Assembly: GCA_040880505.1 (NCBI GenBank)
Contig: JBBDIH010000034.1
Coordinates: 6,442-49,212, forward strand
Source: Minisyncoccota bacterium
GTDB taxonomy: Bacteria; Patescibacteriota; Minisyncoccia; UBA6257; GWB1-50-10
Length of the DNA stretch: 42,771 nucleotides
Direction: 5' to 3'
Shown here: positions 1 to 42,771 of the stretch, piece by piece
How the letters are laid out: each line of letters opens with the position of its first letter
Numbering within the stretch: the stretch's first letter is position 1
Program-made: the position numbers and the translations under genes
The notes under the pieces: generated by a model
Database searches by the model: none
What the model saw: only the letters and a program-made list of their open reading frames with translations
Told to the model about the DNA's origin: nothing

Positions 1-302
1 TTGTTTTTCTTCTTATCTAACTTCTCTAAACCTAGTCCTTTAAATAAAAAGTATATTACTGCGGCTATAATTAAGAAATCTATAAAGACTACTACAAAAT
101 CCCCCCATAAAATTTCTGCTGAACCAACAGAAATAGAGGATTCTGCTAAAGACTCCATATCTTTAAATAAAGCACTAACAATAGGATTAACTATATCGCT
201 AACAAAGGCAGAAACCACTTTAGATACAGCACCACCCATCATAAAACCTATTGCTAATCCAACCACACCTTGTTCTCTTATAAACTTTATAAAACCTTTC
301 AT
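1..302 (-). CDS. mscL: Large-conductance mechanosensitive channel MscL (3'-truncated by window edge; not in ORF track)
   Basis: Manual translation from ATG at 302: MKGFIKFIREQGVVGLAIGFMMGGAVSKVVSAFVSDIVNPIVS...ILWGDFVVVFIDFLIIAAVIYFLFKGLGLEKLDKKKN. This matches the MscL pattern FxxF..G.VV.LA.G...G.A...VV...V.D...P plus the second TM (G.F....IDF.I.A..I). Confidence 0.93.
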   Translation of the reverse strand, partial: MKGFIKFIREQGVVGLAIGFMMGGAVSKVVSAFVSDIVNPIVSALFKDMESLAESSISVGSAEILWGDFVVVFIDFLIIAAVIYFLFKGLGLEKLDKKKN

Positions 303-309
303 TTATTTT

Positions 310-981
310 TTATAGAAGAATTTCTATCTCTGCTGCTTCAGATAAATCTGAAACCAAGGAATTTACAAATTCTCCATCTTTTTGTTGTTGTAACTCTATT
401 TTTATAGTTTCTTCTATTTCACTAAATTCAGGTAAACCTTCTTGGGTATCAGCTAATTGATTGTAGTAATCAAGAGCTTCCTGATCTGTCACTTCATCAA
501 CTTGTCCTTCTTTAGCGTTATCAATATATTTACCTATAATTATTTGTGTCTCTATGTCTGCTCTTATATAATCTTCAGTTAAATTAAATTCATCGTATAA
601 ATCATTTAACGCTTCTTCTCCACCAGCTTGAGCAACTAATGATTGATACTGAGAATCTACTTCTTCCTGAGAGGCACTATAACCATTTTCAATTGCAATT
701 TGAGTTAATAAAACTTGAGAAATTAATTGATTCAAAACTTCCCGCTCTAATTGATCAGAAAATCCTGGAGTTTCTAATTGAGCTTCTTGACCCTGTAGTA
801 TATAGGTTTGTTCTATTTGATCATAAAGAAAATTAAAATCTTTCTTTATTATTTCTTCACCATTTACAGTTGCAACAGGTTCATTTTGATTTTCAAAACT
901 AAAAATCCCTAATATTGATAACGCTGCAACTAAAGCGATCACTAAAACACCGACACCAATTAATATAGTATTTTTATTCAT
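310..981 (-). CDS. Membrane-anchored SurA N-terminal-domain (PrsA/SurA-like chaperone) protein
   Basis: N-terminal TM, then PVATVNGEEI, VLNQLISQVLLTQIA..G..AS.EEVD; no recognisable PPIase domain. Confidence 0.75.
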   Translation of the reverse strand: MNKNTILIGVGVLVIALVAALSILGIFSFENQNEPVATVNGEEIIKKDFNFLYDQIEQTYILQGQEAQLETPGFSDQLEREVLNQLISQVLLTQIAIENGYSASQEEVDSQYQSLVAQAGGEEALNDLYDEFNLTEDYIRADIETQIIIGKYIDNAKEGQVDEVTDQEALDYYNQLADTQEGLPEFSEIEETIKIELQQQKDGEFVNSLVSDLSEAAEIEILL

Positions 982-1020
982 AATAAATTTATTATAAATC
1001 TTACTTAAGTTAATAACAAA

Positions 1021-2331
1021 TTAATTAGATAAAATGACTTTTATTTTATCAATTAACTCTTCTTCTTTTACTAATTCTTGAGTTCTATTATCCATGTCTT
1101 TTACTTGAATAACTTTATTTTCTTTCTCTTTTTTACCCAAAATTAAAACTATAGGTATTTCACATTTCACTGCATAAGCTAATTGTCCTTTTAAGTTATC
1201 TTCTTGTCCTAAATAAAGCGAGCTTCGAATATTAGCCTCTCTTAGATTTTTAATAATTCTTAAATAATCTTTTCTGCAAGATTCTTCAAAATTTAAAACA
1301 AGAACATTACTGTTTTTTATATTATTAAATAAATCCATATTTTTAATTCCATCAAATAATCTATCAAAACCTAAAGAAACTCCAGTGGCTGGAATTTTTG
1401 AGCCTGTAAACTTCTCAAGTAAATTATCGTATCTACCACCTGAAAAAACACTACCTAAATCGAGATTATCCGTTAAAACTGTTTCAAATATTGGGCCTGT
1501 ATAATAATCTAATCCTCTAGCAATAGATAAATCCACTTCAATAAATTTATCTTCTACGCCTAAATCATTAGCTGATTTTATTACTGACATTAAATCGTTG
1601 GTGGTCTCCACTATTTTTTTTTGATCCTTAAATTCTTCTAAAACACTGGTTAGATCTTTTGATATAAAATCTTTTATTAACTCTATTTTTTCTTCTTTTA
1701 TCTCTTGAACAATTAAGTTTTTTTTCACTTCATCCCACGATAGTTTATCTAATTTATCTAACTCTACAAGAATATTATTAAATTTATTATTTGATATATT
1801 TATTGAATTAAAAAACTCATTTAATATAGCTCTACTACTAACTTTTATCTTAAAATTATCTAATCCAATATTTTTTAAAGTTTTATAGATCAAAGATAGC
1901 ATTTCTGCATCCGCTTCCGGTGAAGAGCTACCTATAATATCTGCATCACATTGTAAAAATTCTCTATATCTACCAGCTTGAGATTTTTCTCCTCTCCACA
2001 CTCTCCCAAGTCTATATAATTTTGCTGGAAGATCTATTTCGTTATTATAATTGGAAATTACCCTAGCCAAAGGAACGGTTAAATCAAATCTTAATCCCAT
2101 TTTACTGTCTTTATCAGATAATGTTTGATTAATCTCAAAAATTTGTTTACTTGTATTACTCTCTCCTCCAGTCAAAGTCTCTAAGCTCTCAACTGCAGGA
2201 GTTTCCAATAAAGAAAACCCAAAACTCTCAAAAGTTTTAATTATTTTTTCTATTAAATATTCTCTTTTTCTACTATCTTCTGGAAGATAATCTTTGAACC
2301 CTCCAGGTAATTGAGTATTTATATTAGTCAT
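1021..2331 (-). CDS. hisS: Histidine--tRNA ligase
   Basis: LPGGFKDYLP, LRFDLTVPLAR, GRYREFLQCDAD, ARGLDYYTG, GGRYD and a C-terminal anticodon-binding domain. Confidence 0.97.
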   Translation of the reverse strand: MTNINTQLPGGFKDYLPEDSRKREYLIEKIIKTFESFGFSLLETPAVESLETLTGGESNTSKQIFEINQTLSDKDSKMGLRFDLTVPLARVISNYNNEIDLPAKLYRLGRVWRGEKSQAGRYREFLQCDADIIGSSSPEADAEMLSLIYKTLKNIGLDNFKIKVSSRAILNEFFNSINISNNKFNNILVELDKLDKLSWDEVKKNLIVQEIKEEKIELIKDFISKDLTSVLEEFKDQKKIVETTNDLMSVIKSANDLGVEDKFIEVDLSIARGLDYYTGPIFETVLTDNLDLGSVFSGGRYDNLLEKFTGSKIPATGVSLGFDRLFDGIKNMDLFNNIKNSNVLVLNFEESCRKDYLRIIKNLREANIRSSLYLGQEDNLKGQLAYAVKCEIPIVLILGKKEKENKVIQVKDMDNRTQELVKEEELIDKIKVILSN

Positions 2332-2343
2332 ATAAGGAATTAT

Positions 2344-3624
2344 CTAAGCTTTAGCAGCTATTATCAAGTCAGAAACATTTGAGCCAGTGTTTCCAGTCTC
2401 TAAATAATCACCTGTAATTTCAAAAAAAATATATGAATCATTATTTTGTAAATATTTGTTAAAGTTTATATTTATTTCTTCTGCTTTTTCTTTTGTTAAA
2501 TAATCACACAAAGCTCCTGCATGATCCGAATTATCATAACCATCAGAAGCAAACGACATTATAATTTCTTTCTCTATAATATAAGGAAAAGCTCCTAAAA
2601 CAAGTTCTTGGTTTCTACCTCCTAAACCATTTCCTTTTATAGTTACGGTTGTTTCTCCCGCATATAACAAAACGGTTTTAGGGGGATGTTTTTTAAGTTC
2701 TTGAGCTATTTGAATGCCAATTTCTCTTGCTTCACCTTTTAAGGTGTTAGTTTTAATAAAAACACTAAAACCTAATCTTTTTGCGACTAAAGACATAATA
2801 TCTAAAGCTTTTTGATTAGAAAGAATTAATAAATTATCAGAAGAATTAAAATATCTATCATCTTTTGGGGTTTCTATTAATTTTATGTTTTCTACTCCTG
2901 TTTTTTCTAATATGGAATACTTAGAAATAATGGCTTTTGCTCCCTCTATTGTGGTGTTGTCTTTTATTGTAGGACCAGAAGATATAAATTGAAAATCATC
3001 ACCCGGAACATCAGATAAAATTAAAGAAACTGATTTTGCAGGATAAACATACTGAAGTAAAAACCCGCCCCTACAAAAAGAAATATGTTTTCTTATTGTA
3101 TTTATTTCCTGTATTGTCGCCCCAGATTTGAAAAGCTCTTTTATTATCTTTTCTTCTTCTTTTACTGAAATGCCATCTGGTAAAGTTAACATGGTAGAGC
3201 CACCACCTGAAATAACAAAAATAACAAAATCATCTTCATCCATTTTTTTAAGAAAAGAAACTAAATCTTTAGATGCTTCCTTGTTTTTATTAGAAGGAAA
3301 AGGATGAGTAGCTTCATAAGTTTTTATATTACCTAAATCCCCTTTTTCAATATCTATAACTAAACCAGAATATATTTTTTCACCTAAAATTCTTTTTAGT
3401 GTTTTTGCAGATTTAAAACCTGACTTACCAATCCCAACAATATGTAATCTTTTATTTTCTAAAGAAAAAACTTTATCTTTTATAAATAAGTTTTCTTCAT
3501 TAAGAGAAACTGAATCACTAATCACTGTCCCTATATCTATTGATTTTAAACCAGCCTCAGCAATGTTTAAGATATTTTCTCTTAAATCATTTTTCGCTAA
3601 TTGTTTAAAATTTTTTATTTTCAT
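2344..3624 (-). CDS. Glycerate 2-kinase-like protein (DUF4147 + MOFRL, TtuD family)
   Basis: GIGKS, HPFP, ISGGGS, SDVPGDD..ISSGPT, GGRNQEL, TGNTGSNVSD motifs. Confidence 0.9.
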   Translation of the reverse strand: MKIKNFKQLAKNDLRENILNIAEAGLKSIDIGTVISDSVSLNEENLFIKDKVFSLENKRLHIVGIGKSGFKSAKTLKRILGEKIYSGLVIDIEKGDLGNIKTYEATHPFPSNKNKEASKDLVSFLKKMDEDDFVIFVISGGGSTMLTLPDGISVKEEEKIIKELFKSGATIQEINTIRKHISFCRGGFLLQYVYPAKSVSLILSDVPGDDFQFISSGPTIKDNTTIEGAKAIISKYSILEKTGVENIKLIETPKDDRYFNSSDNLLILSNQKALDIMSLVAKRLGFSVFIKTNTLKGEAREIGIQIAQELKKHPPKTVLLYAGETTVTIKGNGLGGRNQELVLGAFPYIIEKEIIMSFASDGYDNSDHAGALCDYLTKEKAEEININFNKYLQNNDSYIFFEITGDYLETGNTGSNVSDLIIAAKA

Positions 3625-3635
3625 TCAATTTGTAA

Positions 3636-4889
3636 TTAATTATTGCGTAAGGCTCCTATAGTATAAATATTAGAAGGATCCCAAACCATGAAACCATTAT
3701 AATGATTTCCTAAAGAATCTTTTGTTGCTTTAATCTGAATTCCTACCATAAATTCATTATAATTAGCTCCTAAATTAAAATCCTGTATCCAAGGACGTAA
3801 CTTAACGTTTACGTCTGGATTAATATTTTTATAAGTATTTAATCTAGTTAAAGCTTTCCACATAGAAAAATAAATAACACCATAAGGTTGTTCTGCTGGA
3901 TTTTCATAATTTAAAAATCCATCAGCATAGTGAGATGGATAAACCATAGGCGCTATAAAATCAAAATGAGGAAAAGCATCTTCTAAAACTTGTCCTATTC
4001 CTAAGTCATCATAATTGATAGTTGTTAAACCAAATAAATCAGCAGATATAACTTCTTCAGATAAATTTTCTCTCAAAAAAGCAAAGAAATCCTTCATAAC
4101 ATCTTTTTGTGGTTTTACTTCATCCCAAAAAGGATACTTAGTGTCTCTTAAGTTACCATCAGAAGGAAATCTAATGTAATCAAAATTTAATTCATCGAAA
4201 CCCATTGAAGAAACCTCTTTTGCTAAAGCTAATTTATAATCCCAAGCTTCCTTCGATGAAGGGTCCAGCCAGGCCTGTCCACCATAATCCTTCCATAATT
4301 CTCCAGTTTCAATTGATTTTATAGCCAATTCAGGGTTTGCTTCGGCATAAGCTAAATCTTGAAATACCGTTATTCTAGCTATTGTATAAATTCCATTATC
4401 ATGAAGTCTTTTTATTAATCCCCTCAAATCAGGAATTCTTATGTCTTCTATATCACTATTCTCTACTTCTTTTAAATTAGAGTCATAAGCTACAAATCCA
4501 GAGAAACCATTAACGTCTATTATTAAAGAATTTATCTCGCTTCTTTTTACCATTTCTATAAAATTAGAAACTCTACTCTCTAAACCAGCTGAATTAGATG
4601 TTAAATAAAGAGCTCTAACCTCGCTTGGTGTAGGAATTTTTTCAACAGTCTTATACTCTTGAATAATTTCTTCTTCCTCTAATTTACTAAAGTCTTCAGG
4701 GTCAGAGGTTTCAGTTTCAAAATCATAAAAACTATCTATTGCTTTATTTATCTCTTCATTATTTTCTATTGATTCATCCTCTAGAGAAATTTCATAATCA
4801 CTGCTGAAATAACTTTTATCAGCAAAAATAAATAAACCCACTAAAAAAAGTAGGATTAATACCAAGGTGATAACGATAAATCTTTTCAT
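3636..4889 (-). CDS. Membrane-anchored putative glycoside hydrolase (DUF4015-like TIM barrel)
   Basis: N-terminal TM; RALYL, IARITVFQD, WLDP, GFDELNFDYIRFP, PMVYPSHY, RPWIQDF. Confidence 0.8.
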   Translation of the reverse strand: MKRFIVITLVLILLFLVGLFIFADKSYFSSDYEISLEDESIENNEEINKAIDSFYDFETETSDPEDFSKLEEEEIIQEYKTVEKIPTPSEVRALYLTSNSAGLESRVSNFIEMVKRSEINSLIIDVNGFSGFVAYDSNLKEVENSDIEDIRIPDLRGLIKRLHDNGIYTIARITVFQDLAYAEANPELAIKSIETGELWKDYGGQAWLDPSSKEAWDYKLALAKEVSSMGFDELNFDYIRFPSDGNLRDTKYPFWDEVKPQKDVMKDFFAFLRENLSEEVISADLFGLTTINYDDLGIGQVLEDAFPHFDFIAPMVYPSHYADGFLNYENPAEQPYGVIYFSMWKALTRLNTYKNINPDVNVKLRPWIQDFNLGANYNEFMVGIQIKATKDSLGNHYNGFMVWDPSNIYTIGALRNN

Positions 4890-4921
4890 GCAAATTTAGT
4901 ATACAATACTAATGTTTAGGT

Positions 4922-4977
4922 GTTTAGGTCCTCGGAGGAAATAAATATAAAATTTATGTCCTACCGAGGAACTAAAC
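4922..4977. repeat. REP-like inverted doublet (intergenic palindrome family, diverged copy)
   Basis: gtttaggtcctcggaggaaataaat (4922-4946) and atttatgtcctaccgaggaactaaac (4952-4977) are near reverse complements separated by 5 bp; similar to the elements at 9706, 13308 and 25454. Confidence 0.7.
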
Positions 4978-4993
4978 CTTTCTTCTTTTAATC

Positions 4994-5755
4994 TTACTTA
5001 ATTTCGTAAGTAAGGTTTACATTAACTCTTACTTCTTGAGAGCCAGGCTCTATAGAAGGCGCTGAATAAGCCGTGTCAGAACCACCCATACCTAAAGATT
5101 CCTCTCTTACATTGTAATAGTAAGGAGAATTTACGTTTTCACTAATATAAATTAGTTTACCTAATTTAACTCCAGCTGCTTTTGCAATTGATTTTGCTTT
5201 TTCTTTTGCTTGCTTAATTGCTTGTTCTCTAGCCTCATTTCTATACTCTGAAGGATCATCAATTGTAAATGAGGGTCCAGAAATTGAATTAGCTCCCCTT
5301 TCAACAACTCCAGTTAATAAATCACCAATAACAGAGAAGTCTCTTACTTTTACTGTTACTGACTGATTAATGGTATAACCAACTATCTCAGAAGGAGGAC
5401 ATGGTCCTACTTCACATCCATAACGTTGGTACCTTGGAGCTACTGAGTAATTAGAAGTTTTTATGTCTTCTTCTTCAACTCCACTTTCTTTAATAAAATC
5501 ATTAGCTGAATTTAACTTTTCTATATTTTCCTGTTGTAAGGCTGATATATCAGTTCCTCCTTCAGTTACTACTCTATAAGTAAATTCTGCAACATCTGGA
5601 ACTGCTACAACCTCACCTTCTCCACTTACAGAAAACTGAGAATCAGGTTCAACTGAATCTGAATAAGCAGAAACATACCACAAAGCAGAAATAATTAATA
5701 CAGCCATTAAAATCATTCCTAACTTACCTAAATTATTTTTTATTTTTATATCCAT
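4994..5755 (-). CDS. SIMPL (DUF541) domain protein
   Basis: N-terminal TM; VSGEGEVVAVPD, IKTSNYSV.P.Y, A.EQAIKQAKEKA..IA.AAG..LG, PGSQEV. Confidence 0.92.
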   Translation of the reverse strand: MDIKIKNNLGKLGMILMAVLIISALWYVSAYSDSVEPDSQFSVSGEGEVVAVPDVAEFTYRVVTEGGTDISALQQENIEKLNSANDFIKESGVEEEDIKTSNYSVAPRYQRYGCEVGPCPPSEIVGYTINQSVTVKVRDFSVIGDLLTGVVERGANSISGPSFTIDDPSEYRNEAREQAIKQAKEKAKSIAKAAGVKLGKLIYISENVNSPYYYNVREESLGMGGSDTAYSAPSIEPGSQEVRVNVNLTYEIK

Positions 5756-5804
5756 TACGATAATATTTAAATTAATTTTTATTTTTAATTAACGACTTTA
5801 AGTT

Positions 5805-6773
5805 TTAATAAATATATTCATCAATCACTTCACCCTTTGAGTTCAACAGTAATATTCTATCATGTAATTCGTCAAACACATCATCTTTTTCTATCCACAC
5901 TCTCCATTCATCTTCTAGAAAATCTTGATTACCTGAGTTTGTATTAAAACATGCCTCTGGATTGAAGTAATTTAATATAAAGTTTCTACAAGAAAGTCCT
6001 TGCTCTCCTCTAAAAGAATATACTTCACTTCGATCTGGAATCTCACAGTTTCTTACTCTTCTAATATAATTCTGACACTCGCCAGAAAGATGTGTATAAG
6101 TTGATGTTTCAGGACCAGGACAAGAGTTCGGGAAATCTGGTCTTGTCTCATATTCTTCATTTAGATAACCAGTACAAGTATTTAACCTTAAATTACCACG
6201 CCACAGGTCATCCCAATCAACCTCTGGATCATTTGGTTCCTCATCTTCATAATCTTCATAATAACCCTCATATACAATATAAATTCTTATTCTATGATCA
6301 TCTCTAACAACTATATCACTTTCAACATTATTTTCTGGTTCTGAAACATTAAAGAAATTAACCGCTTGAGGAACTGTAATGTAATTTGTATTACTCTGAA
6401 TTCTCCATCCTGTTAAATTAAGTAATTCTCCCTCGTTTAAGTTAACTTTTAAATCCATATATCTTGGAGACGTATCTGTCCCTTTTTTCCTAACAGAAGA
6501 CACTTGAACAACTCCTTTTCTACTTTCTGGATAATAAACCACTGGAATTGAAGGTTGGTTATTATTAACACCCGTATTTATGGATGTCTCTACTTGATCT
6601 TCTACCTCTTCAGCTTCTTCTTTATTTTCTTCTGTTATTTCTTCAGTTGAAGTTGTTATTTCAGAATCACTAGAACCAGACGATGGAAATAACTGGATAT
6701 CTTCTGTAACTGTTATAAAAGCAACGAAAAGAACGAAAATACTTAAAAATAAAAGAAAAGCAACATTTTTCAT
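5805..6773 (-). CDS. Hypothetical secreted/membrane-anchored protein with acidic linker and six-Cys domain
   Basis: N-terminal TM, Glu/Thr-rich linker, LNLTGWRI and terminal LLNSKGEVIDEY (lamin-tail-like flavour), six Cys in the C-terminal half. Confidence 0.6.
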   Translation of the reverse strand: MKNVAFLLFLSIFVLFVAFITVTEDIQLFPSSGSSDSEITTSTEEITEENKEEAEEVEDQVETSINTGVNNNQPSIPVVYYPESRKGVVQVSSVRKKGTDTSPRYMDLKVNLNEGELLNLTGWRIQSNTNYITVPQAVNFFNVSEPENNVESDIVVRDDHRIRIYIVYEGYYEDYEDEEPNDPEVDWDDLWRGNLRLNTCTGYLNEEYETRPDFPNSCPGPETSTYTHLSGECQNYIRRVRNCEIPDRSEVYSFRGEQGLSCRNFILNYFNPEACFNTNSGNQDFLEDEWRVWIEKDDVFDELHDRILLLNSKGEVIDEYIY

Positions 6774-6785
6774 GTAAATAATTAA

Positions 6786-7220
6786 TTATTTTAAAATATA
6801 CCTATCAACTCCAAATTTTTTTCCTGCATCATAAGCAAATAAAATAAAGAAGACTAGTATATAAATTATATGGCTATCAATAATAAACGAGTTGGCATCT
6901 GGATATGGAAAATCTAGTCTTGGTAAATAATATAAAACCATCATTAAAGCTCCAAATATAGAACTCCATCTAACAAAAATTCCTATTATCAAGGATAATC
7001 CTATTAAAGTAAGTCCCCATTCATTTAACAAATTAACAAAAGGTAAAATATCAGGAGAAGCTAACCAAGTAAACAAAGATTCAAAGTTAATTGCTCCATT
7101 CAAAAATCCTTCTGCTGACCAATCTGGGTTTAAAATTTTTGTTATGCCCGCATAAAACATTAACCAACCAATAGCAACACGCAAAAACAGAATTGATAAA
7201 TCTTTAATATTTTTAATCAT
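6786..7220 (-). CDS. DoxX family membrane protein
   Basis: FLRVAIGWLMFYAG..K, W.SAEGFL, LIGLSLIIG..VR; four TM segments. Confidence 0.85.
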   Translation of the reverse strand: MIKNIKDLSILFLRVAIGWLMFYAGITKILNPDWSAEGFLNGAINFESLFTWLASPDILPFVNLLNEWGLTLIGLSLIIGIFVRWSSIFGALMMVLYYLPRLDFPYPDANSFIIDSHIIYILVFFILFAYDAGKKFGVDRYILK

Positions 7221-7321
7221 ATAATTTATAATAAAGATTAGTATAAATAAATCAATTAATCCTGGTAATATTCATCGGGGTTTAGGTCAAAAAAACTTAA
7301 TCAACTAAAACACTATACGGT

Positions 7322-7960
7322 ATGGAAGATAAAAATATATCAATAAAAAAGGCTTTTTCTTTTGGTTGGGAAAAACTAAAAGAAAAATTTGTATTTCTTA
7401 TAACCTTAGTAGCTATAATTTGGTTTGCATCAATAATACCTTCTATAGTAATAGAAAAAATAAAAGACGGGTTTCCAACTACATCTAATTTACTACTTAT
7501 TTTTAGTGCAATAATTTCCATAATTCTAAATATAGGAATTATGAAAATATCCATAAACTTTGCTGATAAAAAAACAAGTAAAATAAAAGATTTAGTTTCT
7601 TCCTATGAATTATTTTTTAAATATCTAGGAACTCTAATAATATACTGGCTAATAATACTAGGTGGATTAATTTTATTTATAGTTCCTGGAATTATTTGGG
7701 CAATAAAATTCCAATTCTTTGGATTTGAGTTAATAGATAAAAACCTAAAACCAATAGATGCTCTAAAAAGAAGCTCTAAAATAACAAAAGGACATAAATT
7801 AAAGCTTTTTGTCTTTAATCTATTAAGTGGATCAATAAACCTTTTAGGGGTTGCTATGTTTGGTCTAGGAATATTTATAACTATTCCTATTACATCATTA
7901 GCTTTAGGATATATCTTTAGAAAACTTTCTCCTCAAAAGACCAAAAACAAGCAAAAATAA
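7322..7960 (+). CDS. Integral membrane protein, uncharacterised
   Basis: Multiple TMs; G.ILFIVPGIIW.....F......D....IDALKRS..IT.G.K..LF pattern of common hypothetical membrane proteins. Confidence 0.7.
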   Translation: MEDKNISIKKAFSFGWEKLKEKFVFLITLVAIIWFASIIPSIVIEKIKDGFPTTSNLLLIFSAIISIILNIGIMKISINFADKKTSKIKDLVSSYELFFKYLGTLIIYWLIILGGLILFIVPGIIWAIKFQFFGFELIDKNLKPIDALKRSSKITKGHKLKLFVFNLLSGSINLLGVAMFGLGIFITIPITSLALGYIFRKLSPQKTKNKQK

Positions 7961-8458
7961 AAATACAGTAAAACTCATCATTGGCATTGTTATATAACCT
8001 AATTCCATAATTTGAATATTTGAACAATTAGCTACTGAAGAACTCGGATCACAGAAAAAACTATCAGAACCCGTCATTTGTATTAAATAATGATAACCTG
8101 CCAGTAAAAGACCAATAAAAGAAGTTAATAAAGTTAAATCTAATAAAACTTTGTCTTCTTTTTTGTATATAGCAAATCCTAATATTAACACTTGAGGATA
8201 TATAAAAATCCTTTGATACCAACAAAGATCGCAAGGAGGTAACCCTACTATTTCAGAATAAAAAAGACTCCCTAGAGTTGCTCCTAAAACTATTAAAAAA
8301 GAAAGTTTAAAGTATTTATTTAATAAAAACTTGTAAAACTGTTTAAAGTATCTTTTTTGTCTAAACGAAGGAAATAAAAAATAAAGAAAACCAATAAATA
8401 TAAAAACTTGTAGTAATAAAGTAAAAACTGAAAATGTTTTATTTAGTATAATATCCAT
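7904..8458 (-). CDS. dsbB: Disulfide bond formation protein B (DsbB/BdbC family)
   Basis: SLFYSEIVGLPPCDLCWYQRI..YP, second Cys pair (FFCD...ANCS), YITMPMMS; four TMs. Confidence 0.9.
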   Translation of the reverse strand: MDIILNKTFSVFTLLLQVFIFIGFLYFLFPSFRQKRYFKQFYKFLLNKYFKLSFLIVLGATLGSLFYSEIVGLPPCDLCWYQRIFIYPQVLILGFAIYKKEDKVLLDLTLLTSFIGLLLAGYHYLIQMTGSDSFFCDPSSSVANCSNIQIMELGYITMPMMSFTVFLFLLVFGLLRRKFSKDIS

Positions 8459-8493
8459 ACAATAATGACTATACTATAATTTAAAATTAAAAT

Positions 8494-8516
8494 AAAAAAC
8501 CCCGACATAGCGAGGC
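8494..8516 (-). terminator. Probable intrinsic terminator of the 8534..8890 ORF
   Basis: Minus-strand RNA GCCUCG-cuaugu-CGGGGU (two G-U pairs) followed by a U run, just past the stop codon. Confidence 0.5.
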
Positions 8517-8533
8517 TTTATAAAATTAATATA

Positions 8534-8890
8534 TTAAGCTGCTCTTTCTCCTAAGAGAAATTTTCCGGTTTGTACTGCTCCATTACCTTTCAGTTCTTTT
8601 ACAACATCATTTACAAAATCATCAATCAAATAATGTTTACCAAAATAGATGCCTAGAGAGTCATTTTCTGTTCTTTTTAAGAACTTCTTATGCCCTATAA
8701 TCATGCCCTGCAAAATTTGACCAAGTAAAACTTCTGGTCCTTCTTTAGTTTTTGCTAGAGTTCCATGTAATAAACATTTGTACCTGTTTACCCTTGATAT
8801 ACAGAAATCATGCCCCGAAAGACATATATGAAGGTTATCAAGGTTTTCGTAAATAACTTGAGCGGTGGGAATGTGTCTTCTGACTGTCAT
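8534..8890 (-). CDS. Hypothetical protein (orphan)
   Basis: 118-aa ORF with AGGA upstream of the ATG and a downstream hairpin; no recognised motif. Confidence 0.55.
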   Translation of the reverse strand: MTVRRHIPTAQVIYENLDNLHICLSGHDFCISRVNRYKCLLHGTLAKTKEGPEVLLGQILQGMIIGHKKFLKRTENDSLGIYFGKHYLIDDFVNDVVKELKGNGAVQTGKFLLGERAA

Positions 8891-8968
8891 ATCTTTTCCT
8901 ATTGTTTAGTTTTAAATTTAACACTAAAATTAATTTTTACATCTTTCTAAAATTTTGGCAAATAAAAA

Positions 8969-8991
8969 CCCCTACATAAACAATGTAGGGG
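8969..8991 (-). terminator. Intrinsic terminator of the 9000..9623 ORF
   Basis: 9-bp stem cccctacat/atgtagggg, 5-nt loop, followed by TTTTT on the minus strand. Confidence 0.75.
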
Positions 8992-8999
8992 CGTGGAAA

Positions 9000-9623
9000 T
9001 TAAATTATTATTTTTTCCACTTCAGATAAATAGATCACCTCCTTTATTAGATTTTGTGATAAACCTTCCAGATTCAATCTGTGAAGAAAATAGGATTCAA
9101 TTAACTTTGAATCAAATTCTTTACTCAATTCTTCTGGTTTTAATCTTTTTGAATCAAAATTATCCATGATTCTTTCTGCAATTTCAAACAAAACTGGAAC
9201 GTCTTTTTTAATAGAATTAATAAACTCTATAGAAAGAATAAATCCCTCTTTTATTTGAAAATATTTTCTGATCTCTCTAACAACTAAACCAGCTAGTAGA
9301 TTTTGGTTTGTTATGTTGCTCGGGTTATCAATAAATATTTTTCTTCTGTAATCCTCTAGTTTCCTAGATATACCTCTAACAAAAAATCTCATTTTTTCTT
9401 TTCCTTTATTTCTTTTTTTTGGAAAATAATCAATAATGCGAGAAATTAAGGGTTCAGTATTAATACAAACGTATATGCTTGTATTAGGGATTAAGATGTT
9501 TTCAAAGTAGTAAAAAAATCCAATCAAATCTGAACAGATTTTTATATCTTCTTCGAAAACACCACAAGACAGAAGCATTCTTATATTTTTTTCTTTCATC
9601 TGGTTCATCACTTTCATAGCCAA
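9000..9623 (-). CDS. Hypothetical protein (orphan)
   Basis: 207-aa ORF with AAGGAG RBS, upstream promoter and own terminator; no recognised motif. Confidence 0.65.
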   Translation of the reverse strand: MAMKVMNQMKEKNIRMLLSCGVFEEDIKICSDLIGFFYYFENILIPNTSIYVCINTEPLISRIIDYFPKKRNKGKEKMRFFVRGISRKLEDYRRKIFIDNPSNITNQNLLAGLVVREIRKYFQIKEGFILSIEFINSIKKDVPVLFEIAERIMDNFDSKRLKPEELSKEFDSKLIESYFLHRLNLEGLSQNLIKEVIYLSEVEKIII

Positions 9624-9660
9624 GCTCCTTTTATTTAAAGTTTTTCAATTACTAAAAAGT

Positions 9661-9689
9661 AGAGTAACACTCAAATAAATTACTGTCAA
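9661..9689 (-). promoter_or_regulatory. Putative sigma70 promoter for the 9000..9623 ORF
   Basis: Minus strand TTGACA (9689-9684), 17-nt spacer ending TGT (extended -10), TACTCT (9666-9661). Confidence 0.55.
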
Positions 9690-9705
9690 ATCTGTCACAA
9701 TCTTT

Positions 9706-9779
9706 ATTTATGCCCTCGGGAGGCATAAATAAAGGTAATCTTAAGTTAATCCTCATTTATGCCTCCCGAGGGCATAAAT
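9706..9779. repeat. REP-like inverted doublet
   Basis: atttatgccctcgggaggcataaat (9706-9730) and its exact reverse complement atttatgcctcccgagggcataaat (9755-9779), 24-bp spacer; each unit is a 9-bp-stem hairpin. Confidence 0.9.
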
Positions 9780-9808
9780 ATTTGGACTCAGTTTCTTTAG
9801 TAAAAAAC

Positions 9809-9837
9809 AAAAACACGCCACATTGTGGCGTGTTTTT
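9809..9837 (-). terminator. Intrinsic terminator downstream of rpsP
   Basis: Perfect inverted repeat aaaaacacgccac-att-gtggcgtgttttt. Confidence 0.8.
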
Positions 9838-9853
9838 ATAATAGTTTTTATTT

Positions 9854-10363
9854 TTACTCTTTCTCTTCCTTTGACTCGCCAGAGTCTTCAGCGTCTGCCT
9901 TGTCGGCAGACAGATCAGCGGTTTCTTCGTTGTCTTCTTTCTCTTCGTTAACTACTTCTTCAGTAGAGTCTTCTGCAGGAGATTCTACTGGTTTACTTTC
10001 TTCTGTTTCCTTAGATTTTTCTATTTCTGACTCTTTAGAACTCTCAGCTTTAGCAGATTCAGCCTTCTTCTCTGCTTCTATTTCTTCTTCTGACTTCTTT
10101 TTCTTTGAGTGTACCGCCCTCTTCTTCCCTTCAATAACTCCAGCAGAAACTAATAAATTATGAACAGTGTCAGTTGGTTGAGCACCAACGCCTAACCAAT
10201 AATTAGCTCTTTCTTTATTTACCTCAAATTGATCATTGTGTCTGTTTACCCACCCTAAATCCTCAATAAAGCGTCCTTTTAGCTTAGATCGCTTTTTTGT
10301 TACTACAACTCTATATGATATTTGTCCTTTTTTTCCTACTGGTCTTAATTTTATAGCTACCAT
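9854..10363 (-). CDS. rpsP: 30S ribosomal protein S16 with long acidic C-terminal extension
   Basis: MVAIKLRPVGKK.Q.SYRVVV....S...GRFIEDLG, WL.VGAQPTDTV..LL; about 85-aa Lys/Glu-rich tail. Confidence 0.96.
   Translation of the reverse strand: MVAIKLRPVGKKGQISYRVVVTKKRSKLKGRFIEDLGWVNRHNDQFEVNKERANYWLGVGAQPTDTVHNLLVSAGVIEGKKRAVHSKKKKSEEEIEAEKKAESAKAESSKESEIEKSKETEESKPVESPAEDSTEEVVNEEKEDNEETADLSADKADAEDSGESKEEKE
9866..9928 (-). repeat. Intragenic palindromic element, copy 1 (in rpsP tail, encodes EETADLSADKADAEDSGESKE)
   Basis: 53/63 nt identical to 10777-10839 by manual alignment; 21-nt GC-rich hairpin core at 9894-9914. Confidence 0.85.
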
Positions 10364-10404
10364 AGTTAAAGTATTATGTATTAACTTAATTTTAAAATCA
10401 ACCC

Positions 10405-12612
10405 TTATTCATTGATAATCTCTTCAGCTTCTTCAAACTTTAAAGATATTACTTTTGAAACTCCATCATCACCCATTGTTACACCATAAAGCGCTGATAC
10501 AGCCTCCATTGTAACTCTGTTATGAGTAACAATAATAAACTGTGTTTTATGTGAAAACTCTTTTATTAATTCCGAAAATCTCGCTGCATTAGAATCATCC
10601 AACGCTGCATCAATCTCATCTAAAACTAAAAAGGGTGGAGGTGAAACAGATATAAGAGCAAAAAGAGAAGCTAATGAAACTAAAGTTTTTTCACCACCAG
10701 AGAGCATCTCTAAGCTGTTTATTTTCTTCCCAGGTAATTTTATTTCTATGTCAACACCAGCTTTTAATTCTTCATCTTCTTTTGAATCGCCAAAACCTTC
10801 GGCGCCTGCCTTGTCGGCAGACAGGTCAGCGATTTCGTCTTTATCCTTGTTTTTCTTATTTTTAATAGAAAGTTTCATTCTGGCCTTACCCCCACCAAAC
10901 ATTAATCTAAAATAATTATTAAATTCTTTATTTACTAAACTAAAATCTTTTTTAAAGTCATTATGAATTCTCTTTTCTAAATCATTAATTAATTTTTCAA
11001 GATCTTTTGATGCCTTTTGAAGATCTTCTAATTCTCTACTTAAAAATTCATGTCTCTCCTCTATTTCATTCGCTTCAGCTATTAAAGATTTGTCTATATC
11101 TCCAATAGCATTTAATTCTAAGCGAAGCTTATCTATTGTGTTTTCATGTTTTTCCCAATTCTCATTCTTTAAATTTTCTTTATTGTCTACTTTTATATGG
11201 AGTAAATCATCTAATTCAAAACCTAATGAAGTCCATTTATTCTCTAATTCTTTTTTCTTAAAGTCCGTTTTTTCTTTTTCTAAAATCTGATGATCAATAG
11301 ATCTTTCTAACTCCCTAACTTCATTTTTTATTTTTTCCAAATTTTCTACTTGAGTTCTAAATTCTTTGTTTTTTTCTGCCTCTCCGGTTAAAAAATTATT
11401 TTCCTCCTCTCTTAGCTTCTTTAATTCATTGTTTAATTTTTCTATTTTCTCGTTTATTTCTCTAATTCTATTTTTTTCATTAGAAAAAACTTTGTCTTTA
11501 CTCTCTTCTTTTTCTTCTTTAAACAAAGAATCAAACTTATTAATCCAATCTGTTAAAGGTTGTTTTAAGTTGCCTTCACCTGATAAAACATTTCTTATCT
11601 CTTCTACAAAAGATTTTATTAAATTCAAAAGATAAGTAGATGAATGTCCACTTTTCTTTTCTTCCGGCTGAAATTCTATCTTTGCCTCTAGTCTGGCTAA
11701 TTCACGTTCTAAATTAGTCTTGTTCTCATTTATTTTTTCTATTTCTTTTCTTATCTTGTCTAATACTTCGATAGTGTTTTCTTTTTTGTTAATTTTAGAA
11801 ATTATTAAAGAAAGTTCATTGGCTCTTTTCTCTTTCTCTGATTTTTTAGAATTTAAGTTGTTTATTTTTTCTTTGAATAAATCTATTTTTTCTGAAAATA
11901 GATTGTAATGATAAGTAAAATAAGTTTCAGAAAGTTCTTTTAATTTTTCTTCAACAACACTTCTTTTTTCCCATTTATTTTTTTGTTTTCTTAAAAATTT
12001 AAGATGAGGTCTTATTTCTTCTATTTTTGCCTCTACCTTTTCTGCATTTATAGTGCTCCTTCTTAATCTTCTTTCTGCTGTTTTCTTCTTTAAGCGAAAT
12101 TCTTTGAGTCCAAGTATTTCTTCTATCATTAATCTCCTCTCTTCTGGAGACCTAGTAACAAAAACATCGCTTTGACCTTGTCCTATTATAGTTAAACCTC
12201 TAGCTCCTAATCTTGCTTTAGCAAGCATAGGAATTAAGTCTTTTAATCTAACCTCTTCATCATTAACAAAGAATTGACTTGTCCCTGATTTATCTATTCT
12301 TCTAGTCAAATTTATTTCATTCGAATCCACAGGAAAAAGCCCTTTTGAATTATCAAAATTTAAAGTTACTCTAGCTAAACTAGAAGCTCCTCTTTTAGGT
12401 GTTCCTGCAAAAATTAAATTACCAAGAACTTCCCCTCTAAGATTTTTTGCTTCTCTTTCACCCATAGCCCATCTTAGGGCATCTATTATGTTTGATTTTC
12501 CAGAACCATTAGGTCCAACAACTGCAACTACTTTATCGTTTATTTTAAAATCAATCTTTCCAGCAAAAGACTTAAAACCTTGTAATTCTATTCCTTTTAA
12601 AAAGTTACTCAT
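10405..12612 (-). CDS. smc: SMC-family ATPase, short (735 aa), no recognisable hinge domain
   Basis: LQGFKSF, Walker A GPNGSGKSN, Q-loop IIGQG, signature LSGGE, Walker B/D-loop FLVLDEIDAALD, THN; long coiled coils; lies beside rnc as canonical smc does. Confidence 0.88.
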   Translation of the reverse strand: MSNFLKGIELQGFKSFAGKIDFKINDKVVAVVGPNGSGKSNIIDALRWAMGEREAKNLRGEVLGNLIFAGTPKRGASSLARVTLNFDNSKGLFPVDSNEINLTRRIDKSGTSQFFVNDEEVRLKDLIPMLAKARLGARGLTIIGQGQSDVFVTRSPEERRLMIEEILGLKEFRLKKKTAERRLRRSTINAEKVEAKIEEIRPHLKFLRKQKNKWEKRSVVEEKLKELSETYFTYHYNLFSEKIDLFKEKINNLNSKKSEKEKRANELSLIISKINKKENTIEVLDKIRKEIEKINENKTNLERELARLEAKIEFQPEEKKSGHSSTYLLNLIKSFVEEIRNVLSGEGNLKQPLTDWINKFDSLFKEEKEESKDKVFSNEKNRIREINEKIEKLNNELKKLREEENNFLTGEAEKNKEFRTQVENLEKIKNEVRELERSIDHQILEKEKTDFKKKELENKWTSLGFELDDLLHIKVDNKENLKNENWEKHENTIDKLRLELNAIGDIDKSLIAEANEIEERHEFLSRELEDLQKASKDLEKLINDLEKRIHNDFKKDFSLVNKEFNNYFRLMFGGGKARMKLSIKNKKNKDKDEIADLSADKAGAEGFGDSKEDEELKAGVDIEIKLPGKKINSLEMLSGGEKTLVSLASLFALISVSPPPFLVLDEIDAALDDSNAARFSELIKEFSHKTQFIIVTHNRVTMEAVSALYGVTMGDDGVSKVISLKFEEAEEIINE
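10777..10839 (-). repeat. Intragenic palindromic element, copy 2 (in smc head loop, encodes DEIADLSADKAGAEGFGDSKE)
   Basis: Homologous to 9866-9928; core cctgccttgtcggcagacagg at 10805-10825. Confidence 0.85.
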
Positions 12613-13294
12613 TATTAATCTTCTTTAAAGCTTCTTCTGCTGCAACTCTTTCTGCTTCTTGTTTTGATGTTCCAACTCCTTTTGCAGAAAGCTTATCACC
12701 AAAAAATACTCCAACGACAAATTTCTTTTCATGATCAGGTCCATCTTCCTCTAAAATTTTATAGTTAGGAGTTATTTTTTTATTTCCCTGAATAATCTCT
12801 TGAAGAAAACTTTTTGGATCCCTATAAGATTCTTCCTTCATTATTGTTTCTAGGTTAATTAATATAAATTTTTCTATAAATTCTTTTACTTTTTCATAAC
12901 CTTGATCAATATAAATAGCACCGATTATTGCTTCAACCGCATTACCAATAATAACTTCTTTAGCTTTTTCTACTCCATTAGCCTCTCCCTTTGATAATTT
13001 AATGTAATTATCTAAATTAATAGTATTAGCAGTAATAGTAAGCATATTATGGTTTACTAAAGCAGCTCTTATGCTAGTTAACTTACCTTCATCTTTGTCT
13101 TTAAATTTATTAAAAAGAAATTCTGTAACCACTAACTCTAAAACAGCATCACCTAAAAATTCTAGACGCTCATTATTATCTACTGGCCAATTTGGATTTT
13201 CATTTAAATAAGACCTATGAGTTAAGGCCTCTTTTATTAAAAATTTACTATTAAACTCAACTCCTATATTTTTTTCAAATTCATTTATACTCAT
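12605..13294 (-). CDS. rnc: Ribonuclease III
   Basis: ALTHRSY, NERLEFLGDAVL, EAIIGAIY.D, dsRBD DPKS.LQE...G.G.SK..AE..AA. Confidence 0.98.
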   Translation of the reverse strand: MSINEFEKNIGVEFNSKFLIKEALTHRSYLNENPNWPVDNNERLEFLGDAVLELVVTEFLFNKFKDKDEGKLTSIRAALVNHNMLTITANTINLDNYIKLSKGEANGVEKAKEVIIGNAVEAIIGAIYIDQGYEKVKEFIEKFILINLETIMKEESYRDPKSFLQEIIQGNKKITPNYKILEEDGPDHEKKFVVGVFFGDKLSAKGVGTSKQEAERVAAEEALKKINNE

Positions 13295-13307
13295 AAAATT
13301 ATTTTAA

Positions 13308-13379
13308 AGTTATCCCCAGAAATTTATGCCCTCGGGAGACATAAATAAAGATAAACTTAAGTTAATCCTTATTTATACC
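13308..13379. repeat. REP-like element (composite copy)
   Basis: 13308-13330 equals the 23-bp left arm of the 25454 palindrome; 13322-13379 matches 9706-9763 at 53/58 nt. Confidence 0.85.
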
Positions 13380-13388
13380 TTGAAGTAA

Positions 13389-13823
13389 TTATACTTCATT
13401 AGATTTCTCCTGCATCTCTTTATAAATTGTCCCCATAACACCATTTATAAACTTAGGTGAATTTATGCCACCATAGTTTTTAGCTATTTCAACAGATTCA
13501 TTTATAGCTACCTTATGTGGAACTTCTTCTTTGTTTGCGTATAAAAGCTCGTATAAACCCAGTCTTAGAACATTTCTATCTACTATAGCTATTTGGTTTA
13601 TTGGCCAATCAGGAGCTGCCTTTTCGATAATTTTATCTATATCTTCTAGGTGCTCCACTATTCCTTTGGCCATATTCCAAGCAAACTCAGGTTCATCAAC
13701 TCCCTTAGCAAATTCATTCATGTTTCTTTCAAGAATATCGGTAAAATTATGTTCTTTACCATAAAAATCCCATTCAAAAAAAGTTTGAAATACAACTGTT
13801 CTTAAAAGATGCCTAGTAGCCAT
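13389..13823 (-). CDS. nusB: Transcription antitermination factor NusB
   Basis: R...[40 protein letters not shown]....KFINGVMG. Confidence 0.96.
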
Positions 13824-13831
13824 AATGAAAC

Positions 13832-14002
13832 TTAATCTTTTTTCTTAGATGCCTTGTGATTACCACAGTAAGAGCATGCTCTATGAAAAAGTTTTGGAGC
13901 TCCACACTCTGAACAAACTGAAATGTTTTGTTTCTTTAGATTTTTTTGAGATCTTCTTTTTCCAACTTTGGATTTCGAGTCTCTTTGTTTTGGTACTGCC
14001 AT
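13832..14002 (-). CDS. rpmF: 50S ribosomal protein L32 (not in ORF track)
   Basis: Manual translation, 56 aa: [56 protein letters not shown]; AVPK start and CxxC...H..CxxCG zinc motif; AGGAG upstream. Confidence 0.95.
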
Positions 14003-14023
14003 ATCTCCTAAAGTAATAATTTT

Positions 14024-14626
14024 TTATATAAAAGTCAATCTATGTATCCTACAAGGACCATGAAATTTCAATAAATTCATATGTTCTTTTGTTCCATACC
14101 CTTTATGCTTTGAAAAATTATATTCTGGAAATTCTTTATCGTATCTATTCATTGCTCTATCTCTACTTACTTTAGCTATAATAGACGCCATTTTTATAGA
14201 GGATATTTTAGTATCTCCCTTAATAATAGATTCATACTCTATAAAAGATTTTTTATTACCAATCCTTATTCCTCCGTCAGTTAAAACATCAACTTCATCT
14301 TTATTTAATGAATGGCTTAAAAATATTTTTTTGATACATCTTTCTGCTGCTAAATTAACAGCTTTAGATATATTAATTTTATCTATAGTTTTTGGGTAAA
14401 CAGATGAAACAATAAAAGAAATGTCTTTTTGTTTTGCATACTCAAACCAATCTTCTCTTTGTTTTTCTGTGTGTTTTTTAGAGTCTCTTAAAGATATTTT
14501 TTTATTTTTATAAATTAACTCTCCAAAATTAAAATTTTTTGGTATAAGAACAGCCGCTACGGTAACGGGTCCAGCCAGTGGTCCCCTACCAACCTCATCA
14601 ACTCCTATCTCAAAATTACTCAACAT
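14024..14626 (-). CDS. rnhB: Ribonuclease HII
   Basis: GVDEVGRGPLAGPV, DSKK, DG, KGD, ASIIAKVSRD, KHKGYGT, HRLTF. Confidence 0.96.
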   Translation of the reverse strand: MLSNFEIGVDEVGRGPLAGPVTVAAVLIPKNFNFGELIYKNKKISLRDSKKHTEKQREDWFEYAKQKDISFIVSSVYPKTIDKINISKAVNLAAERCIKKIFLSHSLNKDEVDVLTDGGIRIGNKKSFIEYESIIKGDTKISSIKMASIIAKVSRDRAMNRYDKEFPEYNFSKHKGYGTKEHMNLLKFHGPCRIHRLTFI

Positions 14627-15227
14627 TTATATTATTTTCTATTATGCCTAAAGTCTCTGACTTAACAAGAAAAGATTGGTTTAAAGAATTTATAAAGCTT
14701 CTTTTTTCATTTAAAAGGTTAATTTGGTTTTCTATTATATTACTATTATTAGAAGATGGGTTAACTAATTCATTTCTTAATGTTTCTAAAAATGCCTCAA
14801 CATTATTTGTGTATTCTATAAACTCTTGAACCATTCTAGATTGAATCATAACTACCTCTAACAAACTTATCTGAAGAGTAGAAGATTCTACGTTTTGAAT
14901 TTCTCTTGTCATTTCCTCTAAAAGATATGAGAGGTTTATTGCTGACCGCTTGGCTTGAATGTTTATATCTCTAGCTTCTTCTATTTCTATTAAAGCGCTT
15001 TCTATATCTCCTAAACTTTCTACTTCGTTAACTTCTCTTATTTTTTCATTTGTTTTATTGGTTAAAGAAACAAGACTTTGACTACTTGTCAGTATATTAA
15101 AATAAGAATCGTTAATATTTTCTGGGACAATTTCAGTCTCATTAACAAAATAAAAAACTAGCATGGCCAGAAACAACAAGGCTATCATTCCATATATTAA
15201 ATACTTTTGATCTTTTGTAAGTTTCAT
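14616..15227 (-). CDS. Hypothetical membrane-anchored helical protein
   Basis: N-terminal TM followed by predicted coiled-coil/helical bundle; overlaps the rnhB start by 11 nt. Confidence 0.65.
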   Translation of the reverse strand: MKLTKDQKYLIYGMIALLFLAMLVFYFVNETEIVPENINDSYFNILTSSQSLVSLTNKTNEKIREVNEVESLGDIESALIEIEEARDINIQAKRSAINLSYLLEEMTREIQNVESSTLQISLLEVVMIQSRMVQEFIEYTNNVEAFLETLRNELVNPSSNNSNIIENQINLLNEKRSFINSLNQSFLVKSETLGIIENNINVE

Positions 15228-15239
15228 ATTGTTTAATTT

Positions 15240-15313
15240 TGGTGCGGGATAGGAGAATCGAACTCCTGTCTACTGCTTGGAAGGCAGTCATTCTACCACT
15301 AAACTAATCCCGC
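15240..15313 (-). tRNA. tRNA-Gly (anticodon TCC), CCA encoded
   Basis: GCGGGATTAGTTTAGTGGTAGAATGACTGCCTTCCAAGCAGTAGACAGGAGTTCGATTCTCCTATCCCGCACCA: 74 nt, acceptor stem GCGGGAT/ATCCCGC, anticodon arm ACTGC-CTTCCAA-GCAGT, T-loop GTTCGATT. Confidence 0.97.
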
Positions 15314-15404
15314 GAAATCTAACAAAGTATAACTCCCACAATCTTATTCTTACATAACATTAGACCAAAAAAACAATCATTATTCAAACTTTTAATTATT
15401 AAAA

Positions 15405-15432
15405 AGGAGCTAAGAAATTAATCCTAGCTCCT
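15405..15432 (-). terminator. Intrinsic terminator after the ATP-grasp gene
   Basis: 8-bp stem aggagcta/tagctcct followed by a T run on the minus strand, 10 nt past the stop codon. Confidence 0.65.
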
Positions 15433-15441
15433 GTAACCATG

Positions 15442-16473
15442 TTAATTAGGGTTAATAAGAAGGTCAGCAATAGACTCGGAAATTCTAGATTTCAAATTAG
15501 GTAACCAACGACCAATCCAAAACCAATCACCGCTTGAATTTATTTCAAGAAAAATGAAATTTCCTTTCTTGTCTTTGATGATGTCTATACATCCAAAGCT
15601 TAATCCAAAAGAATGCGTAAGTTTTATACATTTATCTTTTAATTCTTCTGGAAGTTTAAACTCTGAACAAATAATCTCATCATCGTTTTTGATTGCTCTC
15701 CAATCATCATTTACTAGCTTGTTAGATGTTTTTTGACCATCAATCGCACAACAAAAAGCATTATTACCTACTACAGTAACTCGAAGCTCTACTTCTTTTT
15801 CTACGTATTCCTGATAGGTAGCCGGCGATAAGCTAATACTTTCCTGTTCTTTTTCAAGTTCTTTTAGAGTAAAGGACTTTGTAAAAGTTCGATATATGAA
15901 ATCTTTACCTTTTTCTTCCTGAAAAAACCCACCAATCATAATAGGCTTAACAGCAATCTTGGTGATTTCATTGTCTCTTGCCCATTCCATTAGCTCATTA
16001 AAACTACTGGTAAAAATAGTAGTTGGTATAGAAAATCCTATTTTTTTTGCTAAAGAAAGTTGCCAAGGCTTACGAGAAGCACCAACAACGCTATCAATAG
16101 GATTTAAGATAAATATTTCCTTAGAAAATAAGTTCTGGCTTCCATAAACAAATTCTACGTAATCTTTTATTATGTACATAGCTTCGTTATCAGATAAACC
16201 ATATTCACTAATAAGTGTTTTTTTATTACAGTTTATACTTCTAAGCCATACTGACTTTATTTCCTTTAGTAAATATTTAATTTTATTTTCCTCAGAAAAA
16301 TTATAGCTAATTCTTGATTCATGATTAGAATGCATAATTCCAATTTCAGGAAAATTAAAAGGCAAAGTGGTGTCAACTAAAAGAACTTCAGAGCCTTTAC
16401 TTTCTATAAAACTAATTACTTCATGAGCACCTTTGTCGTCATCACTAGTAAAAATAAGAATTTGATCTTTCAT
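15442..16473 (-). CDS. MvdC/MvdD-type ATP-grasp ligase (graspetide/omega-ester peptide maturase)
   Basis: N-terminal ILIFTSDDD..A.EV, VWLR, KPWQLSLAKKIGFSIPTTIFTS, AVKPI, YQEYVEKEVELRVTVVG, DWR, FGLSFGCIDII, FLEINSSGDWFWI: hallmark motifs of RiPP ATP-grasp maturases rather than generic RimK. GGAG RBS upstream. Confidence 0.88.
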   Translation of the reverse strand: MKDQILIFTSDDDKGAHEVISFIESKGSEVLLVDTTLPFNFPEIGIMHSNHESRISYNFSEENKIKYLLKEIKSVWLRSINCNKKTLISEYGLSDNEAMYIIKDYVEFVYGSQNLFSKEIFILNPIDSVVGASRKPWQLSLAKKIGFSIPTTIFTSSFNELMEWARDNEITKIAVKPIMIGGFFQEEKGKDFIYRTFTKSFTLKELEKEQESISLSPATYQEYVEKEVELRVTVVGNNAFCCAIDGQKTSNKLVNDDWRAIKNDDEIICSEFKLPEELKDKCIKLTHSFGLSFGCIDIIKDKKGNFIFLEINSSGDWFWIGRWLPNLKSRISESIADLLINPN

Positions 16474-16560
16474 ATTATTATCTCCATATATTAAAATTTG
16501 TTAAAGATCTTTTTAAATGATACTATAAATTATAATCAAACAATTTAGTAAAAAAGTCAA

Positions 16561-17214
16561 ATGAACACAGGCAAAAAGAGAAAGGTAAGAGAATTAATAG
16601 AAAATAAAAATTTTAACAAAGCCATAGAACTTTTAGAGGAAATATTAGAGAAAAATCCGAATGACACGGATGCTTTATATAATCTAGGATTTGCTTATGA
16701 TCATAAAGCAAAAAATGATGAAGATAGGGAGAAATTTTATCCTAAAGCTGAAGAAGCATATAAAAAAGCCTTGAAGGTAAATCCGAAACTTGAAAAATGT
16801 CTTGGTGGATTAGGAATGTTGATGTGGTATAAAGCTAGACATGCGTCTAAAAATAATAAAAAAGATGAATATCTTAAAGAATCATCAAATTACCTAGAAA
16901 AAGCATACAAAATAAATGAAAATCATAATCTACTTCCGATAATTGCTAATATAAAATTTGAAAAAGGTGAAACTGAAGAAGGTGAAAAGTATCTACTAAG
17001 AGCCGAGAAAATACTTGAGGATCCATTTTCTGTTTATGTTAATGGAGCTTTTAGGTTAGTAGAAGTAGGTCAAAATGAAAAAGCTAAAAAATACGCTAAA
17101 AAAGCCTTGAAAAATGCTAATAACCATTGGGATATGGAATCGAAAATAGTAAAGGAATATATTACAAAACTAGAAGAAATATCTAAAAATGGGAAATTAA
17201 AAAGGAGAAGTTAA
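16561..17214 (+). CDS. Tetratricopeptide-repeat protein
   Basis: NFNKAIELLEEILEKNPNDTDALYNLG, AEEAYKKALKVNPK...CLGGLG, YLEKAYKIN: repeated TPR consensus. Confidence 0.85.
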   Translation: MNTGKKRKVRELIENKNFNKAIELLEEILEKNPNDTDALYNLGFAYDHKAKNDEDREKFYPKAEEAYKKALKVNPKLEKCLGGLGMLMWYKARHASKNNKKDEYLKESSNYLEKAYKINENHNLLPIIANIKFEKGETEEGEKYLLRAEKILEDPFSVYVNGAFRLVEVGQNEKAKKYAKKALKNANNHWDMESKIVKEYITKLEEISKNGKLKRRS

Positions 17215-17229
17215 AATAACTTCTCCTTT
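17201..17229. terminator. Bidirectional terminator between the convergent TPR and precursor genes
   Basis: Perfect 13-bp stem aaaggagaagtta-aaa-taacttctccttt. Confidence 0.75.
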
Positions 17230-17248
17230 AGTTTAAATTTTCTTTGAA

Positions 17249-17410
17249 TCAACGAGTATTGGTAGGATACTCTTCGTTCTCAGCTGTTAAGCGAGACATC
17301 TTAGACGCTTCTGAAGCATCTCTTTTTTCCAAAAGTTTAAGAAGAATAGGTCTCTTCTTTGTATTGTTAACAACTTTGGCCTGGTCTTCCTTCTTTGCTA
17401 AAGTTTCCAT
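17249..17410 (-). CDS. Putative graspetide precursor peptide (53 aa; not in ORF track)
   Basis: METLAKKEDQAKVVNNTKKRPILLKLLEKRDASEASKMSRLTAENEEYPTNTR. Leader-like KKRPILLKLLEK resembles the PFFxxFLE recognition motif; C-terminal S/K/S/T donors precede E44/E46/E47 acceptors; AAGGT RBS upstream. Confidence 0.72.
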   Translation of the reverse strand: METLAKKEDQAKVVNNTKKRPILLKLLEKRDASEASKMSRLTAENEEYPTNTR

Positions 17411-17468
17411 GATTATTACCTTATGATTTTTGATTTAAGATTATGGTTATGTAAAAGAGCTTATTTAA

Positions 17469-17497
17469 AAAATAAACCTATAGATAAAGTTTGTCAA
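17469..17497 (-). promoter_or_regulatory. Putative sigma70 promoter of the precursor gene
   Basis: Minus strand TTGACA (17497-17492), 17-nt spacer, TATTTT (17474-17469); about 58 nt upstream of ATG 17410. Confidence 0.6.
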
Positions 17498-17563
17498 AGT
17501 AAGATGCAAAAGTATTTTCCTTACATAGATAAATTTTGAATAAAAATTCTTGTTTAACCAAAA

Positions 17564-17589
17564 TTTATACTGTAACGTTACAGTATAAA
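17564..17589. promoter_or_regulatory. Perfect 26-bp palindrome (candidate operator)
   Basis: tttatactgtaac|gttacagtataaa with no spacer, in the divergent intergenic region. Confidence 0.5.
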
Positions 17590-17610
17590 GTCTGATAAAA
17601 TAAGACTTGA

Positions 17611-17636
17611 CGAAACAATTTAGCTTTTAAAACGTT
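17611..17636 (+). promoter_or_regulatory. Putative autoregulatory ECF promoter
   Basis: CGAAAC (17611-17616), 16 nt, CGTT (17633-17636), resembling the TGAAAC-N16-CGTA/T promoters of B. subtilis SigW/SigM-type ECFs; ends 7 nt before the sigma ATG. Confidence 0.5.
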
Positions 17637-17643
17637 TTATATT

Positions 17644-18195
17644 ATGAGTAAGGACAAAAAGTTAGTCAAAAAGGCTCAAAAGGGTGATTCTAATGCCTTT
17701 GGAAAACTATACGATAAATATATAGACAGAATATACCGTTATATCTTCATTAGAGTTAGTAACAAAACAGAAGCAGAAGATGTAACACAACAAGTTTTTC
17801 TAAAAGCTTGGAAAAATATAAACAGATACGAAACTCAAAAAAATACCCCCTTCTCTAGTTGGTTATACACAATAGCTAAAAATTCCATAATAGATTATTA
17901 CAGAAAAGACAGAGATCATTTAGATATAGATTTTGTCTCAGATAAAATCTCTACATCAGAAAAACACCAAGAAGAAAAAACTGACACAGAACTAAGAATA
18001 GAATTAGTAAAAAACCAACTAAACAGGCTCTCCGAAGATGAACAAGATGTATTAATAATGAGATTCATTGATGAAATGTCTAATAAAGAAGTTGCTAAAA
18101 TAACAGGTAAAACAAGTGGAGCTGTTAGAGTAATGCAACACAGAGCTTTAAAAAAACTAAAGAAACAGATTAAGAAACAATATCATGATGGATAA
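17644..18195 (+). CDS. ECF (group 4) RNA polymerase sigma factor
   Basis: AQKGDSNAFGKLYDKY...IYRYI, AEDVTQQVFLKAW, FSSWLYTIAKN...D; region 4 L...EQDVLIMRF..EMS.KEVA...GK..GAVRV..HRAL.KL. Confidence 0.95.
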   Translation: MSKDKKLVKKAQKGDSNAFGKLYDKYIDRIYRYIFIRVSNKTEAEDVTQQVFLKAWKNINRYETQKNTPFSSWLYTIAKNSIIDYYRKDRDHLDIDFVSDKISTSEKHQEEKTDTELRIELVKNQLNRLSEDEQDVLIMRFIDEMSNKEVAKITGKTSGAVRVMQHRALKKLKKQIKKQYHDG

Positions 18196-18637
18196 AGAAA
18201 CATTAAAACAATTTAAAATTCTTAAAGTAATTAAGCCTGATGAAGACTTTAAACAAAGCACAAGAAATATAATTCTTGCTCAAAAACCTGTTGAAAACAG
18301 AGGATTTAGCTTTTTACCAAAAGTAATAGCATTCACAGCCGCTCTGTCCGTAATACTTGTTGGGTTTATTGGATTTAACAGTTTAAGTAATCCTAGTTTA
18401 GCTTCTTTAGATCAAGAAGAATTAAACAATGAAATAATGCAAAGCTTACAAATAGAAGAAATAGAATATAGACAAAACATTAATGAGACAATAGCTTCAG
18501 CACTATCAGAGGTTTCAAGTTCTAGAAGTAATCACTTGGACCCTTCTATTTTAGAATCAGAAAATACCTTTATTCAAAATAAACAAATTAACAGAGATGA
18601 AGAAGTTGGCGAACTTCTCAATCAAATAATATTTTAA
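18185..18637 (+). CDS. Single-TM protein, putative anti-sigma factor
   Basis: Overlaps the sigma stop; short cytoplasmic N-terminus (PDEDFKQSTR), one TM, extracellular C-terminus. Confidence 0.55.
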   Translation: MMDKETLKQFKILKVIKPDEDFKQSTRNIILAQKPVENRGFSFLPKVIAFTAALSVILVGFIGFNSLSNPSLASLDQEELNNEIMQSLQIEEIEYRQNINETIASALSEVSSSRSNHLDPSILESENTFIQNKQINRDEEVGELLNQIIF

Positions 18638-18640
18638 TCC

Positions 18641-19459
18641 ATGAAAAACAAAGATAAAAAACAAAGATTTGCAGTAAAAATTATATTAATTACTTTTCTA
18701 ACTATATTTTCATTTTCTATTAATGTTGCCTCAGCACAAACTGAAGAAGTAAAAAAAGCTGTTGAAGAGACAAGAGAAAGCGTAAACGAATTAATAGAAG
18801 CTAAGGATGAAGAGAGTCCTCTAGATTTAGGCTTAAGAATAGAAACATTTAAGAAAGCGATTAACTTGTCTATAGCCGAAGCAAAAGACCTAAAAGTAAA
18901 ATTAATAGCAGAAGATGACATAGAAAATGAAGATTTTATAATCTGGAGAGAAGAATCTTTAGTAATAATTAATAATTCTTTAGATTATTATGAAAAATTT
19001 AAAGAGTATACAGAAGTTAATAAAAATAGAATAAATGAAGACGTAATAAAAGACATAGCTCTTCAATTTAAAGAAGAGAGAGAAGAAAAATTTATCAAAA
19101 TAAATAAAGAAATTAGAAACTTTCTATTAATTCAAAAAGCTAAAGAAACTATTGATATAACCAATAAAAGATGGGGAAGAATAGAAACAGATCTAGAAAA
19201 TCTTGAAGAAGCTGAGTTTATAGATGAAAACTCTGATCTTTGGAGTTTATTGGATCAATCAAAAGTATTTATAGAAAAAGGTGACAAATTAATTGTTGAA
19301 GCCGAAGAAAATTTCTACAATCAAAAAATAAGAAAAACAATACCGGACAATTTAGATTTATCAATAAAAGATGATTTAATCGCATCTCTAAATGAAATGA
19401 GAAGCGCTTATCAGGTCTTTATTGAAATGAGCAACATGGTGAGGGATTTGCTCAAATAA
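18641..19459 (+). CDS. Hypothetical secreted alpha-helical protein
   Basis: Signal peptide ending INVASA-Q; Glu/Lys-rich helical body; co-transcribed with the ECF sigma. Confidence 0.65.
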   Translation: MKNKDKKQRFAVKIILITFLTIFSFSINVASAQTEEVKKAVEETRESVNELIEAKDEESPLDLGLRIETFKKAINLSIAEAKDLKVKLIAEDDIENEDFIIWREESLVIINNSLDYYEKFKEYTEVNKNRINEDVIKDIALQFKEEREEKFIKINKEIRNFLLIQKAKETIDITNKRWGRIETDLENLEEAEFIDENSDLWSLLDQSKVFIEKGDKLIVEAEENFYNQKIRKTIPDNLDLSIKDDLIASLNEMRSAYQVFIEMSNMVRDLLK

Positions 19460-19478
19460 AAAGTAAAAAGTCGAAATT

Positions 19479-19506
19479 TTAAAACCCCCCATTTGGGGGG
19501 TTTTAA
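19479..19506. terminator. Bidirectional terminator
   Basis: ttaaaacccccc-attt-ggggggttttaa (12-bp stem) between convergent genes. Confidence 0.8.
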
Positions 19507-19524
19507 GTTTTTAATTTCTTCCAA

Positions 19525-19800
19525 CTATTTAACTGCCTCTTTTAATCCTTTACCTGCTTTAAACTTTGGTAAAGTAGTTGCTGCTATTTGAATTTTTTCT
19601 CCTGTTTGAGGGTTAACACCCATTCTTGCAGCTCTTTTTGTTGTTCTAAAACTTCCAAAACCAGTGACTCCTACATCTTCACCTTTTGCTAAAGTTTCTG
19701 TGATAATATCAAAAATTGCATCAACAGCATCTTTAGCTTGTTTTTTAGTTTCAAAATCGACTCTCTCTAAAACTGCATCAATTAATTCTCCTTTTTTCAT
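19525..19800 (-). CDS. hup: Histone-like DNA-binding protein HU
   Basis: MKKGELID, I.ETLAKGE.V..TGFGSF, R.GVNPQTGE.I.I.A...PKFKAGK.LK. Confidence 0.96.
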   Translation of the reverse strand: MKKGELIDAVLERVDFETKKQAKDAVDAIFDIITETLAKGEDVGVTGFGSFRTTKRAARMGVNPQTGEKIQIAATTLPKFKAGKGLKEAVK

Positions 19801-19853
19801 AAATTTTATTATTTAATTTTATTATTTACGACTTAATAAATATTATAGGTGGA

Positions 19854-21383
19854 TTATTTAGCATATTCAACAGCCTTCACTTCTCTAATCACTATAACTT
19901 TTACTTCTCCAGGATAGTTTATATCTGATTGAATTTTATTAGCTATTTTTTTAGCTAACTGCAAAGCAGCAAAATCATCAATTTTTTCTGGTACTGCAAA
20001 AACTCTAACTTCTCTTCCAGCAGAAAGTGCATAAACCTTTTGAACACCTTCAAACCCTAAAGCCACTTTTTCTATCTCTTCAATTCTTTTCAGGTACTTC
20101 TCTAATGTGTCTCTTCTAGCTCCTGGTCTAGCAGCAGAAATCGCATCAGCAGCAGCTACAATGTAAGAAGCTGGTGATGAATAAGGAAATTCATCATGAT
20201 GAGATTCCATAGCTTTTATAACTTCATCTTTTATTCCATATTTCTTCAGTAGTTTTCTACCTATTTCAACATGAGTACCTTCAATATCATGATCTATTGC
20301 TTTTCCAATGTCATGAACAAAAGCACCTTTTTTAGTTGTTTCAACATCAACACCTAATTCAGCTGCTATCATCCCAGCAATATGAGTCATTTCAATAGAA
20401 TGATCCAAAACATTTTGACCATAACTAGTTCTAAATTTTAATCTTCCCATAAGATGAATTATTTCTTTTGGTAAGTCTAAAATACCAACATCATAAGCAG
20501 CTTCTTCTCCTACTTTTGTAACATGTTCTTCTAATTCTTCTCTGGCCTCTTCTACCTTTTCTTCTATTTTAGCAGGTTGAATTCTTCCATCCTTGATTAA
20601 TTTCTCTAATGCAATTTTTGCTAACTCTCTTCTATAAGGATCAAAGGAAGAAAGAGTTATACTTTCAGGCGCATCATCAACAATAACTTCTACACCTGTA
20701 AGTTTCTCAAAAGCTCTTATGTTTCTACCTTCTCTACCAATAATTTTTCCTTTTAAATCATCATTTGGTAAAGAGACAGTAGAAGTTGTTATGTCATTTA
20801 TATTGTCCCTAACATACCTCTGAATTGAAGAAGTAATTATATCTAACCCCTTCTTCTCTAATTTTTCTTTCTTATCTTTTTCAAAGTCAATTATTTTTCT
20901 AGCTAAGTCTTCTTTGTATTCTACTTCTAACTCATTAAAAAGCTTTTTCTTTGCATCCTCCCTGGTTAAACCTGAAATTTTCTCAAGTTCTTCTAAGATT
21001 TTTTGATTTCTTTTATTAATCTCTTCTTTTTCTTTTTCTACCTCCTCTTTCTTTTCTTCATAATCATTAATTTTACTATCTATTCCTTTTTTTTCTTCTT
21101 TTAAATCGTCCTCTCTTTCATGAAGTCTTTCCTCTAGTTTTCTTAATTCTCTCTTTCTTTCTTTTTCTTCTGATTGAATCTCAGAAAGAATAGTAGAAGC
21201 CTTATCCTTTGCTTTAAGGATAATATCTTTTGCTTCTGTTTTTGCTTCTTCTAGCTCAACTTTTACTTTTTTCTCTAGAGACTCCCTTCTTGAAGCCGCT
21301 AAAAAGCGCCTGACTGAATAGCCTATAAGTATTCCTAGTGCCAATAATAATCCTCCCATTAAGGGTGTAATTTCTGTAATCAT
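19854..21383 (-). CDS. rny: Ribonuclease Y
   Basis: N-terminal TM, coiled coil, KH domain KGKIIGREGRNIR, HD domain HS...HDIGK, ADAISAARPGAR. Confidence 0.97.
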   Translation of the reverse strand: MITEITPLMGGLLLALGILIGYSVRRFLAASRRESLEKKVKVELEEAKTEAKDIILKAKDKASTILSEIQSEEKERKRELRKLEERLHEREDDLKEEKKGIDSKINDYEEKKEEVEKEKEEINKRNQKILEELEKISGLTREDAKKKLFNELEVEYKEDLARKIIDFEKDKKEKLEKKGLDIITSSIQRYVRDNINDITTSTVSLPNDDLKGKIIGREGRNIRAFEKLTGVEVIVDDAPESITLSSFDPYRRELAKIALEKLIKDGRIQPAKIEEKVEEAREELEEHVTKVGEEAAYDVGILDLPKEIIHLMGRLKFRTSYGQNVLDHSIEMTHIAGMIAAELGVDVETTKKGAFVHDIGKAIDHDIEGTHVEIGRKLLKKYGIKDEVIKAMESHHDEFPYSSPASYIVAAADAISAARPGARRDTLEKYLKRIEEIEKVALGFEGVQKVYALSAGREVRVFAVPEKIDDFAALQLAKKIANKIQSDINYPGEVKVIVIREVKAVEYAK

Positions 21384-21463
21384 AATTATTTAAAGATAAA
21401 ATTTTACTCGACATTTTTATCATCTTATTATCATAATAATTCAATTTTTCTATAAGAACAAAT

Positions 21464-21492
21464 GTTTAGTTCCCTCATTGGGGGACCTAAAC
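21464..21492. repeat. REP-like palindrome (GTTTAGTTCC subtype)
   Basis: gtttagttccctcattgggggacctaaac followed by accg; nearly the reverse complement of the 23796-23823 copy; lies between divergent genes. Confidence 0.7.
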
Positions 21493-21524
21493 ACCGAAAC
21501 TTTGATACTGTATACTAAGTTTAT

Positions 21525-23066
21525 ATGAAACAAACAGTAATACTATGCATCTTAGATGGTTGGGGCATAGGCCCAAAGGATGACAGTAACCCTATATACA
21601 GTTTAAATCCAAAAACAATTAAATATATAGAAAATAATTTTCCTTCTGGAACTTTAAAATCTGGTGGTATAACAGTTGGTCTCCCATGGGAAGAAGAGGG
21701 TAATAGTGAAGTTGGTCACTTAACAATAGGAGCCGGAAGAACTCTTTACCAGCATTATCTAAAAATTTCAGATTCAATAAAATCTGGTGATTTTTTTGAA
21801 AACGAAACACTTAAATCAGCCTTTAATCACTCAAAAGAGAATAGCTCATCTTGTCATTTAATTGGTCTATTAAGTGATGGAAATGTTCATGCTTCTATAG
21901 ATCACTTAAATGCTCTCTTACAAATGGCAAAAAATGAAGATATTAAAGATCTTTACCTTCATTTATTCACAGACGGAAGAGATGCTCCACCCAAATCAGC
22001 TGAAAAATTCATAGAAAAACTAAAAAATTCAATGAAAGAAATAGGCATAGGAAAAATATCCACCATATCTGGCAGGTACTGGGCCATGGACAGAGATGGG
22101 AAATGGGAAAACACAAAAAAAGTTTATGAAACGTTTTTTGGTAATGGAAATGAGAGTGATTTAGAAACAGAGATAAAAAAAACTTATGAAAAAAAATTAA
22201 ATGATGAATACATAGAACCATTTATTATAAATAAAGATGGTGCCATAAAAGACAATGATTCTGTAATATTTTTTAACTTTCGAGAAGACAGAATAAGACA
22301 AATTGCCGAACCTTTTCTTAATCCAGATTTCTCTCAATTTTCAGTAGATAAAAAAAGAAATCTTTTAGTCGCTACAATGACTAGTTATTTTGATAAATAT
22401 CCAACAAAAGTAGTTTTTGAAAAAGAAAAAGTAAAAAACACTTTAGGAGAAGTTTTAGCTAATAACAATAGAACACAATTAAGAGTAGCTGAATCAATGA
22501 AATGGGCTCATATAACTTACTTTTTAAATGGACTAAAAGAAGATCCCTTTCCTAATGAATTTAGAGTTTTAATTCCATCAGAAAAAATAGCAAGACCAGA
22601 AGAAAGCCCATCTATGAGAGCAAATGCCTTAACAGAAAGAGTTGTAGCATCGCTGAAAGAAGGGACTTTTGATTTTATAGCGGTAAACTATGCAAATCCT
22701 GATGTAATAGCTCATACAGGCAACTACAAAGCCACTAAAGAAGCTGTAGAAGTAATAGACAAGCAACTAGACAGGATAATAAAAGAAGTTTTGAGTAATA
22801 ACCATGTTTTGTTAATAACTTCAGATCATGGAAATGCAGAAAGTGTTTTTGACTTAAAAACTGGAGAAGTAGAAACAAAGCATAACTCCAACCCAGTGCC
22901 AATATATTTAATTGGTAATGACTTTAAAAAACAAAATATAAATTCTGGTAGATTACAAAATGTGGGAGTTTTAGCTGATGTTGCACCAACAATATTAGAT
23001 ATAATGAACATAAAAATGCCGGATGAAATGACCGGCACTAGTTTATTAAATTTATTTCCTCAATAA
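21525..23066 (+). CDS. gpmI: 2,3-bisphosphoglycerate-independent phosphoglycerate mutase
   Basis: ILDGWG, GNSEVGH, TDGRD, GRYWAMDRD, FNFREDR, NYANPDVIAHTG, TSDHGNAE. Confidence 0.97.
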   Translation: MKQTVILCILDGWGIGPKDDSNPIYSLNPKTIKYIENNFPSGTLKSGGITVGLPWEEEGNSEVGHLTIGAGRTLYQHYLKISDSIKSGDFFENETLKSAFNHSKENSSSCHLIGLLSDGNVHASIDHLNALLQMAKNEDIKDLYLHLFTDGRDAPPKSAEKFIEKLKNSMKEIGIGKISTISGRYWAMDRDGKWENTKKVYETFFGNGNESDLETEIKKTYEKKLNDEYIEPFIINKDGAIKDNDSVIFFNFREDRIRQIAEPFLNPDFSQFSVDKKRNLLVATMTSYFDKYPTKVVFEKEKVKNTLGEVLANNNRTQLRVAESMKWAHITYFLNGLKEDPFPNEFRVLIPSEKIARPEESPSMRANALTERVVASLKEGTFDFIAVNYANPDVIAHTGNYKATKEAVEVIDKQLDRIIKEVLSNNHVLLITSDHGNAESVFDLKTGEVETKHNSNPVPIYLIGNDFKKQNINSGRLQNVGVLADVAPTILDIMNIKMPDEMTGTSLLNLFPQ

Positions 23067-23070
23067 AGAT

Positions 23071-23178
23071 TTATAAAAACAATCCTGGTGCATACATCAA
23101 AACAAGTAAAAGCACCATAATAGCTACAACAAACCCAACAACAACTTTTTTTAGTTTTTCTTTTGTGTTTTTTTTCAT
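23071..23178 (-). CDS. Small single-TM peptide (35 aa; not in ORF track)
   Basis: MKKNTKEKLKKVVVGFVVAIMVLLLVLMYAPGLFL: basic N-terminus plus about 24 hydrophobic residues; fills the gap between gpmI and the exonuclease gene. Confidence 0.55.
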   Translation of the reverse strand: MKKNTKEKLKKVVVGFVVAIMVLLLVLMYAPGLFL

Positions 23179-23201
23179 AATTCTGAAAGCTTATATCTTT
23201 A

Positions 23202-23765
23202 TTATAACAAACTTTTTTGATTATTAGATTTTTCGAACTTTAAATCCACTTTCTTTATATCATCTGATTTTTTCTGAGGAACCCACAAATAACCCTTATC
23301 AACAATCAAATCAAAAATTTTTTTAGTAATTTTTACATCCTGTAAACAATACTCTTTTAGTTTTTCCATGTCCCCTCTCTGATACATTTTTATAGCTTCC
23401 ATTCCATCACTTGTTTTTTCAATACCAAGGTTAGTTTTTCCTACTTCATCTAATTTTACCCATATACCTTCAGCACTTCTTATTTCTTCAAAGATGTCAT
23501 AATGAGGGACAGCAGTTAAATCAAAACTTAAATATTTATTTAAAACAGGCACATCAAAGTACTTACTATTAAAGCCTATCAGTGGATTTGCCTTTTTGAA
23601 AAATTCTCCTAATTCTTCTAATTCGTTTTCATTAAATACTCTATAACTATCGTTTTCATACGAATATGTCCCTACGACAGATATTTCTAAATCTTTAAAA
23701 TTCTGCTTTCCTCCAACATCAAGAAAAGAGTTTTTAGTTTCTATATCAAATACAATTTTATCCAT
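23202..23765 (-). CDS. RNase H-like (DEDD/YprB-type) 3'-5' exonuclease domain protein
   Basis: VFDIET, IGFNSKYFDVP, KL.EV....LG..K, YCLQDV.IT. Confidence 0.85.
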   Translation of the reverse strand: MDKIVFDIETKNSFLDVGGKQNFKDLEISVVGTYSYENDSYRVFNENELEELGEFFKKANPLIGFNSKYFDVPVLNKYLSFDLTAVPHYDIFEEIRSAEGIWVKLDEVGKTNLGIEKTSDGMEAIKMYQRGDMEKLKEYCLQDVKITKKIFDLIVDKGYLWVPQKKSDDIKKVDLKFEKSNNQKSLL

Positions 23766-23795
23766 ACAAAAATATTAAATTAAAAACGCCCAAAA

Positions 23796-23823
23796 GTTTA
23801 GTTCCCCAATGGAGGAACTAAAC
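23796..23823. repeat. REP-like palindrome (GTTTAGTTCC subtype)
   Basis: gtttagttcc-ccaatgga-ggaactaaac, perfect 10-bp stem, followed by accg. Confidence 0.75.
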
Positions 23824-23842
23824 ACCGGCACGTTATTTTTAA

Positions 23843-24310
23843 CTACTCTGCTAACTTAATATTAGAACCATCAAACTCTGTAATGTTTTTAATATTATCT
23901 GCTCCCTCAATAGACACTCTATCACCCTCATTTAAATCAGAAAGAGATATGCTATTATTCTCAGCATCTAATATATTAGTAGAATCAACTATATTAACAG
24001 TAATCTCAATCTCATTTCCTTCTTCCATATGAGAAGCATCAGAATTTACCATAATAAAATCACTGCCAACTGAAATTATTGTTCCCATAGTGTTAAACAC
24101 TGCAGAAGGTAAACTTCTTGTATCAGATTCTTCTTCGCTTTCCTCAAAAAATTCATTCTCTTCATTTTCATCTTGATCTTGAGAAACTTCTTCCTCATCT
24201 ACTTCTTGATTATTGATGTTAACATCATTTTGATTATAACTAATAAATACAATTAGACCTGCTATAACTAAAACTGCCACTAGTAACGTAATAATATTTT
24301 GTTTACTCAT
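23843..24310 (-). CDS. Hypothetical membrane-anchored protein with acidic linker and small beta-barrel (DUF5666-like) domain
   Basis: N-terminal TM, Glu-rich linker, GTIISVGSD.I.V ... ST.I......ISLSDL..GDRV.IEG. Confidence 0.6.
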   Translation of the reverse strand: MSKQNIITLLVAVLVIAGLIVFISYNQNDVNINNQEVDEEEVSQDQDENEENEFFEESEEESDTRSLPSAVFNTMGTIISVGSDFIMVNSDASHMEEGNEIEITVNIVDSTNILDAENNSISLSDLNEGDRVSIEGADNIKNITEFDGSNIKLAE

Positions 24311-24393
24311 AAAATTTAAAATAAGCTTATAAAGCGACCTTTTCTTATCTAATTAACCTAATTATATCACAATATAGATGATATAATAAAAAT

Positions 24394-25455
24394 ATGAATA
24401 GTATTTCCTTCATATTGCCTTGTAGAAATGAAAAAGAATCACTTCGAACGGTTATAAAAGATATTAAAAAAACATGCGATAAAGCAGGTGTAGATGATTA
24501 TGAGATTATTGTATCTGATTCTTCATGGGATGGATCTGATAAAATCGCTAAAGATGAAGGAGTTGTCCTAATAAAACATGACACAGAAGGATATGGCTTT
24601 GCAATTCGAGAAGGTGCAAACCACGCAACAAAAGACATTGTCATATTTGCTGACCCTGATGGAACATATGATTTTACAGAGTTTCCAAAATTAACAAAAC
24701 TATTAGAAAATAATGACATTGTTTTTGGAAATAGATTAAAAGGTGCAATAGAAAAAGGTGCAATGCCATTAACACACAGATTTATAGGGACACCTATTAT
24801 TAATACATTTTTAAAACTCTTATTTGGTATAGGTATAACTGATAGTCAGTCAGGTTTTAGAGCTTTAAAAACAAAAACATTTCACAATCTTAATCTCGCT
24901 ACAAACGGTATGGAATTTGCTAGCGAAATGATTATTCAGGCCTCTAAACAAAATTTATCTATGACTGAAATTCCGATATCTTATAGACAACGAGGTGGTG
25001 ACTCTAAATTAAGACCTTACAGAGATGGTTTTGCTCATATTAAATATATTATTTTAAAAACACATTTTTATCTGTATGCAATCCTAGGAGGAATTATAAC
25101 TTTACTTGGTTTGATTAGTATTATATTTGGAGATAATTTTGAAGGATTTTTAAATTCAGCAACTATGCAGATAATATTCCCCATATTAGGTATTCAGATA
25201 ATCTTTTTGGGATTATTTTCTAAAACATATTTATACACAAAATTTAATCAAGAAAATAAGTTTTTAAATAAATTTTATTCAATTTTCCAATTGAAACATG
25301 CATTTATTCTTGGGTTGTTGTTGCTTGGCGTACCTCTTATTATGAAAATATTAGGCTTTGGTGATATTTACTTTGAATTATTACTTGTATCTGTAATAAC
25401 AGGTATTCAAGTAATATTTAACTCTATTTATCTTTCTCAACTATCAATAGAATAG
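24394..25455 (+). CDS. Glycosyltransferase family 2 (polyprenol-phosphate glycosyltransferase/DPM1-like) with C-terminal TMs
   Basis: PCRNE, IIVSD..S.DG, G.G.A...G, DPDG, GNR, DSQSGFRA, FASEM, R.G.SKL. Confidence 0.9.
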   Translation: MNSISFILPCRNEKESLRTVIKDIKKTCDKAGVDDYEIIVSDSSWDGSDKIAKDEGVVLIKHDTEGYGFAIREGANHATKDIVIFADPDGTYDFTEFPKLTKLLENNDIVFGNRLKGAIEKGAMPLTHRFIGTPIINTFLKLLFGIGITDSQSGFRALKTKTFHNLNLATNGMEFASEMIIQASKQNLSMTEIPISYRQRGGDSKLRPYRDGFAHIKYIILKTHFYLYAILGGIITLLGLISIIFGDNFEGFLNSATMQIIFPILGIQIIFLGLFSKTYLYTKFNQENKFLNKFYSIFQLKHAFILGLLLLGVPLIMKILGFGDIYFELLLVSVITGIQVIFNSIYLSQLSIE

Positions 25456-25506
25456 TTATCCCCAGAAATTTATGCCTCCCGAGGGCATAAATTTCTGGGG
25501 ATAACT
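25454..25506. repeat. REP-like long palindrome (23-bp arms, 7-nt loop)
   Basis: agttatccccagaaatttatgcc-tcccgag-ggcataaatttctggggataact; core 25468-25492 is identical to 9755-9779. Confidence 0.9.
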
Positions 25507-25523
25507 TTTATTCAGATGCTATT

Positions 25524-26621
25524 ATGAAAAAAATTCTAGTTATAAATAAATACTGTCCGCTTCATCCAAAAGCAGGAGGAGCCGAAGTGAGGTTAAAAGA
25601 TATTTTTTCTCGCATTGGAAAAAATCACAAAGTATATCTTTTAACTGCTATGTTCCCAGGAGCAAAAAGAAAAGAGACTTATGAAAATATTAATATTATA
25701 AGATTGGGAAAAACTGATTCAGAAAATACTATAAGAATTCATTTTCTTATAGTTTTATTAATTAGAAAATATCTAAAAAAAATAAAACCAGATGTTTTAT
25801 ATGAAGATATAAGTGTACTTCCATTTTTTACTCCAATTCTCTGCCCTAGTCAGGAAAAAGTAGTTATTATTCATCATTTAAATAAAAGGGATTTTTTCAA
25901 ATCACAAAGACTTATCTTTGCTCTTATTGGTTATTTAGCAGAAATATCTTTTTTATTCACTTACAAAAAACAAAAGGTGATTGTGGTTAGTGAATGGATG
26001 AAAGATGAATTAGAAAAGAAAAATTTTAAAGATGTAACAAAAATACTGAACGGAACAAGTAAAAAATTATTTAGTGATAAAAAATACAACAAAAACCCTA
26101 CTGTTCTTTTTTTAGGAAGATTAGAAAAAAGAAAAGGGATAGATCTTTTTCTAAAAACTTATCCATTGGTGATAAAAAGGGTTTCAAATGTTAATTATAT
26201 TGTTGCCGGTGAAGAATTTAAATTTAAAAGAAAAGGATTTTCTTTAGAGAAGCTAAAAGAAAAATATAAAAATATACAGTTTCTAGGTTACGTTACTGAA
26301 GAAAAGAAAAAGCAACTACTAGAAAGTTGCTGGCTATACGTAGCTCCATCAATAATTGAAGGTTACGGAATTAGCGTGCTCGAAGCAAATTCTACCGGAA
26401 CATTTGTTATAGGCAATAAAGTAAAAGGATTAAACGAATCCATAAAAGATAAAAAAACTGGTCAATTAATAGATTGTTATAATACTAAAATATTCGCAAA
26501 AACCATTATAAACTGGTTAGATAAAAATAAATTAAAAGAAAAGGAGGAGAACTGTAAAAAATGGGCTAAAAAACATGACTGGGATAAAGCTGCATTAGAA
26601 ACAGAAAAACTAATAATCTAA
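25524..26621 (+). CDS. Glycosyltransferase family 4 (GT-B)
   Basis: HP.AGGAE, VLFLGRLEKRKG, FLGYV, PSIIEGYGISVLEA. Confidence 0.92.
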   Translation: MKKILVINKYCPLHPKAGGAEVRLKDIFSRIGKNHKVYLLTAMFPGAKRKETYENINIIRLGKTDSENTIRIHFLIVLLIRKYLKKIKPDVLYEDISVLPFFTPILCPSQEKVVIIHHLNKRDFFKSQRLIFALIGYLAEISFLFTYKKQKVIVVSEWMKDELEKKNFKDVTKILNGTSKKLFSDKKYNKNPTVLFLGRLEKRKGIDLFLKTYPLVIKRVSNVNYIVAGEEFKFKRKGFSLEKLKEKYKNIQFLGYVTEEKKKQLLESCWLYVAPSIIEGYGISVLEANSTGTFVIGNKVKGLNESIKDKKTGQLIDCYNTKIFAKTIINWLDKNKLKEKEENCKKWAKKHDWDKAALETEKLII

Positions 26622-26626
26622 TAAAT

Positions 26627-27343
26627 ATGGAGATAGAAAATTTACTTAAAAAATATATAAACAAAACACCTAAAATAAGTGAGAAAGATTACTTATTTAA
26701 AAAATATAAAAGAATTAAACAAGAATTAAGTAAAGACTATAAAATATTAATTACTGGTTCTTATAGTAGGGGCACTTCTCTGCCTCCTTTTAACGATATA
26801 GATTTATATTTAATATTTTCTGATGATCCAAGTTTTATAGAAGAAGAAAGGCCTAGCTCCTTATTAAAAAAGGTAGAAGAAAAAGTACCTAATATTCGGT
26901 ACCTAATAGCAGGAGGCGAATTCTTATTCGCAAAAACAAATCATCCTTTAAAATCTTTAAAGGATGAGTATAAGAATAACAATGTAGAATTTCTAGGATA
27001 TGTTAGCGAAAAAAAGAAAAAAGAATTATTTGAATCTTGTTGGTTGTATGTAGTTCCATCAAGAATTGAAGGGTATGGAATTAGCGTTATTGAAGCAAAT
27101 GCTAGTGGAACGTTTGTTATTGGAAATAATGTGCAGGGACTAAAAGAATCAATAAAGCATAATAAAACCGGAATACTTGTTGATTGTACTGATATCGAAA
27201 AATTATCTAACACTATTATTAATTGGTTAAATAAAGAAAAATTAAAAAAAAAGGAAAATAATTGTAAAGAATGGGCTAAAAAACATGATTGGAATGTATC
27301 AGCAAAAGAAACAGAAAATACATTAATCAACCCAATAGGTTAA
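26627..27343 (+). CDS. Chimeric ORF: CD-NTase/SMODS-like nucleotidyltransferase N-terminal fragment fused to a GT4 C-terminal half (possibly pseudogenic)
   Basis: aa 44-60 GSYSRGTSLPPFNDIDL is a GSY.R.T...P..D.D nucleotidyltransferase motif; from about aa 87 the sequence is a paralog of the preceding GT4 (50/67 identical over FLGYV...DC). Confidence 0.7.
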   Translation: MEIENLLKKYINKTPKISEKDYLFKKYKRIKQELSKDYKILITGSYSRGTSLPPFNDIDLYLIFSDDPSFIEEERPSSLLKKVEEKVPNIRYLIAGGEFLFAKTNHPLKSLKDEYKNNNVEFLGYVSEKKKKELFESCWLYVVPSRIEGYGISVIEANASGTFVIGNNVQGLKESIKHNKTGILVDCTDIEKLSNTIINWLNKEKLKKKENNCKEWAKKHDWNVSAKETENTLINPIG

Positions 27344-28189
27344 ATCTCTACCTAATAAACTAGAAAGTTTTTTTACGTCCTCTTTGAAATAATCTTTAAG
27401 CTCATTTTCTAAATCTTCATTTAATGGTTCTTTTTTAACTTTCTTTATATTCCATTTAAAAAGTTTGTCGGAAAAGTTTATATATTTATGTAAAAATATA
27501 GCTAAAAGAGAAACTAACCTATATTTAAATGTATATCTTGAATTATAAACAGGAAAATTAGTTCTACCGTCATATTTTAAATTTAAAAAATTTAAAACTT
27601 CCTTATAAACTTTTTGAGTATCCTTAATAAAATCATCAAAAACTATAACTTTCACTTTATCTTTTTCTACAAAATGATAAAGATGTTCTAGTTGTTTCCC
27701 TAATTTTGATACCTCTCCATGATATAAAAGCTTTGGAGAGCTACATATTAAAGGTACATTTTTTCCTTTTTTACGATCATCTCTAAGCCTCCAAGCTTTT
27801 TCTGGTGATTTTGCCGTTTCATCAAAAAAGTAACGAGACAAATAAAACCTAGAATGAAATATATCTATGGGGTTTCTAACCATAACGATAAATTTAGCCT
27901 CTGGATTAAAAGCTAAGATTCTTTGGATAGCATCTTCAGAAAAAAGATACCAAGTTGATCCTTCTCCAACAGCTTTATAATTTTCTGCTCCTTGAAAAAT
28001 ATTTAAATAATCTTCTTCTTTAGTTATTTTTCTAAAATTTCCAAGATCATGAGAAAAATAATGAGGCTCTTTAGGAATAGAAAAAAATATATCAGGATGA
28101 TCTCTTAAATAAATAGATAAAGATGTAGTTCCTGTTCTTGGAGCGCCTACAATAAAAAAATTAGGTTTTTTTATATTTAATTTATTCAT
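27323..28189 (-). CDS. Sulfotransferase family protein
   Basis: PAPS 5'-binding loop IVGAPRTGTTSL, KEPHYF, GEGST.YL, K.IV..RNP...S. Confidence 0.9.
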   Translation of the reverse strand: MNKLNIKKPNFFIVGAPRTGTTSLSIYLRDHPDIFFSIPKEPHYFSHDLGNFRKITKEEDYLNIFQGAENYKAVGEGSTWYLFSEDAIQRILAFNPEAKFIVMVRNPIDIFHSRFYLSRYFFDETAKSPEKAWRLRDDRKKGKNVPLICSSPKLLYHGEVSKLGKQLEHLYHFVEKDKVKVIVFDDFIKDTQKVYKEVLNFLNLKYDGRTNFPVYNSRYTFKYRLVSLLAIFLHKYINFSDKLFKWNIKKVKKEPLNEDLENELKDYFKEDVKKLSSLLGRDLTYWVD

Positions 28190-29209
28190 GTAATAGAAAT
28201 TAACTCTAATTACTTATATTATATAGTATAAGATGAAAATAGCAGTTCTACATAGCTTTTTAGATCAGCTTGGTGGTGCAGAAAAAGTAGCTTTGACGCT
28301 AGCAAAAGAACTTAAAGCTGATCTTATAACAACAAACTTTAATCAAAAAGATATAAGCAATTTTGGGTTTGAGTCTATAAATATAAAATCTTTAGGTAAT
28401 GTTTCTAAAAAATGGCCTAAAAGGCAGCAACAAGCGTTAAATTTATTTAAAAAAAATAAATTTAATAATTATGATCTCTTAATAATAACAAGCGAATGGT
28501 CAATATCTTCAGTAAACAAAAAACAACCTGTGATTTGGTATGTAAATTCTGTACCAGAAATATCAAATAATTATTCAGAAAAACTATTAAAAGAAATAAA
28601 TAAATATACGAATAAAATTAACTTTATAATAGCTAATTCTAATAAAACGCAAAGACAAATAACTAGATACTTTAAAAAAGATTCTATTTTAATTTATTCA
28701 TGTAATAGAAATTAACTCTAATTACTTATATTATATAGTATAAGATGAAAATAGCAGTTCTACATAGCTTTTTAGATCAGCTTGGTGGTGCAGAAAAAGT
28801 AGCTTTGACGCTAGCAAAAGAACTTAAAGCTGATCTTATAACAACAAACTTTAATCAAAAAGATATAAGCAATTTTGGGTTTGAGTCTATAAATATAAAA
28901 TCTTTAGGTAATGTTTCTAAAAAATGGCCTAAAAGGCAGCAACAAGCGTTAAATTTATTTAAAAAAAATAAATTTAATAATTATGATCTCTTAATAATAA
29001 CAAGCGAATGGTCAATATCTTCAGTAAACAAAAAACAACCTGTGATTTGGTATGTAAATTCTGTACCAGAAATATCAAATAATTATTCAGAAAAACTATT
29101 AAAAGAAATAAATAAATATACGAATAAAATTAACTTTATAATAGCTAATTCTAATAAAACGCAAAGACAAATAACTAGATACTTTAAAAAAGATTCTATT
29201 TTAATTTAT
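28176..29209 (+). repeat. Tandem direct duplication, period 512 bp
   Basis: 28176-28697 repeats at 28688-29209; the 10-mer TTTAATTTAT occurs at 28176, 28688 and 29200; encoded peptides are identical over 156 aa. Confidence 0.92.
28233..28715 (+). pseudogene. Truncated duplicate of the GT4 gene at 28745 (N-terminal domain only)
   Basis: Identical to the first 156 aa of the 28745..29761 protein, then SCNRN-stop read from the duplicated intergenic DNA. Confidence 0.85.
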
Positions 29210-29761
29210 CCTCCTGTAGAAATTGATAAATTTCAGTTTAAAAAATTTGGTGACTACTGGCTTTCAGTAAATCGTCTTGATTATTACAAAAGAATAGATC
29301 TTCAAATTAAAACTTTTTCAGAAATACCTAATGAAAAACTTATGATAGTAGGGTCGCCTAAGTCAGATATTAATACAATGAATTACTTTTCGAAAATAAA
29401 ACAATTATCTCCTAAAAATATTACATTTCTAGGAGAAAAAAACGGAAAAGAGCTTATTAATCTATATGCAAATTGCAAAGGATTCATTGCTACAGCAAAA
29501 AATGAATTTTTTGGCATAACTCCTGTAGAAGCGATGGCATCAGGAAAACCAGTTGTTGCTGTTAATGAAGGAGGTTACAAAGAAACCGTAGATATAAAAA
29601 CAGGCATCTTAACAGATCCTACAAGCCATTCTTTAGCAAAAGCAATTAAAGAAGTTTCTCTTAATTTAGAAAATTATAAAGAAAATTGCATAGATAAATC
29701 TAGGAATTTTTCCAAGGAAAAGTTTATGGAACATATGAATAAAATAATTAAAAAATTTTAA
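28745..29761 (+). CDS. Glycosyltransferase family 4 (GT-B)
   Basis: GGAEKV, IANS, IYPPVE, LSVNRL...KR, FLG, EFFGITPVEAMASGKPV. Confidence 0.92.
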   Translation: MKIAVLHSFLDQLGGAEKVALTLAKELKADLITTNFNQKDISNFGFESINIKSLGNVSKKWPKRQQQALNLFKKNKFNNYDLLIITSEWSISSVNKKQPVIWYVNSVPEISNNYSEKLLKEINKYTNKINFIIANSNKTQRQITRYFKKDSILIYPPVEIDKFQFKKFGDYWLSVNRLDYYKRIDLQIKTFSEIPNEKLMIVGSPKSDINTMNYFSKIKQLSPKNITFLGEKNGKELINLYANCKGFIATAKNEFFGITPVEAMASGKPVVAVNEGGYKETVDIKTGILTDPTSHSLAKAIKEVSLNLENYKENCIDKSRNFSKEKFMEHMNKIIKKF

Positions 29762-30906
29762 TGAAGCTACAACCTTTAAAATTTAAAAGAAAAAAAGAAA
29801 ACCTAGATTTCTTACTTTCTATTATTAAATATTTCTTTAAAACAGGAGAAAAGCCTGTGTTTAATAAAAATATTTTAAAAGACCAAAGTTTTTTCTCTTT
29901 GACTAAAAATAATTCAACTATAGGTTATGCTTATCTTGCTTTAAAAGAATATGATGAATTTAAAAATACTTGGCTATATAATGAAATGTTTAATTATTTT
30001 GAAAAACTACAAAAACCACAGGATGAGAAGAATTTACACATGTTAAAAATAATTCAAAATATTGCAAAAAAAAATGAAATGCCTATATTAATTTTAAAAG
30101 AACACAATTATAAAATAAAAACAAACTACAAAAAAGGAACAAGATATTCAAGTGATTTAGATATACTTATTAAAAAATCTGATCTATTTAAATTAAATAA
30201 CATACTAATAAGTAATAATTTTGGCTTAAGATATGTTGATTTTAATTTTGAAAATACAATCTTATTTTATAGAGATGGCAATATAAAATTTAATAAAAAA
30301 GGAAAAGGAAAAAATCTTGCAAGAAATGAGCAAATAATTAAAGGAGTAAATGAAGGGTATAGAAATTTTGAGTATTCACTTATAAAAAACAATATATGTG
30401 AGTCATTATTAGAAGTTCATTTTTATCCTAATAACTACAATTATCCAAAAAGTCACCTTAATTTTGATGACTTGTGGGAAAAATCAATATTTGATAATTC
30501 TATAGGATTGATAAAACCTGAAATTAGAATTATTTATGATGCTGAACATTTTTTTACACACCTAAAATATAATAAAACTTTTGATAATGCTCACAATACT
30601 TTTAACTGCCACTTAAAAAGATTAGTGGACTTAGCTTATAATATAAGCTTAGAAGAAGAAATAGATTGGGATAAGTTAATAAAAATAGCAAAGAAAAATA
30701 ATTTATCAACACAAGCTTTTAGCTATCTAAGGTTAGGAAAAGAGTTATTAAACATAAATATACCCGAGAAAATTCTATTACAACTAAAAGATAATGCTGA
30801 AGAAACACAATTGTTTATAATTAACTTAATAGATAAATCAAAGTTATTTCAAGATAAAAGAGATTTTTGGACTTATCTTTATACTAAATTATTTTTATAC
30901 ACATAA
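29761..30906 (+). CDS. Nucleotidyltransferase family protein (NTP_transf_5-like)
   Basis: ILKE...Y..GTRYSSDLDILI, LEVHF, H...H, L.DL.......IDWD.L...A helical C-terminus. Confidence 0.7.
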   Translation: MKLQPLKFKRKKENLDFLLSIIKYFFKTGEKPVFNKNILKDQSFFSLTKNNSTIGYAYLALKEYDEFKNTWLYNEMFNYFEKLQKPQDEKNLHMLKIIQNIAKKNEMPILILKEHNYKIKTNYKKGTRYSSDLDILIKKSDLFKLNNILISNNFGLRYVDFNFENTILFYRDGNIKFNKKGKGKNLARNEQIIKGVNEGYRNFEYSLIKNNICESLLEVHFYPNNYNYPKSHLNFDDLWEKSIFDNSIGLIKPEIRIIYDAEHFFTHLKYNKTFDNAHNTFNCHLKRLVDLAYNISLEEEIDWDKLIKIAKKNNLSTQAFSYLRLGKELLNINIPEKILLQLKDNAEETQLFIINLIDKSKLFQDKRDFWTYLYTKLFLYT

Positions 30907-30908
30907 CC

Positions 30909-32483
30909 ATGAACAATAAAAATTCAAAAAAATACATAATAGAAACAATAAAAAGCTTCTTTGGATATAAATCTAAAAAGCTAAAACCTATAGAAAGACA
31001 AAATGTTTTTTTAAATTTAGTTAAAGAAACATCTACAGCAGGGATTATATATACCGCTCTTAAAGATAGTAAGGAAATAGATAAAAAAATATTAAATAAA
31101 TTAAAAAAATATTTTTCTTTAATGAAAGAGTCAGATCAAGATTTAAAAGAAGCTTTTAATGTAATTAAAAATATACCTATACCAAAAACTTTAATTAAAG
31201 AAAATACATATAAATTCTTTAATGAATATAAACAAGGAACAAGGTATAGCTGTGATATAGATATTATTGTAGACCCAGAACATATACATATATTAGATAA
31301 ATATATGCGAAAAAATAATTTCTATCTTGATGGTATTGATATAGAAAAAAATCAAAAGATATTAAAATTAGCAGCAGAAGCAAATAGAAATATAGAAAAA
31401 TATAAAGAATTAAAAGAAGAGTTAAGTTGGATTATAGAAGAAGCCAATACTTTTTCAATAAAAAATAAAAATATAAAAAAAGAGATAGATATACTAAAAA
31501 ACAACCTGGAAAAAAGCAAAAAGGAATTAAATCAAATAGAACAACTTTATAAAAAAATACTATCCCTTAATAATTTCTACATAACAAAAGAAGAAAAGGA
31601 AATAAGAAAAGAATTAGAAAATATAGAGAAAAATATAATATCTAATAAAGAAACTAAAGAAGATATTGTGTCTAAAAAAGAAATTGTATTAAAAGAAGCT
31701 AATTTATTAAAAATACTGAAAGGAAGACATAATAAAATTATAAAAGAAACTATATTTGATATAAAAAACAGAATAGAGATATTAAGTGATCTAGTGAATC
31801 ATTCCGGTGAAATAAAAGAGATAGAAAATTATTCAAAATTTATCTTAAAGGATTTAAGCAAAAGCCTAAATAGAGCTACTAAAATAAAAGAGATATTAAA
31901 TCAAAAAGAAAAAGTTTTTCATTATAATTATAAAAACACTTCTTTTGTTGATATACATTTTGAAATTTTTCCAGAATACCTCCCTTTTAGAATAAAAAAA
32001 CTAGACTTAAATAAAGAAAAAATAGATGACTACCTCTGCTCTCTAAAATTAGAAGACTCGATAATATTAGATGCATGTCATTTTGTTTTTAATCTTTCTA
32101 AGCATAATAAACCAGAACATTTTCAAGGTTTTTTAAAATATCTTATTGACCTACCATATAAGATAAAAAATAAAAAAGAATTAGAGTGGAATTACATATT
32201 AGAAAAATCAAAAGAAACGAATAGTGGTTCTCAAGTATTGTTCTACTTTAAAATAGCTAAAGATAATCTTGGTGTCCCAATACCTGAAAAAATAATAAAA
32301 GAATTAAAAAAGTCTAGTTCAAAAATTCAAAATATTATACTATCGTTAATTCCAGATTATGCTCTGCTTTTTAATGAAGTGTCTTTACCTATAAAGATAT
32401 ATAGTAAAATGTACTTGGAAAAAAATATGATCCATAAATACACTGAAAAAATGCATTATCTTTATAATAAAATTTTTAGATGA
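30909..32483 (+). CDS. Nucleotidyltransferase family protein (NTP_transf_5-like) with long coiled-coil insertion
   Basis: IKE...Y.QGTRYSCDIDIIV, then a long E/K/I/L heptad region, then VDIHF, H, YLIDL...LEWNYI; paralog of the upstream gene. Confidence 0.65.
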   Translation: MNNKNSKKYIIETIKSFFGYKSKKLKPIERQNVFLNLVKETSTAGIIYTALKDSKEIDKKILNKLKKYFSLMKESDQDLKEAFNVIKNIPIPKTLIKENTYKFFNEYKQGTRYSCDIDIIVDPEHIHILDKYMRKNNFYLDGIDIEKNQKILKLAAEANRNIEKYKELKEELSWIIEEANTFSIKNKNIKKEIDILKNNLEKSKKELNQIEQLYKKILSLNNFYITKEEKEIRKELENIEKNIISNKETKEDIVSKKEIVLKEANLLKILKGRHNKIIKETIFDIKNRIEILSDLVNHSGEIKEIENYSKFILKDLSKSLNRATKIKEILNQKEKVFHYNYKNTSFVDIHFEIFPEYLPFRIKKLDLNKEKIDDYLCSLKLEDSIILDACHFVFNLSKHNKPEHFQGFLKYLIDLPYKIKNKKELEWNYILEKSKETNSGSQVLFYFKIAKDNLGVPIPEKIIKELKKSSSKIQNIILSLIPDYALLFNEVSLPIKIYSKMYLEKNMIHKYTEKMHYLYNKIFR

Positions 32484-33244
32484 AAAACTTATCTTATTAT
32501 TATAATTTAATAAAAGAATTAAGCTGGGCCGATTTTAAACTAAAATATTACGGTTCTGTATTAGGATTATTTTGGAGTTTTTTAAAACCATTTTTAATGC
32601 TTCTTATTTTATATATGGTTTTTAATAGCTTTTTAAAGTCAGGTATAAATAACTATCATATATTTCTTCTTTTAGGTATTACTATATGGAACTTTTTTGC
32701 TGACGGCACAAAAGCAAGCCTTATGAGTATTACAAGTAAAAAAAGTATACTTCAAAAAATAAATCTCTCTCCTTTTATTGTGGTTATAAGTACTATTATT
32801 CATTCATTTTGGACATTTATTATTACATTAATAATATTTTTTATACTTTTCTTTTATTTTGGTCTGTCACTTTCAATTAGCGTATTATTATTACCGGTCT
32901 TTATTATTCTTTTAGTATTATTAATACTTGGAACATCTTTTCTGGTTGCTCCTCTACATATGAAATTTAAAGACTTTGAACATATATGGGATGTATTTCT
33001 TCAAATGCTTTTCTGGGCAACTCCTATCGTATATCAATATACTGCTGTGCCAGATAAATATTCAGATATATATTTATTAAATCCTGTAACCCGACTTATT
33101 GTTGATGCCCGAAATTCAATCATTTATGGATTCGTACCAGAAGTAAAACAACTTTTAATAACTACTGTTATTATACTTAGTATCTTTATTATTGGATTAT
33201 TGGTTTTTAAAAAATATAGTAGAAAATTAGTAGAAGAATTATGA
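32480..33244 (+). CDS. wzm: ABC transporter permease, Wzm/RfbA type
   Basis: DFKLKYYGSVLG.FWS.L.P, G...WNFF, D..HIW....Q..FWATPIVY, LNP. Confidence 0.9.
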   Translation: MKNLSYYYNLIKELSWADFKLKYYGSVLGLFWSFLKPFLMLLILYMVFNSFLKSGINNYHIFLLLGITIWNFFADGTKASLMSITSKKSILQKINLSPFIVVISTIIHSFWTFIITLIIFFILFFYFGLSLSISVLLLPVFIILLVLLILGTSFLVAPLHMKFKDFEHIWDVFLQMLFWATPIVYQYTAVPDKYSDIYLLNPVTRLIVDARNSIIYGFVPEVKQLLITTVIILSIFIIGLLVFKKYSRKLVEEL

Positions 33245-33963
33245 TCAAAATTAATAATTTAAGTAAAAAATATAATATACCTCACGAAAGAAAAAACACT
33301 TTCTTTGAAATGATGCTTGGTTACATAAAAAGCCAAATAGATTGGGAAGAATTTTATGCCTTAAAAGATATTTCTTTTGAAATAAAAAAAGGAGAAATTA
33401 TTGGCTTAATTGGTAAAAATGGAAGCGGAAAAACAACTTTATTAAAAATAATATCAGGCATTATCCCTCCGACAGAGGGAAAGGTTGAAATTGATGGTAA
33501 AGTTGCTCCTTTCCTTAGTTTAGGAATAGGATTTCACCATGAACTAACAGCAAAAGAAAATCTATATATATATGGCGCTGTTTTAGGATTAACTCGAAAA
33601 GAAGTAAACGAAAAATTATCACACATATTGGATTTTGCTGGTGTAAAAAGATTTGAGGATACGAAATTAAAACACTACTCCTCTGGTATGCAAGCTAGAC
33701 TAGCTTTCTCAATGATGATTCAAACCGACCCTGAAATATTAATAGTTGATGAAATATTTGCAGTTGGCGATAAAGATTTTCGGCCAAAATGTATTTCTGT
33801 TTTCCAAGAATATAAAGAAAAAAATAAAACTGTTCTTTTTTCTAGTCATAGCTTACGTACAATAAAAAACTTTTGCGACAGAGTTATTCTTCTTGAGGAC
33901 GGTAAAATAACTAAAATAGGTAATCCAGAAGATGTAGTAAATTATTATGCAAACAAAAAATAA
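33241..33963 (+). CDS. wzt: ABC transporter ATP-binding protein, Wzt/RfbB type (no C-terminal glycan-binding domain)
   Basis: ALKDISF, GKNGSGKTT, GF..ELT.KEN, YSSGM.ARL.FS, VDE.FAVGD.DF, SH; 240 aa. Confidence 0.92.
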   Translation: MIKINNLSKKYNIPHERKNTFFEMMLGYIKSQIDWEEFYALKDISFEIKKGEIIGLIGKNGSGKTTLLKIISGIIPPTEGKVEIDGKVAPFLSLGIGFHHELTAKENLYIYGAVLGLTRKEVNEKLSHILDFAGVKRFEDTKLKHYSSGMQARLAFSMMIQTDPEILIVDEIFAVGDKDFRPKCISVFQEYKEKNKTVLFSSHSLRTIKNFCDRVILLEDGKITKIGNPEDVVNYYANKK

Positions 33964-36151
33964 GCAATATGAAACTATTATATTAATCCCAACATTTAAT
34001 GAATGGGATGTATTAGAAGCGTGTTTACAATCTTTACAGAAACAAACATATAATAATTTCAAAATTATTGTTATAAATGATGGTTCTGAAGATCAGATAG
34101 AAAAAAAAATTAATAATAATTTTAATAATGTTGACACCTTTACTCTTGATAAAAACCAAGGTTTTGCAAAAGCAGTAAATAAAGGTATTAAATATACTCT
34201 ATCTCAATACTCTCCACATTATATTGCTCTACTTAATAATGATACTATCGTTGAAAAAGAATGGTTACAATCACTTACGAAGAAAATTAAAAAAGAAAAG
34301 AATACTGCTGCTGTTACATCAAACATGTTCTTTTATAGTAATCGAAATACTATAAACAGCCAAGGCGGAACAATTGACTGGAATGGAGATGGTTACGATA
34401 TAAACATATTTAAAGATAAAGATAGTGGGTACCAAGATAGCCAACAAGTCTTTGGTGCCTGTTTTGGGGCTTGCTTAATGGATATAAAAGCTATTAAAGA
34501 TATTGAATTATTAGATGAAAGATTCTATGCATATTATGAGGATGTTGATTGGAGCTGGAGAGCTAATCTATACGGATACAAAATATTTTTTGAAAAAGAT
34601 GCTTTTGTTTATCATCACAAAAGTAAAAGTTGGAAACAAGGAAATAGAAAATTAACTTATCTCACAAAGAGAAATTGTCTAACAAGTGCTTTAAAAAATT
34701 ACCAATTAAAAAATCTTTTACCTCAAATATCTAAAATATTTATTGGTTACTTATTATTCACTCTTGATTACTTATTTTTTCAATATAATCTTCCAAAAAA
34801 AATAAGTTTGTGGCAACGAATAAAATATATAACAGTACCCTTACAAGCTATTTATTGGAACTTAATTAATCTACCGAAAACTTTATATTTAAGAAATAAA
34901 ATACAGAATAAAAGGGTTGTAAAAGATAAAAAAATATTTGAACTTTTAGAACAAGATGAAACACCACTTCATAATTTCTTATCTTCAATAAAAAACAAAT
35001 TATCTTTTAATTATCTTTATTCAAAAATAATATCTATTTTTCATACGCCAAAAAATACTTTTGGTGTAAACATACTAGGCTATATTGATGCTCAAAGCGG
35101 AGTTGGTGAAGCTGCTAGATCTCTTATAAGAGCAGTAAAAGAAGCTAATATTCCTTATGCTTTAAACAATGAAACAACTAGCCCATCAGAAAGAGATGAT
35201 ACAAAATATAATAAAGAATTTAAAAATTATAACCCCTACCCTATCAATATCATTGTTATTAATGGTGATACCTTTAAAAATGTATTAAGGAATCGTAGTA
35301 ATTTATATACAAAAGATAAATATAATATCGCCTATTGGGCTTGGGAATTAGAAGATATACCAAAGAAATGGATACCTCTTATAAATATAGTTGATGAAAT
35401 ATGGGTTCCTTCTAGCTTTGTTAAAAATGCTTTTGAAAAACATACCAAAAAACCTATTACAATCATTCCTCACTCAATTAATATAAAGAGATCATTTTTT
35501 AACAGAAAATACTTCTCTATCAGTAATGATAAATTTGTATTCTTATATATCTTTGATTTCTACAGTCACTTTGAAAGAAAAAATCCTTTAGCTTTAGTTA
35601 ATGCTTTTAAAAAATCTTTTGAAAATAATGAAAGTGTTAAATTAATAATTAAATGTTCAAATAGTCAATCAGATCAGGAAAATTTTAAAAAAATAAAAAA
35701 CGAGACTGAACAAAATAAAAATATAGAAATAATAGATAAATACCTAACAAGAAAAGAAATATTATCACTAATAAATATCTGTAACGCATATGTATCCCCT
35801 CACCGATCAGAAGGATTTGGATTAACTATTGCTGAAGCTATGAGCTTAGGAAAACCAGTTATAGCAACAAATTATTCAGGAAATACTGATTTTATGAATG
35901 AAGATAATAGTTTTCCCGTTGATTATAAACTCATAGAACTAAAAAAAGATTATGGTCCTTACAAAAAAGGAAATGCTTGGGCAGATATTAATATTAACAA
36001 ATTATCTAAATATATGAAGTATTTATATGAAAATCCAAAACAAATTAAAAATGTATCAGAAAATGCGATAAAAACTATTAATTCTCTTCTTTCTCCTAAA
36101 GCTATTTCAAAAAAAATATCAGAAAGATTAAATATTATTTATAAAAAATAA
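33947..36151 (+). CDS. Bifunctional GT2 + GT4 glycosyltransferase
   Basis: N-terminal GT2 (IPTFN, NDGS, N.GFA.A.N, LLNND, EDVD..WR); C-terminal GT-B (GVGEAAR, W.WEL, DE.WVPS, FERKNP, SPHRSEGFGL.IAEAM). Confidence 0.9.
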   Translation: MQTKNKQYETIILIPTFNEWDVLEACLQSLQKQTYNNFKIIVINDGSEDQIEKKINNNFNNVDTFTLDKNQGFAKAVNKGIKYTLSQYSPHYIALLNNDTIVEKEWLQSLTKKIKKEKNTAAVTSNMFFYSNRNTINSQGGTIDWNGDGYDINIFKDKDSGYQDSQQVFGACFGACLMDIKAIKDIELLDERFYAYYEDVDWSWRANLYGYKIFFEKDAFVYHHKSKSWKQGNRKLTYLTKRNCLTSALKNYQLKNLLPQISKIFIGYLLFTLDYLFFQYNLPKKISLWQRIKYITVPLQAIYWNLINLPKTLYLRNKIQNKRVVKDKKIFELLEQDETPLHNFLSSIKNKLSFNYLYSKIISIFHTPKNTFGVNILGYIDAQSGVGEAARSLIRAVKEANIPYALNNETTSPSERDDTKYNKEFKNYNPYPINIIVINGDTFKNVLRNRSNLYTKDKYNIAYWAWELEDIPKKWIPLINIVDEIWVPSSFVKNAFEKHTKKPITIIPHSINIKRSFFNRKYFSISNDKFVFLYIFDFYSHFERKNPLALVNAFKKSFENNESVKLIIKCSNSQSDQENFKKIKNETEQNKNIEIIDKYLTRKEILSLINICNAYVSPHRSEGFGLTIAEAMSLGKPVIATNYSGNTDFMNEDNSFPVDYKLIELKKDYGPYKKGNAWADININKLSKYMKYLYENPKQIKNVSENAIKTINSLLSPKAISKKISERLNIIYKK

Positions 36152-36161
36152 ATTACTAATA

Positions 36162-37616
36162 TCATCCCTTATCAAAGATATATTCATACAACGCCCAAGT
36201 GTCATTGTTTATCAATTCATTAAGAAAATCACACGACTTTTGATTTGCCAACCATAGAATTACATAATTTTCTTCCTTAATTATATTTTCAATTTTTTTA
36301 CAATCTTCAGATTCATTAACCTCGTAATAACGATTCATTAGTCCGCCAACTAGTCCTTCAGGTAATGCAGTTACCTTAATGCCTGTCATAGGGGTTATAG
36401 CAGCTCCTAAACTAGGAGAATGAACAATAGATACATTTTTATCCTTAAAATGATCTAAATAATTTAATATTCTAAAACTTTCTTTATTCAAAAAATTATT
36501 AAACATTAAATCACCTGAGCCGGTTCTAATCTGAGTATTTAAATGAGAAAAAATAATAGATAAAACTAAAAATATTGTAGCAATTTTAATAAATCCATGA
36601 AAAATTTTTGAATTTCTTTCAACTACTTTTTTGAATAAGAAATAAAATCCAAATCCAGAATAAACCATAAAAAGAAGACTTCCTAGATAAAAAGATCTTA
36701 CATAATGAAATCCAAAAACATATCCAGGCCAAATAGCCAATAACATATTCATAAAAAAGAATAGAAATACAAAATTAAAAGGCAATAAATCCTTTCTTTT
36801 CATTAACTTATAAAAACCATAAAGACCAAATAGAGCTAAGGGTAATCCCAAATAACCAACTAAATTAATTGGCTCTGACCCAGTTAAGTAATCAAAATAA
36901 ACAAATCTTTCTACTAATAAATTTAAATTACCTTCTAAAGCAAACCAGCCCATTAAAAGAGTTGCAACTCCAAAAATTAAAGGCGTAATTAGTAAGCTTA
37001 TCTTTTTTGTAATAAAAAAATAATAACCAGCTAAGTAAATACCAAGAGGAATAATAAATGGTGGGTAAGTTAATATCATCGCTAAAGCACTTAAGATAAA
37101 TAAAATATTTATCTTTTCATGTTTATGAAGCAGATATAAGCAAAAGATAAGAAAAGCAAAAGATAAAACAAAAGGAGAGAAAAATATTACCCCAAACCAC
37201 CTAAGGCTACTCTCTAGAGATAAGGCAAAAATTGTAGCTAAAAATCCAGATAAAGGATCTAGTATTTTAGACAAAAATAGAAAAAATATAACAGCTAAAA
37301 ATACAGTCTGAAAAATAGTTAATAAATAAAAACTATTTACCCCAAATCCTAAACTTTGGAATCCATAGATTATTAAGTGATACAGTGGACTACCGTCTAA
37401 AAATCTTTCTGGTTCTTCATAAGGATAATAAGGAGTATAAGGTTCTAATAAATTTTCACTTAATGTACTAGCAATAGAAAAGCTATGCCATTCATTAGTA
37501 TGAATTGGGTACTTATAAAAAGAATCATCAAAATTAAGAGTAGTAAGTCTAGGTAATAAGACAACTACAGCACTGAATAATACTAAAACTACTACTAAAA
37601 ATCTTTTAGAAATCAC
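36162..37616 (-). CDS. Polytopic membrane protein, GT-C-fold-like (ArnT/PMT-type) glycosyltransferase candidate
   Basis: About 11-12 TMs, first loop with NEW/acidic residues and a SPLYH motif, late R..Y motif, soluble C-terminal domain; GTG start. Confidence 0.55.
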   Translation of the reverse strand: MISKRFLVVVLVLFSAVVVLLPRLTTLNFDDSFYKYPIHTNEWHSFSIASTLSENLLEPYTPYYPYEEPERFLDGSPLYHLIIYGFQSLGFGVNSFYLLTIFQTVFLAVIFFLFLSKILDPLSGFLATIFALSLESSLRWFGVIFFSPFVLSFAFLIFCLYLLHKHEKINILFILSALAMILTYPPFIIPLGIYLAGYYFFITKKISLLITPLIFGVATLLMGWFALEGNLNLLVERFVYFDYLTGSEPINLVGYLGLPLALFGLYGFYKLMKRKDLLPFNFVFLFFFMNMLLAIWPGYVFGFHYVRSFYLGSLLFMVYSGFGFYFLFKKVVERNSKIFHGFIKIATIFLVLSIIFSHLNTQIRTGSGDLMFNNFLNKESFRILNYLDHFKDKNVSIVHSPSLGAAITPMTGIKVTALPEGLVGGLMNRYYEVNESEDCKKIENIIKEENYVILWLANQKSCDFLNELINNDTWALYEYIFDKG

Positions 37617-37621
37617 AAAAT

Positions 37622-39082
37622 TTAGTGAACATACGCATCTCTAACATCATCCCAACCAGTATGTATAAGAGTTCCAGGATTAGAACAAGACCCTCTTCTC
37701 AATCTAACTGTACCATGAGTATTGGTATGTACATTACATTGATAATTATACGCACTCATCGTATCACAAATAAAACCATATTCATTAGGAGTGTCTGGAT
37801 CTACAAAAGGATAGTTCATAGTTCCACCAGCTATTTCATTAGAATTATATATATTATAACAACTGCTAGAATTATATATTGGTTCTTGATATTCTATACT
37901 TCCACTACAATTCCAATCCCACCCATCCGGCCAACCTAAAGAAGTAGTAAATCTATACTGATAATAATTATGTTGTGCAGGTCTTACATTGCTATCACTA
38001 TCATAACAATCATTGTTTACAGGAGATTCATTATTACAAGAAAAAGATGAACCTTCTGCTCCATACCCATCTCCGTCACTATCTGTGTAGCCTTTGTACC
38101 AATAAGTTGCATTAGAATCATTACAGTCCGCATTAGACCAAGTGTTAGTTCCTGCTTGAGATCTTTCAGTTCTTCCAGTAGCGTTTGTGTTATAAGAAGC
38201 AAGATTATTTGAATCAGGGTAACTGTCTCCGTCGTCATCATTCATGTATAGAGTTGAAGAAAGATCTAATACTCCAGACCCTTGAGTAATAGCTAGTGTG
38301 CCACCATTTAAATTAACAGATCCTTCAACCACAAAAATATTATTTAAAGTAAGAGTTCCGCCATCTAAAATAGCATTACCCTGGCTACTACCCCATTTTG
38401 CTACACCGTCTAGATCATTGATAGTGCAGGTCCCAGAACTCCAGGCCCAACTTCCCTTTAAAGGAATACTACATTGAGGATCTAACCAACCTATACTAAT
38501 TTCAGATTCTCTATCTAAATTATCTACCACAACAAATTTAGTTGTGTAAAACTTAGTATGTGTATCTTGAACCTCCCACTCTCCTTCCCATGTCTCTGCT
38601 TCTGCAGACTGAGCCATAACCTGTGGGATTATCCCATTTTCCATCTCTCTTGCTATTTGCATTCGTTCTTCATCTGTATAAGCTTTTACTAACTGGTTAC
38701 CATCTATCTCAAAATTAGGAATATAATTAACCACTTCTCCAACCCTCTCAAGGTCAACTACAGTTGTTCCGTTATCAGTATCTATTATGGCTTTTGCTAA
38801 CTGTATTCCATCAGGAGATTGCGCAACAACTCTCATTCTTTGAGTGTCACCTACTGCTACTTTGTAAGGATGGACTTCTGCTTCTAATATTTTAGGCCAT
38901 TGTCCTTCTGCTTGAGCAACTTTCCAAGAAACTGTATCTAAAGGTGAAAAGATTTCCTGCCTCTCAACTTCATTATTCAAACCTTCGTTAACCGAAACGA
39001 TGCTTTCATCCACTAATAAATACCAACCACCAATAATTAAAACGGCGATGAAAAAACTTAATAAAATATTCTTTTTATTCAT
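37622..39082 (-). CDS. Secreted/membrane-anchored protein with Cys/Asp-rich putative metal-binding repeats
   Basis: N-terminal TM; DDDGDSYP, DCNDSNA, TDSDGDGYG, DCYDSD.NV.P, DWNCSG motifs; many Cys. Confidence 0.7.
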   Translation of the reverse strand: MNKKNILLSFFIAVLIIGGWYLLVDESIVSVNEGLNNEVERQEIFSPLDTVSWKVAQAEGQWPKILEAEVHPYKVAVGDTQRMRVVAQSPDGIQLAKAIIDTDNGTTVVDLERVGEVVNYIPNFEIDGNQLVKAYTDEERMQIAREMENGIIPQVMAQSAEAETWEGEWEVQDTHTKFYTTKFVVVDNLDRESEISIGWLDPQCSIPLKGSWAWSSGTCTINDLDGVAKWGSSQGNAILDGGTLTLNNIFVVEGSVNLNGGTLAITQGSGVLDLSSTLYMNDDDGDSYPDSNNLASYNTNATGRTERSQAGTNTWSNADCNDSNATYWYKGYTDSDGDGYGAEGSSFSCNNESPVNNDCYDSDSNVRPAQHNYYQYRFTTSLGWPDGWDWNCSGSIEYQEPIYNSSSCYNIYNSNEIAGGTMNYPFVDPDTPNEYGFICDTMSAYNYQCNVHTNTHGTVRLRRGSCSNPGTLIHTGWDDVRDAYVH

Positions 39083-39226
39083 AATAATAATCTTTTATTA
39101 ATAATACCAAATTCCACTAAAAAATGTAAATAATTAACAATCAAACAAGGTTGACTTATAGCTCTATTTATGCTTTACTAATGATAGAAATTTAATTAAA
39201 ACAATAACCCGTAATGGAGGTTTGAT

Positions 39227-40408
39227 ATGAAACTTTTAAAGTTCATTCCCTTTGTAATAATCCTCTTGTCAGTTTTTCTGATAAGTTGTGAGAACCCAGT
39301 CGTGCCTGAAGAGCCTCCAGTAAAATGTGAGGTTATGATTGAAACTGAAAATTTTGAAATTGAAGTGGGTAGCTCAATTGAAGTTACCGCTAATGTTTCT
39401 TCTTTAGATGGTTCTAATTGTGAAAACAAAGTAATCTGGAAAACTAGTAATAACTTGGTTTCTCTAGAAAATATAAGTAACAACTCTGTTACTGTAAAAA
39501 CTTTGTTTGACGGATCTACTACTGTTTATGCTCAAAGCGTTGATGATTCTTTAGCTACTGCTAAGTCTGTTATAAAAATTACTTTTTCTCCTGTTATGGT
39601 TTACTGGAATAGTACTGGATTAAATTCTGGTCTTTCTTTAATTAATAAAACCGGACAGATAAAAAAGCTTATAGACTATATAAGTAAAGATCATAAACCT
39701 AACTGGTTACCTGATGGAGATAAAATTTCCTTCTTAAGTACCAGGGGAACAGGTTCAACAAATATCTTTACTGTAAATCTAGACGGTAGCGAGATAAAAA
39801 ACATCACTCCTAATGTAAGCACTATCATCTCTCATGACTGGTCACCTGATGGTAATTTATTAGTTACTACTTTAAAACCAGAGGAAAGAGATCCTTTTGA
39901 GATATACACCCTGAATACATCGAATAATGAGCTGAAAAGACTCACATTCGAAGGAGTAATAAACGGTAAAGTTCCATCTGGAGTAGCTTGGTCACCTGAT
40001 GGTAGTAAAATATTATTTTCTACCGCTCGTGACAGCAACTGGGAAATTTACAGTATGAATCCTGATGGCTCTAACCAAGTAAATCTTACACAATCACCAG
40101 AATCAAGTGAATTTTCTTCTGTGATTTCATCAATTGAAGAAAAGATATTTTATATATCTGACAAAGGTGGTTCGCATAATATTTACAGCATGAACTTAGA
40201 TGGTTCGAATGAAATGAAAATATCCAATTTTTCAAACGGATACAAAATCTTTGATCTTGATTTATCTAGCGATGGATCAAAAATTGCATTTGCAAAAATG
40301 CATCAAGATGGCGGACCAATGGAAATATGGACGATTGATATTAATAGTTCTGAACAAGAATTATTAGTAAATACAGGTTCCTCAAGGTATCCAAAGTGGA
40401 AACCTTAA
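39227..40408 (+). CDS. Lipoprotein with Ig-like domain and TolB-like (PD40) beta-propeller
   Basis: GGAGG RBS; lipobox LISC; Ig-like segment (V.WKTSN..V); repeats P.W.PDG..I.F, WSPDG, EIY.MN.DG, P.W.P. Confidence 0.85.
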   Translation: MKLLKFIPFVIILLSVFLISCENPVVPEEPPVKCEVMIETENFEIEVGSSIEVTANVSSLDGSNCENKVIWKTSNNLVSLENISNNSVTVKTLFDGSTTVYAQSVDDSLATAKSVIKITFSPVMVYWNSTGLNSGLSLINKTGQIKKLIDYISKDHKPNWLPDGDKISFLSTRGTGSTNIFTVNLDGSEIKNITPNVSTIISHDWSPDGNLLVTTLKPEERDPFEIYTLNTSNNELKRLTFEGVINGKVPSGVAWSPDGSKILFSTARDSNWEIYSMNPDGSNQVNLTQSPESSEFSSVISSIEEKIFYISDKGGSHNIYSMNLDGSNEMKISNFSNGYKIFDLDLSSDGSKIAFAKMHQDGGPMEIWTIDINSSEQELLVNTGSSRYPKWKP

Positions 40409-40424
40409 AGAACAAAATTTTAAG

Positions 40425-40446
40425 CCCCGTAGAGAAATCTACGGGG
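40425..40446. terminator. Intrinsic terminator between convergent genes
   Basis: ccccgtaga-gaaa-tctacgggg (9-bp stem, GNRA loop) followed by tctttttt. Confidence 0.8.
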
Positions 40447-40452
40447 TCTTTT

Positions 40453-40707
40453 TTATTTTAAAATTTTATCGTGATCCCCTACATCTAGTAATACATATGC
40501 TTCTGACATAATAGAAAAAAGAAATCTATAACTTTTATTAACTCTACCTTCTAAAATACCATCTAAGCTTTTTACTTTCTTTATTTTTAATGAAGGGTGA
40601 GAAAAATTACTTAATAAAAGTTTTAATTGTTTACCTAATATTTTTTGAATGTTTTTAGGTAATTTTTTAAAAGATCTATCAAATCTTTTAGTTGTAATTA
40701 TTTTCAC
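40453..40707 (-). CDS. Type II toxin, RelE/ParE superfamily
   Basis: T..F.RSFKKLP..IQ, HPSL.IKK, EGRVNKSYR..F, VG.HD; 84 aa, basic. Confidence 0.8.
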   Translation of the reverse strand: MKIITTKRFDRSFKKLPKNIQKILGKQLKLLLSNFSHPSLKIKKVKSLDGILEGRVNKSYRFLFSIMSEAYVLLDVGDHDKILK

Positions 40708-40709
40708 TT

Positions 40710-40976
40710 CTAGCTAGATAGGTTATTTATCATATCATCAATATTTTTATAAATAGTTACATTTCCTTTCTTCAGGTCCTCTAGCGATTCTTTTATTCTC
40801 CTTTTGCCTTCAGATGACAATACGGATTCTTTAGATGATTTAATTTTTGGAATAAGTGTTATTTTGTTGTCTTTTACTTTTATATCTAAATAATCTCCAG
40901 GAGATAGACCAAGTTTCTCTCTAACTTTATTAGGTATGGTTATCTGTGATTTTTGACGTAATTTTATTAATTCCAT
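40710..40976 (-). CDS. AbrB/MazE/SpoVT-family antitoxin
   Basis: KL..KSQITIP..VREKLGL.PGD.L.I......I.L.P; acidic/helical C-terminus; directly upstream of the toxin. Confidence 0.85.
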   Translation of the reverse strand: MELIKLRQKSQITIPNKVREKLGLSPGDYLDIKVKDNKITLIPKIKSSKESVLSSEGKRRIKESLEDLKKGNVTIYKNIDDMINNLSS

Positions 40977-41034
40977 TTTCTTAATTTCTTACTTTCTTAC
41001 TATAGCAAAAGATATCAATCACCTCAAGTCTTTT

Positions 41035-42771
41035 TTATTTTACGAAAGGAATAATTAATCCTTCAATACTTTCTGGAATATTATCTGGAGAATTTCCATG
41101 CTCTGGCTTGTCATAGTCAAATCTTGGAGCAGTAAATCTGTACGAAACCTCACCCTCTTTATTAGCTAAAATAGTTATTGTTTTATTTTCAAAATCTTTT
41201 TCATACCAAACATTGCCATTAAAGTTAGGAGTAAGTAAGGCTACAAAATTACTCCAATCGTTTCCAAAATCAGTAGTCTGCCAGAACAACCATAAATCAC
41301 TTCCTTTTTCTAACTCATTAAAGTCTATAACTTTTTGATATTTGCCAATTTCCTTTTCTTCTAGTTTTAATGTACCGGTTGTTTCTTCTTTCAAACCAGT
41401 CATACCAGCCATATATGTAGCAAACTTCTCTCCATTAATGTTATAAACCGGGTCCACACTATTAGCATAAACCTTATCCACACCAGTAATATCATTACTG
41501 TTCATATCTATATTACCCCGAAATTCAGCAATACTGCTGTTATGAACCCAGCTAAGAACCTCTATGTCAGTACCAGATGTTCTTCTAAAGATGCTTATAT
41601 TATCAGTTGATTGAGGCATGCCTGGATTATCATCTCCGTTATATGTAATACCACCTCCATGGGTATCAGACTGACCTACATATATATAACCTGTTCCTTG
41701 GCTATTTCCCTGAACTAATAATTGAGCTATTTCACTATCAGAGCTCTCGTATACTTCTACTGTTGTTCCTCCAGAACCATATCTAGCAGCATCAGTACTT
41801 AAAACTCCAACACCAAGATTCCCTGATGCATAAATTCCTGGAGCTCCTGTCATTTTTAGACCAACATCATCATCAATATACCCCCAGATTTTATTATCTT
41901 GTTCAGGCTCAATGAAACATAAATCTTCTATTGAACCACCATTTACATCACAGCCTGTTATACCCCAATCACCTGCTGAGCTATCGTATAAACCAAGAGC
42001 ATTAATATTACCATTAAAGTTGCCAGCGGTTCCTGAATTACCAGGGTCTATGTAATAGCTGGTGTTATTTTGATCAATAAACTGCGTTCCTGTTATTGAC
42101 CCACTAGTCCATATGCCACCGCTAAAGCCTATTGCTGTACCAACAGTACCATTATTTACAAATTCAAGTTGGTGACCAAGACCAGAAGTACAATTTGCAT
42201 TATTAGTGTGACAATAAGCAAGACCATAAAGATTACCAAAAGTGGATCCATCACTAGCAATTTTATAACTAGTTCCCATAGACCAAACATGATCTATTTT
42301 TGTACTAGAATATGTGCCATAAATTCCTGATTGACGATTACCTGCAGAGGCTGTTAACATCCCAGAAAATGAATCATTAGCATCACTTCTTAAAAAGCTA
42401 AGAGAATCAATGCCGTCTAATGCGCCAGCATTAGAAGCATTATCAGCAGTAGCAGCATTAATGCCGTCTGCCTCTAACTGACTTAAGACAGCTGCTCTTG
42501 TTGTTGGTCTTAAATAATTATCCTGTGATCCAGTCGCTCTAGATGTCCAGAAATAAGCAATACTAGTCCCTGTGTTCAATGTGGTATATTCTGGGCGGAA
42601 CAGTCTAGCTGTTATGTCTCCAGCGGAATCTCTCGCCGCAATAGTACTTCCTGTATTAGGCTCTGAAGCACTATAACCATTCAATGTTCCGGTGTTTGTT
42701 ACGTTACAAGTACTGCCATCACAGGTTGTATCAGTATCTGGAATAACAGTACTATCTACATAAGATTTTGT
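41035..42771 (-). CDS. Large tail-fibre/adhesin-like protein (5'-truncated; true start lies beyond the window)
   Basis: The frame is open from 42771 (TKSYVDSTVIPDTDTTCDGSTCNVTNTGTL...), so the track's M at 42684 is an internal TTG. Gly/Ser/Thr/Asn-rich with TIAARDSAG, LDG.DS..FLRSD, FIDQNNTSYYIDP motifs. Confidence 0.7.
   Translation of the reverse strand, partial: TKSYVDSTVIPDTDTTCDGSTCNVTNTGTLNGYSASEPNTGSTIAARDSAGDITARLFRPEYTTLNTGTSIAYFWTSRATGSQDNYLRPTTRAAVLSQLEADGINAATADNASNAGALDGIDSLSFLRSDANDSFSGMLTASAGNRQSGIYGTYSSTKIDHVWSMGTSYKIASDGSTFGNLYGLAYCHTNNANCTSGLGHQLEFVNNGTVGTAIGFSGGIWTSGSITGTQFIDQNNTSYYIDPGNSGTAGNFNGNINALGLYDSSAGDWGITGCDVNGGSIEDLCFIEPEQDNKIWGYIDDDVGLKMTGAPGIYASGNLGVGVLSTDAARYGSGGTTVEVYESSDSEIAQLLVQGNSQGTGYIYVGQSDTHGGGITYNGDDNPGMPQSTDNISIFRRTSGTDIEVLSWVHNSSIAEFRGNIDMNSNDITGVDKVYANSVDPVYNINGEKFATYMAGMTGLKEETTGTLKLEEKEIGKYQKVIDFNELEKGSDLWLFWQTTDFGNDWSNFVALLTPNFNGNVWYEKDFENKTITILANKEGEVSYRFTAPRFDYDKPEHGNSPDNIPESIEGLIIPFVK

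Follow-up and report, generated by a model that had tools for sequence, protein, structure and literature searches.

In an ultra-small bacterium of the Paceibacteria (CPR), the neighbouring essential genes rpsP and smc carry the same translated GC-rich patch. Its core appears to be a 21-nt palindromic micro-insertion, CCTGTCTGCCGACAAGGCAGG, which we regard with some confidence as a member of a family of tiny hairpin modules found across many phyla. Because the hairpin recurs unchanged between unrelated flanks in different phyla, it behaves like inserted DNA, and it is probably a very small selfish insertion. The relevant features are listed below by their positions in the window (the whole stretch of 42,771 nt that was analysed).

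9854–10363, minus strand: rpsP (ribosomal protein S16), 169 aa (ORF; Pfam PF00886, E = 1.7e-16)
9866–9928, minus strand: patch copy A, 63 nt, in the S16 tail, read EETADLSADKADAEDSGESKE (53/63 identity to copy B)
9894–9914, minus strand: 21-nt hairpin variant TCTGTCTGCCGACAAGGCAGA, CTGA^CG context, in rpsP (sequence and fold)
10405–12612, minus strand: smc-type ATPase gene, 735 aa, short Paceibacteria form (Pfam PF02463, E = 1.7e-52)
10777–10839, minus strand: patch copy B, 63 nt, in the SMC C-terminal head loop, read DEIADLSADKAGAEGFGDSKE (53/63 identity to copy A)
10793–10825, minus strand: 33 nt (hairpin plus CGCCGAAGGTTT) missing in smc of relatives L008 and L009 (nucleotide alignment)
10805–10825, minus strand: canonical 21-nt hairpin CCTGTCTGCCGACAAGGCAGG, CTGA^CG context, in smc (sequence and fold)
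12605–13294, minus strand: rnc (RNase III), directly upstream of smc (Pfam PF14622, PF00636, PF00035)

The patch shared by rpsP and smc

A first-pass annotation of this DNA had reported that positions 9866–9928 and 10777–10839 are identical at 53 of 63 positions and both encode ADLSADKA, and this was confirmed by alignment, in which no gap was needed, and by translation. The two copies are co-oriented, lie 911 bp apart and are the GC peaks of the region (46–47% versus about 30%), with a GC-rich block of about 45 nt, from CGCTGA to GGCGA, present in both genes. They have the exact 19-mer CTGCCTTGTCGGCAGACAG in common, and a match to it with up to three mismatches was found in none of 100 shuffles of the window. 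The core does not differ between the copies while the flanks differ at 10 positions (p = 0.019). The 3' flanks of the coding copies are significantly similar, as none of 5000 shuffles was as alike.

Copy A lies in the long acidic C-terminal tail of the rpsP product, a segment that differs in length and sequence among homologues, and stops 12 codons short of the stop codon. Copy B lies in a hypervariable acidic loop of SMC, with FGGGKARMKL on one side and AGVDIEIKLPGKK on the other. The SMC homologues are 710–750 aa long. This loop had been described as normally short, but in the Paceibacteria homologues examined it is 20–50 residues long, acidic and hypervariable, and in this clade its length and variability are ancestral.

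Neither the 63-nt patch nor its flanks were found again in the genome beyond smc and rpsP. Both were also absent from the 400 Patescibacteria genomes searched, about 25 of which have the hairpin alone. The 3' flank was considered as a separate recurrent module and rejected, as it gave only chance-like matches in unrelated contexts.

The 21-nt hairpin

The hairpin in smc has the canonical C-G outer pair, and that in rpsP has T-A. Two stem registers are possible, of which only the one with 7 bp and a 7-nt loop fits all the variants seen. The predicted fold (29 nt) has an energy of -13 to -14 kcal/mol (z = -2.5 to -4.0), and the smc copy also folds as a longer nested stem (-24.6 kcal/mol, z = -3). 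The outer pair had been interpreted as a compensatory change. Pairing is indeed kept, but this is a single C-G to T-A case that GC-to-AT mutation pressure could explain (p ~0.06, a rough estimate). Elsewhere, among the matches listed, one of 124 copies has a T..A outer pair and 99 of 124 have C..G.

As CCTGTCTGCCGACAAGGCAGG is seven codons long and stop-free in all six frames, it can never break a reading frame. The peptide encoded here is LSADKA(G/D). The Rfam scan of the window at the gathering threshold found nothing at the hairpins. In the literature search the exact hairpin sequence was in no paper found, and nothing was found on in-frame palindromes in CPR. An apical GACAA loop was considered as a recognition motif and rejected, as such hairpins are not in excess over control loops in the genome.

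Third copy, insertion context and empty sites

The 1.36-Mb assembly contains three copies of the hairpin, two of them genic. The third, which is non-coding (G000:C34:33-53, L001), is 16 kb from the coding pair and shares 25 of 27 positions with the smc copy. Here exactly 21 nt are inserted into the apical loop that closes stem 1 of a tRNA-linked repeat of 118 nt. This repeat occurs without the hairpin in three other copies in the genome and in 15 from other genomes of the order (18 in total), and an Rfam E-value scan of it found nothing. The element had earlier been taken to be about 63 nt long. The recurrent unit is instead 21 nt, the third copy and other insertions carrying the 21-mer alone. 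The flanks of the non-coding copy were also considered as the source of the coding flanks, but the similarity was not significant.

All three copies are flanked by CTGACG (background frequency 6e-5 per site) and they are clustered within 17 kb of the assembly (p ~5e-4). No target duplication was found at any site. The CTGA^CG context is mostly missing at copies in other phyla.

In the closest relatives, L008 and L009, the rnc-smc-rpsP order is conserved and the C-terminal part of SMC is 77% identical. Their smc lacks 33 nt rather than 21, with the exact boundary of the insert blurred by divergence of the loop. This empty-site comparison covers smc, as the rpsP contigs of both relatives end at codon 97. 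The hairpin arrived after the split from these nearest sampled relatives. A sister strain (GCA_040904155.1, 0.3% divergent) carries all three copies unchanged, with no presence/absence polymorphism.

Occurrence in other genomes

Species genomes were scanned with a 19-nt search pattern with eight allowed variants, and the flanks were compared. At least 120 hairpin loci with unrelated flanks were found in many phyla. The exact 21-mer was found at least 76 times in other phyla versus about 0.3 expected, in a scan without a shuffled control of its own. Among the matches listed, a single one of the eight variants accounted for 92 of 124, and the host DNA had a median GC content of 38%. Roughly half of the listed matches lie in long open frames and about half are intergenic. 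In the former the LSADKA frame was the commonest (33 of 56 among the matches listed), with other frames and the antisense strand also used. In a WD40 protein (L112), six of 14 repeats include LS(A/V)DKAG and eight do not, which corresponds to an exact 21-nt indel among paralogous repeats. Further in-frame copies sit inside a second 21-nt hairpin, in genes for GH43-like proteins, Lgt and others.

Copy number is low. In a census of 400 Patescibacteria genomes about 25 (~6%) had the hairpin, with one or two copies each, and the number per genome is 1–3 overall, unlike that of classical proliferating repeats. Carriage by phages was rejected, as 2.9 million viral contigs, which served as the negative control for the hairpin scan, gave four chance-like matches and none to the canonical form. 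Proximity to intact tRNA genes was also rejected, with none of the 124 copies among the matches listed within 500 nt of one.

Comparison with known repeat systems

We classify CCTGTCTGCCGACAAGGCAGG as a variant of the known intragenic palindromic repeats (RPE, REP and SDR). The SDR1–8 repeats of the Nostocaceae, attributed to Elhai and colleagues (2008), are reportedly palindromic units of about 21–27 nt that are abundant in heterocystous cyanobacteria. They are said to sit as exact insertions within other repeats, to leave no target duplication and to have no known enzyme. Compared by description only, the resemblance lies in the exact 21-nt insertion in the 118-nt repeat, the nesting in a second hairpin and the lack of duplication. 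CCTGTCTGCCGACAAGGCAGG differs in being low-copy, present in many phyla and often intragenic, and no Nostocaceae appeared by name among the matches listed.

IS200/IS605-derived elements are hairpin-based and insert immediately 3' of a short specific sequence without target duplication. A possible parallel is that the three copies in this assembly (G000) follow CTGA and precede CG with no duplication. However, the CTGA context is not general among the copies in other phyla, and the end hairpins of the IS200-like copy on C68 are unrelated to CCTGTCTGCCGACAAGGCAGG. The first-pass annotation had suggested looking for an associated HUH/Y1 transposase. Such genes are in the assembly (PF01797 matches on C68, C119 and C162), but the hairpins there are different or absent, and the link was rejected. 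The palindromes that flank the RAYT-like gene of the assembly are of another family.

According to the account in PMC10969869, Rickettsia palindromic elements (RPE; Ogata et al. 2000) are about 100–150 bp long, form genus-specific families with tens of copies per genome and encode a conserved peptide of about 30–50 aa. They are also palindromic and apparently selfish, lie in frame in unrelated housekeeping genes of a reduced genome and are translated as an extra peptide in tolerant surface regions. The analogy drawn earlier with RPE holds for the in-frame palindromic insert, absent from the relatives' smc, but fails for length and copy number: here the core is 21 nt, the local patch 63 nt and the number of copies per genome three. 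The sequence is also the same in different phyla.

REPs are GC-rich stem-loops of 20–40 nt, some of them in coding regions, and their mobilisation as single-stranded hairpins has been proposed (PMC3733652). Intragenic REPs with GTAG or CGTC tags and RAYT transposases have been described (Di Nocera et al. 2013, PMC3733652). CCTGTCTGCCGACAAGGCAGG is likewise a short GC-rich stem-loop within genes. However, the consensus R-CCTGTCTGCCGACAAGGCAGG-C carries neither tag, the copies here (two genic of three) are not high-copy and extragenic, and no Y1/HUH gene of the assembly is flanked by CCTGTCTGCCGACAAGGCAGG. A CGTC at the rpsP copy stems only from a private G-to-A change in that copy.

The Ssn-related motifs (NTS/dRS3) are hairpin repeats of 20–50 nt, recognised as ssDNA by a single-domain GIY-YIG protein in a hairpin-gene-hairpin arrangement (Chenal et al. 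2025, PMC11893778). Ssn itself is no insertion enzyme but a nuclease, for which a role in limiting transformation has been shown (PMC11893778). The hairpin or close variants flank minimal GIY-YIG genes at a few loci (L093, L150 and L083), but most copies of CCTGTCTGCCGACAAGGCAGG among the matches listed have no GIY-YIG gene nearby. The SRM pattern HGTCWYN(0-2)YYVSBRHN(0-5)WNVSBRGN(0-2)RNCYNB (PMC11893778) was tried and matched none of the three copies on either strand.

At the locus level, a GIY-YIG gene was found within 400 nt of the hairpin at three of about 120 loci versus about 0.1 expected, an enrichment that concerns a small minority of the matches listed. Minimal GIY-YIG genes are flanked by the hairpin itself in L093, L150 and L104, and by a variant in L083. 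The sole GIY-YIG gene of this assembly (on C221, with an 81-aa product) lies in a tRNA cassette, beside the family of 118-nt repeats in which the third copy is found, and is adjoined by other hairpins. No enzyme of this genome could be tied to the hairpin. The link between the hairpin and minimal GIY-YIG (Ssn-like) nuclease cassettes is a weak one.

Alternative explanations

The first-pass annotation had viewed a larger composite, of about 45–63 nt, as the mobile unit and as inserted independently in smc and rpsP. The roughly 45-nt block in both genes is consistent with this, as are a gap in the relatives' smc that is larger than the 21-nt core and the nested two-module composites seen elsewhere. 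We consider it unlikely, however, as the flanks have no third copy in the genome and none in the 400 genomes of the phylum, candidate matches to them look like chance, and the genome's only other copy is the 21-mer alone. Since the assembly is 89% complete, a donor of such a composite could have been missed. Another reading is a one-off local duplication or gene conversion, with the resemblance of the core elsewhere a coincidence. It would account for adjacent, co-oriented coding copies with flanks found nowhere else, but it is largely refuted by the third copy, which has unrelated flanks, and by the cross-phylum distribution of exact copies. The exact 21-nt indels seen among copies of the 118-nt repeat and among WD40 repeats also argue against it, and we think it highly improbable. 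It had been proposed that the existence of only two copies, in ancestral loops, would point to such an event; the third copy and the absence of the smc insert from the sister taxa speak against this, although local copying as such is likely.

It is very unlikely that the hairpin is a signal under selection in the rnc-smc-rpsP mRNA, such as a processing or stability site for RNase III or another factor. The 21-mer is found in spacers and in functionally unrelated genes of many phyla, on both strands relative to the ORFs, while the orthologous smc of the nearest relatives lacks it and the non-coding copy lies outside the operon in a tRNA-linked repeat. RNase III substrates need roughly two helical turns, far more than the 7–8-bp stem provides. 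The link to RNase III suggested earlier, for which the adjacent rnc gene, the invariant core between differing flanks, the pairing preserved at the outer pair and the longer nested stem of the smc copy can be cited, is therefore not upheld. Least probable of all is a convergently acquired short linear motif, LSADKA(G), selected as a peptide. Its frame is the commonest one in long open frames among the matches listed and is used in both coding copies here, yet identity extends to the nucleotide level, synonymous sites included, about half of the listed copies are intergenic, and other frames and the antisense strand are in use. Some LSADKA/LSTDKA matches have nothing to do with the hairpin and belong to ordinary conserved motifs of enzymes.

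Proposed origin and implications

The claim that a small palindromic element entered coding sequence in frame and adds a peptide is supported by these data. Under the micro-insertion reading, the hairpin entered after divergence from the nearest sampled relatives, and three copies, all at CTGA^CG, now lie within 17 kb. Local copying between the adjacent genes is the best explanation for the extra identity of the smc and rpsP flanks, and because the 63-nt patch is confined to these two genes, the pair most likely reflects such copying. A patch of about 55–65 nt that included the hairpin may have been copied by ectopic gene conversion or template switching, possibly from smc to rpsP. Both the S16 tail and the SMC head loop, in which the insert sits, are disordered, acidic and hypervariable segments that would tolerate it, and a function need not be assumed.

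The best lead for an inserting enzyme would be a single-strand nuclease that is specific for hairpins and of the minimal GIY-YIG (Ssn-like) type, on tRNA-targeting cassettes. Writing by such a system would be site-specific, here at CTGA^CG and typically in single-stranded hairpin loops. We suggest only tentatively that CCTGTCTGCCGACAAGGCAGG is one of a class of 20–21-nt mobile modules, the smallest mobile units known, that are written by a GIY-YIG/Ssn-type system and generate new loops. With its seven codons and stop-free frames, the hairpin would then be a general means of producing new loop sequence in essential proteins.

That the sequence is conserved to the letter in different phyla implies either that it is often transferred horizontally or that a conserved enzyme reads it. 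Hairpin inserts inflate apparent protein divergence and may break metagenome assemblies. If 21-nt hairpins truly move, the lower size limit of mobile DNA would be well below MITEs and REPs, and their spread would need an explanation without terminal repeats or a linked transposase. In genome-reduced bacteria they would, in addition, directly supply essential proteins with new peptide loops.

The patch shared by rpsP and smc

Genome-wide GC is about 33% and the window is AT-rich. Three genes lie head-to-tail within it:

9854-10363, minus strand, rpsP
10405-12612, minus strand, smc-type ATPase gene
12605-13294, minus strand, rnc

That rpsP and smc carry a common patch in the same reading frame, as the first-pass annotation reported, is a solid observation. 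The copies at 9866-9928 and 10777-10839 were identical at 53 of 63 positions without gaps, encoded the peptides EETADLSADKADAEDSGESKE and DEIADLSADKAGAEGFGDSKE, and both contained exactly the 19-mer CTGCCTTGTCGGCAGACAG, which is not expected to occur by chance in the window. Both are local GC peaks, and on the mRNA-sense strand the patch folded into a 7-8-bp hairpin. The same annotation placed the smc copy in a normally short loop, which proved wrong. In approximately 45 Paceibacteria SMC homologues, the segment from FGGGxAxLKL to AGVxIxLxLPxKK was always 20-50 residues long, acidic and lineage-specific throughout, and the S16 tails compared showed the same pattern. Because both segments are long, acidic and variable across homologues, the insert sites are fast-evolving rather than conserved short loops, and they are presumably disordered.

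The closest homologues were found in two MAGs (GCA_040876995.1 and GCA_040904085.1, loci L008 and L009), which share the RNase HII-nusB-rnc-smc-rpsP order with this genome and are 77% identical to it in the C-terminal part of SMC. Their smc reads GAAATAATTGA followed directly by TAATATTGAA, and here the insert CCTGTCTGCCGACAAGGCAGGCGCCGAAGGTTT lies between GAAATCGCTGA and TGGCGATTC. Nucleotide alignment left a clean 33-nt gap, confirming that the smc insert is absent from these relatives; the comparison covers smc, as their rpsP sequence ends at codon 97. Both relatives' contigs (L008:4301-4591 and L009:4765-5055) end at this same base, the start of the acidic tail, which suggests that repeated or strain-variable S16-tail sequence breaks the assemblies.

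The recurrent unit is a 21-nt hairpin

The source assembly (G000; contigs numbered C), 89% complete, comprises 315 contigs totalling 1.36 Mb. Three copies of the hairpin, not two, emerged when it was searched for exact and mismatch-tolerant matches, with blastn and nhmmer, and for the peptide in six frames. The genome-wide count bore out a repeated element; the additional copy is non-coding:

G000:C34:33-53 (locus L001), strand opposite to the coding copies and 16 kb from them, third hairpin copy

This copy, CCTGTCTACCAACAAGGCAGG, has two G-to-A changes, both in the loop, and is embedded in a 118-nt GC-rich repeat. Exactly these 21 nt are missing from the assembly's three further copies of the repeat and from 15 in other genomes of the order, the empty form being TTTCCTGACGGAAA and the filled form TTTCCTGA followed by the 21 nt and CGGAAA. 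The recurrent unit is therefore the 21-nt hairpin. It occupies the apical loop of a covarying stem, and comparison of filled and empty repeats revealed no target duplication. All three hairpin copies fall inside a 17-kb stretch (p ~5e-4) and share a CTGA^CG context; CTGACG occurs 163 times on both strands of the assembly (6e-5 per site). Beyond CTGA and CG, the flanks of the non-coding copy do not resemble those of the coding copies. All three copies were present and unchanged in a sister strain (GCA_040904155.1), which shows 8 differences over 2.8 kb.

Between the two coding copies, the similarity of the 3' flanks is significant (0 of 5000 shuffles); their cores show no differences and their flanks 10 (p = 0.019). 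A patch that included the hairpin was, we infer, copied from one to the other of the adjacent, co-oriented smc and rpsP genes. There is a weak hint that copying would have run from smc to rpsP, because the smc copy is the canonical 21-mer and its 5' flank resembles the native smc sequence of relatives (GAAGAAATAATTGA). The coding-copy flanks were found nowhere else in the assembly, in 400 genomes of the phylum or among the metagenome matches. With the assembly incomplete, a 45-63-nt composite might instead be the mobile unit itself, though this is less likely.

The hairpin in other bacteria

A cross-phyla scan with the pattern CTGYCTRCCRACAAGGCAG, using one genome per species, returned at least 124 matches at at least 120 loci. 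Among the matches listed, hosts included Bacteroidota (with the cultured Arenibacter, Maribacter, Croceitalea, Eudoraea and Algoriphagus), Ignavibacteria, Saccharibacteria, Paceibacterota and Omnitrophota, amongst others; flanks were unrelated between loci, and the median GC of host loci was 38%. A single variant of the eight allowed accounted for 92 of the 124 matches listed, 99 had an extra C..G pair, and at least 76 were the exact 21-mer, compared with an expectation of about 0.3 for any one 21-mer in this quantity of DNA. A few of those listed arise from ordinary coding coincidence: LSTDKA in CapD-type enzymes, NLSADKA in methyltransferases. Viral contigs, scanned as a rough negative control, yielded no canonical copy, only four chance-like matches. 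Within the phylum, the hairpin was found in about 25 of 400 evenly sampled Patescibacteria genomes, with 1-2 copies each.

Of the matches listed, about 45% fall within open frames spanning 150 codons or more, and none of the six frames of the 21-mer contains a stop codon. In a kinase-WD40 ORF of 1364 codons (locus L112, MAG contig CAVVMW010000021.1), six of the 14 WD40 repeats are 49 aa long, with LS(A/V)DKAG at the same position between ...ASG and RELLTL, and the other eight are 42 aa long and lack it, a difference of exactly 21 nt. Either homogenisation of the repeats spread the insert or one site was hit repeatedly. In the metagenome scan, the CTGA...CG form sits centrally in a second, related 21-nt hairpin, CCTGCCTGA^CGGCAAGGCAGG, and GH43-like and Lgt proteins contain the nested pair in translated form, as LPDLSADKAGGKAG. 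The CTGA...CG form was also found inside a different outer hairpin and, translated in another protein, without a complete outer hairpin.

tRNA genes, GIY-YIG genes and Y1 transposases

The conserved 118-nt repeat was found at the following positions:

L001:1-140 (G000:C34:1-140)
G000:C199:21780-21896
G000:C56:1165-1292
G000:C221:3191-3300
L011-L035, relatives' copies, several families of the order

At every locus, here and in relatives, it is located 30-100 nt downstream of a tRNA gene, the identity of which varies. Each of the four copies in this assembly precedes a duplicated 3' piece of the adjoining tRNA, joined at the T-loop. The first stem covaries, the T-arm of the target recurs in inverted form at both ends, and Rfam gave no match. 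Its appearance is that of a scar left by a tRNA-targeting mini-cassette, or of one end of such a cassette. The assembly that contains the window is split at the junction with the tRNA-Tyr 3' fragment, between the C275 end and the C34 start, with a 55-nt overlap of the two contigs. There the sister strain (L206:3700-3730) carries 16 more bases (CCCTCCCCTAAAAGAA), either a between-strain indel or an assembly collapse.

The sole minimal GIY-YIG gene of the assembly (C221:2817-3062, PF01541, 81 aa, single domain) is flanked by two copies of tRNA-Gln sequence (G000:C221:2650-3140). Upstream is a broken 5' part, its D-loop split by three tandem 38-nt hairpins CCCGCCTCGCGTCGACAAGCAACGCGAGTCGAGGCGGG; downstream are an intact tRNA-Gln, a copy of the 118-nt repeat and the duplicated tRNA 3' end. 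Elsewhere, the 21-nt hairpin divides a tRNA T-loop fragment and is 38 nt away from a GIY-YIG ORF (L093), is present on each side of a GIY-YIG gene with one copy decayed (L150), or is found once near such a gene (L104). A variant lies within a tRNA D-loop at the GIY-YIG locus L083, and one with a CCGGCAAGG loop interrupts a tRNA D-loop at L173. Most hairpin copies among the matches listed have no nearby GIY-YIG gene or intact tRNA gene, and the link to GIY-YIG genes is a lead, not a finding.

The first-pass annotation had suggested looking for an associated HUH/Y1 transposase. PF01797 genes are present, namely an IS200-like copy (C68), a RAYT-like ORF (C119) and a third match (C162), but their hairpins are unrelated to the 21-nt hairpin or absent, and they were rejected as its partners. 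The IS200-like element (G000:C68:1-600) encodes a 146-aa Y1 transposase and has end hairpins CTGCACTTTTAGTGCAG and CTGTACTTTAAGTGCAG; it is on a 1.3-kb contig slightly richer in GC and could be a contaminant. A further palindrome family, unrelated to the hairpin, TTTATGCCTCCCGAGGGCATAAA / TTTATGCCCTCGGGAGGCATAAA, often forms inverted doublets:

Window 9700-9785, just downstream of rpsP
L002:6486-6584
G000:C221:3411-3450
G000:C119:5130-5180

Because one copy adjoins the 253-aa RAYT-like Y1 transposase ORF on C119, this family could represent a genuine REP/RAYT system.

Relationship to known elements

The arrangement of the hairpin beside a GIY-YIG gene at a few loci recalls the hairpin-ssn-hairpin layout of Ssn nucleases, but the hairpin does not match the published SRM pattern (PMC11893778). 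It behaves like the RPEs but differs in length and copy number (PMC10969869), and like intragenic REPs but lacks the REP/RAYT tag, transposase and copy number (PMC3733652). A literature search found no paper carrying the exact hairpin sequence.

The small dispersed repeats of Nostoc, reportedly described by Elhai in 2008, are similar in size and nesting. The element is a variant within the known kinds of palindromic repeat, yet without the defining features of RPEs and REP/RAYT systems, and a DNA-level, function-free reading of the hairpin is the best supported.

Follow-up and report, generated by a model that had tools for sequence, protein, structure and literature searches.

Graspetide clusters of CPR bacteria, whose precursors carry a Phhx(1,2)h leader and whose partners are TPR or DUF6624 proteins, have been described (Makarova et al. 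2022, Biol Direct 17:7, PMC8939145). In that work the ATP-grasp enzymes fall into a 'Branch 1' and a Branch 2, the TPR proteins form 'cluster 5' and the DUF6624 proteins 'cluster 23', and the precursors are grouped into clusters that include 1472 (Giovannonibacteria, MLKQQEMPFALRFAEP...), 1871/4012 (..TPLLLRRMEDKP..) and 1029. The core signature TxxxTx(6-10)Dx(1-4)D is stated there for 'most' Branch 1 members. The same study reports that in many CPR loci precursors were not found and may be encoded far away. A precedent for an obligatory partner protein is given by rosaritide MirB/MirC (Carter et al. 2026, PMC13097080), a study in which RODEO groups 27 and 42 come from candidate phyla and group 42 carries DUF6624. 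No experimental characterisation of a graspetide from CPR/Patescibacteria was found in the literature searched.

In the window, by which we mean the whole stretch of 42,771 nucleotides that was analysed, a cluster of three genes was identified which encodes an ATP-grasp enzyme, a 53-residue peptide and a TPR protein within ~2.1 kb in total. Judging from the sequence, the three genes are likely to form a graspetide cluster, for an omega-ester/omega-amide RiPP, of the kind that has been predicted for CPR/Parcubacteria, a reading to which we assign a probability of roughly 0.8. Its features, with the evidence for each in brackets, are the following.

15405-15432, minus strand: terminator-like hairpin 3' of the ligase gene (stem of 11 bp with a T-run behind it, 10 nt past the stop codon)
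15442-16473, minus strand: graspetide-type ATP-grasp macrocyclase, MvdD/MdnC-like, 343 aa (NCBIfam, PDB sequence, AF2 fold, invariant residues)
16474-16560, no strand: 87-bp divergent intergenic region between ligase and TPR genes, probably a common promoter region (consensus matches only)
16504-16477, minus strand: promoter-like site TTAACA-N16-GATAAT on the ligase side (consensus match only)
16469-16497, plus strand: promoter-like site TTCATA-N17-TAAAAT on the TPR side (consensus match only)
16561-17214, plus strand: cluster-specific TPR protein, 217 aa, on the strand opposite to the ligase (Pfam TPR families, AF2 model)
17201-17229, no strand: bidirectional terminator hairpin for both the TPR gene and the precursor gene, which converge (stem of 13 bp, scored on either strand)
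17249-17410, minus strand: putative graspetide precursor, 53 aa, on the ligase strand (ribosome-binding site, codon usage, leader motif, synteny)
17469-17497, minus strand: promoter-like site TTGACA-N17-TATTTT 5' of the precursor (10/12 consensus positions; consensus match only)

The 343-aa ORF, the TPR gene and the 53-aa ORF on the ligase strand had been recognized in the preliminary description, and all three were recovered at these positions. They are intact and their codon usage is typical of the genome. The ATG of the ligase gene is preceded, 9 nt upstream, by a GGAG ribosome-binding site, and the 53-aa ORF has an AAGG ribosome-binding site. A terminator had also been assigned to each of these two genes, which is borne out by the hairpins at 15432-15405 and 17229-17201; the second, placed at the 34-nt gap between the stop codons of the TPR gene and the 53-aa ORF, also serves the convergent TPR gene. 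Terminator-like sites were seen six times in 2.8 kb against 0.8 expected, and the number of promoter-like sites in the region was not above the shuffled expectation. The remaining intergenic gaps of the locus (87, 128 and 233 bp) held no other plausible ORF. Around the cassette (13500-19500) no long direct repeats were found, the longest being of 32 nt with 69-78% identity and located inside genes.

The genome carrying the cluster, which belongs to an uncultured bacterium of the ultra-small Parcubacteria/Paceibacteria type, has 1.36 Mb and 30% GC. That it is CPR-like, as had been proposed, is supported indirectly by the genome sizes of its relatives of the same family and order (0.5-0.9 Mb) and by the matching contigs, which are from Wolfebacteria, Parcubacteria, Yanofskybacteria and Paceibacterota. 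The only further copies of the locus are on two contigs that represent the same strain and carry the same ligase, with 1-3 SNPs in 5.2 kb, and since they are near-identical dN/dS is uninformative on selection at the 53-aa ORF. In agreement with the earlier observation, neither a protease nor an exporter was found near the cluster and there was no acetyltransferase among the neighbour genes. The DUF6624 gene is absent from the whole genome, and a C39-type peptidase is represented by a borderline match only, on another contig.

The ligase was matched over its full length by TIGR04184 (MvdD; 1.6e-48, 165.5 bits), TIGR04187 (2.1e-43, 148.7 bits) and TIGR04185 (1.3e-38, 133 bits), all its NCBIfam scores lying far below the equivalog cut-offs, so that it is to be regarded as a member of the superfamily and not as a named equivalog. 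Pfam PF21068 (MvdD pre-ATP-grasp) matches residues 5-85 with 22.5 bits, under the cut-off of 27. An MvdD-type pre-ATP-grasp domain at the N-terminus and the ATP-grasp fold are present, as seen from this sub-cut-off match and from the AF2 model (pLDDT 90.5). The best match in the PDB sequence search was MdnC (5ig9; 5.5e-30, residues 7-341), with an identity of ~27%, and CdnC, AMdnB, MdnB, PruB and PsnB were also retrieved. In the fold search the best 32 matches were all graspetide macrocyclases (CdnC, MdnC, AMdnB, PruB, PsnB), with TM values of 0.7-0.87 over 341-348 columns and of 0.79/0.87 for MdnC.

Residue conservation was assessed in a 42-sequence alignment of ligase homologues in which the window ligase was included. 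All 12 of the 12 invariant columns are kept in the window ligase. The invariant residues include K135, K176, R231, D257, R259, D297, E310 and N312, of which D257-W-R259 forms the DWR motif and D297/E310/N312 the Mg/ATP triad. The motifs quoted in the preliminary description (KPWQL..A..IGFSIPTT, ELRVTVVG, DWR, FGCID and FLEINSSGDWFW) are all present and fall on invariant or near-invariant columns, namely K135, Q138, A142, P150, R231, D257, R259, D297, E310, N312 and G315. Within the NPxGQW motif, the window ligase has S and D in place of P313 and Q316, which are near-invariant. Two trees were built, a quick one with 84 rows and a careful one with 37 rows. The terminal branch of the window ligase reaches 1.9-2.25 substitutions/site, ~3x the median, and because of this very long branch both trees fail to place the enzyme, which groups weakly (SH-aLRT 80; UFBoot 60) with the ligases of three Branch-1 genomes (L009, L014 and L011) and lies in no starred clade. 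No second ligase was found elsewhere in the genome.

Nine further genomes from this class have the trio of precursor, TPR and ligase genes. In L003, L004, L015, L042, L096 and L097 the layout is that of a precursor, an inverted TPR gene and a ligase, and the 53-aa ORF has the position and orientation of the precursors in these six genomes; in L002, L098 and L102 the three genes are co-directional. In the relatives, a precursor carrying the conserved leader motif stands beside the homologous ligases, as would be expected from the precursor role proposed earlier for the 53-aa ORF. CPR graspetide loci of the relatives that have no TPR gene carry DUF6624 as partner.

Several Pfam TPR families match the TPR protein (best 3e-12), and its AF2 model (pLDDT 92.5) is all-alpha with 11 helices; the fold search retrieved generic TPR superhelices only and gave no functional clue. 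The protein is homologous to the products of the ligase-adjacent TPR genes of L002, L003, L004, L015 and L042, with 21-29% identity and the motifs LGxxYDH and YAKK. The ligase is present in 8/61 relatives, and in a search of 401 class genomes with the TPR protein only, a ligase adjoins seven of the 11 matches. The TPR gene is more than a neighbour, being a conserved partner of the ligase and a conserved component of the cluster.

At 30% GC the length of the 53-aa ORF is not significant by itself, and the case for this gene is therefore made by codon usage, leader motif and synteny. The codon log-odds of the ORF is 0.384 per codon, compared with a real-gene mean of 0.344, and this value is reached by 0.9% of spurious ORFs with at least 53 codons. 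An antisense ORF of 60 aa that overlaps it has a log-odds of 0.011 and is not gene-like. Moreover, an independent gene caller called the 53-aa ORF on two other contigs. From the precursors of the relatives we built the leader motif P-h-x-x-[RKN]-[FL]-[AL]-E-[KR], searched as P[FILMV]..[RKN][FL][AL]E[KR], which has a single copy in the six frames of the 1.36-Mb genome. This copy (P21-ILLKLLEKR) lies inside the 53-aa ORF, at a distance of ~800 bp from the ligase gene. The leader pattern Phhx(1,2)h known from the literature is likewise present at P21-I-L-L-K-L, within the first ~30 residues. An HMM made from the precursors of ten relatives gave the 53-aa ORF E=26 and rank 12 among the 25,162 ORFs of the genome, so that homology of the whole peptide cannot be claimed. 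The ORFs that outrank it do not look precursor-like, and the motif and HMM searches found no precursor-like ORF elsewhere in the genome. Neither the 53-aa peptide nor RFAEK-type strings were found in the supplementary files of PMC8939145, from which the published CPR precursors were retrieved by organism name.

The candidate core extends from S33 to R53 (…SKMSRLTAENEEYPTNTR) and is the shortest of the compared set, with a post-leader segment of 27 aa against 30-54 in the relatives. It does not show the usual signature of Thr cluster, Gly loop and acidic C-terminus: TxxxTx(6-10)Dx(1-4)D is absent from the window peptide and present in 5/9 compared relatives, and the peptide ends in ...YPTNTR, whereas an acidic C-terminal block is found in all nine of them. 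A relaxed pattern, [ST]..[ST]...[DE]..[DE], is present (S33..E47). We also considered that TGA might be read as sense, which adds just GFKENLN to the ORF and does not restore the acidic tail. Since the gap of 34 nt between the precursor and TPR stops is within the 13-51 nt seen in the relatives, the short core is native and not the product of a recent truncation.

We infer that the pathway is functional. The 53-aa peptide would be made on the ribosome, and its leader P21-I-L-L-K-L-L-E-K-R, which may be the local form of PFxxRFAE(K/R/P) in the relatives and of the PFFARFL helix of microviridins, would dock on the ATP-grasp enzyme. The core carboxylates E44, E46 and E47 could then be activated with ATP as acyl-phosphates and attacked by the hydroxyls of S39, T42 and possibly T50 and T52, or by Lys37, which would give a product with one to three lactone or lactam rings, each with a mass change of -18 Da. 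By analogy with partner-protein-dependent synthetases, the TPR protein would be a dedicated accessory, whose most likely role is that of a scaffold or chaperone bound to the ligase, the peptide or both. Removal of the leader and export, if any, would be due to proteins encoded elsewhere. A bolder proposal, which we put forward tentatively and with some doubt, is that the locus has a new and very compact core, with the donors S39 and T42 directly before the acceptors E44, E46 and E47 or in the reverse arrangement (E44-47 to T50/T52), that this core co-evolved with the strongly diverged ligase, and that the TPR protein is an obligatory third subunit like MirC.

Another reading is a decaying or non-functional cassette, in which the ligase evolves fast, the precursor has lost its canonical acceptor block and no cross-linked product is made now. 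The very long branch of the ligase, the loss of P313 and Q316, a core that is the shortest after its leader and has no family signature, and a neighbourhood with no DUF6624 partner, protease or exporter would agree with this. We nevertheless consider it unlikely, as the three ORFs are intact with genome-typical codons, all the invariant columns of the ligase are kept, its AF2 model is confident, and the normal spacing of the precursor and TPR stops speaks against a recent nonsense truncation. CdnC and MdnC, too, depart at the P and Q positions of NPxGQW in the PDB search alignment, and 30% GC alone could lengthen branches. Slightly less probable than decay is that the ligase has another substrate, either the TPR protein or some peptide or protein whose gene lies elsewhere, and that the 53-aa ORF is an unrelated small gene or no gene. 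This would agree with the precursor HMM and the ORF length, neither of them significant, and with the CPR loci whose unfound precursors are possibly distant (PMC8939145), but it has to be set against a leader motif unique in the genome and at a syntenic position, a codon score that so few spurious ORFs reach, the presence of a ribosome-binding site and a terminator, intergenic gaps with no other plausible ORF, and a genome with neither a second ligase nor another precursor-like ORF.

That the enzyme is a RimK/LysX-type ligase, adding amino acids to the C-terminus of a protein and not a macrocyclase, we regard as very improbable. The ligase does match two RimK models weakly, the Pfam domain (1.2e-4) and rimK_fam (3e-10, 39.9 bits), with 20.8 bits for LysX and 16.5 bits for GshB, and RimK is the next fold class after the graspetide macrocyclases (TM 0.62/0.71). 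However, the graspetide maturase models score about 100-125 bits above rimK_fam (1.6e-48 for the best of them), the PDB sequence search retrieved no RimK chain at E<=0.01, the N-terminal domain is of the MvdD type, and the 32 best fold matches leave no place for RimK. The grouping of the ligase with the graspetide macrocyclases, well ahead of RimK/LysX, which the preliminary description had proposed from the motifs, is supported by the NCBIfam, PDB sequence and fold searches alike.

For host-dependent and gene-poor bacteria, host interaction, protease inhibition and competitor exclusion can be proposed as uses of ring-locked peptides; activity against serine proteases is usual among graspetides. 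The locus is a minimal and well-delimited example with clear signals, and lends itself to heterologous reconstitution. With a core that is short and atypical, it would probe the flexibility of such ligases, and the conserved TPR gene provides a testable case of dependence on a partner protein.

Among known systems, the MirB/MirC pair resembles the locus in having a non-catalytic-looking protein that strictly co-occurs beside the ligase, although MirC is a PpiC-type chaperone-domain protein and the partner in the window is a TPR protein, which PMC13097080 does not mention. The microviridin pathway (MdnA/MdnB/MdnC; MvdC/MvdD) includes the closest relative of the ligase with a solved structure, MdnC (5IG9). 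It shares with the locus a hydrophobic leader helix initiated by Pro and presumed to dock on the ligase (PFFARFL there, PILLKLL here), and the ATP-dependent esterification or amidation of side chains that is predicted for the window. Unlike microviridin clusters, the locus has one ligase instead of two and lacks both a GNAT acetyltransferase and an ABC transporter, its core is not TxKYPSDWEEY, and a TPR partner is present.

The closest likeness is to the CPR loci of Makarova et al., which have a Parcubacteria-type host, a single MvdD-like ligase, a small precursor with Phhx(1,2)h in the first 30 residues and a TPR (cluster 5) partner, often with no protease or exporter. One of the relatives compared here, L009, is their Branch_1 genome GWA2_40_143, and another, L097, has a precursor identical to that of their cluster 1472, in a locus with the same convergent TPR layout as in the window. 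The locus differs from them in its core SKMSRLTAENEEYPTNTR, which has neither TxxxTx(6-10)Dx(1-4)D nor an acidic C-terminus, and in the lack of DUF6624 in the genome. Since the 2022 literature already covers this class of cluster, its host group, the leader motif and the link to TPR proteins, no new category is needed, and the window cluster is a further example of a known system, set apart by its unusually short core.

The preliminary description had reported a compact graspetide cluster made of an ATP-grasp ligase gene, a TPR gene and a 53-aa precursor-like ORF. This account of the locus proved accurate, the three ORFs (table-11 ORF listing), their strands and the terminators after the ligase gene and the 53-aa ORF (hairpin scan) being all recovered:

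15240-15313, tRNA-Gly(TCC), just downstream of the ligase terminator
15432-15405, minus strand, terminator-like hairpin after the ligase gene
15442-16473, minus strand, ligase ORF, 343 aa
16561-17214, plus strand, TPR ORF, 217 aa
17229-17201, both strands, bidirectional terminator-like hairpin after the 53-aa ORF, common to the convergent TPR gene
17249-17410, minus strand, small ORF, 53 aa, METLAKKEDQAKVVNNTKKRPILLKLLEKRDASEASKMSRLTAENEEYPTNTR

Inspection of the sequence identified ribosome-binding sites ahead of the ligase gene (GGAG) and 8 nt ahead of the 53-aa ORF (AAGG), and the 2.8 kb scanned contain six terminator-like hairpins, whereas shuffled sequences give an expectation of 0.8. Around tRNA-Gly(TCC) no marks of integration (flanking direct repeat, partial tRNA copy) were found within 13500-19500. 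An ECF sigma/anti-sigma-like pair lies on the opposite side of the cluster, and the other neighbours are housekeeping genes (SMC, RNase III, NusB, L32, RNase HII, HU and RNase Y). The pair belongs to an operon (17644-19459) divergent from the precursor gene, which encodes the ECF sigma factor (183 aa), an overlapping anti-sigma-like protein of 150 aa for which a membrane helix is predicted, and a 272-aa protein whose N-terminus carries a signal-like segment. This neighbourhood is not conserved beside the cassettes of relatives; in L003, a locus on a Wolfebacteria contig, a NUDIX-like gene takes its place. The 233-bp gap between the precursor gene and the sigma-factor gene holds a perfect 26-bp palindrome, TTTATACTGTAAC|GTTACAGTATAAA (17564-17589), a possible operator of one gene or the other; no further copies were found in the genome when the 16-nt core was allowed as many as 2 mismatches.

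As had also been stated, no protease, acetyltransferase or exporter occurs among the neighbours in the window. In the assembly (G000) a single candidate for a leader peptidase was found, a 233-aa open frame on contig C261 (1191-1760, loci L091/L092) with a borderline match to Peptidase_C39 (22.5 bits, cut-off 22). The assembly has 1.36 Mb in 315 contigs, with a completeness of 88.8% and a contamination of 4.2%, and is about twice as large as the genomes of relatives in its family, which have 0.5-0.9 Mb; more than one strain or organism may be present in it.

The ligase gave full-length NCBIfam matches to MvdD (1.6e-48), the SAV_5884 subfamily (2.1e-43) and MvdC (1.3e-38), the RimK family and LysX scoring 3e-10 and 2e-4, respectively. 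The maturase scores are all well below the equivalog cut-offs, and the protein is therefore a divergent member of the superfamily. A sequence search of solved structures returned graspetide macrocyclases only (MdnC, CdnC, AMdnB, MdnB, PruB and PsnB), with MdnC (5ig9) matching at 5.5e-30 across residues 7-341. The AlphaFold2 model, built with 42 homologues, reached a pLDDT of 90.5 and a pTM of 0.90, and its best 32 Foldseek matches against the PDB were graspetide macrocyclases (TM 0.7-0.87), RimK and ArgX ranking behind them (TM about 0.6-0.7). In the 42-sequence alignment the ligase keeps every invariant column (K135, A142, P150, K176, Q221, R231, D257, R259, D297, E310, N312 and G315), including the DWR motif and the D/E/N metal-binding triad. 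These results therefore favour the graspetide maturases over a clustering with RimK/LysX, the outcome that the preliminary description had set against its own reading. In trees, the terminal branch of the ligase measures 1.9-2.25 substitutions per site, three times the median, and on this long branch it groups weakly, with no reliable placement, with sequences like those of Branch 1, a CPR ATP-grasp clade.

Since ORF length is weak evidence in a genome of 30% GC, three independent tests were applied to the 53-aa ORF. With a codon log-odds score trained on 544 long ORFs from the same genome it obtained 0.384 per codon, versus an average of 0.344 for chunks of real genes, a value reached by only 0.9% of 1,743 spurious ORFs of at least 53 codons; the overlapping antisense ORF of 60 aa scored 0.011, which is noise-like. 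Precursors adjoining homologous ligases in relatives have in common a leader motif, PFxxRFAE(K/R/P), seen as PFPVRFAERS in L003, PFLTRFAKKP in L004, PFMVRFAERP in L042, PFIANFLEKP in L015 and PLMFRFAEKR in L011. A pattern built from these relatives, P[FILMV]..[RKN][FL][AL]E[KR], matches once in the six frames of the assembly, at PILLKLLEK of the 53-aa ORF, about 800 bp from the ligase gene; the chance that a one-per-genome match lands within about 3 kb of this gene is roughly 2 in 1,000. Position and orientation of the ORF are also those of the relatives' precursors, and an independent gene caller predicts it in two further assemblies of this strain. By contrast, an HMM from ten relatives' precursors scored it at no better than E=26 (rank 12 of 25,162), in keeping with the statement of Makarova et al. 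2022 (PMC8939145) that, apart from the short leader motif, the precursor clusters of CPR have no detectable similarity to one another.

A homologous ligase (31-35% identity) was found in 8 of 61 family or order relatives, whose genomes measure 0.5-0.9 Mb. The layout of the window, in which the precursor gene converges on an inverted TPR gene that diverges from the ligase gene, recurs in L003, L004, L015, L042, L096 and L097, while the three genes are co-directional in L002, L098 and L102. The TPR proteins of these clusters are mutually homologous and 21-29% identical to that of the window, with LGxxYDH and YAKK motifs in common. A search of 401 class genomes with nothing but the TPR alignment gave 11 hits, spread over 10 genomes. 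At 7 of these hits a ligase lies at most 1.5 kb away, and the 7 cover all the distinct genomes that account for the six best scores, so the TPR gene belongs to the cluster rather than lying there by accident. Contig C1 of one relative (G069) carries two TPR gene copies of the ligase-linked type (L096, L103), about 8 kb apart and with identical scores, only one of which adjoins a ligase and a precursor. Nine other CPR graspetide loci (L005, L007, L008, L009, L014, L016, L018, L025 and L054) have, instead of the TPR gene, one for a DUF6624 protein (PF20329; 157-190 aa), and L015 carries TPR together with a weak DUF6624 match; a genome-wide search found no member of this family in the window's genome. 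The two look like alternative or combinable partners.

The core of the window precursor is atypical. Its post-leader segment is the shortest of the ten compared (27 aa versus 30-54), and it holds no match to the Branch 1 signature TxxxTx(6-10)Dx(1-4)D, present in most members (PMC8939145). It ends in ...EEYPTNTR, whereas the C-termini of 9/9 relatives' precursors are acidic, with 3-4 D/E among their final eight residues. The stops of the precursor and TPR genes are 34 nt apart, a gap filled by the terminator and within the relatives' range (13-51 nt), so the short core is native rather than recently truncated. It may be that the cassette is drifting, but its intact ORFs, the catalytic residues retained by the ligase, the normal codon usage of the cluster genes and the identity of the locus across three samples speak against this, and for these reasons we favour co-divergence of enzyme and substrate, which may have produced a compact new core. 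Candidate donors in this core are K37, S39, T42, T50 and T52, and candidate acceptors E44, E46 and E47.

After ribosomal synthesis, the Pro-initiated amphipathic leader segment of the peptide would dock on the ligase, as is established for the graspetide family by MdnA PFFARFL on MdnC in 5IG9. The ligase would then phosphorylate core Glu side chains using ATP, and Ser/Thr hydroxyls or a Lys amine would attack the activated Glu to form lactone or lactam rings; this side-chain phosphorylation and attack is the established chemistry of the family. The TPR protein is predicted to fold as a generic TPR superhelix, which gives no hint of catalysis. Given its strict co-occurrence with the cluster and the precedent of MirB/MirC, with which a graspetide synthetase was first shown to depend on a partner protein (Carter et al. 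2026, PMC13097080), it might serve the ligase, the peptide or both as scaffold or chaperone.

In the work of Makarova et al., CPR genomes make up two ATP-grasp branches. The precursors predicted there carry a 'Phhx(1,2)h' leader motif in their N-terminal 30 residues; TPR ('cluster 5') and 'cluster 23' proteins are frequent partners, and the TPR role is called unclear. DUF6624 is the same as this 'cluster 23' and has also been flagged in RODEO group 42. Their supplementary data place the genome of L009 (GW2011_GWA2_40_143) in Branch_1 and give its precursor, and the precursor of L097, which has the convergent-TPR layout of the window, is identical to their cluster 1472 peptide. The RODEO census of graspetides was enlarged by Carter et al., with groups from candidate phyla and DUF6624 co-occurrence noted. 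Earlier publications therefore already cover this type of system and its host group as well as the leader motif and the association with TPR proteins. With its maturase-type ligase, its gene-like ORF carrying a unique leader motif and the syntenic position of this ORF, the locus supports the interpretation as a graspetide cluster and is, as judged from sequence, a further example of the published CPR clusters, with an atypical core.

Follow-up and report, generated by a model that had tools for sequence, protein, structure and literature searches.

Does a 53-codon open reading frame (ORF) in the genome of a Minisyncoccota bacterium encode the precursor of a graspetide, an ATP-grasp RiPP, and, if it does, which of its side chains become joined? 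In graspetide biosynthesis, the leader of the precursor binds and activates a ligase, a carboxylate is phosphorylated with ATP, and subsequent attack by Ser, Thr, or Lys yields an ester or an amide (bioRxiv 10.1101/2021.03.09.434688; PMC8939145). The ORF lies in a stretch of 42,771 nucleotides, which was analysed as a whole and is called the window here, and the source genome is small, AT-rich, and CPR-like (1.36 Mb in 315 contigs; its relatives have 0.5-0.9 Mb). We put the probability at about 0.85 that the ORF is a genuine graspetide precursor; in the reading that we prefer, a leader-guided, MvdD-like ligase would esterify its residues S39 and T42 onto E46 and E47.

The ORF begins with ATG, occupies 17249..17410 on the minus strand, and translates into METLAKKEDQAKVVNNTKKRPILLKLLEKRDASEASKMSRLTAENEEYPTNTR, exactly the 53 residues quoted in an earlier note on this DNA. 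The same note called the gene unannotated, which is right for the ORF track that its reader had before it and is limited to that track, because public assemblies (NCBI and Logan) already include a gene call for this exact product. Two Logan runs contain a near-identical strain; with 1 nt of difference over 5 kb, it brings no evolutionary information. As DNA, the locus is present in runs SRR27977662 and SRR27977663. When the 429-bp intergenic stretch was shuffled by dinucleotides, 100 of 2000 shuffles (5%) contained a complete ORF that starts with ATG and has 53 aa or more, and therefore the bare ORF is only weakly above chance and is weak evidence by itself. The other small ORFs around the ligase gene carry neither leader nor core, and the source genome has one ligase and one such peptide only.

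The expression signals reported in the earlier note (a promoter-like site, an AAGGT box, and a 13-bp hairpin) were all located. The first, TTGACA-N17-TATTTT at 17497..17469 on the minus strand, is a consensus match upstream of the peptide gene; since such matches are not enriched in this stretch of 28% GC (18 observed, 15.1 +/- 4.1 expected in shuffles), it proves nothing alone. The AAGGT box (17422..17418, minus strand) resembles a Shine-Dalgarno (SD) sequence and ends 7 nt 5' of the ATG. Just 3 of the 38 genes in the window have an SD-like box, and the ligase and the precursor genes are among them. The hairpin (17201..17229) is a putative bidirectional intrinsic terminator between the convergent 3' ends of the peptide gene and the gene of a tetratricopeptide-repeat (TPR) protein, with an RNA fold of -15.9 kcal/mol (z = -4.56). 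The ligase gene has a promoter-like TTAACA-N16-GATAAT upstream (16477..16504, minus strand; a consensus match only) and a terminator-like 11-bp hairpin at its 3' side (15405..15432, minus strand). An Rfam scan of the locus returned no RNA family except a tRNA.

With regard to translation in the window more generally, the three SD-like boxes lie within 25 nt of the starts of the ligase gene, the precursor gene, and the gene at 39227, and many gene starts directly follow TATAAT-like sequences. The sequence suggests that initiation in the source genome is SD-poor and perhaps often leaderless.

Two further genes complete what we call the cassette. The ligase gene (15442..16473, minus strand; 343 aa) is on the strand of the peptide gene, 776 bp apart from it, and the two do not form one operon. 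Its product is an MvdD/MdnC-like ATP-grasp graspetide ligase according to NCBIfam, Pfam, and structure-sequence matches. The MvdD, SAV_5884, and MvdC maturase models of NCBIfam match it with E values from 1.6e-48 to 1.3e-38 (MvdD TIGR04184, 1.6e-48; TIGR04187, 2.1e-43); in NCBIfam and Pfam alike, its score falls short of the curated cut-off for each named maturase model. By Pfam, it consists of a pre-ATP-grasp domain (MvdD; PF21068, 1.2e-4) and a RimK domain. Its alignment with MdnC (5IG9; E 5.5e-30) spans the full length, and it matches CdnC, AMdnB, MdnB, and PsnB as well and retains the invariant residues of ATP-grasp enzymes in an alignment of 13 sequences. Between the ligase and the peptide genes, on the plus strand at 16561..17214, lies the gene of the TPR protein (217 aa; Pfam TPR families). 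It is homologous to the TPR neighbours of six other loci with such ligases (L022, L023, L033, L069, L080, and L021). Its AlphaFold2 model (pLDDT 94) has 11 helices that form a five-repeat TPR superhelix, with generic TPR scaffolds as the best structural matches, and holds no catalytic or other domain. Judging from this model, the TPR protein is probably a peptide- or protein-binding partner. None of the three cassette genes encodes a protease or an exporter, and a full-text search found no publication that joins graspetides with tetratricopeptide proteins.

We then asked whether the peptide itself is conserved. Among 401 genomes of the order, a search with the peptide gave a sole match of note (E 0.006 per genome), in a genome of a different family (G141), while the other matches (E 0.02-0.18) lay inside long ORFs and were noise. 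The match is 30 bp from the gene of the orthologous TPR protein, and the layout of the locus is that of the window, with a ligase (42% identical), a TPR gene on the opposite strand (41% identical product), and a convergent small gene. Read from a GTG codon, which we infer to be the start, the G141 peptide is (M)ETTTLASPKEKLEDGLKKVVQVKPRQVGKPLLLKRVRKERPERGVQMSKMTQWNEEQPT; an in-frame ATG further upstream is an unlikely start because it overlaps the -10 element of a TTGACT-N17-TATAAT promoter. The two peptides align with a BLASTP E value of 7e-8 and 41-46% identity, and their Smith-Waterman score of 73, compared with 25.6 +/- 4.9 for shuffled sequences, was reached in none of 5000 shuffles. The earlier note had staked its reading beforehand on peptide-level conservation in related loci, and this is what G141 supplies.

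The residues that are invariant in both peptides are M1-E-T, P21, L23, L24, K25, M38, S39, T42, N45, E46, E47, P49, and T50. They make up two common motifs at equal spacing, [KR]-P-[IL]-L-L-K in the leader and M-S-x-x-T-x-x-N-E-E-x-P-T in the core, and the leader Pro is 18 residues from the core Ser in the window as well as in G141. Codons of the conserved S, T, E, P, and T differ synonymously between the two genes, which points to selection on the protein. Between the two genomes, HisRS is 45% and RNase Y 58% identical, so that the conservation of the peptide is similar to that of a housekeeping enzyme, HisRS; 'conserved' here denotes one pairwise comparison because the lineage has two members only. 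The signals around the G141 gene are similarly arranged: TTGACT-N17-TATAAT lies upstream at a distance comparable to that in the window, AAAGGA precedes the GTG start, and a GC-rich hairpin with a T-run (-18.6 kcal/mol) stands at the equivalent position after the gene. The 5' leaders of the two genes, when compared, had no likeness.

These data bear directly on the idea that the ORF is a chance reading frame in AT-rich intergenic DNA that gives no product. Such a reading would agree with the 5% of shuffles that produced an ORF of this length and with the background frequency of promoter-like matches. However, a peptide-level ortholog stands beside an orthologous TPR gene even though housekeeping proteins of the two genomes are just 45-58% identical, the changes at conserved residues are synonymous, and the RBS and the terminator are equally placed in both loci. 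With the G141 ortholog, the 53-aa ORF is thus far more than chance, and we consider a product-less ORF highly improbable. A second view accepts the peptide as a conserved small protein but takes it to work with the TPR protein, as a ligand, regulator, or antitoxin-like factor, the true substrate of the ligase being encoded elsewhere or being the TPR protein itself. Short acidic C-terminal peptides are ligands of TPR domains, and it is the TPR gene, not the ligase gene, toward which the peptide gene converges and whose terminator it shares. Furthermore, Makarova et al. were left without assignable precursors for part of the CPR loci (PMC8939145). Against this view, a graspetide leader in the expected position and a C-terminal core with Ser/Thr and Glu-Glu are both kept in the ortholog, ligase and small gene occur together in 10 of 10 cassettes, and no alternative substrate ORF was seen near the ligase gene in a genome with one ligase and one such peptide. 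We therefore regard it as improbable that the peptide is a partner of the TPR protein and not a substrate of the ligase.

The remaining alternative concerns chemistry and not identity. The peptide could be a genuine precursor with other cross-links, in which T50 or the non-conserved S33, S36, K37, or E44 takes part or in which a single ring forms. T50 is indeed conserved, connectivity cannot be read from motifs because the motifs of different groups overlap (PMC8939145), and S36 or K37 could participate in the source species alone. However, the ortholog has V, Q, and W in place of S36, K37, and E44, and the two conserved carboxylates cap the conserved rings at two. A different cross-linking pattern is accordingly possible but on the unlikely side. 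The reading of the ORF as a precursor esterified at S39 and T42 onto E46 and E47 is the one that we follow below.

The leader of this precursor has its recognition motif, P21-I-L-L-K-L-L-E-K (17324..17350, minus strand), of the Phhx(1,2)h or PFFARFL type. The earlier note had likened it to PFFxxFLE, and the likeness is upheld by alignment: the motif is in register with P-F-x-x-R-F-A-E of eight cassettes (the named loci being L022, L023, L033, L069, L021, L043, and L088) and with P-L-L-L-K-R-V-R-K of G141, where its beginning reads K-P-L-L-L-K. The predicted core, M38-S39-R-L-T42-A-E-N45-E46-E47-Y-P49-T50 (17261..17299, minus strand), has 8 positions invariant between the window and G141. Among its donors and acceptors, S39, T42, T50, E46, and E47 are invariant in both members, so that S39, T42, E46, and E47, already named as core residues in the note, stand, while its extra donors S36 and K37 and its acceptor E44 find no support in the ortholog. 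Only two carboxylates are conserved, which limits conserved rings to two, and no Lys is conserved, so that no lactam is expected. After residue 31, the peptide of the window has no Asp. The claim of a single-core graspetide precursor adjoining an MvdD-like ATP-grasp ligase is thereby supported.

How common are such cassettes in CPR bacteria? A homolog of the ligase with 31-35% identity is present in 8 of 61 relatives, and ten CPR loci have the cassette: L022, L023, L033, L069, L043, L088, L080 (partial), L021, this window, and G141. The TPR gene converges with the small ORF and diverges from the ligase gene, except in L021, where all genes are co-directional. The small ORFs share P-[FIL]-h-x-[KR]-[FL]-[AL]-[EK]; leaders such as IPFPVRFAE, VPFLTRFAK, KPFIANFLE, APFMVRFAE, and KPFILQFRE are in register with KRPILLKLLEK of the window. 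The eight CPR precursors other than those of the window and G141 have this matching leader and different, Asp-rich cores, with C-termini that are acidic and Thr-rich. In other CPR ligase loci, a DUF6624 gene replaces the TPR gene or lies beside it, and the precursors are of the kind MVPFILHFLEK...SPTTTGTYDDID.

The lineage of the window is far rarer. A single-sequence ligase scan of genome contigs found nothing, and a metagenome scan returned the G141 contig again and nothing else. In a profile search of a collection of 5.8 billion proteins, two ligases scored 686-689 bits and the next match 160 bits, and when a peptide profile was run exhaustively with HMMER against 1.84 billion representatives, it gave only the two peptides and two low-complexity false matches. 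In the public collections searched, the ligase/peptide lineage has two members. A maximum-likelihood tree of 82 ligases gives the pair of window and G141 full support (100/100), on a stem of 1.37 substitutions per site. The nearest rows by path after G141 are L028, L029, and L032, although the tree does not fix where the pair attaches among the CPR clades. The genome of L028 is Parcubacteria GW2011_GWA2_40_143, which is listed under Branch_1 (Makarova et al., 2022; PMC8939145).

The genomic setting of the cassette also differs between relatives. In six genomes of the same family (L123-L128), RNase Y, HU, a 272-aa protein, an anti-sigma factor, and an ECF sigma factor are followed by tRNA-Gly(TCC), with the sigma gene and the tRNA gene on one strand and 70-360 bp apart. 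In the window (15240-17644), this gap is 2.33 kb and holds exactly the three cassette genes, and the tRNA-Gly(TCC) gene at the left flank (15240..15313, minus strand) is on the opposite strand; because the tRNA strand is reversed relative to the relatives, the event was not a simple insertion. At the right flank, some 60 bp from the ECF sigma gene on its upstream side, there is a perfect palindrome, ACTGTAACGTTACAGT (17569..17584, within 17565-17588). Its core, TGTAACGTTACA, recurs at the same position ahead of the sigma gene in relatives that have no cassette and is conserved there in G009, G003, G004, and G010, and the palindrome therefore belongs to the upstream region of the sigma gene and not to the cassette. 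From its sequence and position, it is likely an operator or promoter element of the sigma/anti-sigma operon.

In G141, the orthologous sigma region has no cassette and the cassette is found elsewhere, beside nitroreductase and histidine-kinase genes; the cassette is thus accessory and occupies non-orthologous sites. There, a 97-nt direct repeat of 84% identity (L108 5104-5200 and 8392-8488, on G141:C5) brackets the nitroreductase gene together with the cassette. These features suggest that the cassette may be mobile. In the window, no meaningful direct repeats flank the cassette, and the GC content across the locus marks no island.

Several observations at these sites are recorded here in their own right. 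The 97-nt element of G141 comprises the TTGACT-N17-TATAAT promoter and about 60 nt of 5' leader and has no Rfam match; one copy drives the precursor gene, and the second, 3.3 kb away, precedes an unrelated ORF of 225-255 aa. A 25-nt imperfect inverted repeat (80% complementary; 15368-15392 and 17531-17555) brackets the cassette of the window almost exactly but is probably due to chance, since 23 pairs of this kind, including this one, occur within 2.6 kb of the AT-rich DNA. In both genomes, an ortholog of HisRS (45%) is encoded on the contig of the cassette, 7-13 kb from it (34692-36023 in G141:C5; 1021-2331 in the window), despite the differing immediate flanks of the cassette, perhaps by residual synteny or by coincidence. 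Elsewhere in the window, the adjacent ORFs at 28233-28715 and 28745-29761 have the same first residues, about 155 in number (MKIAVLHSFLDQLGGAEKVALTLAKELKADLITTNF...), the first ORF being truncated at 160 aa, a pattern that suggests either the partial duplication in tandem of a glycosyltransferase gene or an artefact of assembly.

The following pathway is proposed. The leader helix around P21-I-L-L-K-L-L would bind the pre-ATP-grasp domain of the ligase and activate the enzyme, as PFFARFL does in MdnC. At the expense of ATP, the ligase would then convert the side-chain carboxylates of E46 and E47 into acyl phosphates, which the hydroxyls of T42 and S39 would attack to give two omega-ester rings in the S-x-x-T-x-x-N-E-E core. 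The rings may be nested, with T42-E46 inside S39-E47, or crossed; the assignment of donors to acceptors is a guess. By comparison with plesiocin (motif and mechanism in bioRxiv 10.1101/2021.03.09.434688), a small hairpin with two esters is the simplest prediction. The TPR protein, having no catalytic domain, would most likely bind the peptide or the ligase. Since the cassette has no protease or exporter gene, removal of the leader and export of the product would be carried out by genes outside it. Like characterised graspetides, the product may be a protease inhibitor.

Among the known systems, the closest resemblance is to the CPR ATP-grasp enzymes that Makarova et al. described as Branches 1 and 2 (Biol Direct 17:7, 2022; PMC8939145). 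According to that study, CPR precursors have a Phhx(1,2)h leader in the first 30 residues and cores that are mostly TxxxTx(6-10)Dx(1-4)D, with exceptions noted, and frequent neighbours in Branch 1 are a TPR gene ('cluster 5', of a role called 'unclear') and 'cluster 23', which is DUF6624 (PMC8939145). The window shares with Branch 1 the CPR host, a single MvdD-like ATP-grasp enzyme, a small precursor with a Phhx(1,2)h leader, the TPR neighbour, and a non-canonical cleavage site, and the nearest named ligases (those of Parcubacteria GW2011_GWA2_40_143 and of a Yanofskybacteria relative) are, or resemble, Branch_1 entries. In contrast to the Asp acceptors usual in Branch 1, the core of the window, S-x-x-T-x-x-N-E-E-x-P-T, has Glu acceptors; DUF6624 is absent from the locus and from the genome, and the ligase pair stands on its own long stem. 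The exact core and leader strings were not found in the parts searched of the supplements of Makarova 2022 (PMC8939145) and Carter 2026 (PMC13097080).

Membership in the established graspetide groups that we considered was rejected because of their core motifs. The ligase is homologous over its full length to those of microviridin (group 1; MdnA with MdnB/MdnC; 5IG9), P-I-L-L-K-L-L-E is in register with P-F-F-A-R-F-L-E, and ester formation via an acyl phosphate would be expected in both systems. However, the window has no TxKxPSDx(D/E)(D/E) core, one ligase and not two paralogous ones, no GNAT or ABC transporter gene, and no conserved Lys for a lactam, and it has the TPR gene in addition. With plesiocin (group 2; PsnA2/PsnB), it shares a single ligase and an order in which two neighbouring Glu acceptors come after two hydroxyl donors, but its core is single, with S-x2-T-x3-E-E spacing and a P-h-h leader, whereas plesiocin has four core repeats of T-T-x4-E-E (TTxxxxEE) and an LFIEDL leader, and PsnB is a weak match of the ligase (E 1.3e-5). 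The thuringinin core (group 3) is an extended Thr-rich segment followed by several Asp/Glu acceptors, TxxTxxTxxxExxDxD. Although the earlier note compared the core of the window with this type, only the S-x-x-T...E start agrees; S36 is not conserved, and there is no D-x-D downstream. Another parallel is found in rosaritide biosynthesis, in which the ligase is always accompanied by MirC, a non-catalytic PPIase-like partner (Carter et al., 2026; PMC13097080). MirC may offer a precedent for the TPR protein, as such a partner can be required for the stability or activity of a ligase, although MirC is PPIase-like and belongs to other phyla, whereas the partner in the window is a five-repeat TPR solenoid. 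The window locus matched none of the 43 RODEO groups in the portion searched of the supplements of the same study (PMC13097080).

The window locus is thus a rare new member of the graspetides with an unusual core, while a CPR system of ligase, precursor, and TPR protein has been predicted since 2022 and is not new. It is plausible that the locus represents a new graspetide group or ring topology. A more ambitious combination of claims, that the two-member lineage is a new graspetide group with a new ring pattern, that the TPR protein is an obligatory partner of the ligase, and that the three genes travel together as a cassette without a recombinase, is doubtful when taken jointly. If it were true, the S-x-x-T-x-x-N-E-E-x-P-T core would give two esters onto adjacent Glu residues with a conserved Pro-Thr tail, and dependence on the TPR protein would make this a second type of graspetide biosynthesis that needs a partner protein.

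The general picture of graspetides is unchanged by this locus. Despite their tiny genomes and small number of biosynthetic genes, CPR bacteria (Patescibacteria) retain three-gene peptide cassettes of this kind. The locus is a very small and well-delimited test case, consisting of a 53-aa precursor with clear candidate ring residues, one ligase, and one TPR protein, and it could settle both the role of the recurrent TPR partner, 'unclear' in the literature since 2022, and the use of the peptide to an episymbiotic bacterium.

What the first reader, a model, noticed from the sequence alone, without database searches (positions are those of the whole stretch)
26627..27343. CD-NTase/SMODS-like fragment fused in-frame to half a GT4 glycosyltransferase
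Seen: aa 1-86 carry ITGSYSRGTSLPPFNDIDLYLIF...PSSLLKKV, the N-terminal catalytic signature of cGAS/DncV-like nucleotidyltransferases. The downstream strand with the third catalytic acid is missing. From about VPNIRYLIAG onward the ORF is a roughly 75%-identical paralog of the neighbouring GT4 C-terminal domain, lacking its acceptor domain and GRL..RKG motif. Inference: an in-frame deletion scar of a CBASS-like defence gene embedded in a glycan locus, a new domain fusion, or a mis-assembly.
Basis: partly seen in the sequence, partly recalled or inferred. Interest (0 to 1): 0.62.

Follow-up and report, generated by a model that had tools for sequence, protein, structure and literature searches.

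The report
Chimeric nucleotidyltransferase-head / half-glycosyltransferase ORF
A 238-residue gene in the sugar-coat locus of an ultra-small (CPR-type) bacterium joins the first ~82 residues of a cGAS/CBASS-like nucleotidyltransferase to the back half of a glycosyltransferase; it is real sequence, found nowhere else, and is most likely a young recombination by-product, not a new enzyme.

Summary
ORF 26627-27343 (+) carries a pol-beta nucleotidyltransferase head (aa 1 to about 82-87, GS...DxD) joined in frame to the C-terminal half of a GT4 glycosyltransferase (from aa about 78-83). The head is an orphan in sequence searches. It does align in register with the N-termini of genuine SMODS/CD-NTase proteins from related CPR genomes and with CBASS cyclase profiles. 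The third catalytic acid and the whole rest of the NTase are missing. The GT4 part lacks the acceptor domain and the first beta-alpha unit with the GRLExRKG motif. It is 61% identical in protein (75% in DNA, not 75% in protein) to the upstream GT4.

An independent Logan assembly of SRR27977663 reproduces the junction exactly, so a mis-assembly is unlikely. No other genome or protein searched has this fusion, a second GT4 of this type, or an NTase at this site. The slot behind the conserved GT2-GT4 pair is a gene-turnover hot spot: relatives hold PMT_2, GT8, GT2 or IS200-like transposase genes there, and a perfect 512-bp tandem duplication lies 850 bp away.

Both parts look undecayed, so the chimera is either young or under selection. 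I favour a young illegitimate-recombination remnant (about 0.55). A "CBASS scar" is plausible but not demonstrable.

The parts
26627..26872 (+). NTase head: N-terminal helices, beta1, GS(44-45), R48, T50, D57-I-D59 and the following helix (PSSLLKKV). Equivalent to about the first third of a SMODS/CD-NTase domain.
   Evidence: Pfam NTP_transf_2 29.6 bits (cut-off 21) and SMODS 23-25.5 bits (cut-off 26.5). PADLOC cyclase models up to 33 bits. NCBIfam CBASS_cyclase_b 30 bits. In-register pairwise matches to CPR SMODS proteins. Alignment A5 invariants. No relative found by sequence search in 1.84e9 or 5.8e9 proteins.
26858..26890 (+). Junction zone (aa 78-88, LLKKVEEKVPN). This helix segment fits both the SMODS helix after beta2 and the end of GT4 helix alpha1.
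   Evidence: The GT4a family HMM alignment starts at aa 83 with its envelope at aa 78. SMODS alignment A5 keeps S77 and L80 invariant and runs to about aa 87. A Logan contig crosses this zone with 100% identity.
26873..27343 (+). GT4 C-terminal half (family HMM positions 217-365). It carries the E-x7-E motif (E148...E156) and lacks beta1 and GRLExRKG. Its last 21 nt overlap the convergent sulfotransferase gene.
   Evidence: Pfam Glycos_transf_1 111.9 bits. Family HMM 231.9 bits. 61% aa identity to the neighbour. 38 of 38 family-invariant columns kept. dN/dS 0.17-0.20. Foldseek hits are GT-B C domains.
25524..26621 (+). Intact GT4a gene (365 aa), the paralogue of the fusion's C-half. Its stop codon lies 5 nt before the fusion's ATG.
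   Evidence: Orthologues are always single-copy in 14 syntenic loci.
24394..25455 (+). GT2 gene (353 aa with a membrane tail). It is the conserved partner of GT4a and marks the fixed left edge of the variable slot.
27323..28189 (-). Sulfotransferase gene, convergent with the fusion. It marks the right edge of the slot.
   Evidence: Pfam Sulfotransfer_3 and Sulfotransfer_1. Its orthologue follows a PMT_2 gene in L015/L016.

Best explanation
The ORF is a real chimeric gene made by illegitimate recombination in the variable slot behind the conserved GT2-GT4a pair of a Wzm/Wzt-type glycan locus. The 5' end of an NTase gene (start codon plus about 82 codons, SMODS/CD-NTase-like) became joined in frame, inside a short helix-coding stretch that resembles both parents, to codon ~216 of a GT4a-type gene.

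Two routes give this product. (a) C-terminal displacement by homology-facilitated illegitimate recombination: incoming DNA carrying GT4a' followed by an NTase gene is anchored by homology upstream and joined illegitimately at codon ~216 of the resident GT4a, which pushes the resident 3' half downstream. (b) Deletion between an NTase gene and a second GT4a paralogue. I slightly prefer (a), because no relative has two GT4a genes.

The ORF is probably co-transcribed with the operon. Its product cannot work as an NTase, because the third carboxylate and the C-terminal lobe are missing. It cannot work as a glycosyltransferase on its own, because the acceptor domain and the diphosphate-binding R/K motif are missing. 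The lack of any decay means the event is young.

Shown: the anatomy, the uniqueness, the reality of the junction and the variability of the slot. Inferred: the recombination route, the lack of function and the age.
For: - Anatomy.
- Uniqueness: the fusion is the only protein of its kind among 5.8e9 clusters and 1.84e9 representatives. None of 40 related genomes matches aa 1-80.
- Synteny: the GT2-GT4a pair is conserved in 14 loci with a single GT4a. The next slot holds PMT_2, GT8, GT2, an IS200-like Y1 transposase, or nothing.
- No reciprocal product: there is no second GT4a N-domain in the MAG.
- Structural instability in the same locus: a perfect 512-bp tandem duplication bounded by a 10-bp microhomology makes another partial-gene ORF 850 bp away.
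- Junction is real.
- Age of the two C-halves: they are as far from each other (61%) as from orthologues in other genera (57-64%) and form a polytomy. This fits one copy being foreign, or an old split.
- Precedent: displaced 3' gene ends left by homology-facilitated illegitimate recombination are described for T6SS and Rhs loci (PMC5361080).
- Structure: AlphaFold gives no confident fold for aa 1-77 (pLDDT below 50).
Against: - No decay is visible. The head frame is open (2e-4 by chance) and its GS/DxD motifs are intact. The C-half keeps 38 of 38 invariant family residues, while the intact neighbour has lost 2. Its terminal branch (0.32) is shorter than the neighbour's (0.46). dN/dS is 0.17-0.20. 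All of this would also be expected of a protein under selection.
- No donor, ancestor or sister strain is available, so neither the route nor the age could be tested.
- The in-frame join has only a one-in-three prior if it is unselected.
Confidence: 0.55

Rival explanations
1. Functional new architecture. The protein is a stand-alone donor-binding half-glycosyltransferase. The NTase-derived head (strand KILITG plus helices) replaces the missing first beta-alpha unit or acts as an adaptor, and the protein works with a separately encoded acceptor domain, for example that of GT4a, in the way split GT-B enzymes such as Alg13/Alg14 do.
For: - All 38 family-invariant residues of the C-half are kept, including E-x7-E.
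- dN/dS is 0.17-0.20 and the terminal branch is no longer than that of the intact paralogue.
- The ORF is open in 24% GC DNA.
- The tight 5-nt spacing places it in the operon.
- GT-B C domains can exist alone: Foldseek hits include the 196-aa PGS C domain 2bfw and the 166-aa protein 2f9f.
Against: - It is found in one genome only.
- The central strand beta1 and the R/K diphosphate-binding motif are missing.
- The AlphaFold model is poor: mean pLDDT 53, head below 50.
- No partner gene is evident.
- The conservation signals are explained equally well by a recent truncation of a gene that was functional until then.
Confidence: 0.22
2. Scar of a CBASS defence operon. A CD-NTase plus effector once sat between two full GT4 genes, and an in-frame deletion removed everything from NTase codon ~83 to GT4b codon ~215.
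For: - The head's best profile hits are CBASS cyclases, and it aligns in register with CPR SMODS proteins.
- The same genome carries a genuine SMODS+AGS_C gene with a membrane-protein partner on contig C161, so this lineage does acquire such systems.
Against: - SMODS is below Pfam's cut-off: 23-25.5 bits against 26.5.
- There is no effector or any other defence gene at the site.
- The NTase start sits 5 nt after the GT4a stop, as operon members do here, whereas the CPR SMODS genes seen have a membrane-protein gene next to them.
- None of 14 syntenic loci or 40 related genomes has two GT4a genes or an NTase here.
- SMODS genes are rare in the order: 5 of 201 genomes.
Confidence: 0.15
3. Assembly or binning artefact: two unrelated molecules joined at a shared low-complexity k-mer.
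For: - The genome is a fragmented MAG: 315 contigs and 1.36 Mb against 0.5-0.9 Mb in relatives, with 4.2% contamination.
- The junction lies in A-rich sequence.
- A perfect tandem repeat lies nearby.
Against: - An independent Logan contig (k=31 graph) from SRR27977663 is 100% identical over 2,484 bp across the junction. It breaks only 30 nt into the 512-bp repeat, exactly where a true repeat would break it. A k-mer-mediated chimera would branch at the junction.
- Both flanks belong to the same conserved locus.
- The frame continues across the join.
Confidence: 0.05

Closest known systems
SMODS / CD-NTase nucleotidyltransferases of CBASS (Pfam PF18144; PADLOC 'Cyclase'; NCBIfam CBASS_cyclase_b), in particular the CPR versions with an AGS_C sensor domain
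   Same: The N-terminal helices, GS-x2-R-x-T, 11-residue spacing to DxD, and the following PS..L..V helix align in register with full-length members (31-36% over 58-67 aa). These are the best profile hits in PADLOC and NCBIfam. The top PDB sequence hits are OAS2 and CdnD/CdnC-type enzymes, but only weakly (E 0.04-1.4).
   Different: Only about the first third of the domain is present. There is no third catalytic acid strand, no C-terminal lobe and no effector neighbour. It scores below Pfam's SMODS cut-off. No relative above about 35-40% identity exists anywhere searched.
GT4 retaining glycosyltransferases (Pfam Glycos_transf_1; structural neighbours BshA, PimA, MshA, HepE, P. abyssi glycogen synthase C domain)
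   Same: The C-terminal Rossmann half has E-x7-E and all family-invariant residues. It belongs to the same clade as the upstream GT4a (98/95 support).
   Different: It lacks the N-terminal acceptor domain and the first beta-alpha unit with GRLExRKG. It is 238 aa long, against 358-384 aa for typical full-length family members.
C-terminal displacement and 'orphan' 3' fragments in Rhs, CDI and T6SS effector loci, explained by homology-facilitated illegitimate recombination (PMC5361080 and references therein)
   Same: A conserved 5' region is followed by a new 3' end, and the old 3' end is kept just downstream as a partial gene. It occurs in a locus with frequent horizontal replacement.
   Different: This is a glycan-synthesis locus, not a toxin locus. 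The displaced half is fused in frame to a foreign gene head and so has a start codon. The route is inferred, not shown.
Split GT-B glycosyltransferases such as Alg13/Alg14 (from general knowledge, not tested here) and stand-alone GT-B C domains (2bfw, 2f9f)
   Same: A GT-B C-terminal domain exists as a separate polypeptide.
   Different: Those proteins contain the complete C domain, including beta1 and the diphosphate-binding residues. Here that unit is replaced by unrelated sequence, and no partner is known.

Membership tests
CD-NTase / SMODS (CBASS cyclase) | Pol-beta NTase motif: h-G-S, then 9-13 residues, then [DE]-h-[DE]-h, in the N-terminal lobe | tested here: met
   G44-S45 ... D57-I-D59. 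NTP_transf_2 scores 29.6 bits against a cut-off of 21. G44, S45, R48, T50, D57 and D59 are invariant with four CPR SMODS proteins.
CD-NTase / SMODS (CBASS cyclase) | Third catalytic carboxylate on the next beta-strand (VD[VI]VP in CPR homologues) | tested here: not met
   Homologues carry it about 50-60 residues after DxD. The fusion switches to GT4 sequence at aa 78-83.
CD-NTase / SMODS (CBASS cyclase) | Score above the curated family threshold | tested here: not met
   SMODS 23.1-25.5 bits against 26.5 and 24.1 bits. CBASS_cyclase_b 30 bits against 200.
CD-NTase / SMODS (CBASS cyclase) | C-terminal helical lobe completing the cGAS/OAS-like fold | tested here: not met
   Residues 83-238 are a GT4 C domain.
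CD-NTase / SMODS (CBASS cyclase) | Adjacent effector gene (operon context) | tested here: not met
   The neighbours are GT4a and a sulfotransferase. PADLOC finds no defence protein in the two NTP_transf_5 genes scanned.
GT4 glycosyltransferase (Glycos_transf_1) | C-terminal Rossmann domain with E-x7-E, above the Pfam threshold | tested here: met
   111.9 bits against 26.4. E148 and E156 are invariant.
GT4 glycosyltransferase (Glycos_transf_1) | N-terminal acceptor-binding Rossmann domain (Glyco_transf_4) | tested here: not met
   No Glyco_transf_4 hit. The family HMM aligns only positions 217-365.
GT4 glycosyltransferase (Glycos_transf_1) | First beta-alpha unit of the C domain with the GRLExRKG motif (R/K contacting the donor diphosphate, from general knowledge of GT4 structures) | tested here: not met
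   The motif is present in all 15 full-length relatives and absent from the fusion.
Minimal nucleotidyltransferase (MNT) antitoxin of HEPN-MNT pairs | Small (~100-140 aa) stand-alone NTase with an adjacent HEPN gene | tested here: inconclusive
   NTP_transf_2 is the only family above its cut-off, and HI0073 is a weak PDB hit (E 0.42). However, there is no HEPN neighbour, and the 40-residue N-terminal helices align with SMODS and cyclase profiles from position 1. The neighbours have Pfam matches only to glycosyltransferase and sulfotransferase families; HEPN models were not scanned for specifically.

The most novel reading that the evidence does not exclude
The chimera is a selected, working protein: a half-glycosyltransferase whose missing first beta-alpha unit has been replaced by the nucleotide-binding head of a CD-NTase. 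This would create a new nucleotide- or nucleotide-sugar-binding module that acts with the neighbouring GT4a or regulates the glycan pathway. It would be an example of new protein architecture arising from gene fragments in a reduced CPR genome.
Probability: 0.12. Interest if true: 0.65.

Novelty: new member of a known kind. Interest (0 to 1): 0.25.

Why it matters
If it is a remnant, it is a clean natural example of how surface-glycan loci in ultra-small CPR bacteria are remodelled by illegitimate recombination. It leaves in-frame chimeric ORFs that automatic annotation would report as "nucleotidyltransferase/glycosyltransferase" proteins. It also shows that SMODS-type NTase genes, rare in this order (5 of 201 genomes), have passed through this lineage more than once. 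It is a caution against reading defence functions from motif-level hits. Only if the protein proved functional would it be of wider interest, as a new domain architecture born from fragments.

Tried and rejected
An independent Logan contig served as a partial substitute.
2. A full-length relative of the head. phmmer against 1.84e9 representatives returned only the ORF itself plus three spurious eukaryotic mucin/SEA-repeat proteins. The word-index search of aa 1-88 returned only the ORF itself.
3. GT4 homology extending upstream of aa 83 ('DIDLYLIF..SFIEEERPSSLLKK' against 'TVLFLGRLEKRKGIDLFLK'). Rejected: the family HMM alignment starts sharply at aa 83 and BLASTP agrees. The tblastn 'residues 20-236' match for L018 is not supported by BLASTP against that contig's GT4a protein (P0005), which aligns only from aa 83.
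4. The head as a retained start of the PMT_2 gene that fills this slot in L015. No similarity.
5. The head derived from the downstream NTP_transf_5 genes. No match in the own-genome search.
6. A reciprocal recombination product or a second GT4a N-domain elsewhere in the MAG. None found.
7. Deciding which C-half is resident from N-domain and C-domain identities and a tree. Unresolved polytomy with comparable distances.
8. Structure prediction to see whether the head completes the Rossmann sheet.
9. Shine-Dalgarno evidence for translation. This genome shows no SD motif upstream of its genes, so its absence here says nothing.

Full report
**What is there.** ORF 26627..27343 (+) encodes 238 residues. 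It starts 5 nt after the stop of a 365-aa GT4 gene (25524..26621, here called GT4a). Its last 21 nt overlap the end of a convergent sulfotransferase gene (27323..28189, minus strand). Pfam splits the protein in two. Residues 79-219 match Glycos_transf_1 at 111.9 bits. Residues 26-88 match NTP_transf_2 at 29.6 bits (cut-off 21), with SMODS second at 23.1 bits, or 25.5 bits for the head alone (cut-off 26.5), aligned to profile positions 1-104 of 164.

**The head (aa 1 to about 82-87).**
- PADLOC's CBASS cyclase models hit it 10-15 times, always in register with the profile N-terminus (best PDLC00823, 33 bits, E 1e-8).
- In NCBIfam the best NTase model is CBASS_cyclase_b (30 bits, far below its full-length cut-off of 200), ahead of archaeal CCA-adding enzyme at 26 bits.
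- Against PDB sequences the best, weak hits are OAS2 and CdnD/CdnC-type enzymes (E 0.04-1.4), then HI0073, pol beta and CCA enzymes.
- At the level of single-sequence searches the head is an orphan. phmmer against 1.84 billion representatives found only the ORF itself and three spurious mucin-repeat proteins. The word-index search of aa 1-88 found only the ORF itself.
- A SMODS profile search of 201 genomes of the same order found the domain in only 5, including this one.
- The head aligns in register with the N-termini of those genuine SMODS proteins: 31% over 67 aa with L037 (E 7e-10, head 3-67 against 13-79) and 36% over 58 aa with L035 (E 6e-7).
- In a five-sequence alignment G44, S45, R48, T50, D57, D59, S77 and L80 are invariant.
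- The full-length proteins continue to a VD[VI]VP strand carrying the third acid. The fusion does not.

The head is therefore best described as the first third of a divergent SMODS/CD-NTase-like enzyme. That is a resemblance, not membership. The curated threshold, the third acid, the C-terminal lobe and the operon context all fail.

**The GT4 half.** BLASTP to GT4a starts at V83 and gives 61% identity over 152 residues. The DNA is 75-76% identical. An HMM built from 15 full-length family members aligns aa 83-233 to positions 217-365 of 367, with the envelope starting at aa 78 and nothing upstream. The acceptor domain, strand beta1 and the GRLExRKG motif are absent. I had suspected that GT4 homology might reach back to 'DLYLIF', and this test rejects that. 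The SMODS-like helix (PSSLLKKVEEKV) and the start of GT4 homology overlap at aa 78-87. The join therefore lies at about nt 26858-26890, in a stretch compatible with both parents.

However, a Logan contig from SRR27977663 (L034, 2,484 bp) encodes exactly this protein and is 100% identical to window 25722-28205. Logan contigs come from a k=31 graph and break at unresolved branches. This one crosses the junction and ends 30 nt into the 512-bp repeat that starts at 28176, which is where a true repeat should end it. A k-mer-mediated chimera would have produced a branch at the junction. Both flanks also belong to one conserved locus. I put the artefact reading at about 5%.

**Context.** The genome is a fragmented MAG of 1.36 Mb in 315 contigs, 88.8% complete. 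Its relatives have genomes of 0.5-0.9 Mb, and related loci are titled Patescibacteria or Paceibacterota. The locus reads GT2, GT4a, the fusion, sulfotransferase (minus strand), GT4c, two NTP_transf_5 genes, two genes with conserved orthologues in the related loci (32480-33963; an earlier unchecked note of this scan calls the locus a Wzm/Wzt operon) and a large gene at 33947. The GT2-GT4a pair is conserved in about 14 related loci, always with one GT4a. What follows varies:
- a 483-aa PMT_2 gene in the closest syntenic locus, L015/L016, which is otherwise collinear (GT2, GT4a, PMT_2, sulfotransferase, GT4c, NTP_transf_5), and in L021;
- a GT8 gene (L024, L028; L029 and L030 carry an uncharacterised ~465-aa ORF in the same position);
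- a GT2 gene or an IS200-like Y1 transposase (L020, L023);
- nothing (L017).

No locus, none of 40 related genomes and no protein in the large databases has the fusion, a second GT4a, or an NTase at this position. The MAG holds no second GT4a N-domain and no other copy of the head. About 850 bp downstream, a 512-bp unit (28176-28687) is repeated perfectly (28688-29199) between 10-bp TTTAATTTAT microhomologies. This produces a truncated 160-aa copy of GT4c in front of the intact gene. The locus is visibly prone to rearrangements that create partial-gene ORFs.

**Age and selection.**
- In a tree of C-halves, the fusion and GT4a fall in one well-supported clade of seven (98/95) but as a polytomy. 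Their terminal branches are 0.32 and 0.46.
- The two copies are as far from each other (61%) as from orthologues in other genera (57-64%).
- The fusion keeps all 38 columns that are invariant in the other members, while GT4a has lost two.
- dN/dS against GT4a or L019 is 0.17-0.20, with dS saturated.
- The head frame is open in only 2e-4 of shuffles, and the other frames carry 9 and 14 stops.
- GC content is native: 24% in the head, 28.5% in the C-half and 28.9% in the window.

Both parts were therefore shaped by purifying selection, and no decay has accumulated since the join. That fits either a young remnant or a protein under selection. The data cannot separate the two, because no close relative exists.

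**Mechanism.** I favour a young by-product of illegitimate recombination (0.55). Two routes give the same product. In the displacement route, incoming DNA carrying GT4a' plus the start of an adjacent NTase gene is anchored by homology upstream and joined illegitimately at codon ~216 of the resident GT4a. The resident 3' half is then left downstream, now headed by the NTase start. This is the logic proposed for orphan 3' ends in T6SS and Rhs loci (PMC5361080). It needs only the single-GT4a architecture that all relatives show, and it implies a resident arrangement of GT4a followed directly by the sulfotransferase. That needs an arrangement not seen anywhere. Both routes need an NTase gene immediately downstream of a GT4a-type gene in some genome, which is also unobserved.

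The product lacks what either enzyme needs. As an NTase it has two of three carboxylates and no C-terminal lobe. As a GT4 it has no acceptor domain, no central beta1 and no R/K motif. AlphaFold gave a poor model (mean pLDDT 53, aa 1-77 below 50). Foldseek recognises only GT-B C domains (BshA, PimA, HepE, the PGS domain 2bfw, the 166-aa 2f9f) at a TM-score of about 0.48.

**Rivals.** A functional half-glycosyltransferase with a borrowed head (0.22) is kept alive by the undecayed state and by the existence of stand-alone GT-B C domains. A CBASS scar in the strict sense (0.15) is compatible with the head's affinities and with the genuine SMODS+AGS_C gene, plus membrane-protein partner, on contig C161 of the same MAG. 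It has no support from context. An artefact stands at 0.05.

**Verdict.** This is a unique but probably inert chimera, a new instance of a known kind of event (gene-fragment fusion at a recombination hot spot). Interest is low to moderate.

Noticed in passing
window 28176-29209: A perfect 512-bp tandem duplication (28176-28687 and 28688-29199) bounded by the 10-bp microhomology TTTAATTTAT. It duplicates the sulfotransferase start, the divergent intergenic region and the first ~150 codons of GT4c. The result is a truncated 160-aa ORF (28233..28715) ahead of the intact 338-aa gene (28745..29761). The independent Logan contig ends exactly 30 nt (k-1) into the repeat.
   Followed up: partly
window 25457-25503 (also near 13300; contigs C212, C221, C234, C192, C275 and others): A GC-rich 20-bp-stem palindrome (TATCCCCAGAAATTTATGCC...GGCATAAATTTCTGGGGATA) sits between GT2 and GT4a. 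It is a dispersed REP-like element with at least 25 copies in the MAG. IS200-like Y1 transposase genes sit at the equivalent glycan-locus slot in two relatives (L020:3089-3844, L023:2103-2813).
   Followed up: partly
L002 (G000 contig C161), 403-2227 minus strand: A CBASS-like two-gene unit in the same MAG: a 175-aa membrane protein followed by a 436-aa SMODS+AGS_C protein, next to a type I restriction S-subunit fragment. A similar membrane protein plus SMODS pair occurs in a same-order genome (L035).
   Followed up: partly
L042 (G000 contig C206), 255-2753 minus strand: A third weak SMODS-like NTase (311 aa, 20.8 bits), flanked by a 327-aa protein and a 210-aa protein with hydrophobic segments. 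Possibly another nucleotide-signalling defence unit.
   Followed up: no
window 29761-32483: Two tandem NTP_transf_5 (PF14907) genes. The second (524 aa) has a long insertion. Relatives carry two or three such genes after GT4c. An earlier first-stage note (e1-5227903) already covers them. They are unrelated to the fusion's head.
   Followed up: no
whole genome G000: The MAG is 1.36 Mb in 315 contigs, whereas 40 relatives of the same family or order are mostly 0.5-0.9 Mb. With 4.2% estimated contamination, the bin may hold more than one strain or some foreign contigs.
   Followed up: no
window 25524-26621: The intact GT4a has changed two residues that are invariant in the other family members compared (F to L, and R to I in PSRIEGYG). 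The truncated copy keeps both.
   Followed up: partly
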